DNA of 39,538 bases from a virus (lineage: Duplodnaviria; Caudoviricetes), in IMG/VR virus record IMGVR_UViG_3300040985_000229, positions 1-39,538 of that record; one strand, written 5' to 3'. The position numbers and the translations under genes are program-made. Under the pieces are notes generated by a model. It worked only from the letters and a program-made list of their open reading frames with translations, did no database searches and was not told where the DNA came from. Position 1 is the first letter of the stretch. Each line of letters starts with the position of its first letter. Positions 1 to 39,538 of the stretch are shown in pieces.

Positions 1-27
1 AAATTGGACGACGATATCCCATTTTAA
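1..27 (+). CDS. 3' end of upstream gene, probable single-stranded DNA-binding protein (partial)
   Basis: Frame 1 reads KLDDDIPF*; DDDIPF is the canonical bacterial SSB C-terminal tail; lies directly upstream of the primase. Confidence 0.65.
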   Translation, partial: KLDDDIPF

Positions 28-37
28 TCTTTCTCAT

Positions 38-61
38 AGAGGGTGGTTAACGCCACCCTCT
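38..61 (+). terminator. Stem-loop between SSB-like gene and primase (weak terminator or mRNA-stabilising hairpin)
   Basis: AGAGGGTGG (38-46) pairs perfectly with CCACCCTCT (53-61); only a poor U-tract (TAACTTT) follows. Confidence 0.5.
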
Positions 62-81
62 TAACTTTACTGGAGCCAAGC

Positions 82-1617
82 ATGTCACTAGCTAAGAGGA
101 TGCTTGCGGCCTTTGAAGGTTCGAAAGTTGCACACGGAACAACAACAGTTGGACGAATGGGTCGTAATGGTAAGGCAGATGCTGACAGTAGAATAGTCAG
201 AGAGCCTCTTACCGTTGAAAAAATGAAGAGCCACATTGAGGGTGGCCAGGGCATAGGTGCAATTCCCATTAATGCAGACAACAAATGCAAGTGGGGTGCG
301 TTGGATGTCGATATCTATGACTTGGATCATGCGGCCTTACAGGCTCGTATTAAAAAACTAAACCTACCTTTGTTGCATTGCAGGTCGAAGTCTGGCGGTG
401 CTCATCTGTACTTGTTCATTGATGCGTATGAGCAGGCAAAGGTGGTGCGAGAATATTTATTGGAAATGGCTGTTGCCTTGGGGCACAGTGGTTGTGAGAT
501 TTTTCCCAAACAAGATCAGATCCTGTCTGACCGGGGTGACGTTGGAAACTTTTTAAACCTTCCGTATCACAATGCGGAAATTCCTCAACGATACTGTTAC
601 AATGAGAAAGTGGAGTCCATCGAGTTGAAAGATTTTCTTGATCTTATCGACAAGAAAAGATGCAGCATCCATGAGTTGGAGACGTATCGAACAGCGAAGA
701 AGCGTAAACATTTTAAGGATGGGCCGCCTTGTCTTCAGCATTTGTTTTCCGATGGGCCTACTGCTGAAGATCGAAACAAGAAACTGTTTATGGTTGGCGT
801 GTATTGTCGTCTCAAGTTTGGGGATGACTGGAAAGCAGAGATGGAGACGTTTAACCAACAATTGTTTTCTACACCTCTTGACGCCAAGGAAGTGTTGGCC
901 TTGCAAAAAAGCTTGGAAAAGAAAGAGTACTTTTACACCTGTGATCAGGAGCCTTTTAGAAGTTACTGTGACAAAGAGCTATGCTCCACGATGAAGTTTG
1001 GGATTGGTGACAGTGCCATTGAAATACCTGACATGGGTAATTTGCAGATAATTCTGTCAGAGCCACGGCTGTATTTTCTCACGATAGCAGGGCACAGGAT
1101 CCAACTGAACACTGAGCAACTGCAAAATCAGACGTTGTTCCAACGTGCGTGTATAGAGCAAGCAAGTATCGCACCGCCCCAAGTTCGACCTGCGAAGTGG
1201 ACGAGCCTGTTGCAGGTATGGTTAAACGAGGGCACCAAACAAGAGGTTCCTGAAGAGTTGACAATTACTGGGGAGTTTAAGGCTTTGCTTAAAGAATACT
1301 GCACGAGTAGGATAAGAGCCATACACCCGGAAGAAATGTTAAGCGGCAAGCCATACACGACTAATGAAAACATTACGATGTTTACGATGTCTGGGTTGAT
1401 GGAGTTTTTATTAAACCGAAAGTTCAACTCTTTCACCAGAGCGCAGATAGGTGATCAGTTGAAGAAGTTGAATGGAAACAAAGAGTGTCATGGGCACAAG
1501 AGTATCATGAGAGAAGATGGAACAAGGTCCACGACTAGGGTCTGGTGGGTTCCTTCTTTTGATCTTCATGAAGTAACACTGCCAGTACAGGAGATAAATG
1601 ATGACATCCCCTTCTAA
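82..1617 (+). CDS. Archaeo-eukaryotic-type primase (AEP, TOTE-primase-like) with PriL-like Cys domain
   Basis: Motif I WGALDVD, motif II SKSGGAHLYLF, motif III FPKQ...GNFLNLP; PPC...YTC...YC...LC; ATG 82 preferred over GTG 43 because GGAG lies at 72-75. Confidence 0.85.
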   Translation: MSLAKRMLAAFEGSKVAHGTTTVGRMGRNGKADADSRIVREPLTVEKMKSHIEGGQGIGAIPINADNKCKWGALDVDIYDLDHAALQARIKKLNLPLLHCRSKSGGAHLYLFIDAYEQAKVVREYLLEMAVALGHSGCEIFPKQDQILSDRGDVGNFLNLPYHNAEIPQRYCYNEKVESIELKDFLDLIDKKRCSIHELETYRTAKKRKHFKDGPPCLQHLFSDGPTAEDRNKKLFMVGVYCRLKFGDDWKAEMETFNQQLFSTPLDAKEVLALQKSLEKKEYFYTCDQEPFRSYCDKELCSTMKFGIGDSAIEIPDMGNLQIILSEPRLYFLTIAGHRIQLNTEQLQNQTLFQRACIEQASIAPPQVRPAKWTSLLQVWLNEGTKQEVPEELTITGEFKALLKEYCTSRIRAIHPEEMLSGKPYTTNENITMFTMSGLMEFLLNRKFNSFTRAQIGDQLKKLNGNKECHGHKSIMREDGTRSTTRVWWVPSFDLHEVTLPVQEINDDIPF

Positions 1618-1810
1618 GATGTTAAAGGCGAAGGACGTTTCAGATTGGCTTGGAGTCTCTGAGTCCGCCATCTACAAATGGGTGGGAGATGGTAATTTTC
1701 CCAAGCCCTATAAGCTTGGTGACGGAGAAGCGAAACGGTCTGCCAGTCGTTGGAGCTATGAAGATATAGAAAAATGGTTGGAGAAGCGGAGAAGCGGAGA
1801 AGCGTCATGA
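1598..1810 (+). CDS. alpA: AlpA/excisionase-family winged-helix DNA-binding protein
   Basis: MLKAKDVSDWLGVSESAIYKWVGDGNFPKPYKLG...SRWSYEDIEKW matches the AlpA pattern; SD AGGAG upstream. Confidence 0.85.
   Translation: MMTSPSKMLKAKDVSDWLGVSESAIYKWVGDGNFPKPYKLGDGEAKRSASRWSYEDIEKWLEKRRSGEAS
1780..1804 (+). repeat. Perfect tandem repeat (GGAGAAGC)x3 + G
   Basis: Copies at 1780-1787, 1788-1795 and 1796-1803. Confidence 0.95.
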
Positions 1811-2418
1811 GCAATGAAGACTTTAACCTCAAGATAACTGTTCGCAATGGGCGTCTGTTGAAAGCCATACGAGAAAGATACGAGTCTGTTTCCGATCTAG
1901 CGAGGAAAATAAATAGAAACCCATCAGGTGTAAACAGTCTTGTTACTATGAGGCAGGCTCCGACTAACCAACATGGCTGGACAGACCTAGCTTTGGATGT
2001 TTCTGCGATGGTTGGAAAAGATCCAGAAGATCTTTGGCCGGAGCACATGCGTGAGATCAAGTTAAAGAAATCGTCTGCCGAGGTGTCTTTAGATTTAGAC
2101 AGTGTAAAGAATATCTTGTCTAACGGTTCTGTGGAGAAAAACTTGTCTCAAATAACCGCACTTAAAGAGTTATCAGAACGCCTTACACCACGGGAAAAAG
2201 AGGTACTCAATCGCAGGTTTCACGAGAAGCAAAGCCTCGGAGAGGTAGCCAAGGTCTTTAATGTAACAAGAGAGCGCGTGCGTCATATAGAGGCGAAGGC
2301 GCTGCGAAGGATGCGGATGAGAGCCTTACAGTTGGGTTACAGCGCGGATGATCGGAGCGAATATTATGCGTGGCAGTTCTCGGCAGGGCAAAAAGCCAGA
2401 GATTTATTGGATGATTAA
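1807..2418 (+). CDS. N-terminal HTH (XRE-like) fused to a sigma70 region-4 domain
   Basis: SVSDLARKINRNPSGVN...VGKDPEDLW in the N-half; LTPREKEVLNRRF...SLGEVAKVFNVTRERVRHIEAKALRRMR resembles RpoD 4.1/4.2; ATG 1807 in ATGA overlap with the alpA stop. Confidence 0.8.
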   Translation: MSNEDFNLKITVRNGRLLKAIRERYESVSDLARKINRNPSGVNSLVTMRQAPTNQHGWTDLALDVSAMVGKDPEDLWPEHMREIKLKKSSAEVSLDLDSVKNILSNGSVEKNLSQITALKELSERLTPREKEVLNRRFHEKQSLGEVAKVFNVTRERVRHIEAKALRRMRMRALQLGYSADDRSEYYAWQFSAGQKARDLLDD

Positions 2419-3945
2419 ATGATACCTAATGCTACTTTGATCCTTGGCCCACCTGGCTGCGGCAAGACGTACACTTTGATCGAGCGGGTTGAGGCCAAGC
2501 TGCAAGAGGGTGTACATCCTTCACGAATTGGGGTGGTGTCTTTTACCACCAAGGCTATCGGTGAGTTTTTGTCTCGATCTTGCGCGAAGTTTGATTTAAC
2601 CCAGAGTGACTTCCCTCATTTCAGGACGCTTCACGCGACAGGGTATCATGCTCTGGGGTTGCAGTCTCAGGACGTAATGAGTGGCGCAGATTGGAGCCGT
2701 ATGGGGGAAATTCTGGGCGTAGACTTTGAGGGCAAAGATACTACTTCTATGCAAGATGGGATTGCTATTCCTGCTATGGGTGGATCGGGGGCAAAGTATC
2801 AAGAACTTATTATGAAATCCGTATATCGAATGTCTACATTAGATTATGAATATAACTACGAGGCAGATTATAACCTAAGTTACGAAAAGTTAGTTCAGAT
2901 TGAGGGTCAATTAATCGAGTACAAGAGCAAACGTAACAAGTTTGACTTCAGTGACATGATCTCAAAGTATATTGATATTGCTGATCCACCTTATCTTGAT
3001 CTTTTAATTGTGGATGAAGCGCAGGATCTGACGCCATTGCAGTGGCGTATGGTGGAAAAGATGGCCTCCCAAGCGGACGAAGTTTTGATTGCAGGGGACG
3101 ATGATCAGGCTATCCACCGTTGGACTTCTGTGGACGTGCGTGAGTTCATTAATTGCTCAGATAAGGTTGAGGTACTAAACAAGTCCTATAGGCTCCCACG
3201 AAGCGTCTGGGAGCTAGCTATGAGCATTTCTGCACGTATACCTGGGCGATTGGAGAAAGAGTTCTTCCCTAGAGAAGCTGAAGGAAGCGTACACATAGCG
3301 GGAAGTCTTTGGCACCTGCCCTTGGACAAAGGTTCATGGACTATTATGGCACGTATTAATGGATTTGTTAATGACATAGCCAGGCAGCTAGAGAGCATGG
3401 GACATTTCTATAGTCGGAAGGGTCGGCTTCCGATTAAGGAAGGCAAAATTACAGCGATGCGTGTTTGGAAAGATGTGACAACTAAAGGGGCATATGTCGG
3501 GGAAGTCCGAAAGATGTATGAAGCAGTTCCAAAGATGGGGACGAATGCGGTTGTCAAGCGCGGTTCGATAAAGCTTCTTGATGCTGCCGGGTCAGAGGAA
3601 CTGTTGACATGGGAGGCTTTGGTCAAAGACTTTGGGCTACTGGCGGATATAAACACTGATCCAATGGATATCGTAAAGCTTTCAGAAGAAGAAAAATTGT
3701 ACATACGCTCCATCGAGAGAAGGGGGGAAAGTATTTATCGTGAACCTCGCATCAAACTATCCACTATTCATGCAATGAAGGGCGGAGAGGATGACAATGT
3801 TGCGGTGTACTTGGGTTCCACAAAGAATTGCGTTGAGGGGAAGCACCCAGAAGACGAGCACCGGGTGTTTTATGTGGCTGTAACCAGAGCCAAGGAACGA
3901 CTCTACCTTATAGAGTCAGATAAAAGTTATAGGTATAAAATATGA
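2419..3945 (+). CDS. Superfamily 1 (UvrD/Rep-like) DNA helicase
   Basis: GPPGCGKT, DEAQDL, GDDDQAI, SYRLP, STIHAMKGGE, RVFYVAVTRAKERL. Confidence 0.93.
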   Translation: MIPNATLILGPPGCGKTYTLIERVEAKLQEGVHPSRIGVVSFTTKAIGEFLSRSCAKFDLTQSDFPHFRTLHATGYHALGLQSQDVMSGADWSRMGEILGVDFEGKDTTSMQDGIAIPAMGGSGAKYQELIMKSVYRMSTLDYEYNYEADYNLSYEKLVQIEGQLIEYKSKRNKFDFSDMISKYIDIADPPYLDLLIVDEAQDLTPLQWRMVEKMASQADEVLIAGDDDQAIHRWTSVDVREFINCSDKVEVLNKSYRLPRSVWELAMSISARIPGRLEKEFFPREAEGSVHIAGSLWHLPLDKGSWTIMARINGFVNDIARQLESMGHFYSRKGRLPIKEGKITAMRVWKDVTTKGAYVGEVRKMYEAVPKMGTNAVVKRGSIKLLDAAGSEELLTWEALVKDFGLLADINTDPMDIVKLSEEEKLYIRSIERRGESIYREPRIKLSTIHAMKGGEDDNVAVYLGSTKNCVEGKHPEDEHRVFYVAVTRAKERLYLIESDKSYRYKI

Positions 3946-4283
3946 AAAGAGATAAGGTTTTAGCTGACGCCAAGAAAACGATTAATGGTCAGAGAGCTAA
4001 GGATTATGGAGACGCTTACGAAAATTTTACTCGTATTGCTGATGGATGGAATCTCATAATTAAAGAGGCTCAATGCACTAACGGTTATGTTACGCCGCAG
4101 CATGTGGCTTTGATGATGGACTGGGTCAAAACGGCCCGGTTGTTGAACGATCTTTCCCACGAAGATTCGTGGGTAGACAAGTGCGGTTATTCGGCATTGG
4201 GTTCAGAATGCGGCACTAAAGAATCTGAAGTACAAGCAAGACTAGATGTCTGGCTGAACAGAACAAAAACAAAGGAAGAATAA
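3942..4283 (+). CDS. Conserved phage protein, DUF6378-like
   Basis: INGQRAKDYGDAYENFTRIA..W...HVALMM..VKTAR...DSWVDKCGYSAL pattern; ATGA-coupled to the helicase. Confidence 0.75.
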   Translation: MKRDKVLADAKKTINGQRAKDYGDAYENFTRIADGWNLIIKEAQCTNGYVTPQHVALMMDWVKTARLLNDLSHEDSWVDKCGYSALGSECGTKESEVQARLDVWLNRTKTKEE

Positions 4284-6191
4284 TTGTCCCAGTTTGAAAT
4301 GTTTGAAAAGGATGTGGTCATCGCAAATCAAATGAATGAACCCCGACAGTTAACTTGGAACATGCCGTCAGAGTTTCCTGACCTGACCCACCATAAGCAG
4401 ATTGCGGTGGATCTTGAAACATGTGATCCTAATCTCAAGACTCTAGGCCCAGGGTGGGTTCGCAAGGACGGATACATTGTAGGCATTGCAGTAGCCGCAG
4501 GAGACTGGGAAGGGTATTTTCCTATACGACACTCCAACGGGCACAATATGGACACTAGGATCGCCTTAAAATGGCTCCAGAAGCTAATGGCTACGCCCCA
4601 TATAGATAAGATTATGCACAATGCCACGTATGACCTAGGTTGGATGAGGGCAGAAGGGGTAGAAGTTCAAGGTCGTGTGATAGACACGATGATTACAGGC
4701 GCGATAGTTAATGAGAACCGATACTCTTACAGTCTTAACAACCTCGGCAAGGATTATCTGGACGAAAAAAAGGATGAAAAGCTTTTAAGAGTTGCCGCTG
4801 CGGAGTGGGGACTAGACCCCAAAGCAGAAATGTACGTGTTACCGCCTGAGTTTGTGGGACGATACGCCGAACAGGATGCAGGTATGACCCTGCGGTTGTG
4901 GGAACGTCTGAAGATCGAGTTAGATAAACAGGATCTGTGGAACATATGGGATCTGGAAACAAGCCTTATCCCCATGATGCTAAACATGCGCCAACTTGGA
5001 GTTAGGGTTGATCTGGACAAAGCAGAAAAAGCTAAAGAATATTTTAAGGTCAAGAGTAAAGAACTGCACTCAGAAATCCACCGTCAAACAGGGATCAAGA
5101 TAGAGCCGTGGGCAGCCTCTTCAGTGGCAGGTGTATTTGATAGACTAGAATTGATCTACCCAAAGACCGAAGCAGGGAAACCCTCGTTTACCAAGCAGTA
5201 TCTCAACTCCCATGCCCATCCAGTAGCACAGATGATTGTGCGGTTGCGAGAGTTTGACAAGGCGGACAGTACTTTTATTGACACAATCATAAAACATGAG
5301 CATCAAGGCAAAATTCATTGTGAGTTTCACCAACTACGAAATGACGGCGGTGGTACTGTTACTGGGCGATTTTCATCTTCCAACCCAAATTTGCAGCAAA
5401 TTCCTTCCAGAGTTCCAGAAATTAAAAAGTTAATTAGGGGTCTGTTTATCCCAGAAGAAGGAACCCGGTGGGGATCGTTTGACTATTCCAGTCAGGAGCC
5501 AAGACTTTTGGTTCATTTTGCTGCCAGTTTAAATGACGGACTTAGGCATCCTATGGTGGATAAGATTGTGGAACAATACCACACCAGTGACGTGGATCTG
5601 CACCAGATGACGGCGGACATCGCCGGGATAAAAAGAAAAGAAGCCAAGGTGGTTAACCTAGGCATTATGTATGGCATGGGAAAGGCGAAGCTTGGGGATC
5701 AGCTAGGGATTTCTGTAGAGGAAGCGGGAGAGTTATTGATGTTGCATCGGGAAAAAGTTCCCTTTGTAAAAGACTTGGCTGACTTGGCTTCCAAACAGGC
5801 GGAGAAGCATGGTCAGATCAGAACACTATTGGGACGGCGGTGTAGGTTTGACATGTGGCAACCAAGAACCTTTGGATTTAAAAAACCTTTGCCATATGAG
5901 CAAGCTTTGAAAGAATATGGTCAGCCATTAAAAAGATCGTTTACTTACAAAGCCTTAAACAAATTAATCCAAGGTTCCGCTGCGGATCAAACGAAGAAAG
6001 CTATGGCTGACTGCTACTCAGAGGGACTTTTACCTATGCTCACCGTACATGATGAGCTATGCTTTTCAGTAGAGAGTGACGATCAAGCGCAGCGCATCAA
6101 GGACATAATGGAAAATGGGTTGTCGGATGTCTTGAAAGTCCCTTCGAAAGTAGACGATGAACTCAAGAGTAATTGGGGAGAGATCGAGTAG
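4284..6191 (+). CDS. polA: Family A DNA polymerase (3'-5' exonuclease + polymerase, no 5'-3' exonuclease)
   Basis: ExoI DLET, ExoII HNATYD, ExoIII YAEQDA; TGRFSSSNPNLQQIP; motif A DYSSQEPR, motif B KEAKVVNLGIMYGMG, motif C VHDEL; start TTG 4284 or ATG 4299. Confidence 0.96.
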   Translation: MSQFEMFEKDVVIANQMNEPRQLTWNMPSEFPDLTHHKQIAVDLETCDPNLKTLGPGWVRKDGYIVGIAVAAGDWEGYFPIRHSNGHNMDTRIALKWLQKLMATPHIDKIMHNATYDLGWMRAEGVEVQGRVIDTMITGAIVNENRYSYSLNNLGKDYLDEKKDEKLLRVAAAEWGLDPKAEMYVLPPEFVGRYAEQDAGMTLRLWERLKIELDKQDLWNIWDLETSLIPMMLNMRQLGVRVDLDKAEKAKEYFKVKSKELHSEIHRQTGIKIEPWAASSVAGVFDRLELIYPKTEAGKPSFTKQYLNSHAHPVAQMIVRLREFDKADSTFIDTIIKHEHQGKIHCEFHQLRNDGGGTVTGRFSSSNPNLQQIPSRVPEIKKLIRGLFIPEEGTRWGSFDYSSQEPRLLVHFAASLNDGLRHPMVDKIVEQYHTSDVDLHQMTADIAGIKRKEAKVVNLGIMYGMGKAKLGDQLGISVEEAGELLMLHREKVPFVKDLADLASKQAEKHGQIRTLLGRRCRFDMWQPRTFGFKKPLPYEQALKEYGQPLKRSFTYKALNKLIQGSAADQTKKAMADCYSEGLLPMLTVHDELCFSVESDDQAQRIKDIMENGLSDVLKVPSKVDDELKSNWGEIE

Positions 6192-6415
6192 TGATAGGAA
6201 ACAACTTTAAGTCCATTGGCCTGCGAGATATGCATCCTATGCAGATAGATGCGTTAATGCAGGTGCTTGGGACAACGGTAGAGCTAGCCACTCTTACGGA
6301 TGATACGGACGTTATCTCTGTCGTTGAGCATCAATGTGATGAACTGATCAAACTATTTGGCGGCATTGGTGTTAAGTTAGACGTAGAAGAACATTTTAAA
6401 AACCACATGGGTTAG
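6191..6415 (+). CDS. Hypothetical protein (~74 aa)
   Basis: GTG 6191 overlaps the polA stop and follows GGGGAGAG; last gene of the plus arm. Confidence 0.65.
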   Translation: MIGNNFKSIGLRDMHPMQIDALMQVLGTTVELATLTDDTDVISVVEHQCDELIKLFGGIGVKLDVEEHFKNHMG

Positions 6416-9400
6416 CGGTCTGGATACAACGTCTGTTCTTTAAATTGTTCTTGAATAGCACGAAGTCTTGGTCGTACTTCTTTGTAAGCGTCATAAATAC
6501 CAACTTCCCGCATGTCTTTTATGTTCTTTTTAGACACATCAAACGGTTTAAATCGTCCTCTCATTAACTCCTTATACCCGCCGATGTTTTCCTTTTTGAA
6601 GATTTTGCGGATATCCGAATCTCTTAGCCCCATAGTCCGAAGATCCTCGATCACCTGAAGAAACTCTTTATCGGTACGGTGCTTCATCTCATTGGCTTTT
6701 ATGAAGGCATTTTCAAGCTGCTTGGGGCCTGCGTTGTAGTTGTCTGCAACCCGGTTAAACTCACTCTTAGCAGCAGTCTGCGCCTGCGTTAAACGGAAGC
6801 CTGCGAATGCGGCGGACTGCGCGGGATCAAATGTTTGAGTAGAAATGCCAAGAAGTTGTCTAGCTATTTCTTCTTGGAAGTTACGTTCCCGTCCCATTTT
6901 ATCTACGTTGCTTATCATCCCGTCTTCGGAACCCATGACGCCACGTAAGAACCGACTAGGCTCCACGTTTCCGCCAGAAATATTCACGGGAATTAGGTTT
7001 GGTAGGAGCGTGTCCCCAACATGTACCAAGGAGGAAAAGAATCTGTCCCCAACAGAAGATCCTTCTTCCTTGGGAGTAAAGACCTTGGCTCCAGTAGAAG
7101 TTTGACCTCGACGGATAGAGACATCTAAAATCGCCTCAGTAAACATAGCCTCTGACATAAATGGCGCAACAATTTCATATGCACTTGCAAAAGCAACGTC
7201 TTCTAATGTTTCAGTAGGAGACTTGCCCTGCTTAATGGCGTCATCTGCTTCATTAATCATTCGATTAGCGAACCTAGTCAGAGTGTCATATGGGTTAGAT
7301 GTACTAAAGTTTATGTACTCAATCTTGCCGTCTTCGGTTTTACCTAAAGGAATTAAAATAGACCCTTTCTCCCACGGCGGAGCAAAAGACCTTTTGTATG
7401 CGTCCATTTCTTCTCTGCTAACGCCTGAAATTGCATAGCCCATTTCTAGCGCAGCGGCGGGAATAACCGTAGTGGTAGCCACAAAGGAAAGAAGTCGGTT
7501 TCTCCCACGGCTTCTAATAGCAGGGATATCCGAAGCCATGTCATCTAGCCCCTGCCTTACAATGTTTACGCCCGTTCTCATAATTTCCGCAGGGAAAGAA
7601 ATGAAGTTTCCAAGAGGAAGCTTTCGACCAAATCCAATAGCGTCTGATCCTGCCTTGTTATAGTTGGGAACGGTGTCACGCACGATCTGTGCGGCACGGT
7701 TCTTGATTAGTTCCTCAACCATATCATTATCAGGCATTCTTATGCCCATTGTTCTTAAAGTATTAGGATCAAGATCTTCTGCTCTACGTAAGTTATTAAA
7801 GGCTTCCGCATACTCCACATTTTGTAGCAAGCCCCCTGGGCCGTCTAACCTAGAGATGTTGTTAACAGGTTGCTTTAAAAGATAGGAAAGTTTTTGCTCT
7901 GTTGTTGCTCCTTCCAACGCTTTTCTCAGTTTGGCCTGTTCAGCGTTGTAGTTAAAATACTTCCAGAAATCGTCTGATCCTTGGTAAATGTCCTCAAAAA
8001 CCTTGGCACCCTTTCCGATTGCACCCACTCCTTTCGCAATCTTTTCTCCTGCGAGGGCTTCAAATCCAGAACGTGGAGTTCGTGCGGTTATGCCAAGTCC
8101 TTTTTGTAGACTGTCCTGTATTTCTCTAAGTTCTGCGGAAGTCCCTAGAACCCCTCTTCGTTGTGCGTCTGCAAGATCCCGGTAGATAGCGTCCGCAGAA
8201 GTCTCCGCAGTCCGTCCGATGCCTAGCAACTTATTGCCTACAAACTTACCCGCCGTGCTTGTGGGGTCTGCTGATGCGATATTAGAAAACACAAGTCTAG
8301 CAGAGTCACTGAGAGAACCTCCTCTTCCCACCACAGGAACATTCCCATTGGCGAGTGCAAACGCCACGGCAGTTGTAAAGTTCCGTATCTGAGTAATAGG
8401 AGACAGAACCGTTTTTGAGTATTGAGAAACAGCCTTCCCTTTAAGAAACACGCCAAACGTCCCCCGCAGCAACGTGGCCCCAAAGGAGCCTTCTGCCAAT
8501 ACCTGATTGGTAAGGTTTCTGTAAACTTCACGAGGCACATAATAGCCGTCTAATGCTCCCCACCCAGATTGGTCTAATGCTTTCGCTGTTTGTGCATCTT
8601 CCGGGGACAACTCTCCCATTACTCGTACATTGCTGCTGCCGCCTTCTCCTCCAAGCTTAACGTATCCCAAGTCGTCTACGAGATGTCGTTTCTGCGCTTT
8701 AGTTAGATTTGCGCCATTCCTGAACAGCTTTCCAATGCCAGAATTATTTTGCGCCAGTTTTGCTACTGTTCCGTAGTAATCATCTATGGCGCTAAACTGC
8801 GCCAAGTCCGCAACGGTTGCTAGGTATGCTTCTCGTGGGTCATCGACCTCTCCCAGTAGCGCCCGGAGTGTCTTAGGGATCTGGTCTTTGTTCATAAACA
8901 TGCCCGTATCCAGACGGTGGGTAGCCATAAACCCGCCGTTTAACTTCTTCCGTGCACGAATAGAATTTTTCCGCAAGAAACCGTCTCTTGCAAGCGCAGC
9001 AGCAGGGTCGGATACGTTTCCGATAACTTTTACTTTATCCCCACGTATCTCCAAACCGTTTGTTCGAAGAAAGGCTTCATCAAACGTGTTGTCTACATCC
9101 TTCTGGAATAGCTCGGTTAGCTCTTTTTCTGTAGCGGTTTTGTTTGCTCTAAAATAGTTTTTTGCAGCGGTTAAAGATTCTGCTGTAGGTTTGTACTTTG
9201 CGTTCTCATGGATCTTATACCTACGCCGCATGTAACTGTTTATGTTTTGCTCGATGACATCCGCAATTCTTTGACCATTCGGAAGTGTATAGCCTTCTCT
9301 CTGGAGAAAGTTGCTGTTCAGAACCTTCTGACTTAACTCCGTCATATGACTCCGCATCTTTCTAACGGGTGCGTGAAGGCTTCTCGGTAATTCGCCTAGC

Positions 9401-10467
9401 ATTCTCCGTTTAACTGCTTCGTCTGGTTCTGTCAGATACGCATCAATTTTATTCATGATGCTGACATCATCTAAGTTACCTTGGCCTTCTGGAAGATCTC
9501 TTAATACTTTAGCCATTTCACCGTCCAGTTTCTTCAATAACTTATCAGCTTTGCCAACCTGTTCCTGAATAACACCGTCTACTAGCAGGCGTTTTTCTGA
9601 GACCGACTGCGGCAGATACCCACGATACCTGCCAAATGCTATGGCCTCTGCAAGTAGCTTCCGCCCCGTGCCTAATTCGTCTGCACTTCCGGGCATCCCT
9701 GTCATTTTTTTATACAGTAGATTGTCTATTCCAGTAGCAGCATCGTCCAGTTTTTTCTTGACGGCTTGAGCACTGACTTGCCCTATTTCAGTTTGTCCAA
9801 TAGTTCTGGCAGTCCCGGTTAAAGCTTGGCCTGCTCCCATTAGAGCGCCTTGTGCTACTCCACCAAGAAGAGCAGCTTCCGTACCAATCTTTGCCCTGTT
9901 ACCCAGTCGAGCTAAAGCTTTTTCTCTCCCGCTGAGACCGATTAAATCAGAGGTCTGAGTGACTCCTCCGTCTACCCAATCTCCTATGGTAGTCATGTTG
10001 TCTGTAGATACCGCCGCATCTGTTAGACCCGCCACGCCAAGTTCTTTTGCCGCCAAAGCAAACCGCTCTGCCCTAGTCATTGGAGTATTAGCTAGCCCAC
10101 GAGCGGCTCTTGCCGCCTGTGCTGCCTTACCTACCTTCGCAGCTACGCCTATGCCAGGGACAACGAACTGAGTGACAAGTTCCGCGCCTTTCCCGACAAA
10201 GCCTTCTGGGTCAATGCCCATAGCGTCACGAAGCGCCTCCGCACTTTCGGTGACTTTATCTCCGTAGTCGGTGTCTGCAACGATGTCCACGCCCAGTGCG
10301 CCAAGACCCGCGAGTCCTTCAACGATGCCTATGCCACCAGAAACAATGCCCTCGCCTAGTTCTCCTAGGAGGGTGTCATCGTAGAACTGCTTACCATCAT
10401 CTTCTGGTAAGATCTCATATCTAGGTGTTGTAGAGGCAGAAGGGAGGATTGTGTACCGTTCAGCCAT
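6412..10467 (-). CDS. Large internal virion (ejection) protein
   Basis: 1351 aa, predicted helical, hydrophobic Gly/Ala-rich N-terminal segments; last gene of the structural arm, as for podovirus ejection proteins. Confidence 0.7.
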   Translation of the reverse strand: MAERYTILPSASTTPRYEILPEDDGKQFYDDTLLGELGEGIVSGGIGIVEGLAGLGALGVDIVADTDYGDKVTESAEALRDAMGIDPEGFVGKGAELVTQFVVPGIGVAAKVGKAAQAARAARGLANTPMTRAERFALAAKELGVAGLTDAAVSTDNMTTIGDWVDGGVTQTSDLIGLSGREKALARLGNRAKIGTEAALLGGVAQGALMGAGQALTGTARTIGQTEIGQVSAQAVKKKLDDAATGIDNLLYKKMTGMPGSADELGTGRKLLAEAIAFGRYRGYLPQSVSEKRLLVDGVIQEQVGKADKLLKKLDGEMAKVLRDLPEGQGNLDDVSIMNKIDAYLTEPDEAVKRRMLGELPRSLHAPVRKMRSHMTELSQKVLNSNFLQREGYTLPNGQRIADVIEQNINSYMRRRYKIHENAKYKPTAESLTAAKNYFRANKTATEKELTELFQKDVDNTFDEAFLRTNGLEIRGDKVKVIGNVSDPAAALARDGFLRKNSIRARKKLNGGFMATHRLDTGMFMNKDQIPKTLRALLGEVDDPREAYLATVADLAQFSAIDDYYGTVAKLAQNNSGIGKLFRNGANLTKAQKRHLVDDLGYVKLGGEGGSSNVRVMGELSPEDAQTAKALDQSGWGALDGYYVPREVYRNLTNQVLAEGSFGATLLRGTFGVFLKGKAVSQYSKTVLSPITQIRNFTTAVAFALANGNVPVVGRGGSLSDSARLVFSNIASADPTSTAGKFVGNKLLGIGRTAETSADAIYRDLADAQRRGVLGTSAELREIQDSLQKGLGITARTPRSGFEALAGEKIAKGVGAIGKGAKVFEDIYQGSDDFWKYFNYNAEQAKLRKALEGATTEQKLSYLLKQPVNNISRLDGPGGLLQNVEYAEAFNNLRRAEDLDPNTLRTMGIRMPDNDMVEELIKNRAAQIVRDTVPNYNKAGSDAIGFGRKLPLGNFISFPAEIMRTGVNIVRQGLDDMASDIPAIRSRGRNRLLSFVATTTVIPAAALEMGYAISGVSREEMDAYKRSFAPPWEKGSILIPLGKTEDGKIEYINFSTSNPYDTLTRFANRMINEADDAIKQGKSPTETLEDVAFASAYEIVAPFMSEAMFTEAILDVSIRRGQTSTGAKVFTPKEEGSSVGDRFFSSLVHVGDTLLPNLIPVNISGGNVEPSRFLRGVMGSEDGMISNVDKMGRERNFQEEIARQLLGISTQTFDPAQSAAFAGFRLTQAQTAAKSEFNRVADNYNAGPKQLENAFIKANEMKHRTDKEFLQVIEDLRTMGLRDSDIRKIFKKENIGGYKELMRGRFKPFDVSKKNIKDMREVGIYDAYKEVRPRLRAIQEQFKEQTLYPDR

Positions 10468-10470
10468 CGT

Positions 10471-11556
10471 TTACTCCTCTTTAGGAACGCCGTCTTCTCC
10501 TACAACCATAATCTTCCCTGTTTTATTATCTCTATATCGAGTGCCAGGAGTTGTGGGTGGTTGATCTGAACTTGTAGGTTGTTGTGAAGGTACACTAGCA
10601 TTTCCTTCATAGTATGGACGTAGCATGTCCGCCGCTTGTCTCATGGCTACTTCTGGATCTTCACTCGTAGCTGTTATAATTTTTCCTGCTAACTCACGAA
10701 CTGCGTCAGCAAAAGGTTCAAGGGGCGACATGCCGCCTCCACTGCGCCCTCCTCCCCCTGCACGAGAGGCAGCAGTCTTCTTATAGCTACTCAATCCCAA
10801 GAGAACAGCTTGCGCAAATTCATCTGGTCTTTTCCCAAAGGAAGAGGCTATTGCAACCCGTGCAATTCTGTCGTTGATTTGGTCGATGTCGTTAACATCG
10901 GTTAAACCAAACACATTCTCTACAAATTCTTGCTTGTTTTCTTTGTTGGGTGTGACCTCTGCCGCGACCATTACAGCGTCTGCAATCTGGCTCGTGTTTC
11001 CAGTCTTAGCTGCGTCCTGCACCTGATTCCTCTTCTCTTGTCCTGCTTCCTCTGCCGCTTTTTCCGACCCGTATTTCCCCATAACAGCTTGATACAGCCC
11101 CTCGCCTGCCTGCAATAGCCATGTCTGAAACGACCCTGTAGGTGTGCGAGACACAACGCTATCAGGTGTTTCCTGAATATCTACTGGGCCTCCTGGCTGA
11201 AACCGCATAGGGGCAGCGGGAGAAGCAGGCCGCTTGACACTAGGAACAGGCATTGGGACTGGTTGCGGGGTGACCTGCCCCATAACAGGTTGTGGAGATT
11301 GTAGGCTCTTAGCAATCTCTGAGTTAATAGCCGCATCCAAGGGATTACCGCCCATAAGAGAAGGGCTTGTAGGTCTCCTAGCAGGAAGTGTGCCGAAGGG
11401 ACCGCCAATAGGCTTGTTATCAGGAACAGGCGAACTTGAGGCCGCTTCCATTAGCTCTGGAGAAGACGCTAGAATGCCGCCCATCTTTTGCAACTTGGCT
11501 CTGGCAGGCCGCTTGTTAGCGGCGTCTATCAATTCAGGGTTATAAATTCCCGGCAT
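10471..11556 (-). CDS. Probable internal virion protein
   Basis: 361 aa, Pro-rich low-complexity N-half; within the block after the nozzle. Confidence 0.55.
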   Translation of the reverse strand: MPGIYNPELIDAANKRPARAKLQKMGGILASSPELMEAASSSPVPDNKPIGGPFGTLPARRPTSPSLMGGNPLDAAINSEIAKSLQSPQPVMGQVTPQPVPMPVPSVKRPASPAAPMRFQPGGPVDIQETPDSVVSRTPTGSFQTWLLQAGEGLYQAVMGKYGSEKAAEEAGQEKRNQVQDAAKTGNTSQIADAVMVAAEVTPNKENKQEFVENVFGLTDVNDIDQINDRIARVAIASSFGKRPDEFAQAVLLGLSSYKKTAASRAGGGGRSGGGMSPLEPFADAVRELAGKIITATSEDPEVAMRQAADMLRPYYEGNASVPSQQPTSSDQPPTTPGTRYRDNKTGKIMVVGEDGVPKEE

Positions 11557-11557
11557 A

Positions 11558-12691
11558 TTACGCTCCGCTTGGGTTTAAGATGTTTCCAAAGAAACTGCTG
11601 CCGCCGCCTTGTGCGTATATCTCTGCGTTGTTAGCGGCGTTACCAAATGGACTTGGCTCTGGCGTGCCCACCGCTGTAAGTCCCGTGCCAGACATAGGAA
11701 CACCTGACAAAATATCCCGCATATACGCAAATCTACCAAAGGGTTCGTAAGCTTCTTCTAGTTGCCCCGCACGTTGTACATCGTACTCGGCCTGCAACTG
11801 ACCTTGTTCTAGTTTGCCCACGTTGTAAAGCGCATTAACATCTTTAGCGCCCAGAGCCTGCGTAGCTTCGCCCAAGGCACCAATGCCCGTGCCCAAGTTT
11901 TGAAACAATTGACCTGCGCCTTGTCCTCGTTTCATTTGATTTTCAAATGCGGACTGCGCCTGCTGCTGCGCACCTGTATACGCCGCTGACCGCAGTTGCG
12001 CACCCGTCCTAGCCATCGTGTCCAACACGTTTCGTTGGTTTTCTTGCTGCGCTACGGCGGCACGACTGCCCCCATACGCCCCCGCGCCCACTGCTTGAGC
12101 GTCGATGGCTTGGCGGTTAATGCCCCCTTGACGGGCAATTTCGGACAACTCTGTGTCTATGACCTCATCGACAAATGGGTCATAGTAGTCCTTGTAAGAT
12201 AAAGGATCATAGGCAGCAGTCGATTCTCTGGTTAAATCCACGCCTTCTCTGAAAACATCTCCTGCTTCTTCCAGATAAGGCTTGTATTGCCCCGGCAGGT
12301 CTTGCGCCATGTCCAACGCTTCGACCTGCGGGTCTGTAAAACCAATAACATCAGGGGGAGCAACCCCACCCTCAACCGCAAAGATAGGAGTGCCATATTG
12401 GTCTAACGCGGCTTCGTCTTTGTTTGTGGTGTACCCACCGTCTGGACCTTCGTAATACTGTACAGGGAGACCATCTACACCAAGGGCAGCTTCGTCTTTG
12501 CTAAAAGTAGTTCCACCGTCTTCAGTCGCGTAAACAGGTTTACCGTACAAAGGGCTTTCAGTGGCAAAGCCCGTTACTTCCCCCGTCTCTTCGTCGTACT
12601 GAAAAACATTGGCGAGAAGATCCTTTAGGTACTTCTCCATGTACTCTGGCATTAAGTTCTGGGTTTTTACAACATTGTCGGTTGTAGCCAT
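11558..12691 (-). CDS. Probable internal virion / DNA pilot-like protein
   Basis: YYDPFVDEVID...AVGAGAYGGSRAAV, Q/A-rich helices typical of podovirus DNA-transfer proteins. Confidence 0.65.
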   Translation of the reverse strand: MATTDNVVKTQNLMPEYMEKYLKDLLANVFQYDEETGEVTGFATESPLYGKPVYATEDGGTTFSKDEAALGVDGLPVQYYEGPDGGYTTNKDEAALDQYGTPIFAVEGGVAPPDVIGFTDPQVEALDMAQDLPGQYKPYLEEAGDVFREGVDLTRESTAAYDPLSYKDYYDPFVDEVIDTELSEIARQGGINRQAIDAQAVGAGAYGGSRAAVAQQENQRNVLDTMARTGAQLRSAAYTGAQQQAQSAFENQMKRGQGAGQLFQNLGTGIGALGEATQALGAKDVNALYNVGKLEQGQLQAEYDVQRAGQLEEAYEPFGRFAYMRDILSGVPMSGTGLTAVGTPEPSPFGNAANNAEIYAQGGGSSFFGNILNPSGA

Positions 12692-12693
12692 TT

Positions 12694-13491
12694 CTATGCC
12701 CTCTGCTCTAATGCATTCATCATTCGGTACATGTTCGCCGCGCCTTGGTCAGGGTTACCTCTTCCTGCCCCTCTGACCGCTGCTTCTGTCATTACAAATT
12801 CTCCGTCAGACATCGCCGCTTCCTGTACTGGGCCGCCGTTCTGGTAGATCTTAGCAGGGATCGAGTCACTTGTTCCAGTGCCCGGACCTTGGATATATCC
12901 GCCTTGTGCAAGTTGGGGCCTTACGCCACCTGACGCGCCTGCCTGCCTTCTAGGTGTTTCAGGTAAAACGTACCCTTTATAGTCAGGTCTTCGTTCCCCT
13001 GTTTCATATTGTCTCAGTTCAAGCTCACTCATTAGGTTTTCAAAACGAGGTCTTTGTTGCTGACGCATCATTTCACTGAAAACACCGTACATTAGCGGGG
13101 ACATATTGTTCCCCATGTTCAATCCTTTTACTGAAGGATCCGCAGCGGCTCCTGCAATCCCGCCCATCAAAGGCCCAGGGCCTCCTCGCATGTTGCCGCC
13201 CACTGCTCCCGCAAGTACGTTTTGCAACACATTTTGCTTTGATGAATCTGGCCTTGGTCGGCTGTCCCGATAGTTAGGATTGAACAGGCTTGTCATGTTA
13301 GGGCCAGCATTTCCACTCAATAAGCCGCCTATTCCTGATTGAAGAGCATCGTCCAAGGATCCACCTGCCATTAAAGAGCCTAGTCCACCCCCTAATGCCG
13401 CGCCCATAGGGTTGCCGCCGCTCGCCATCAAGCCAACAAGAGACCCGATAGCAGAAAATAAATCGCTTTTTCCCTTTGTTTGTTCCGCCAT
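12694..13491 (-). CDS. Probable internal virion protein
   Basis: Gly-rich hydrophobic N-terminus; GGYIQGPGTGTSDSIPA...MSDGEFVM motif familiar from phage tape-measure/ejection proteins; SD GGAG. Confidence 0.65.
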   Translation of the reverse strand: MAEQTKGKSDLFSAIGSLVGLMASGGNPMGAALGGGLGSLMAGGSLDDALQSGIGGLLSGNAGPNMTSLFNPNYRDSRPRPDSSKQNVLQNVLAGAVGGNMRGGPGPLMGGIAGAAADPSVKGLNMGNNMSPLMYGVFSEMMRQQQRPRFENLMSELELRQYETGERRPDYKGYVLPETPRRQAGASGGVRPQLAQGGYIQGPGTGTSDSIPAKIYQNGGPVQEAAMSDGEFVMTEAAVRGAGRGNPDQGAANMYRMMNALEQRA

Positions 13492-13516
13492 TATACGTCT
13501 CCAAGGCTTTTATCGC

Positions 13517-13525
13517 ACTGTAGCA
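13517..13525 (-). promoter_or_regulatory. Candidate extended -10 element (TGCTACAGT) ahead of the internal-protein genes
   Basis: Lies in a 49-nt intergenic gap; similar TGCTA elements occur in two other gaps. Confidence 0.35.
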
Positions 13526-13540
13526 GAATACAGGCGGTAT

Positions 13541-13795
13541 TTACACCACAATTTTTAAATCACCATTTGCGGTTCTATATACGGTATCAACAGATAATCC
13601 ACCAGATACCGCCTCCGAATTGTTTTCGTACACAGGAAGTTCTACTATCTTCAGTGTTGAGATAACCAAGTCTCCGGGGTTACTGTTTTGTTGCAAGAAA
13701 ATAGAGAAACTTTGAACCACTGAGTCTAGGTAAGTTTGACTGTATGTTTGAGGCGCTTTACCAAAGTAGGGTAAGGGGGAACTAAGTGAGGGCAT
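13541..13795 (-). CDS. Small tail-associated protein
   Basis: 84 aa, TAATG-coupled to the nozzle gene. Confidence 0.65.
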   Translation of the reverse strand: MPSLSSPLPYFGKAPQTYSQTYLDSVVQSFSIFLQQNSNPGDLVISTLKIVELPVYENNSEAVSGGLSVDTVYRTANGDLKIVV

Positions 13796-16029
13796 TATCG
13801 TCTCCCATCCGCTCTAATCTCTACCCTTGGTGTCCCCATTCTCCACCCCACACCAATCGCATTTGACTCTATTCTGAATGCAAAGCTTCTGCCCCGAATA
13901 CGTAACCTAACCTCGTTTGTGAACTGCTCAATAGGCGTAGTGGCTGTTCTTTCGACAGAAGAAGAAGTCGTTTGACTGGAAAGATAGCTTTCTCCGGGGT
14001 AGTTTCTGGCTTTTATCGTCATGTCTAGCGCAGGGTCAGGGTTCGTAGCCGTGGAATTCACAAAGGATACGTCAGGTATAATCCTGCTGATCAAGCCAAA
14101 CTTATCCCCTTCGCCTAAGTCTACAGGAGAGGACTCTATAAACGCGGAGATAGGGCCGTTAGCCTCCCCGTCATCGAAGCCTCTTTCGTGCTCGTACAGA
14201 TAATGATTAGGAGATGCCGCGATGGGGAAGTCAAACAATCCTCGATCCATCCACGCAGTACGAGCCATCGTTCCTACTGACCATGTTTGTTCTGCATAGT
14301 TATAAACAACATAATTGTTTATGTCCTCAGAATCTGAGGGATAAAACCACCAGATTTCGGAAAAAGAAGAGTTTAATCCCGCAACAACTTTTTCTTGCTG
14401 ATCAGTGGTCAACGTATCAAACACAAAATCCCTGACAGTACATGGGATCTTTTGCACAGAACCTTGGTACAGGTAGAATTCTTGCTTACCCATCCAGATA
14501 ACAACATCGTCAACCGCAACCGCAGCATTGGGAGAAATAATAGAAATCTTCTCCGATACCGCAGAAACGCCAAAGGTGTACGGCGGCCCAAGAAACTGCA
14601 TGGAGTAAAGAGTTGTGTCAGTGAACGCTAGAATTTGCTGCTTGGTTTCTACTGCTTGAATAATCTCAGACCCCAAGCCTAGTCTAATCTCCCCCGCCGT
14701 GTTCGTTGCTCTGGTTTCCCAGTCCGTTGCAGACTCTGCATCAGAGAACCTAATAACCATTGGATCTTGCACCCCAGGGTCGGCTTCTGGGTCACATCCA
14801 AAGGCTATAACATGCCTGTCTCGATCAGAGACCAACACTTGCTTGACTACTTGAGGAGTCTTATTCGCTCCTGTAAGTGTCCCAATGTTCACCGCTCGGT
14901 AGTTTACCCCAGTATTAGCGTTCCAATAGTATATGCCGCCATCCCGGTAGTTTAGTATAAGGTCTTGCCCGAAGTTGTTGTGGTGCCACAGTCGTAGAAC
15001 GTCCGTTGCAACGGTTTGCCCCCAACCGCTGCTGCCCCATGCACCCGCGCCCCAACCGTTGTAGTTCTGACTATTGTCTAACCCGATATTGACTTGATAG
15101 GTAGCGGTGCTTTCGGTTTCACCTCCTGACGCTGTTGTAGCGGCGGTCACAAGGACTGGCACTAAAACTCCGTTCACTGTGATATCAGCAATAGTGGAAA
15201 CCTGTCGGGCATTGAACTTGTACACAAACGCACTGGCTATTTCTGCTATCTCATACTCTTGATTAATAATGGCACTGGTTATGTTGGCGTCAAATCCAAC
15301 AACTCCAGAGAAGGTGACAAAGTCCCCCTGTTTAGCTCCATGTGGCGTGGTACAAGTAACCTCGACCAAAGACGACAACGCAGTAGTCGCCATTGTGAAC
15401 TCGTCAATGTCTTGGGCAGTATTGATATGTATCCCATGAATGCCTGATGTCGCCGCGACACCAGTTACATACACTGGTGATATGACGCCTATTGCAAAGC
15501 CAACGGTTCCTACCGCAGAAACCGCTTGTACTCCAGATGGAAACACCGCTGCGACAGGGCCGCCGACTTGTTCTCCAATATATAACGGAGTGCCAATGGA
15601 TCCCGTAGCACTTACTCCCGTATTAGGTATAAGCGTGTCAGTCTGCGCGATAACGGTTCCTATAGACGCAGACAGTTGGTTGGTTGCTGAAGCCCCTGAG
15701 TCATAGTCTATAACAACATTTGCGATGGCATCTGGGCCACTAACTTTTCTGACAGGAGTAATGTCAAAAAGTTGACCACCTCGATCTAGGTAATATTTTA
15801 TGTTTGTGCCAATCCCTATGTATCTCTCACGAGCAAGGGTGACCCAAGACATCAACGCACGACATGTTCCTAAAAAGGAGTTAACGCTGCGTTGCGACCA
15901 ACCACCAATTTTTTCTGCATACCCAAACCTAAAGCGTACCTTGTCCACTTCAACCCAACCGCCTTCGTTGGAGAAGCGAGTAATGTCTTTGTTAATACCT
16001 GGGTTAAACTTCAGTGGAACAAGTGTCAC
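13795..16029 (-). CDS. Tail nozzle / head-stabilisation protein (P22 gp10 / T7 gp12-like)
   Basis: 744 aa beta-rich; IRFSDAE..TDW, EIWWFYPS...YVVYNYAEQTWSVG, RLRIRGR; position before the internal proteins. Confidence 0.78.
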   Translation of the reverse strand: MTLVPLKFNPGINKDITRFSNEGGWVEVDKVRFRFGYAEKIGGWSQRSVNSFLGTCRALMSWVTLARERYIGIGTNIKYYLDRGGQLFDITPVRKVSGPDAIANVVIDYDSGASATNQLSASIGTVIAQTDTLIPNTGVSATGSIGTPLYIGEQVGGPVAAVFPSGVQAVSAVGTVGFAIGVISPVYVTGVAATSGIHGIHINTAQDIDEFTMATTALSSLVEVTCTTPHGAKQGDFVTFSGVVGFDANITSAIINQEYEIAEIASAFVYKFNARQVSTIADITVNGVLVPVLVTAATTASGGETESTATYQVNIGLDNSQNYNGWGAGAWGSSGWGQTVATDVLRLWHHNNFGQDLILNYRDGGIYYWNANTGVNYRAVNIGTLTGANKTPQVVKQVLVSDRDRHVIAFGCDPEADPGVQDPMVIRFSDAESATDWETRATNTAGEIRLGLGSEIIQAVETKQQILAFTDTTLYSMQFLGPPYTFGVSAVSEKISIISPNAAVAVDDVVIWMGKQEFYLYQGSVQKIPCTVRDFVFDTLTTDQQEKVVAGLNSSFSEIWWFYPSDSEDINNYVVYNYAEQTWSVGTMARTAWMDRGLFDFPIAASPNHYLYEHERGFDDGEANGPISAFIESSPVDLGEGDKFGLISRIIPDVSFVNSTATNPDPALDMTIKARNYPGESYLSSQTTSSSVERTATTPIEQFTNEVRLRIRGRSFAFRIESNAIGVGWRMGTPRVEIRADGRR

Positions 16030-16032
16030 GGT

Positions 16033-16518
16033 TTAATCCTTTACTTCAGGCCATTTTATGTCGAAAGGAAACCCTTTCTGAGAGGTAATATCGCGCAGCT
16101 TCTTTCGATAAGACTTATATTTTTTCTGCACCTCGGCAGGGACATCTGCCACCTGTGTCCAATCGGAAGCGGAAAGAAGCCTGTTTCTCGTGGCCTTTGC
16201 CATTTCGACTTGACGCTCAGTCGCTTCTTTAAGCCGTGCTTCCTTTACTGATTCAGGGATATCCTTTACTTGCCATTCCCTGACCCATTGACCATTTGAA
16301 TATGTAGGACGTGCAAACTGAATGCAAGTCTGGTTTTCTGGGTCATAAACAGGAGGCGGGTCACTTCGAACAAAAGCCAACCCATAAGATTCCATAAGCT
16401 TTACATCTGTGTTGAAACAGTGAAGCGGCATCGAGACGTTTTTGTACTCTTCCCGAAAGTCGTCTATTGTGTATGGAAACTTAATGATCTGGTGATCGCT
16501 GTCGGCTTTTACGTACAT
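16033..16518 (-). CDS. Tail fibre assembly chaperone
   Basis: RNRLLSASDWTQVADVP...YRKKLRDIT.QKGFP..IKWP signature. Confidence 0.88.
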   Translation of the reverse strand: MYVKADSDHQIIKFPYTIDDFREEYKNVSMPLHCFNTDVKLMESYGLAFVRSDPPPVYDPENQTCIQFARPTYSNGQWVREWQVKDIPESVKEARLKEATERQVEMAKATRNRLLSASDWTQVADVPAEVQKKYKSYRKKLRDITSQKGFPFDIKWPEVKD

Positions 16519-19500
16519 CTATGACGCCCCGCTAAAGTTATAACCTAAGTTCGCAGTAAACAAGCTGACCGCACCACCTAGAACATTTCCTGACGTAAAG
16601 TCAGGATAAGGACTACCACTACTTCGTGTGTATACTTGCGGCTGCGCGGTATTGCTATGAGTAAAGAAATACTTTGTAGCAGAAGAATCTACCTGAATTC
16701 CTGAGTATCCTCCAATCTTACCGCTATACGTAGCTGTCCCTATATACGTGCTTTCACTCGGCAATGCGAAAGGGGTCTTACATTGATATGTCACTAAAGC
16801 GCCTAAAGCGTCTTGGTGCAAAATAAGATACTTGCCGCCGGGAGTGTAATGAAACGCGGTTACCAAGCCTTGTCCGATACCTGCGTTACTAGGGCTAGTT
16901 TGGCTCCACAAAGGGTCATCTGTTACGGTAACTGCGCTACTAATGTTTGACGCCGTAGCAAACCGAAACCGTTTAATGTTTGGTTGAACCGCTGAAACAG
17001 ATGTAGCGCTTGGAGAAGCCCCAGAAGATTGCGGATTAGTGTCCAACATAAAGAAATCTTTTTGATCGTCGGAAACTTGAAGCCCATTTAAGCCATAGTA
17101 AGACGCGGAAAAAGGCTTATAATCAGTCGGTGGGTTATATTGATAAGTGTCGGTAGCGTTTATAGTTCCATCAAGATCATATGCAGTGCCTAAGACGATT
17201 TGCCCAAGTTCTATTGTAGCGCCACTAGGAAGTGGATTAGCAAATGCTGTTTGGAAATACAGGCAAGTTCCATCCCTTGAGATATCTATTCCCATGCATC
17301 TAGACGACCCCGGTTCATCTAGCTGAAAACCATACGTAGATTTAGCAAGTGTCTGATCTCGGCGTAGGTCAGAAAGATCCCATGCTGTATCGGTTTTATA
17401 CCGATAGATGTTTTCTTTGTCGTGAGAGTAGGCGTACAGCCCGTTTGATGCCCACTTAAAATCGCTACTAACAGGAGTCCTGTATGTGTTAGACAGGTCA
17501 AAATAATTTGTGCTAGAGCCAACTATACCTGTGTAATACTGGCTTTGGCTTAAACATTGAATAGCGGGAGTACGATTTCGATCTACTATGGCTTCTGGGG
17601 AAGACACACTATAAACATAATTCCTGTCATGGGACAGGAAGCACCGCCAAGGGTACACTTTCCACGCCCAAGTTTTTACGCCCCAAAGCTGATTGTACGC
17701 TAAGTCTGCTTGCCCTCTATTTGTAGAGCCAGCACTTGACCCTGATGACATTGTTCTAATGTCATATGCCGTATTTAGCTTGTAAGTATATAAACCCGAC
17801 TTTTCGTCATAGGCAGTATGATCGTCCATGCACACACAAAGAACCGTGCCGTTCTTGTTAAAGTAAAATCCGCGCAGTTCGCCGTTGTCAAACGAGGCAT
17901 TATTATTGTTGCGTATCTCCCACCAGTCCCCGCTTGAACTGGTTGAGGTGGAGTCCGTGGCAGTGACAAGCGTTGTCACATCCCAACCTGTGCCCATTTC
18001 TGTTGTACCAATTACGGTATATCCAACAGAATTCATAGTCACCAATGTTCCGTCTGGAGATATCCTGACTTGATCAGGGTTCCATTGTGTTAGCACATTA
18101 GATGATTTAGCGGAAAAAGACACACTTGAAGGCTTGATGTCCCAAGCAGAGGACAAGCTAAACTTATACAACCACATGTTATCCGCAGACATATCTTCCG
18201 CGCCCACAATAAACTGGGTTCCATCTGGCTTTATGTTTAAGCTTCTTACATAATCTACATTGGCATCTTGGGCTTTACAAAGTTTTTCAATACTGACGGT
18301 GTCTTCCCAGTTTATAGTGCCGCCCATCAATGGGTTTTTCTTCAAAGCCTCTAGAACGTCATATTTAAATATAAAGCCGCCAAAAGAGTTCTCTGTAAAG
18401 ACATAAAACTTTTTCTGGGCTTCAGGAGTCATATGGAAATCATCCACACACTGCCCGGTCAGCGCCCGGTTGTAGACGTTGCCTTGTAAATCAAACGATA
18501 TGTCAATACTGGTCACTGGTGTGGGGTAACTGATACTTTGGTGCACATTAGCCCCTGTCCCGCAAGTGTATCGAGTAAGCGTCCTACCATAACTGGTAGA
18601 CCCGTTGTCACTGAAACTAAAGAAATAACCGTTTCCACCAGAATTAACAAACGTAGCCCCACCTTGGCTCATATAGTACTGGCTTGATGCCATAAATGAG
18701 TACGTATACAAAAAATTAGATGTAGGGGCATTTAACTGTGGCTGACCCAATTCATAGGAAGTAACGCCCGAACCTGAGTCAAATCTATAGATTTTTCCAA
18801 GGTCTGTAATAATCCGTAAATACTCGCCATCGTTAGACGTGCCATGTTTTCCGTCCCACCATATGTCCAGAATTTTTGACCCATCTAGTCCAACCGCAGG
18901 ATCCCAAGCAGAACTGCCGCCCCCTCCGTTAGCAGGAACATTTGTAATAAAGTTTGAATGGAGTTGACTTGTCCACGTTGACGTAACATCCCAGTTGGTG
19001 CCTAATGTATATTCCCAAGCCTCTCCTGCCTTATTTGTACTGAAAATAAAAAACTTATCCCCACCAGTGGAGAAATTCCAAGACGCCGTATCTTCAACAC
19101 TCCAAGAAGACGCATAACCACTAAGGTCTTTAGAGGCGGTAAGAGTTGCTGAAGTAATGTCCCACGCTGAAGATAAAGCGAATTCATACAGTCTTTCGCC
19201 TCCATTCTTGGAGCTAGGGTCATAGGGGTTTCGACCTTGCAGCATAAGAAACATCTTAGTGCCGTCATCTTTAAACCGAATTCCTGCGGCGTTGTTAATT
19301 GCCTGCGGCAACATATCCCCCGATATGTCAAACTCCTTAAATTGTACTGTGGATTTATCGACTGTAGACAGATCATATGCAGAGGTTAAATCAACTTGCA
19401 GAATACGAGCTTTCCCCGATGCAGCGTAAGTAGTGGTTTTATCCAAGCCACCCTGCGCTTGGCTAGTATTGGGGTAAGAAAGATAAAGACGTGTGCCGCC

Positions 19501-19797
19501 TTCTTTGAACTCAAAACAAGCGTTTGTTCCTAGACCTGGGACCTGAAAGCCCATTCCGTCTGTGCCTATATGTCTGAGTTCTCCTTCAGCAGGCCCCGCA
19601 GTCCAAATACCATCACTGGTTAGATCCCCTCTCCAAGATGCCGCAGGTGCACCCCAGTCAATGCAGTTTTCCGTCAGCCCTGGCTCATCACTATCTCCAG
19701 TAGGAGTATTACTTTGAGGAGATAAGATACCCGAACCACGGTATATGTCTTTCGGGGTCTTACTAGACAGAATTGTCTTGCCAGAAGCTCGGCTCAT
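16519..19797 (-). CDS. Multi-beta-propeller receptor-binding / tail protein (1092 aa)
   Basis: Repeated blades F..DG...f + L(S/G)(S/T)A(W/Y)D(I/L/V); start moved to ATG 19797 (TAATG overlap with the upstream stop). Confidence 0.72.
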   Translation of the reverse strand: MSRASGKTILSSKTPKDIYRGSGILSPQSNTPTGDSDEPGLTENCIDWGAPAASWRGDLTSDGIWTAGPAEGELRHIGTDGMGFQVPGLGTNACFEFKEGGTRLYLSYPNTSQAQGGLDKTTTYAASGKARILQVDLTSAYDLSTVDKSTVQFKEFDISGDMLPQAINNAAGIRFKDDGTKMFLMLQGRNPYDPSSKNGGERLYEFALSSAWDITSATLTASKDLSGYASSWSVEDTASWNFSTGGDKFFIFSTNKAGEAWEYTLGTNWDVTSTWTSQLHSNFITNVPANGGGGSSAWDPAVGLDGSKILDIWWDGKHGTSNDGEYLRIITDLGKIYRFDSGSGVTSYELGQPQLNAPTSNFLYTYSFMASSQYYMSQGGATFVNSGGNGYFFSFSDNGSTSYGRTLTRYTCGTGANVHQSISYPTPVTSIDISFDLQGNVYNRALTGQCVDDFHMTPEAQKKFYVFTENSFGGFIFKYDVLEALKKNPLMGGTINWEDTVSIEKLCKAQDANVDYVRSLNIKPDGTQFIVGAEDMSADNMWLYKFSLSSAWDIKPSSVSFSAKSSNVLTQWNPDQVRISPDGTLVTMNSVGYTVIGTTEMGTGWDVTTLVTATDSTSTSSSGDWWEIRNNNNASFDNGELRGFYFNKNGTVLCVCMDDHTAYDEKSGLYTYKLNTAYDIRTMSSGSSAGSTNRGQADLAYNQLWGVKTWAWKVYPWRCFLSHDRNYVYSVSSPEAIVDRNRTPAIQCLSQSQYYTGIVGSSTNYFDLSNTYRTPVSSDFKWASNGLYAYSHDKENIYRYKTDTAWDLSDLRRDQTLAKSTYGFQLDEPGSSRCMGIDISRDGTCLYFQTAFANPLPSGATIELGQIVLGTAYDLDGTINATDTYQYNPPTDYKPFSASYYGLNGLQVSDDQKDFFMLDTNPQSSGASPSATSVSAVQPNIKRFRFATASNISSAVTVTDDPLWSQTSPSNAGIGQGLVTAFHYTPGGKYLILHQDALGALVTYQCKTPFALPSESTYIGTATYSGKIGGYSGIQVDSSATKYFFTHSNTAQPQVYTRSSGSPYPDFTSGNVLGGAVSLFTANLGYNFSGAS

Positions 19798-21008
19798 TAT
19801 GCCATTCCTAGTCCAGAAACAAATCCATACCAAGTAGTCCCGCCATCTCTGGTGTACAGAGAAAACACATCCACCGCATTTGCTGCCGTAGATAGCGTAG
19901 GAGCTACCCCTTCTGCCCAGTCCAAACTGGCAGGCCATGTGACGGCATACTGACTTGATGCGTGCTGCTTAATTTCAAGAACCATGCTATATGCGGTTCC
20001 CGAAGCAGGGACATTGCTAAAGGCGATTGTGGTTGCTTCGGATAACTGCGTGCTAAAGTTATTTGCCGCAGCACAATCCAGTGTAGTAGTGTTACTAGAA
20101 CTTGAGACAGACACATACGTCTCTTGGTAGGATGCGGCCTTTACTTTACCCGACAAGTTAACCAAGCCTGATGCTTGAGTAACTACCTTGCCATCTTCTG
20201 AGGTGCCTAAAGCGGTTATGTCGTTGTAGTTTAACTCGGCACCAGTTGCGGTCACCCCAAGAGACGCAATAGCAGTGTCACCACTTTCTGCTACCCAGTT
20301 TACTCCGTCACCAACAATGAAGTTTCCGTTGGTTACAGCCAATCCCGCAATATCGGTAAGACCCGCATCATATGCTTGTACGTTTATTCCAATAGTCAGT
20401 CCAAGGTTGGTTCTTGCGCCTGAAGCTGACGATGCTCCTGTTCCTCCGTCAGCAATAGCAAGGTCAGTGATCCCCGAAACAGCGCCTCCCGTAATGGTGG
20501 CATTTGAGGAAGTAATAGCTCCCGTATATTCAGATGTGCCCGTAATCTTGACATCCGCTACTTCCAAGCCGTCAAGCATGTCCACGATGCCCGGACCTTT
20601 CGCCGCTACTATCTTGGTTTTGCCTGCCGAAATCGCAACTGTCCCGCCTGTGTTCTGACTGACAGTCATAGTATGGGAGGTGTTGTTGTGGATAATGTAC
20701 ACCTTAGACTGAGCATACAAAGCCGTGGCGTCATTCGATTTTATGAAAACGGTAAACGCGCCACTTGGACCCGCTCCTGCGGTAAATCGCAACGCCTTAT
20801 AATTGCCGTCTGCGTTAAGATCCGAAGCCTGAGTCATGTCGTTTGTGACAAGGTCAAAACTGGTGCCTGCTGCCAAGGTTATTTCTTTATAACCATGAGT
20901 GGCTCGATCCACCGCCTGCAAGTTAAGATTGGTCACAGTCCCCCATGTACCCGATTCTTCACCTGTACCTAGAAGGGCTAAACCATTTATATCTGAGTAT
21001 GTCGTCAT
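19797..21008 (-). CDS. Tail fibre / adaptor protein
   Basis: N-terminal GEESGTWGTVTNLNL anchor, LAIADGGTGASSASGARTNLGL fibre motif, C-terminal VTWPA...DGGTTWYG domain. Confidence 0.78.
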   Translation of the reverse strand: MTTYSDINGLALLGTGEESGTWGTVTNLNLQAVDRATHGYKEITLAAGTSFDLVTNDMTQASDLNADGNYKALRFTAGAGPSGAFTVFIKSNDATALYAQSKVYIIHNNTSHTMTVSQNTGGTVAISAGKTKIVAAKGPGIVDMLDGLEVADVKITGTSEYTGAITSSNATITGGAVSGITDLAIADGGTGASSASGARTNLGLTIGINVQAYDAGLTDIAGLAVTNGNFIVGDGVNWVAESGDTAIASLGVTATGAELNYNDITALGTSEDGKVVTQASGLVNLSGKVKAASYQETYVSVSSSSNTTTLDCAAANNFSTQLSEATTIAFSNVPASGTAYSMVLEIKQHASSQYAVTWPASLDWAEGVAPTLSTAANAVDVFSLYTRDGGTTWYGFVSGLGMA

Positions 21009-21017
21009 TTTTCCATC

Positions 21018-21434
21018 CTATAAAATAGTCTCACTCCAAGAAGCATTAGGATTAGGTGTTACATCACTATACTGTTTATTTGGGTTTGGAGCAACTGTGA
21101 CATAGTTATGAACCTGACTGGGAGTTTCAGTCGTCCAAGGCGCAACCGATGTTGGATCAACTGGCACATAGTTAATCCCCGGAACAACAGGATTAAAGTC
21201 CCAAACAAACACCGACCCAATCTTACCTATCATAGCCGCAGGAGCAGATATTGCTTCTTCTACGGTAACGAATCCTACTTCTCCTCGCAAGAAAGGAGGA
21301 GTAGGAGCAAGGACATAATTGACAAGAACACTGCCTACAGCAGTAGTGGCAGACACCCCTGTAACAAGTACCTCTACATTCGTACCTAAAGAACTTGCTA
21401 AAGGGGCTGCGGATATAGGGCCAGAACCAAGCAT
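21018..21434 (-). CDS. Tail-associated structural protein
   Basis: 138 aa, MLGSGPISAAPLAS start, TGVSATTAVGSV unit; SD AGGAG. Confidence 0.65.
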   Translation of the reverse strand: MLGSGPISAAPLASSLGTNVEVLVTGVSATTAVGSVLVNYVLAPTPPFLRGEVGFVTVEEAISAPAAMIGKIGSVFVWDFNPVVPGINYVPVDPTSVAPWTTETPSQVHNYVTVAPNPNKQYSDVTPNPNASWSETIL

Positions 21435-21443
21435 CTTTTCTCC

Positions 21444-22430
21444 TTAATACGTTGTAGTGTTTCCGTCATCGTCGGCTTGAGTTGCAAGTGTTAAAGGAAA
21501 CGCCCTTGCTGCTCCCCACATTATACGGACGCCTCCTGCACTTCCTGCTCCGCCGCCATACGCAGAGTCGTCTTCTGCGCCAGTGCCGCCGCCGCCATAC
21601 TGCCCTGTTCTCGCCGTGGTCGAGGTTACAAGGCCCCCATCATACCCATGAGTAGTGGTCTGATTTCCACTGTTATTAGCCGCCGCCGCAGCGCCACTTG
21701 TGACTTCACCAAAAAGACGAGCGCCACCACCACCACTGGTGACAAGAGAATTGTAACCGTTTACCGCGCCGCCGCCGCCGCCACCGCCACCCGCTCCTGC
21801 GGATGGCGAAATGTTATAGTACCCGCCAACGCCGCCGTTACCAGAGTATCCTGCCGCGCCGCCGCCTCCAGAACCCCCGTTTCCACTGACCCCGCCTCGG
21901 CCACCGCCACCCGTGCCGCCACCGCCGCCAAGAGTTCCACTGGAATTGCCCCCGCCATTGGCGAGTACCGCAGCATTACTGATGCTATACGTCCCTTTGT
22001 TCCCTCCATCGGCGCGAGCCACGTCTGAAGCGCTTATCTGAACATATGAGTCGCCGCCATCCGCTGCGTTGTTGTTCCCTGCCGCAGACCCGCCGCTGCC
22101 GCCACCGCCTACAACAACTGGGATAGAAGCCCCCGGAGTGACTGATATTGAGTTCCTCCAGTGAAGACCACCTCCGCTGCCGCCACCGCCAGAAATACCA
22201 TTCGATGCAAGTGTTGAAGCAGAAGCCCCGCCGCCCCCGCCTACGCACACAATTGATACAGATGTAACACCAACTGGGACTGTCCAGTTTGTTGTTCCAA
22301 CCGTCTCAAAAACAGCAGAACCTAGAGGAGGAACATTGTTCTCAATATAAGAATCTTCTAGCCCCCAAACACCATCGCCGGGGTACGGAATTTTTTCTCC
22401 TATTATTCCTCCGTTTATTCTCCAGTTCAT
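21444..22430 (-). CDS. Glycine-rich adhesin-like protein, copy 2 (328 aa)
   Basis: WTVPVGVTSVSIVCVGGGGG...GGGGAAGYSG...GGVRIMWG; polyglycine-II type domain. Confidence 0.8.
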   Translation of the reverse strand: MNWRINGGIIGEKIPYPGDGVWGLEDSYIENNVPPLGSAVFETVGTTNWTVPVGVTSVSIVCVGGGGGASASTLASNGISGGGGSGGGLHWRNSISVTPGASIPVVVGGGGSGGSAAGNNNAADGGDSYVQISASDVARADGGNKGTYSISNAAVLANGGGNSSGTLGGGGGTGGGGRGGVSGNGGSGGGGAAGYSGNGGVGGYYNISPSAGAGGGGGGGGAVNGYNSLVTSGGGGARLFGEVTSGAAAAANNSGNQTTTHGYDGGLVTSTTARTGQYGGGGTGAEDDSAYGGGAGSAGGVRIMWGAARAFPLTLATQADDDGNTTTY

Positions 22431-22439
22431 GTGTTTAAC

Positions 22440-23426
22440 CTATACAATAGTCACATTACCATTACTATCAGACACAGCGGTATTTGTGCTAGGATAAGCC
22501 CGCCCTGCGCCCCATATTATACGAACTGCGCCCTGACCGCCATCGCCCCCAGTGCCTGAATAAACACTACTGTTTCCGCCGCCGCCTGCGCCGTATGTGC
22601 CCCCATCTTGCGTCCCCGACCCAATGTTGCCGTCAGTGCCTCCTGAACCGCCCCCCGCAGCAAGATTACTGCCTCCCTGAGTACCATTAGCCCCGGCTTC
22701 AAATAATCCTACACCGCCGCCGCCATAACTTTTATATAATGAGCTGCTATATCCGCCACCACCACCGCCGTCCCCACTATAAGATCCACCCGCGTACCTG
22801 TTGTCCCCTGTGCCTCCTACCGAACTATACCCTGCGGCACCGCCGCCGCCCGCAGGGCCGTATCCAGACGATCCAAACCCTTCTGATGGGCCTCCGTTAT
22901 TTCCTACCGCCGTCTTGCCTGAAGTCACAGAATAAGTTCCCCCAGATATGGTTGTGGCGTACCGTCCGGGGTTTCCGCCATTTGCCTGAAAAGCTACACT
23001 ATCTCCTACGCCGTCAGTACCAGTAAAAGAACTAACTCCGCCCCCTGTTGACCCTGCACTGTACGCCCCATTTTGCCCTGATGCTCCTGCATTTATCGAA
23101 AAAGTTGCCCCCGGAGTAACAGACAGACTCGCCACATAAACAAGTGCCCCGCCCCCGCCGCCATTCATGCGATACGAATGAGTACTGCTGTTACTATTAT
23201 AGTACATGCCGCCCCCGCCCGCTCCAATACACACCAAACTAATATTTGTAATACGTGGAGGAACGGTAAATACATGTGTCCCAGTAGTCGTATATTGGAT
23301 CTCGCCAACAGTAGGGACGTTTAACGCTAAATACGGGCTTTTTAGATCGTATATGCCGCTTTGAGGATACTCTATGCTTGGTCTAGCTCCGAATATACTC
23401 CCCGATTTACGCCAAGGATGTACCAT
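22440..23426 (-). CDS. Glycine-rich adhesin-like protein, copy 1 (328 aa)
   Basis: FTVPPRITNISLVCIGAGGGG...GGGGAAGYS...GAVRIIWG; paralogue of the neighbouring gene. Confidence 0.8.
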   Translation of the reverse strand: MVHPWRKSGSIFGARPSIEYPQSGIYDLKSPYLALNVPTVGEIQYTTTGTHVFTVPPRITNISLVCIGAGGGGMYYNSNSSTHSYRMNGGGGGALVYVASLSVTPGATFSINAGASGQNGAYSAGSTGGGVSSFTGTDGVGDSVAFQANGGNPGRYATTISGGTYSVTSGKTAVGNNGGPSEGFGSSGYGPAGGGGAAGYSSVGGTGDNRYAGGSYSGDGGGGGGYSSSLYKSYGGGGVGLFEAGANGTQGGSNLAAGGGSGGTDGNIGSGTQDGGTYGAGGGGNSSVYSGTGGDGGQGAVRIIWGAGRAYPSTNTAVSDSNGNVTIV

Positions 23427-23434
23427 ATTGCATC

Positions 23435-23800
23435 CTATGCGTCATCAATTTCTTCGTAAGATATAAGCATATTACTAACGGCAGTCACACTTGCTCCGCA
23501 CCTTATTGCATCCCCTTCTTCTAGATAAAGAGCAGTGTCTTTACTAATTAGAACTAGAGTAGATTCTACGGGCACATTTACATCTGAGGCAAACGTGCGA
23601 GAGGTAAACGCGCTAGCGTCATAAAACTTTGCCTCAACTGTTATATCTGCCGTATGCTCATTTGCAACTAGGATAGTATTTATTTTTAAAACCTTATTTG
23701 ACGGGCAAACTAGGCGGTTACTAGTGGAGCTTGTCGTCAATTGCACTTGTGTGGTTTTACCGTATATACTGGATACGTTTACAATATTTGGTGCTGCCAT
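23435..23800 (-). CDS. Small beta-rich fibre-tip connector protein
   Basis: MAAPNIVNVSSIYGKT...LYLEEGDAI...ISYEEID; sits between a fibre and the Gly-rich genes. Confidence 0.68.
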   Translation of the reverse strand: MAAPNIVNVSSIYGKTTQVQLTTSSTSNRLVCPSNKVLKINTILVANEHTADITVEAKFYDASAFTSRTFASDVNVPVESTLVLISKDTALYLEEGDAIRCGASVTAVSNMLISYEEIDDA

Positions 23801-23809
23801 TTTCTTTTC

Positions 23810-25648
23810 CTATCCGAATATCATAGCCATCGCGATGGCTTTGCCGGGCACATTAGCCTCTAACGCAACTGTTCCTGTTTCTGCGGGTAAAGTAACGGTG
23901 TAATCCGCGCCTAATGAAGACGGCGCGATAACATCCACATAATTTGCCCCCGCAGCGGCCTCATGAAACCGAACTGTTCCTGCGGTAGATGTGTCCTGTA
24001 CAGCAAGGCGACCTGTCTTTACGGTCACACCATCACTATTGACCCTAGCACGTTCTGCCCCTGCCGCATTAAAGGCTATATTACTGCTACTGGGTCTCGT
24101 TATTGTAGAATTACTGTCAGTTAAAGTGACGCCACTATTAGCGAACAAAGACGGGTAAATACTGACACCAGTATTGGTTATATAAATACGGTCTGAGCCA
24201 TTTGTTTTAAATGTCTGGGTATTCGATCCAAATAGAATTTCGTTGGTAGCGTTACCGTTGTGCCTCATGCCGTTATCAACATCAGCATAACCTGAAATAT
24301 CTACACCAACACTGGTCGTTTTTATTTTTTCAGTCCCATAATAGTGCAGCTTCGCTTGGCCTGTTGAACCATCTGCCGTGAAATACTCAGTAAAACTACC
24401 ACTGCCATTGTCAGATCGTAGAATTATATCTTTGCCATTCGCATTATTTGTAATGTAAAAATCACCAGACTCATTATTAATAAAACCGTAAGGGCCAAAT
24501 GAAAAATAACCCATCGTCACGTCATTACTATTCCCAAATTTTACATATTCATTGTCAGGAAAACTTACATCATCGGTGAACGTGCCGCCTGCAAATGTCG
24601 GGGTGTCGGAGGTTCCCACTGCTTGACCAATAGAAAACTCTGTGCCCGTTATGGACATGCCCGTGCCTGCGGTGTAAATCGGAGCGTCAGAAACAAGCGC
24701 AAAAACAATGTTGGTTGTGCCAAACGTGATTACTCCTGATGTAGTCATCACATCTAGCTCACCACCGTGAACCGTACCCTCAGTAACAAAGAAAGCATCG
24801 CCTTCCCCAAACGCATCTGGGTCACTAGGTGCGTATGAATCTGCGTCAGTGGCTCTCGTAAGCACCCAGTTAGTGCTGCCACTACCAATATTGGTGACAG
24901 TGTATACGCCATTGTGGACTTGGTTAGTCTGTAACTGAATTAAAACTCGATCACTGGTGGACACAGTAACCCCGTCTATAACCAATGCCGCTTGCGCTCC
25001 TGAGTTAGTTAATGTGGCTCCCACCCCGCTTGAACCATTATTATATGTAGCGGTAAGATTTGCGGTGGCTTGGCAACGAACAGGTTGATGGTAATGAATA
25101 CCCGCAGCAGCAATCGTATCTACATACTGCTTCGTAGCCCCCTGCAACGCTATCGTAGGGTCTCCGTCTAGTATTAGGTTACCTGTCATTGTGCCGCCTG
25201 CCTTGGGCAGAGCGTTGTTCGCTGTAGTGGTAGTGCTAGTCAGTACCGTGTCACGAGTAGCAATATCTACCCCATCTACGGTCCCCGTTACGGTAATATC
25301 CCCCGTAACACCGATTGAACCAGTGAAATTTCCGCCATCTGCGGGGACAATATCCTCCGCAGCTACTGTAATCATTACTAAGGCATCCGCCGTGGCATTG
25401 ATTCTATTATTAGAGTTAGTGCTTTCAAGAACTGTTCTAGTCAACGAATTAGAGGCAGTGGTAAAGACACCACTTCCTATCTCAAAATTGGCTCCATCTT
25501 CTATTACGTATCGCACCGTCTGGGAGTTGGTGACCCCAGAATCCGTAACGGATTGAAACCCCTCTTCAGGCGTTCCTAAAGACATAGAAGCTGAAGTGCC
25601 AGGGGCGGATGCTACCGCTACTTTAACTCGGTTAGATAAAACTGGCAT
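23810..25648 (-). CDS. Tail fibre protein
   Basis: GGTMTGNL..GDPT..LQGATKQYVD, QTNQVHNGVYTVT...WVLTRATDAD, YTVTLPAETGTV, C-terminal GKAIAMAMIFG. Confidence 0.85.
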   Translation of the reverse strand: MPVLSNRVKVAVASAPGTSASMSLGTPEEGFQSVTDSGVTNSQTVRYVIEDGANFEIGSGVFTTASNSLTRTVLESTNSNNRINATADALVMITVAAEDIVPADGGNFTGSIGVTGDITVTGTVDGVDIATRDTVLTSTTTTANNALPKAGGTMTGNLILDGDPTIALQGATKQYVDTIAAAGIHYHQPVRCQATANLTATYNNGSSGVGATLTNSGAQAALVIDGVTVSTSDRVLIQLQTNQVHNGVYTVTNIGSGSTNWVLTRATDADSYAPSDPDAFGEGDAFFVTEGTVHGGELDVMTTSGVITFGTTNIVFALVSDAPIYTAGTGMSITGTEFSIGQAVGTSDTPTFAGGTFTDDVSFPDNEYVKFGNSNDVTMGYFSFGPYGFINNESGDFYITNNANGKDIILRSDNGSGSFTEYFTADGSTGQAKLHYYGTEKIKTTSVGVDISGYADVDNGMRHNGNATNEILFGSNTQTFKTNGSDRIYITNTGVSIYPSLFANSGVTLTDSNSTITRPSSSNIAFNAAGAERARVNSDGVTVKTGRLAVQDTSTAGTVRFHEAAAGANYVDVIAPSSLGADYTVTLPAETGTVALEANVPGKAIAMAMIFG

Positions 25649-25660
25649 TTCAACCCTCTA

Positions 25661-26134
25661 TTAAGCAACACGAATTATGGCATTACTCGCGTCCGCGTTA
25701 GGAAACACAATCTGGAACGTACCGCTAGAAGACGATTTATCTGCGCCAAAAGCCAAAATACAGACCGTAGCGTTAGCCGTTACGGATGCTGCGGGAGTAG
25801 TGTTATAGATGAATGCACCAAAAGAGGTAAGAGATGAAGACCCCCATTCAGCGGTGTCAAAATCTGCAACAGCCGTGCTGCCGTCTAAAGTAGGATTGAT
25901 GTTGGTTAATGCAATCCCTGTTATGGTATACCCAGACGCAGTTGGCAATTCGTCACTTCCCGCAATATCGGTGGTATAGTTCGTCGTTGCCGCTCCATAC
26001 GTACCGCTTCCCCCGGCTTGAGCCACGAACAAACCTATTTTCAAGGCATCTTCTCCTGCCCTTAGATCATGTGCGCCAAAAAGCAGTTCCTTTTTGAACG
26101 AATTACACATCGCTGTAGTCAATGTTATTGCCAT
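25661..26134 (-). CDS. Conserved virion structural protein (fibre attachment region)
   Basis: AMCNSFKKELL.GAHD...ILAFGADKSSSSGTFQIVFP...AIIRVA. Confidence 0.7.
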   Translation of the reverse strand: MAITLTTAMCNSFKKELLFGAHDLRAGEDALKIGLFVAQAGGSGTYGAATTNYTTDIAGSDELPTASGYTITGIALTNINPTLDGSTAVADFDTAEWGSSSLTSFGAFIYNTTPAASVTANATVCILAFGADKSSSSGTFQIVFPNADASNAIIRVA

Positions 26135-26407
26135 TTAAATTCTCCTTATAAGCTCCGCCAATTTAGGATGACCTGCGTCTACTATCGCATTATACACAGT
26201 TATTCGATCATTGCGAACTGATCTTTTCATGTAGTGAGTCATCACTGAAATCAGCTTGTTTCTGAAGTCATTTGCCTGTTCTCTTATCTCAGGAGTAGCA
26301 TCATCGGAAATATACACAAGCTTATCCGCGCACTGCTCCGCAAGTTCTTCGGGCGTTAAACCTCGGTGGTCGGTAGTAATAACCTTAAATGCAAGAGACT
26401 CTATCAT
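26135..26407 (-). CDS. Hypothetical phage protein
   Basis: 90 aa, ATGA-coupled within the operon. Confidence 0.7.
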   Translation of the reverse strand: MIESLAFKVITTDHRGLTPEELAEQCADKLVYISDDATPEIREQANDFRNKLISVMTHYMKRSVRNDRITVYNAIVDAGHPKLAELIRRI

Positions 26408-27372
26408 TGTTTCTGCCGTATAACCTTCCCTAGGCGATACTCGTCCGTAGTCTGTTTGGCTTCACCTAGTTGCTTCAATCCCTGCAACGACTCATTAAAT
26501 CGAGCCGTGTACATCTGCATAACATCTGCCTCAGATTTCATAAAGATGCCTGCCTCGATCAATGCACCATAAAACATACCCATCTCAGCGTTTTGACTTA
26601 GCCATGTAGTTCCTGAACCTGCCCCCGAAGTTAAGCTTACAGGCCGATAAAAATACGTTAGCTGAATAGTGTATGGCGCGTTGGGAGGAGGAGATACGAT
26701 AAAGTTGTCGTTATCAAACTGCGCGTAATATCTCGGTGCCCCAGTCGAAGAAGGATTAGATGTGTAAGACCGTAAAAAACTCGGGTCCTTAAAGTCTAAA
26801 TACTCCGAAGAATCTGCGAGGGCGGTGTTGTAATAGGAAGAATAAGACCCTTGATTAGCTGCCATATACGGCAACATTGTGCCCTCTATATAGGTCACAA
26901 CCGCATCCGTAAGAGAAGCGTCTTTAGTTGCGCCCAACCATTTCCAACTAATGTAGTGGTTTATTGTAGTAGAATCAAACGCAGTCACCGTATCTGTGTT
27001 GTCTAAATCTGCTAAAGGTCTGCCGGGGGTCGCTTCAGCCGTAACAAAAAGTGCAACAGAAGATGCAGGAGTCCCTGCCGCCGCCTCTAGTATTCCTAAT
27101 GTTAGGTTGTATGCACTGTCTCCATATGGAAATGGATTGGCAGAAAAGCTCAACGAAAACGGAGCTAAAAAATCAGAAGGGACATTTAAGTACTGGTTTC
27201 CTGCGATGAGATTGGCCTGTTGGCTCTTACGAAACAAACTTAGTTGAACCGTTTTAAGAATTCGTTCCTCTGCCATCCGAATAAACAGAGGCAAGTTAGC
27301 GGTAAACGTAGCCTCATCATTATCAGTATATTGCTGTATCGCCGTTTTTAGCTCGTCATATGTAAACGCCAT
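26404..27372 (-). CDS. Head-tail adaptor-like protein with an internal ~105-aa insertion
   Basis: TYDELKTAIQQY...FIRMAEERI...YLNVPSDFL; GAPRYYA...VSPPPNAPY.IQL.Y; TTWLSQNA...YGALIEA. Confidence 0.75.
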   Translation of the reverse strand: MAFTYDELKTAIQQYTDNDEATFTANLPLFIRMAEERILKTVQLSLFRKSQQANLIAGNQYLNVPSDFLAPFSLSFSANPFPYGDSAYNLTLGILEAAAGTPASSVALFVTAEATPGRPLADLDNTDTVTAFDSTTINHYISWKWLGATKDASLTDAVVTYIEGTMLPYMAANQGSYSSYYNTALADSSEYLDFKDPSFLRSYTSNPSSTGAPRYYAQFDNDNFIVSPPPNAPYTIQLTYFYRPVSLTSGAGSGTTWLSQNAEMGMFYGALIEAGIFMKSEADVMQMYTARFNESLQGLKQLGEAKQTTDEYRLGKVIRQKQ

Positions 27373-28185
27373 TTATGCCTCCACCGTAATCGGGCCTGCG
27401 GATACACCGCTACCGCCGAACCTTTCATTGTCAATAGCGCTTCTCACAATAAACTCAATCCCGATGGCTTGGTATTGCGCCAGACGTTCTTCTGTAAGCG
27501 TCATGTAATCCGTCATCTCACTCTCAATAAAAGTGGTTTGATCCACAGGGATGGCTATATTAGTTTCCCACTTGAGCGCTTGTAACGAGTCTTGTGAATA
27601 GACCGACCCATTGTTGTCAATATCTCCAAGTTTTCTGCCACCGCCAATGTCCACATTAAATAGGGTTGCTTGAGGCTCTAATGCCGCCACCGCCTCCACA
27701 ATGGGAATGCTAATGTTCCCATAGGTACGAGCTATTGAATTTGCAGGTCGGTCTGTCACTGCAATAGAGAAAGAATCCGCCGTATTCGCGGTGATTGTGT
27801 GCCCTTCTGCTCTATTAAGAAACGCCGCTGTAATGTGTAAAACAGGAGGAGCATCCCTAAAACGAACAATATCGCCTGTTTTACGGGAAGTTCCTGGCTC
27901 TATGACCTGAAAGCTTATTGTTGCAGAATTATAGGCAGAGGACAAAACAAACGGATTGTTTTCTAATAAAACCTCAACAGGAGGTTCTACTCGATCTGGT
28001 CGTGCGTTCTGAATAGCCTGTGGATCAGGAGAGATCCTAGGAGGGAATAATTGAGGATGTTTCGGCTCGTACTCATCTGGGCCAACAAGAGATCCTGTCC
28101 ATTCCTTCTTCATTGTCCGCAAGCGATAGCGCCTGCCTGACCTGTCAGATATTCCCCATGCTTTACTGCCGCTAGCGTATGCCAT
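27373..28185 (-). CDS. Head-completion / neck-associated protein with an internal ~100-aa insertion
   Basis: GISDRSGRRY...KEWTGSLVGPDEYEPKHPQL N-terminus, then a beta domain (RKTGDIVRFR); TAATG-coupled. Confidence 0.7.
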   Translation of the reverse strand: MAYASGSKAWGISDRSGRRYRLRTMKKEWTGSLVGPDEYEPKHPQLFPPRISPDPQAIQNARPDRVEPPVEVLLENNPFVLSSAYNSATISFQVIEPGTSRKTGDIVRFRDAPPVLHITAAFLNRAEGHTITANTADSFSIAVTDRPANSIARTYGNISIPIVEAVAALEPQATLFNVDIGGGRKLGDIDNNGSVYSQDSLQALKWETNIAIPVDQTTFIESEMTDYMTLTEERLAQYQAIGIEFIVRSAIDNERFGGSGVSAGPITVEA

Positions 28186-28850
28186 TACACCCTCAAATAC
28201 CTTATACTAGGTTGCAGTTTAAGTGAGGTACGACCTATATCTTCGTCCGCTGCTCGTTGAAACTCTTCTTCATACACAGACTTTAAAAGCTGCACACGAT
28301 CAGGGGCACGCTTCATCGCCATATAATACGCTAGCCCTGCAACCATGCAGGGGTAAAATCGAAAAGGCATGTCGGTAGTGTTCGTCAAAGCGTCCGCATC
28401 TTCTATTCGCTGCACATAGTAAAAAATCAACTGATCCGTTGAGTTTTCAGGCACCGTCCATAAATTGATTACAGGCACAATCTGCCTGTCAAAGTAGAAC
28501 TGAGAAGGGCGTCCTTGAGTTGTTTTATTAGGAAGAGTTAAATAATCCCCCCTACTAATCCGTTGGACAGTGTAGTCCGTGCCATCCCGGCGAAGAACCA
28601 CTTCTAGTAAGTCTACAACATCTGCGGTCAACGTGATCGCTGCTGTTCCTTGAGTCAAGGTCTTAGTGTCTTGCTCAACTGTCCACAGGTTTACACCACG
28701 ATTAGCCCAATCCGCAAACATCAGGTTCAAGGATCGTCTAGCCGTCTTGGCATCGTACCCTGTACGAACTTCTAGTCCGCAGCGCTCATATGCCTCTTCG
28801 ATGACTTCAGCGACATCGAGGTTAAAGTCTCTTGAACCAGAAGTAGCCAT
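28185..28850 (-). CDS. Head-tail adaptor / head-closure protein
   Basis: EVIEEAYERCG...ARRSLNLMFADWANRG, QGRPSQFY, PFRFYPCMVAGLAYY; ATG 28850 in TGATG overlap. Confidence 0.78.
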   Translation of the reverse strand: MATSGSRDFNLDVAEVIEEAYERCGLEVRTGYDAKTARRSLNLMFADWANRGVNLWTVEQDTKTLTQGTAAITLTADVVDLLEVVLRRDGTDYTVQRISRGDYLTLPNKTTQGRPSQFYFDRQIVPVINLWTVPENSTDQLIFYYVQRIEDADALTNTTDMPFRFYPCMVAGLAYYMAMKRAPDRVQLLKSVYEEEFQRAADEDIGRTSLKLQPSIRYLRV

Positions 28851-28975
28851 CAATAGCACCCCTTAAAGGTGCCCTTACGTACAAGCCCACCTTTTTTATA
28901 CTTAACTAACCCGCCTTTTTTCATACCTTGAGCTTTTTTAAACGCTGCATCAGTAGGGGCACCTTTTTTACCCAT
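28850..28975 (-). CDS. Small basic protein (41 aa) with two KKGGLV repeats
   Basis: MGKKGAPTDAAFKKAQGMKKGGLVKYKKGGLVRKGTFKGCY; strong SD AAGGAGAG; stop coupled to the next ATG. Confidence 0.75.
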   Translation of the reverse strand: MGKKGAPTDAAFKKAQGMKKGGLVKYKKGGLVRKGTFKGCY

Positions 28976-28976
28976 A

Positions 28977-29210
28977 TTACCTCTCCTTTGTGGTGACTTG
29001 GACACCTGAGAAGACATCTGTCCACGACTTATCAAGAAATGCCTGCCTTTCCGTTAGTCCTTCAATTGCAACAACTAGATGATCTATCTTCACGTCCATA
29101 ACTTCAGTTCTTTTGTCTACAGACACTAAAGTAGACACCATCCATGCTATCCCTCCAGTACATAAGGTGACGGCTGCACCCCAAAATAACAGTTGCAGGT
29201 GTTTATCCAT
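28977..29210 (-). CDS. Single-TM protein with coiled-coil tail
   Basis: LLFWGAAVTLCTGGIAWMVSTLV hydrophobic segment followed by heptads; ATG 29210. Confidence 0.65.
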   Translation of the reverse strand: MDKHLQLLFWGAAVTLCTGGIAWMVSTLVSVDKRTEVMDVKIDHLVVAIEGLTERQAFLDKSWTDVFSGVQVTTKER

Positions 29211-29229
29211 GTCAACATTTCCACCGCTT

Positions 29230-29499
29230 TTATCCAAAGAACCCAGTGATTGATGTGACGTTAGTCAACGTAACGTGGCACTCATCATCAAAAATAATGC
29301 CGTGATCAGGAACATAAACCTGTACCCAATCACTTGCATTAAAGACCATATCAAGTTGTGTTGCACCAGAACTTCCGTTCTTAAACACAACTTGAGGCGA
29401 ACCCGCCGCTGCCTTAACAGTAAAAGACTTGAGGCGAGTTCGACCTGCTTGAAGAGTGCCTGTAGCTGTTGCTGTCTTAGTAAATATAGACGCCGCCAT
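29230..29499 (-). CDS. Small beta-rich virion protein
   Basis: 89 aa, SD AGGAGG, follows the decoration-like gene. Confidence 0.7.
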   Translation of the reverse strand: MAASIFTKTATATGTLQAGRTRLKSFTVKAAAGSPQVVFKNGSSGATQLDMVFNASDWVQVYVPDHGIIFDDECHVTLTNVTSITGFFG

Positions 29500-29511
29500 G
29501 AAAGACCCTCC

Positions 29512-29997
29512 TTATGGTTGTAATGTTGCGTGCACCGCTTGAACGTAATCCACTACCAACGTGCCAACGCCTGTACCTGTGTTCACACTAAGAATACGGA
29601 TACGTTTTGAATTAGTTCCTGTGTTGTCCCAATTCTGCACACGAGCTTGGTTTGCCCCTGGGGTAGCAGAAATAAGACCTAACGTACCACCTGCAACACC
29701 TGTTGCGGTGGTAATCGACGTTGCATCAACTACGGTGCCATCGTCCCAACCTAACCCCGCTGTAGAGGCTGCACCGTTCCAAACAGTGGTGACGTACAGT
29801 TTGATCGACAAGATCCGACTGTTAGCAGGAATAATAATGGTAGTGGCAGGGGCAGCAGAAGTAGCGGCCTGAGTGACAGCTACTGATTGTGATGTCACCG
29901 CGTACCCGACATTCGCCATGTCGTTCTGTACATTAGTGCCTGTGGTATTTTTAAGTGGGCCAGATCTAATCGGGCCTGAAAATGTTGTTGTAGCCAT
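29512..29997 (-). CDS. Probable capsid decoration / minor head protein
   Basis: MATTTFSGPIRSG start, IIIPANSRIL.I.L.VTT.W beta-sandwich; SD AGGAG; first gene after the capsid gene. Confidence 0.62.
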   Translation of the reverse strand: MATTTFSGPIRSGPLKNTTGTNVQNDMANVGYAVTSQSVAVTQAATSAAPATTIIIPANSRILSIKLYVTTVWNGAASTAGLGWDDGTVVDATSITTATGVAGGTLGLISATPGANQARVQNWDNTGTNSKRIRILSVNTGTGVGTLVVDYVQAVHATLQP

Positions 29998-30002
29998 TTG
30001 AA

Positions 30003-30048
30003 TCTCCTGTCGTGGCTAGTGTCAAACACACCATGTGTTTGTCAGGGA
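30003..30048 (-). promoter_or_regulatory. Structured 5' leader able to sequester the SD of the decoration-like gene
   Basis: RNA UCCCUG-A-[CAAACACA UGG UGUGUUUG]-ACACUAGCCACGA-CAGGAGA; the outer stem pairs over AGGAG. Confidence 0.5.
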
Positions 30049-30075
30049 TAAAAAAACCATACATTACATTAAGAC

Positions 30076-30104
30076 AAAAAGAAAGGGGCTACCGAAGTAG
30101 CCCC
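30076..30104 (-). terminator. Rho-independent terminator after the major capsid gene
   Basis: GGGGCTAC-TTCG-GTAGCCCC followed by TTTCTTTTT. Confidence 0.93.
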
Positions 30105-30138
30105 AGTCCAACAGGGAGGAGTAGTGATGAAAATCACT
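30076..30138 (-). ncRNA. Candidate small RNA with a CUCCUCCC anti-SD motif
   Basis: TGTGCTACATG element at 30155-30145, small hairpin, CTCCTCCC at 30121-30114, intrinsic terminator; no expression evidence. Confidence 0.3.
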
Positions 30139-30157
30139 GCTCCACATGTAGCACAGA

Positions 30158-31069
30158 TTACGCGCCAGGGGAACCGTAGATACAACGTGGATCAGAAAAC
30201 CCAAAGCTGTACCGTTCACGGGCCTTAAAGCGCATGTTACCTGTGTCGAAATCTGCTTCCATGTTTGTAGACAAAGCAGTCCGCTCAAAGTGGATCATTC
30301 CACGAGGAGCATCTGTCAACACAAAGAAGTGATCTGGGTCTAACAGATAGTCGTTTACAGTGTAACCTTGCGGCAACATACCCATAGAACGCAATGCGTT
30401 CACGTCATTGTCTGCGGTTCCAACCCGAAGGTTTGATACCATAAGACGTTCTGCAACGAATTGCAGTTGACGTGGGACAACCAGTTTGGTTCCACGTAAA
30501 GCAACTTTTAGACCACGCTCATCCACAAAACCTGCGATATTGATCAAAGCATCTTCTAGAGATGTTTCGTTCAAATCAGCAGCAGTTGCGGGAGTGTTGG
30601 CAAACGTACCACCATTTGTAAGTGGGTGGGTTGTCGCACATAAAGCAACGCCATCACCGCCTGCACTCGCCCCGCCAGTAAAGGCGTTGTTGAGTACCGC
30701 AGCAGCTTTAACCTGCTTAGTGTGTGCCATAGAACGAGCCAACGCACGAGTATAACGCGAACCAAGACGATCATAGAGATTGTCTTCGATAGCTTCCTCA
30801 GTAATAGAGAACGCCAACGCGATAGTTTCGTGGTTGTAACGAGCAGTGTATGCTTCGTTAGCATCGTCAAAGTTAACAGCAGAACCTTCCGACTTGGTAG
30901 GTGCCGCTCCGAAGCCGCTCAACATCACCTCTTCCTCGAATGCTCGATCTGAAGATTCGGTGGTGTAGATCTCGGCGTGTTGGTTTTCGTACCTTCCGTA
31001 CTCCATACCAAACAGCGCGTTGAGGCCCGGTTCTAGCTCTTTCGCTAGTTGTGCGCGAGAAATAGCCAT
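30158..31069 (-). CDS. Major capsid protein (HK97 fold, Mu gpT-like family)
   Basis: MAISRAQLAKELEPGLNALFG...AFSITEEAIEDNLY...FKARERYSFG; downstream of the scaffold and followed by a strong terminator. Confidence 0.92.
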   Translation of the reverse strand: MAISRAQLAKELEPGLNALFGMEYGRYENQHAEIYTTESSDRAFEEEVMLSGFGAAPTKSEGSAVNFDDANEAYTARYNHETIALAFSITEEAIEDNLYDRLGSRYTRALARSMAHTKQVKAAAVLNNAFTGGASAGGDGVALCATTHPLTNGGTFANTPATAADLNETSLEDALINIAGFVDERGLKVALRGTKLVVPRQLQFVAERLMVSNLRVGTADNDVNALRSMGMLPQGYTVNDYLLDPDHFFVLTDAPRGMIHFERTALSTNMEADFDTGNMRFKARERYSFGFSDPRCIYGSPGA

Positions 31070-31082
31070 TCTTTAGACCTCC

Positions 31083-31718
31083 TTATACGCCAGTAGTCGA
31101 TGGAGTACCGGCTACAATAGCACCGTTAGGTGAATTGAAGCTGTTATTCAATCGAACAATGAGTGGGATACCTGCTGCGGTAAAGTCACTATTCTCTGGA
31201 TCATCTTGGATACCGATGATACGCAGATGTAGTGCCGCAGTGGCGGCGATTGTGCTGACACCCAACTTAGCGGACGAAATACCTGTGGTCGTAGAACCAG
31301 AAGTACCCGTTGCAAAGTTTGCGTTTGCGAACACATGTCCTCGTGCAGTTGCTTCACTAGTAAGAGAAGCGTCTGATGCGATAACAAATGTACTCATTGG
31401 GTTGTCGTACACATGGGCAACAACGGGATGGTTTGCATCCGCGCCTGACCCTGGCCAGTAGTTAGAATAAATCTTCTCACCAGTGGTAGACGAAACGTAT
31501 GAACAGCCCCAAAAAACACCAACAAGACCTACAGTGCCACCTGCTGCCGCGCCAACTATGTCGATAAAACCAGTTGAAAGCGGAATAACAGGAGAGCCTT
31601 GATAGATCGCGTTAGTGTTTGTCGTAGCGATTCGATACTCGGTCATACCAGTGGTGTTTGCAGCCTGACCGACTACACCAATCGGACGAAGTCCGAAAGC
31701 ACCGTTACTGTTTGCCAT
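31083..31718 (-). CDS. Capsid-associated structural protein
   Basis: MANSNGAFGLRP...IYQGSPV...GVFWGC.Y; small-residue-rich; directly upstream of the capsid gene. Confidence 0.7.
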   Translation of the reverse strand: MANSNGAFGLRPIGVVGQAANTTGMTEYRIATTNTNAIYQGSPVIPLSTGFIDIVGAAAGGTVGLVGVFWGCSYVSSTTGEKIYSNYWPGSGADANHPVVAHVYDNPMSTFVIASDASLTSEATARGHVFANANFATGTSGSTTTGISSAKLGVSTIAATAALHLRIIGIQDDPENSDFTAAGIPLIVRLNNSFNSPNGAIVAGTPSTTGV

Positions 31719-31735
31719 AGTAGCAATCCTCTATT

Positions 31736-32197
31736 TTAGTCGGAGTCTCTGCGAGATCCTCCGAATGATACGCGACTTCGCCTATCATTACTGATAGGCA
31801 TCGAAGGATGTTGTTCCTTCATCAAGTCCTGATCCACAGCGTCCATTGCGTCGCGGGTGCGGCCCCCGTAATACTCGTTTCTTTCGTGGGCTGTTTCTTC
31901 AGGTATTCTACATAACATTAGGCCACCTTGTCCGATGACGCCTTGATGCTGACCATTTTCAATAACCGCGTATTCACGTCCGGGGTATTCGTCTGCACGA
32001 ACAGGCTCCCATCCTTCACGCAACTTAGTATGGACGTTCATTTTGTCCTCTTCGCCACGCATAGCGGTTCTTATCCAACGGTGAACAAACCCTTCTGGAG
32101 GATCTGGTGCTTCAAGATGACTGGGCGGTGCCCAAGGTTTTCTGCGTGCTTCTTTATCACGAGTGTCACTCTTACGAGAAGTTCTTGCATTAGCCAT
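31736..32197 (-). CDS. Conserved head-morphogenesis-region protein
   Basis: PWAPPSHLEAP..PEGFVHRWIR...LREGWEPVRADEYP...GGLMLCRIPEE. Confidence 0.72.
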   Translation of the reverse strand: MANARTSRKSDTRDKEARRKPWAPPSHLEAPDPPEGFVHRWIRTAMRGEEDKMNVHTKLREGWEPVRADEYPGREYAVIENGQHQGVIGQGGLMLCRIPEETAHERNEYYGGRTRDAMDAVDQDLMKEQHPSMPISNDRRSRVSFGGSRRDSD

Positions 32198-32200
32198 GTT

Positions 32201-33073
32201 TTAGTCCTCCTTCACATACTTGGCGTATTCTTCCAGTGGTACACCAAGTTTCTTCGCAATCGCTACAGCGGAAGGAGTTAACCTGACTGATCTACTGCGC
32301 CCTGAAGTACTGCGGGATGCTGAAGCGGCAGCAGGTGCGACCTGTGCTCCACCCGATTTTTTCGTGCCAGGAAACTTGTGTGGAAACTCTTTCCTAACAC
32401 GTTTGTCTAACTCAGTGTAATATTCTTCGGCCTCTGAGTCAAATCCTTCTGCCTCAAGTGTGTGGTGTAATGCCAAAGCACCTGCGGTCATGACTGAATC
32501 TGGGCCAAACCAAGAATTCTTTTCTTTCCATTTAACCGCCCTCTCAGAAGGTTGAGGACGTTGCTGCTGCGGTGGTTGCTGCTGCGGTTGTTGAGGACGT
32601 TGCTGCTGACGAGCCTGCGCCTCTACCCGGGCTTTAGCGGTAGTATAACGGTTTTTCTCGACCGCAATTGCTGCCATGGCTTGCTGCGCTTCCATAATCT
32701 TGTCGGCGTCTCCGTTTTCATATGCTTCTTTATGAATACGTTTTACTTGGTCTTCTTGCGCTTGCAGGCGAGTGCCGTATTCAGACAGATATCCCGTATC
32801 TAAACTTTGGACTTTTTGTTTCAGCTTTTGATTTTCTGCCAACAATTGTTGGGACATTCTAACCGCTTCAGCTTGATCTCTTTCCGCTTGCCTGCGTTTT
32901 TCCGTGAGCTTGTTGATACGTGTCTGGACACCTTTACTGTACGACTCTAACTCGTCGTCCCCAGACGCTTCCTGAAACTGCGGGGGTTCTTCTGTAGCAG
33001 AATCTTCACCTTCCTGCTGCGGATCCTCGACTACAACCTCTTCAATTTCCTGCTTGGTATCTTCGTCAGCCAT
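32201..33073 (-). CDS. Capsid scaffolding protein
   Basis: Acidic N-terminus, long coiled coil, C-terminal VRLTPS..AIAKKLGVPLEEYAKY helix-turn-helix. Confidence 0.82.
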   Translation of the reverse strand: MADEDTKQEIEEVVVEDPQQEGEDSATEEPPQFQEASGDDELESYSKGVQTRINKLTEKRRQAERDQAEAVRMSQQLLAENQKLKQKVQSLDTGYLSEYGTRLQAQEDQVKRIHKEAYENGDADKIMEAQQAMAAIAVEKNRYTTAKARVEAQARQQQRPQQPQQQPPQQQRPQPSERAVKWKEKNSWFGPDSVMTAGALALHHTLEAEGFDSEAEEYYTELDKRVRKEFPHKFPGTKKSGGAQVAPAAASASRSTSGRSRSVRLTPSAVAIAKKLGVPLEEYAKYVKED

Positions 33074-33082
33074 TAAACCCTC

Positions 33083-33568
33083 CTAAACATGCTTAACATC
33101 ATCTGGCTCTAGTAAAGTGGCGATAACTTCGTCATCATTAATAATGCGAACCTCGCCGCCATCAATTTGAAACCGTGAGCCAGAATACCGACCAATGCAC
33201 ACCCATTGACCCTCTTTGCACCAAGGAGCGTCATCTGATCCAAACTTTTCAGGGTCTTTGTACGCCAGTGGCCCAAGCTTCATTACGTATGCCACAACTG
33301 TAGCAACCCGTTCCCGCTCTCTCACCTCATCAGGAATGTATAACCCGCTCGATGTTTTAGCTTTACCTTGATACGGCATGACTAAAACCCTCCAACCTGT
33401 GGGTTGAGGAAGTCGATCAAGTAACGGTTTGTCTAGAAGAGTTGGGTCTAATACCCGTTCTTTAGCGTCAACATATGCGCTTTCCAAAGTATCAGAACCC
33501 TTTTTGGATTCTTTTTCTTTGTTCATTTTCTGCGCGACATGGTCAGGAAGATATAAGGTCTTCGACAT
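33083..33568 (-). CDS. groES: GroES/Cpn10-like co-chaperonin
   Basis: PTGWRVLV...KTSSGLYIPD...GQWVCIGRYSG...GGEVRIINDDEVIA. Confidence 0.88.
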   Translation of the reverse strand: MSKTLYLPDHVAQKMNKEKESKKGSDTLESAYVDAKERVLDPTLLDKPLLDRLPQPTGWRVLVMPYQGKAKTSSGLYIPDEVRERERVATVVAYVMKLGPLAYKDPEKFGSDDAPWCKEGQWVCIGRYSGSRFQIDGGEVRIINDDEVIATLLEPDDVKHV

Positions 33569-33755
33569 CGTCTACGTTTTTCTCCAGCAGGGACTTGATT
33601 TCTTCTCTGGCAAAAGAGAGTCCCCGTATCTCTCCTACCGACATTTTATACTGCTCCCAGTCCTTTACAGCCCCGTGAGAAAGAGCGTGAGATATGTCTT
33701 CCTGTCGCTCTTCAAGTTTCTTATACAGGTATTTTGCCAGTTCGACAACATCCAT
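33543..33755 (-). CDS. Small helical hypothetical protein
   Basis: 70 aa, TAATG-coupled; G.VKDWEQYK..VGEIRGL pattern often seen before phage groES. Confidence 0.72.
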   Translation of the reverse strand: MDVVELAKYLYKKLEERQEDISHALSHGAVKDWEQYKMSVGEIRGLSFAREEIKSLLEKNVDDVEDLISS

Positions 33756-34117
33756 TATAAAATATCCTTGTACTCCTCCTGTGGGTTGGATGTAATCGCC
33801 TCACCTTCTACCCACTCACTGCATGTGTTTTCACTTTTACATACAAACTTGAGCAATTGGCAATACCCTGTGTCCCCAGAATCATCCTCTATGCACTCTT
33901 TAATTTCATCTGTCTGATTGTACATCGAGCATGTTGCGCAGCATTTATCAACATTTGTACACTTGGAGTAGTTATACTCGTCTACTGCCGCAGTCATGTT
34001 TTCTTCATTTAAATCTGAATCCTGGGTAGGAAGAGGACAACTTTCACCATCTTCTGTCGCTTCCATTTTATCAACAGGCATACCTTCAGGCAGGATACTA
34101 ATCATTATGGTAGACAT
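33755..34117 (-). CDS. Acidic Cys-rich protein (probable metal-binding)
   Basis: 120 aa; CCATCSMY...GYCQLLKFVC...TCSEW; TGATG-coupled. Confidence 0.7.
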   Translation of the reverse strand: MSTIMISILPEGMPVDKMEATEDGESCPLPTQDSDLNEENMTAAVDEYNYSKCTNVDKCCATCSMYNQTDEIKECIEDDSGDTGYCQLLKFVCKSENTCSEWVEGEAITSNPQEEYKDIL

Positions 34118-34350
34118 CAGTAGGTTCTCCCTCTTTGACGATTAAAACGAACATCGTTTTGCTGCTGACGGTTATTGTAATCCATGTCGTACTGTTGGAT
34201 TAAATAGTCCTGTAAATCCTCCATCCGTCTTCCTAGAGAAGATTTCTGGTTATACTCCCTATAAGTAGGGGCATTTGGATCCGTCAATGCTTCTGATAAA
34301 GCATCTTCAATAGCTTTTTTTGTGTTACGGGTAATCATTACGTCAACCAT
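34117..34350 (-). CDS. Hypothetical protein
   Basis: 77 aa, fills the gap between the endolysin and the Cys-rich gene. Confidence 0.62.
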   Translation of the reverse strand: MVDVMITRNTKKAIEDALSEALTDPNAPTYREYNQKSSLGRRMEDLQDYLIQQYDMDYNNRQQQNDVRFNRQRGRTY

Positions 34351-34955
34351 CCATAGATTTTTTTTGTTTTCTCTTGTCGATCTGACAAGCCATGATACCC
34401 ACCGTTTACTCTGCGCGTGATCTTTTTTATCACATCATCTGTGACGCCTTCTTCCGCAACTTTCAGCAAACCGTTTGTCTTGAAAAACCACAACGCTGTT
34501 TCAAACGCATACTCATCCTCTATCAAGCTTGGGTCTGTCATAACCTCTGGAACGCCCATATCTGAAGCAAAGGAACGGTAGTTGAGTTTTCCGGTCAACT
34601 GAAGCCAACCCCGGCCAATGTGCGCTTTAGCGTCCGCTTCGGAAAAATTTCCTAGGCTCTCCCGCAAATAAACTTTACCTGCGATTTTAGACGGTTGACG
34701 GTGGTATTCTTTGGCTTCTTCCTCTGTCTTAAAACGAGAAGGCCATGTTCTCATTAATCCCTCCCAACTATAGTTGAGATTTTCCCGTGCCCGTTTGAAG
34801 CCACCACTTTCGTGCATGGCTTGACCCAACAAATGTGCTGCTTGTTCCGCAGACAAATCGTAATGCTTGGCAATGCCCTTGGCAGTATTGGGGCCAAAAC
34901 TCCCGTCTGGAGTGCATCCGCACTTCTTTTGGAGCCTCCGCATTGCCTCACTCAT
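34338..34955 (-). CDS. Glycoside hydrolase family 19 endolysin with short N-terminal peptidoglycan-binding-like segment
   Basis: LQKKCG..PDGSFGPNT; AHLLGQAMHESGGF...ENLNYS; GRGWLQLTGKLNY; RRVNGGYHGLSDR; SD GGAG. Confidence 0.9.
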   Translation of the reverse strand: MSEAMRRLQKKCGCTPDGSFGPNTAKGIAKHYDLSAEQAAHLLGQAMHESGGFKRARENLNYSWEGLMRTWPSRFKTEEEAKEYHRQPSKIAGKVYLRESLGNFSEADAKAHIGRGWLQLTGKLNYRSFASDMGVPEVMTDPSLIEDEYAFETALWFFKTNGLLKVAEEGVTDDVIKKITRRVNGGYHGLSDRQEKTKKIYGWLT

Positions 34956-35044
34956 TTTTTAGTCTCCAGATACAAGCGATAACAGTTAACAGCCGTATTC
35001 AAGCTAACAGCCGTAAACAGTAAAATCCATTGCCACATGTCCAT
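34952..35044 (-). CDS. 30-aa single-TM micro-protein (not in ORF track)
   Basis: MDMWQWILLFTAVSLNTAVNCYRLYLETKK*; SD AAGGAG; TGATG overlap upstream, ATGA overlap with the endolysin. Confidence 0.7.
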   Translation of the reverse strand: MDMWQWILLFTAVSLNTAVNCYRLYLETKK

Positions 35045-35157
35045 CACGACTCCTTTGCATCTCGTTTGCCTTGACGACGATACTTCGCTTTATCCGCTTT
35101 CTTGTAGGACTTCTCCCACTGCTTGCTCAAGCAATATATTCGATCTCGCTTTGCCAT
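35044..35157 (-). CDS. 37-aa basic micro-protein (not in ORF track)
   Basis: MAKRDRIYCLSKQWEKSYKKADKAKYRRQGKRDAKES*; TAATG overlap with the holin stop. Confidence 0.68.
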   Translation of the reverse strand: MAKRDRIYCLSKQWEKSYKKADKAKYRRQGKRDAKES

Positions 35158-35540
35158 TATTTAGTGTCCGTTTTTGCAGACTTGTCATAGCTACGCATTC
35201 CCGCAATTCCAAGCATTCCAAATAGCAAAGGCATCATGACGCTCATATCGGCTTGCGGAATGACAACGCCAAACCCCGCGCAAATGGGCGCAACCATGTA
35301 ATTAATCCCAAGAGACAACCCAGATATCCATCCTATGAGCGGCCTCCAAGACGCCTGAAACCAGTTGCCTTTGGCATCGGCCTTGAGAACCTCAATTTGA
35401 GCAAGCATGGCATCCTGCGCGTGTCGCTCTGACATCGTTGCTATCTCATGAGCCAAGGCCGCTTTCTGATCCTTGTCCTCAACAAACTTATCTAGCAAAC
35501 CACTAACAGGGCCGACCAAATTATTTAATAATTGCATCAT
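35157..35540 (-). CDS. Holin, 3-TM (GTA-holin-like) family
   Basis: GLLDKFVEDKD...AQIEVLKADA...FQASWRPLIGW...LLFGMLGIAGMRSYDK. Confidence 0.85.
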   Translation of the reverse strand: MMQLLNNLVGPVSGLLDKFVEDKDQKAALAHEIATMSERHAQDAMLAQIEVLKADAKGNWFQASWRPLIGWISGLSLGINYMVAPICAGFGVVIPQADMSVMMPLLFGMLGIAGMRSYDKSAKTDTK

Positions 35541-35743
35541 TTTTCATGTCCTAACCAAAGTCCAAAAGCGCCACTAATTGCCCCAGTGACAGTTGCGGTG
35601 AGGGCGGTGGCCTGTGTACTTACAGTCTCTTGGGGAAGGCTCATAAACCAGTCCAGAACGACTACATACTGCCAGAGCATAACAGCCATAACTATCCGGG
35701 GGAGAAGCTTCCACGATAAAATCCGCTCCATCGCTATGTTCAT
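35537..35743 (-). CDS. Small two-TM membrane protein
   Basis: WKLLPRIVMAVML...WFM.LP...ALTATVTGAISGAFGLWL; ATG 35743 with SD GAGG. Confidence 0.72.
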   Translation of the reverse strand: MNIAMERILSWKLLPRIVMAVMLWQYVVVLDWFMSLPQETVSTQATALTATVTGAISGAFGLWLGHEK

Positions 35744-35744
35744 T

Positions 35745-36005
35745 TTACACCTCAAAGTCTACGATCAAACCAGTACGTAAAGTAGCGGCGGGTATTATAC
35801 GTCCACTACTATTATACGTTAAAATAGCTTTGTGTCTATGGTGCGATCTTAATACCTCAATAGCCTGCTCCATTCTGGCCTTGCTGTGAAGGTTTGTGCT
35901 GATGTTTGATCTGGTGGCGGGGTCTACATTATGTGGGGGCTTGCCGTCCACATTTGGATAAACTGGAGGAAATAAACTAAAGGGCCAGTCTGCGGCCTCA
36001 ACCAC
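35745..36005 (-). CDS. Hypothetical protein
   Basis: 86 aa, GTG start immediately after the upstream stop. Confidence 0.55.
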   Translation of the reverse strand: MVEAADWPFSLFPPVYPNVDGKPPHNVDPATRSNISTNLHSKARMEQAIEVLRSHHRHKAILTYNSSGRIIPAATLRTGLIVDFEV

Positions 36006-36449
36006 TTAGATTTTGCCTTGTAACGACAATAAAACCACAATTGCAAAACCAAAAACCAATGTAAAAATAATACCCACACTGCCCCAAATAACAAATGTCT
36101 CGAATCGTCCCTCCTTAACCCGCGCCATCTCTTCTTCACGTTCTTTCTTTTCTCGTCTTACCCTTGCCCTAATAGCAATAAGTTCCTGCCAAGCAGAGTA
36201 TCCACGTAAAGAAATTATAAGCTGACGCAGTTCGTTCTCGGCGTCACGGGCGCGTTGCAATGCAACAAAAGTTTCCATTGCATTTTCATCTTCTGTATTA
36301 AAAACGCTGCTTTTTTTCTTATTATGTTTATTACGCAAATCATCAACGCCATCGAAAAATTCTCCGATTTGCTTAGTCACATCTATCAGTTCCTTTCCTG
36401 CGGAAACTGCCCCTTTTATGGCAGCAAACGCTAAAAAAGGGTCAATCAT
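36006..36449 (-). CDS. Coiled-coil protein with a C-terminal TM anchor
   Basis: MIDPFLAFAAIKGAV start, charged helix, then FVIWGSVGIIFTLVFGFAIVVLL. Confidence 0.72.
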   Translation of the reverse strand: MIDPFLAFAAIKGAVSAGKELIDVTKQIGEFFDGVDDLRNKHNKKKSSVFNTEDENAMETFVALQRARDAENELRQLIISLRGYSAWQELIAIRARVRREKKEREEEMARVKEGRFETFVIWGSVGIIFTLVFGFAIVVLLSLQGKI

Positions 36450-36609
36450 CAAAAATCATAAAGCTCAAGCATGGCTTCCCGTACTCCTGTATTATACTGT
36501 AAGGGTAATGAAAGAACTGGCTAGGCTCTGGGCAACGATAAACGCAGACCGTGTACATTGTAGCGAACACTTTTACGCCAACTAAAACGGATGTCAGGGG
36601 ACAAATCAT
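36442..36609 (-). CDS. 55-aa four-Cys small protein (not in ORF track)
   Basis: MICPLTSVLVGVKVFATMYTVCVYRCPEPSQFFHYPYSIIQEYGKPCLSFMIFDD*; SD GAGGA; stop overlaps the next start by 8 nt. Confidence 0.6.
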   Translation of the reverse strand: MICPLTSVLVGVKVFATMYTVCVYRCPEPSQFFHYPYSIIQEYGKPCLSFMIFDD

Positions 36610-36614
36610 TGTAG

Positions 36615-36658
36615 ATCCTCTATTGTGCTACCTAGACCATAGCACAATAGAAGAGGAT
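36615..36658 (-). promoter_or_regulatory. Inverted repeat after the portal gene, covering a candidate -10 and the next SD
   Basis: mRNA ATCCTC-TTC-TATTGTGCTA-(9 nt)-TAGCACAATA-GAGGAT; no U-tract. Confidence 0.55.
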
Positions 36659-36664
36659 ATTCGA

Positions 36665-39130
36665 CTACCTTGATTGACTAGCTTTTCGTTGCACATCAAT
36701 CCTTTCGCGGTTCACTTTGTTTCTCTTATCTGCAATTTCTTCTTGGCTCTCAATTCTAGCCGCATCCGTTGTTGCACGTTGTTGCATTTTCTGAAGCTCT
36801 AACAACATGTCACCCTGATCCTCTTCAGTTTTACGTTGCAGATCCTGTTCTTTCAGACCCAGTTCTTTCATGCGAATTTGAACTAGCGGATCATCCATTG
36901 GGTTGTCACCCGTAGGCATAAGTTCTGGCAGTACTTCCGCCATAACCTTCTCCATCTGTATAGAAACAAGTTTCTCCATCTGCGCAGGATCTTCCATGCT
37001 CTGCTGAACTTCCATGATCTGCTGTTGAGCCGCTTGAGGATCAATTGCTCCGCCTTGTGCCATCAGTTGCGCCTGATTGATAATACCGTCAATCTCCGCT
37101 GCAACCATCTGACGAGCCTTCTGTGAGACGTGCTCCATAACATGTGCGTAGAATGTACCCATAACTTGCGGGGAAGTCATGACCAACGGAGTCTTCATAA
37201 ACTCAGTGTGCAATCGAATATGAACATCGTGATCCTGATCAGGGAATGTATTCAATATCTCCCCCATTAATGCACGAGCATTTTCAATCGCAGGATCCAA
37301 CGGTTTGGGTTCTGGAGCAGGAGGCAATATCTCGTCAATGTTCTGCACTTCAAGCGCCTGATACATCCTACGATACGCCGCGTGTAAGTTATGCATCTGT
37401 GGGTTGGTCTGCGCCAGTTGCAACTGGGTCTGCGCTAAAGTTACCCGTTGCGCCATCGAGAAAATGTTAGGATCACTTACAGGAACAACATCGACTCTAC
37501 CATCGAAGTCCTGCGCCATAATGGTCTGATTGCCGCCCTCTACCTCATACGGGTATTCTTGAGGAAGGTTGTCTCTAAAGATTCTAGCTAGAATCCTAAA
37601 CTCCTGCTTCTGTGAGTAGTGCAGACGTTTATGGATAGCCGACATGACCTTCATACCACGCTCTAAAAGCGCCACAGTCGTACCTACAGGAGCCTGACCG
37701 TTCGCATCAGCAGTCTGCTGATCTGCAAGGGAAACAAAGCGTCTGCCACCCTCTACAAGGGCTGCAAGCAATTGTGCCAGTGTCGCAGAAGGTTCCTTAT
37801 ACGGCAGCGGTATAATCGCATCCCGTATGCTTCCCCCCGGTGCATCGATGTCCCGCCACTCACCCGGCTGTAATGGCTCGTCATCATTACGAACCCTTAC
37901 GCCTCTGGCCTTGAATCCTGCCGGGAGATTGGCAAGAGTTCCTGCATCGATCAATTGTCGGAGAATACTCGTTGCCGCACGACCAAGACCACCAATCATG
38001 TGAATTAGACCGAAACCGTAAAACCCTAGCCCTGGCATGAACTTATAGTGCACGAAATATTGCTGCTTTTTCGCAATTCCCGCGCCTTCTTCAAAGTTCC
38101 TGCGGATAGACAGTACGTGTCCAGACCCCTCATCTATCGATACGATGTATGGAAGAGCAATTCCTGTAGGCTCCCCTTCAGGGGTTATGTCTTCAAAACC
38201 TTCAAGGTCAATGTCTACATGCATTTCTAAAATAGTGAAGGTCTCGTCTGTATATGTTTTAGACGTACCCTGAATTTCATCAATCTTCTGACGAACCTCG
38301 TCATCTTCCGTTTCAAACTTGCTAAGTTCTACGTCCTTGTAAAACCCTGCGATCTGCATCTTACGGATTTGATTTGCATCCATCCTAAGTACATGCGTAA
38401 CCCGCGCAGCAGTTTGTAAATCAGACGAGGCGTATGAAACCACCAAATCCTGTGCAGGAACAAACTTGGAAACTGCACGCTGCCTAGACTCGTCAAAATA
38501 CACTTTCTTAAAGGTAGAACCAGACAACGGTAAATAAAACAGCAACTGATCCATGTCAGGATCAAACTCTTCCATGACCTCCATAATCTGGTAGTTCATG
38601 AAATCCTTTACTCTAGTAGCCTGATCCTCTCGCTGCTGATCTTGCACACCTAACACTTGAGTTTTTACTGGACCGCCTGACGGTAATAATTCTTTGTACG
38701 CCTGCGCCTGAAACTGTGTGACACTCTCCGCAATCAACGGGTGCGTAACCCCGCTAGCACCTTCAAACGGCTGAGTCCGCTCCCGATACTGCACACCAAG
38801 TTGATCTAACCCCGTAGTGTAGGTCTCCTCCCAATCAGATCGGGACGAAACATCTTCCTGATACGATCCAACAAGATCCGAAGAAAGTTCTCCAAGATAT
38901 GCCTCATCAAGGTGTTCCGCTAAATTTGCCGTGTGCTCGACGTTCTGTGCCTGATCTGTGCCTAAGATTTCTGTTAACGCTTGAATGATCGCGCCACCTT
39001 GCCCGTCAGGCAGAACTTCCGCGCCATCCTGAAACGTCTCTGGTTGTGGAACAGAAACATCTACAGAAGCTTCAGTTGGCACCATATCTTCTGAAGTGAT
39101 GCCTGTGTCTACAATCGGTGGCAACGCCAT
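36665..39130 (-). CDS. Portal protein with long helical C-terminal extension
   Basis: PFEGASGVTHPLIAESVTQFQAQAYKEL, YLPLSGSTFKKVY, GFYGFGLIHMIGG; directly after terL; ATG 39130 in TGATG overlap. Confidence 0.9.
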   Translation of the reverse strand: MALPPIVDTGITSEDMVPTEASVDVSVPQPETFQDGAEVLPDGQGGAIIQALTEILGTDQAQNVEHTANLAEHLDEAYLGELSSDLVGSYQEDVSSRSDWEETYTTGLDQLGVQYRERTQPFEGASGVTHPLIAESVTQFQAQAYKELLPSGGPVKTQVLGVQDQQREDQATRVKDFMNYQIMEVMEEFDPDMDQLLFYLPLSGSTFKKVYFDESRQRAVSKFVPAQDLVVSYASSDLQTAARVTHVLRMDANQIRKMQIAGFYKDVELSKFETEDDEVRQKIDEIQGTSKTYTDETFTILEMHVDIDLEGFEDITPEGEPTGIALPYIVSIDEGSGHVLSIRRNFEEGAGIAKKQQYFVHYKFMPGLGFYGFGLIHMIGGLGRAATSILRQLIDAGTLANLPAGFKARGVRVRNDDEPLQPGEWRDIDAPGGSIRDAIIPLPYKEPSATLAQLLAALVEGGRRFVSLADQQTADANGQAPVGTTVALLERGMKVMSAIHKRLHYSQKQEFRILARIFRDNLPQEYPYEVEGGNQTIMAQDFDGRVDVVPVSDPNIFSMAQRVTLAQTQLQLAQTNPQMHNLHAAYRRMYQALEVQNIDEILPPAPEPKPLDPAIENARALMGEILNTFPDQDHDVHIRLHTEFMKTPLVMTSPQVMGTFYAHVMEHVSQKARQMVAAEIDGIINQAQLMAQGGAIDPQAAQQQIMEVQQSMEDPAQMEKLVSIQMEKVMAEVLPELMPTGDNPMDDPLVQIRMKELGLKEQDLQRKTEEDQGDMLLELQKMQQRATTDAARIESQEEIADKRNKVNRERIDVQRKASQSR

Positions 39131-39538
39131 CAATAATACTCCCGTTTACGGCGATACTCGTCAAGCTCGTCTTCTTCTCCTAGTAAAGAAATAAAACCAC
39201 CTCTTCGAAATCGCATAAGTGCTAGCGTCATGCTATCACAAAAATCGTCATAGTCACCATTAGGAAAGGAAACTACTTCTTCTATTACCTCATCTGCAAA
39301 CTTCTTCTCCGTTGGTGCCCATACAACACCCGCTTCAAACAACGGAGCAACCATGTGCATTCTGGTTATCTTATCATTTCCCTTCCCTGGAGAAAAGCCC
39401 AAGGCAGGAATACCGCGAAGCCGCAATTCGTCAATAAGAGGCGTCCCTGTCGCTTTTGCCTCCACTAACACCATATCAGGCTCCCAATATTCGTGTTCTT
39501 CATAGGCTTTTTCCTTCAACTCAGGGAAATTCCACCTG
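39130..39538 (-). CDS. terL: Terminase large subunit, C-terminal nuclease domain (partial, runs off the window)
   Basis: VLVEAKATG.PLI.EL...DKITR...FPNGDYDDFCDSMTLAL. Confidence 0.92.
   Translation of the reverse strand, partial: RWNFPELKEKAYEEHEYWEPDMVLVEAKATGTPLIDELRLRGIPALGFSPGKGNDKITRMHMVAPLFEAGVVWAPTEKKFADEVIEEVVSFPNGDYDDFCDSMTLALMRFRRGGFISLLGEEDELDEYRRKREYY

Follow-up and report, generated by a model that had tools for sequence, protein, structure and literature searches.

Two adjacent genes in the morphogenesis block of a virus of the Caudoviricetes encode proteins that have a block of sequence in common and are otherwise unrelated, which raises the question of what this block is, how it came to lie in both genes, and what it may do on the particle. 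The whole stretch of DNA analysed, here called the window, is the linear IMG/VR virus record IMGVR_UViG_3300040985_000229 (39,538 nt), about 70% complete according to CheckV. Its replication block, with a primase-like protein, a UvrD helicase, and a family A polymerase, faces a minus-strand morphogenesis block that encodes the portal, GroES, the major capsid protein, two SU10-type adaptors, fibres, a nozzle-like structural protein, and ejection-type proteins. A sigma-70 region 4-like protein is encoded in the replication block (1774-2418, plus strand), the GroES co-chaperonin lies at 33083-33568 (minus), and a GH19 endolysin with a GTA-type holin is found between the portal and capsid genes (34338-35540, minus). 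The genes and inserts under study are the following:

26404..27372, minus strand: P0001, a 322-aa head-tail adaptor of the SU10 gp11 type and carrier of copy 1 (Pfam PF24175, E 6e-22; model compared with 7z47_A; Foldseek E 1e-5)
26812..27135, minus strand: copy 1 of the insert, aa 80-187 of P0001, absent from the 216-aa homologues (profile E 2e-34; pLDDT 81-93)
27373..28185, minus strand: P0002, a 270-aa protein of phrog_28581 (PHROG E 3e-27) and carrier of copy 2
27445..27747, minus strand: copy 2 of the insert, aa 147-247 of P0002, absent from the ~165-aa homologues (AlphaFold pLDDT 96, pTM 0.87; profile E 5e-28)
28185..28859, minus strand: a second SU10-type adaptor paralogue of 224 aa, without insert (PF24175, E 7e-12; no domain-profile match)

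The first-pass annotation of this DNA had described the common block and interpreted it as an insertion into shorter conserved proteins, and both statements hold. Residues 89-180 of P0001 and 157-238 of P0002 are 29% identical (BLASTP, E 2e-4), and the local score of the block pair, 72, was reached by one of 5000 shuffles; none of the 36 other ORFs of the window scored above 44 against either insert. The profile-profile comparison of the two host families (HHalign) gave a probability of 97.8% (E 6.8e-13, 86 columns) for a match that is limited to the blocks and occurs nowhere else, and the block boundaries originally proposed agree with those listed above. Among the best 119 of 3986 relatives of P0001, 94 are 215-218 aa long and lack the block, and 25, of 298-341 aa, carry it at one common site; of the best 119 of 544 relatives of P0002, most are 155-211 aa long and likewise lack it. 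Typical lengths without and with the block are 216 versus ~325 aa in the P0001 family and ~165 versus 255-418 aa in the P0002 family. Both blocks are homologous in-frame insertions, and the domain profile described below detects no further copy in the 39.5-kb record. A recent duplication between the window copies is ruled out by the lack of DNA similarity between them (best match 14 bases) and by the rejection of the two copies as sisters in the 71-row insert tree described below (AU p 5.5e-7).

The identification of the 322-aa protein as a neck adaptor is confirmed and made more specific, since P0001 belongs to the SU10 type on the basis of its PF24175 match, a Foldseek match, and a fold of helix bundle plus beta dock domain that superposes on SU10 gp11 (7z47_A; VIA Z 15.2, 196 residues, rmsd 4.5). 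The insert lies between predicted strands 68-78 and 190-192 of the adaptor beta domain and is separately confident in the full-length model; the low global pTM of 0.49 is as expected if the insert is an independent domain. SU10 gp11 is described, in the accessible text of PMC9509320, as a dodecamer whose dock domain binds the long tail fibres, and copy 1 would therefore sit in the outward-facing domain that is equivalent to this dock domain. Unlike P0001, SU10 gp11 and 13 cultured relatives (30-37% identity, C-terminal part) have no match over the insert, although the arrangement of helix bundle plus beta domain is common to these SU10 gp11/T7 gp11-type adaptors (PF24175; PDB 7z47); the closest cultured adaptors are those of HTVC027P, DSL-LC04, HTVC023P, and CRP-901, at 30-37% identity. 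For P0002 the earlier neck label derives from gene position, no sequence relatives of its family were found in the PDB, and the protein is probably a virion protein judging from that position. The SU10-type adaptor paralogues flank P0002 on either side (28185-28859 and 26404-27372, both minus), which suggests two stacked neck rings.

Other optional modules occur in the P0001 and P0002 families (P0128, P0129, P0173, P0208, L001:1112-1906, L013:8480-9334), so that these genes can be regarded as hotspots for accessory domains. In particular, members of the P0002 family elsewhere have an optional C-terminal domain ending in a Tyr-Tyr-Tyr-Cys..His motif, and the adaptor of L013 has a late insert of ~65 aa.

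A conserved feature of the inserts is a loop that resembles the F-hand Ca2+ loop of dockerins, whose established consensus is GDxNxDGxVxxxD. The elements recognised in the two copies are the following:

26974..27009, minus strand: F-hand-type loop of copy 1, D122-D133, single (sequence and column conservation)
27688..27711, minus strand: helix 1 of copy 2, aa 159-166, corresponding to the first dockerin helix without its Ca loop, in a putative register
27589..27624, minus strand: F-hand-type loop of copy 2, D188-D199, single, preceded by a conserved Gly-Arg-x-Leu-Gly motif
27466..27546, minus strand: two extra C-terminal helices of copy 2, aa 214-240, absent in dockerins (model; couplings to helix 3 and helix 2)

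Among 200 unique domains, D1 and D12 of the loop are both present in 183 (D1 in 94%, D12 in 96%) and the full D1/[DNTS]3/[DNTS]5/D12 pattern in 169; positions 3 and 5 are mostly D/N/T/S, and position 9 is T/S/N/D in 82%. The single loop follows the dockerin rule of Asp/Asn (or Ser/Thr) at positions 1, 3, 5, 9, and 12, with the exception of P0002, which is slightly off consensus in having Tyr at position 9; the P0001 loop departs slightly as well, with Thr at position 5 and Asp instead of Gly at position 6. A second loop motif was found in none of the 200 domains, in agreement with the one loop per protein originally noted, and the dockerin-like character of the loop is borne out by the best PDB sequence matches of the domain profile, which are dockerins, one loop-helix repeat at a time. 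The single loop is predicted to bind Ca2+. At the same site of the P0002 family there is also a variant insert of ~190 aa (L005:1-975, L006:3-710, L007:3179-4261; P0125, P0126), in which, in L005-L007, the C-terminal helices are kept and a stretch rich in Trp, Tyr, and Gly stands in place of the Ca loop, so that Ca binding is not essential at that site.

The AlphaFold model of the copy 2 domain is compact, with five helices, only beta bridges, and its two termini bridged; the predicted order of the elements is helix 1, helix 2, beta-hairpin, Ca loop, helix 3, and the two extra helices, with adjacent termini. In the wide fold search with VIA, dockerins occupy the top seven of 52 rows (Z 3.2-4.2, rmsd 2.4-3.9, 51-63 residues), model residues 3-4 to 64-73 being aligned onto the dockerin from the end of the first loop onward; such Z values are weak and can reflect a common helical arrangement, and they are used here only because the sequence matches lead to the same family as the fold. 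The comparison by AlphaFold and Foldseek that had been proposed thus gave a confident helical model, with dockerins at the top in VIA, but no Foldseek match against PDB and BFVD at E 0.001. The closest clusters in the ESM Atlas, taken as a lead only, are dockerin-domain proteins (score 0.88-0.90). Pfam PF00404 matches neither window copy above its curated cut-off; it matches eight of the 27 aligned members weakly (best E 3.5e-4), and three other carriers, P0324, P0308, and P0360, pass the cut-off.

Type I dockerins (PF00404; 2ccl_B, 3ul4_B, 4fl4_A, 8ajy) have the same D-x-[ND]-x-[ND]-G-x-V-x-x-x-D loop with its helix, and the same hydrophobic and Lys/Arg pattern as the phage domain, which is predicted to resemble them also in the arrangement of helices 1, 2, and 3. 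If helix 1 is placed in dockerin register, in each of the two helices position 16 is hydrophobic, position 18 is Arg/Lys/Gln, and position 22 is Gly. The couplings, which are weak (Neff 137), connect helix 1 to the loop and to the start of helix 3 (A165-V195, V166-S197), in agreement with dockerins, where helices 1 and 3 pack against each other; for the extra helices, the coupled partners are helix 2 and, in helix 3, positions 16 and 19. In contrast to type I dockerins, the phage domain lacks the first Ca loop in 200 of 200 cases, has a beta-hairpin with conserved Gly-Arg before the loop and two extra C-terminal helices, measures ~95 instead of ~70 aa, and is inserted in virion proteins. On the basis of their couplings to helix 3 and helix 2, the extra helices appear to replace the lost first Ca loop. 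Dockerins are defined, in the part of PMC6487960 that is accessible, by a duplicated pair of ~22-aa Ca-loop-helix motifs, and a domain with a single loop is not a dockerin by this definition but a derivative; from its sequence and model, the ~95-residue domain is classified as dockerin-derived. Atypical or non-cellulosomal dockerins, as the double dockerin 8x39/8x3a and R. flavefaciens ScaA with its clasp, likewise depart from the symmetric dockerin and have extra intramolecular stabilisation; in the accessible text of the two sources these are described as bacterial cohesin-binding modules, and none as a mobile virion insertion (PMC12484212, PMC3821032).

The presence of one loop per copy had led to the proposal that the two copies are half-sites that pair in trans, each being half a dockerin, so that two copies (the adaptor with its neighbour, or around the ring) would form a two-calcium unit cross-linking the neck. 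The domain is indeed present in both adjacent genes in the window and in L002, and tandem arrays exist. However, each copy holds equivalents of helices 1, 2, and 3 and is predicted to fold alone at pLDDT 96, those helix-3 positions that would point towards the missing loop are coupled to the extra helices, and the window copies are not sisters but derive from different clades. Moreover, among the 12 loci that show both genes (several of them close relatives, on partial contigs) the insert is in both genes at two, in only one at seven, present only as the loop-less variant at two, and in neither at one. Pairing in trans is hence very improbable, and the proposal is not supported; the prediction of a complex of copy 1, copy 2, and two Ca scored 0.27 against a mark of 0.32 and is not used as evidence. 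As modelled, the domain is self-contained and not a half-site. A natural circular permutant (P0372/P0391), opened at the hairpin, has the loop and helices 3-5 first and helices 1-2 last and occupies a different site of an SU10-type adaptor (aa ~60-144 of P0391); by domain order, 204 are normal, two permuted, and 19 have no detectable N-half. The permutant and the tandem arrays, of up to five copies in P0241, indicate an autonomous module.

The distribution of the module was determined with a domain profile built from a 27-row insert alignment, as had been recommended, and searched against 1.84 billion 50%-identity representatives at E 0.001. The profile matched 331 proteins, and the results that follow refer to the best 150 of them, which comprise 145 new proteins; at least 60 profile positions were matched by 104 of these, one of which is a dockerin repeat protein. 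In the remaining 41, mostly multi-repeat proteins matched in the loop, the match covered part of the profile, and three of them are true members. At 50% clustering the best 150 of 331 contain ~110 carriers, including five previously known proteins. PHROG matches were obtained for 53 of the 106 carriers scanned, the other 53 being without label: 41 of the labels are tail, head, connector, or adsorption functions, six a peptidase family, five families of unknown function, and one an RCC1 repeat, with no replication or transcription enzyme among the 53. The virion families include tail-tip J, baseplate wedges, nozzle-like phrog_3287, adaptors, fibres, and spikes, the adaptors and nozzle-like proteins being of podovirus type. 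Gene neighbourhoods agree with these labels, with P22-gp10-like closure proteins, siphovirus-type tail-tip J, and T4-like baseplate wedge genes, the latter adjoining also the gene of one peptidase-family carrier. The designation as a module of the virion neck is too narrow for the family: in other phage types the domain is also carried by fibres, by closure proteins, and by proteins of the tail tip and the baseplate wedge. The domain is found not only in loops but also at protein termini and in tandem; some carriers are spacer-rich chains with two to five copies, and in others, which are short, the domain forms the end of the protein.

Neither PHROGs nor Pfam assigned the isolated window inserts to a family, and three diverse copies had no tblastn match at E 1 in 50,697 GenBank phage records. 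A search of GTDB genomes with one narrow pattern, weak as evidence of absence, gave 49 matches, one of which (L028) passed tblastn and had no domain-profile match, so that this search assigned the module to no prophage or host. In the literature on dockerins with phage, virion, tail, or cohesin, whose coverage was incomplete, no description of the domain was found; in the accessible text of two phage papers a dockerin appears only through a CBM from a dockerin-bearing protein (PMC5967307) or as a BLAST hit (PMC3558961). The protein P0324 (608 aa, 2.2-kb contig) has a signal-peptide-like N-terminus, two tandem full copies, and then a reprolysin-like zinc peptidase; it looks like an exported cellular peptidase rather than a virion protein and may represent a cellular relative of the module or its source.

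How the inserts reached their genes can be followed in two trees. The insert tree (71 rows, confined to the three host families that are commonest in this phage group, P0249, P0294, and P0146 being left out, with long-branch warnings) rejects, besides the window copies as sisters, the adaptor inserts as one clade (AU p 9.4e-6). In the host adaptor tree (49 rows with insert columns removed, including 15 of the 94 short relatives), the insert-bearing adaptors require five changes and are rejected as one clade (AU p 1e-36), and distant adaptors use the same insertion site; P0028, whose host is sister to P0005/P0006 yet has no insert, looks like a loss. P0014 and P0018 are 96% identical in the host part and 27% in the insert, P0006 and P0011 63% and 91%, respectively, and the mean identities over 325 pairs are 69% and 38%. 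Over 954 upstream bases, the locus L029 and the window are 99.4% identical; in codons 1-147 of the P0002 gene they differ by one silent change, and divergence starts from codon 148, which is the insert boundary. The inserts have thus, to judge from alignments and trees, been gained, lost, and exchanged, and the earlier view of the blocks as one homologous mobile family is supported.

This in-frame, sporadic occurrence with reuse of the same site would also be expected of a self-splicing or selfish insertion, such as a mini-intein, an intron, or a transposon remnant. An origin of this kind is hardly credible: the model is all-helical, neither Pfam nor PDB gave a Hint or endonuclease match, intein end motifs and splice-junction residues were not seen by inspection, and the domain also lies at protein termini and in tandem. 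No flanking or target-site repeat longer than six bases, GC anomaly, or mobility gene was found, and with neither mobility gene nor target repeat, ordinary and illegitimate recombination are the likely vehicle.

The same features bear on the possibility that the domain is a structural or near-neutral passenger, a stable and small Ca-stapled domain tolerated in outer loops and spread by recombination, which would at most stiffen or shield the particle and would have no specific ligand. Its patchy presence with clean losses such as P0028, the 94 of the best 119 adaptor relatives that do without it, the centring of conservation on core and loop residues, and the persistence of the loop-less variant are all compatible with a passenger. 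On the other hand, in codon comparisons the inserts are under purifying selection in nine of 12 pairs (dN/dS 0.11-0.53; 1.02 in one and two saturated, the pairs sharing members), gains took place repeatedly and independently, in many families as well as at the one adaptor site, the domain grew to four to five tandem copies, and there is no mobility gene or flanking repeat to drive selfish spread; a mere passenger is therefore considered rather unlikely.

The occurrence of the domain is sporadic, exchangeable, copy-variable, selected, and mainly on virion proteins, and accessory display domains such as the Ig-like domains of Hoc behave in this way. According to the accessible text of PMC13435897, the number of the latter is variable, and they have been connected with mucin retention. 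Ig-like domains of Hoc and of tail proteins are also small, sporadic, and copy-variable, occur on unrelated virion proteins of several phage types, and are exchanged horizontally between phages. The difference lies in the fold, the Ig-like domains being beta-sandwiches and the dockerin-derived domain, with its five helices and only beta bridges, being all-alpha with a Ca loop, usually placed in loops and found in uncultured phages only. Ig-like accessory domains are exposed on the surface and attach weakly to cell surfaces or glycans; for the dockerin-derived domain both would follow from the host proteins only. A broader survey of phage Ig-like domains was reportedly made by Fraser et al. in 2006, and the BACON domains of crAss-like phages are accessory display domains as well. 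The dockerin-derived domain unites two known kinds, the dockerin fold and the phage accessory domain.

By this analogy, it is marginally probable that the domain is an exchangeable, fast-varying, Ca-stabilised accessory adhesin on the outside of the particle, using a variable face formed by helix 1 and helix 3. Ambient Ca2+ in seawater or lake water would rigidify the loop, the extra helices would stand in for the missing first loop, and the face of helices 1 and 3, through which true dockerins bind cohesin, would stay exposed and vary. Many copies per particle, 12 if the P0001 adaptor forms a ring like SU10 gp11, could provide multivalent, weak, and reversible binding to a ligand on the host or particle surface, keeping the phage near its host until the true receptor-binding fibres engage, and recombination in the conserved flanks would swap the cassette and so retune specificity. 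The changes between L029 and the window cluster in the entry linker and in helix 1, the most variable part of copy 2 in this comparison, with the hairpin and Ca loop identical in DNA. In helix 1 they fall at putative dockerin positions 14, 17, 18, 21, and 22, of which 17, 18, and 22 are reputed recognition positions according to the accessible text of PMC6487960. The variability of the putative face is 3.08 bits, compared with 1.25 for the core (positions picked as conserved) and 2.45 overall; it weighs little, since high variability is expected of any exposed surface, and the assignment of the face itself derives from the weak coupling analysis (Neff 137). Against the adhesin reading stand the weak fold matches, the 53 of 106 carriers without label, the apparently cellular P0324, and the loop-less variant of L005-L007.

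The dockerin ancestry would also suit a docking plug for a phage-encoded partner, in which, as in cellulosomes, a phage protein, cohesin-like or other (a decoration, an enzyme, or an auxiliary fibre), is brought onto the particle by the domain, and copy 1 lies in the beta domain that would correspond to the long-tail-fibre dock domain of SU10. Such a plug is unlikely: no cohesin family was found by Pfam in the long ORFs of the window (record ~70% complete), exchange of the insert independently of near-identical surroundings would break a matched partner, and the positions on the particle differ widely between phages. A further and rather doubtful reading is that aquatic phages of all three tail types have domesticated the dockerin for recognition: the plug would hold one calcium, be swapped as a cassette, and bind beta-sandwich proteins of bacterial surfaces, cohesin-like or other, with gating by ambient Ca2+ and retuning by recombination of helix 1; if true, this would be natural dockerin-type host recognition by viruses.

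The domain represents a virion accessory family without its own Pfam or PHROG model in the scans performed, with ~110 distinct protein clusters in the best 150 of 331 matches, and not found in cultured phage genomes with the three query copies in the 50,697 GenBank phage records. Its carriers include relatives of the HTVC023P-type podoviruses, described in the accessible text of bioRxiv 10.1101/2019.12.14.876532 as the most abundant known marine phage group, the tie of the window to this group consisting in 30-36% adaptor identity only. The domain adds one fold to the few that phages display as swappable modules on their surface, and it outlines a route leading from a symmetric dockerin with two calcium ions to an asymmetric domain with one, complete with a natural circular permutant. 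Moreover, the domains are small, soluble, and easily expressed objects for studying how uncultured aquatic phages hold their hosts, and their tolerance as loop inserts maps permissive display sites on necks, nozzles, and baseplates.

Other genes of the window deserve mention. Among the fibre genes, a 1139-aa ORF (16519-19938, minus) has no PHROG and no significant Pfam match; it overlaps the end of a 403-aa fibre gene by ~140 bases, so that its true start is probably further in. The two tandem 328-aa paralogues at 21444-23426 (minus) have a Gly-rich domain (PF21722, phrog_4474), and in P0307, P0338, and L012, which belong to the same family, the dockerin-derived domain is present. The 138-aa protein at 21018-21434 (minus) belongs to a family that is a variable-length scaffold, whose relatives (L001:5521-6672, L011, L035, L037; P0241) have one to five tandem copies of the domain between Val/Thr/Gly-rich spacers.
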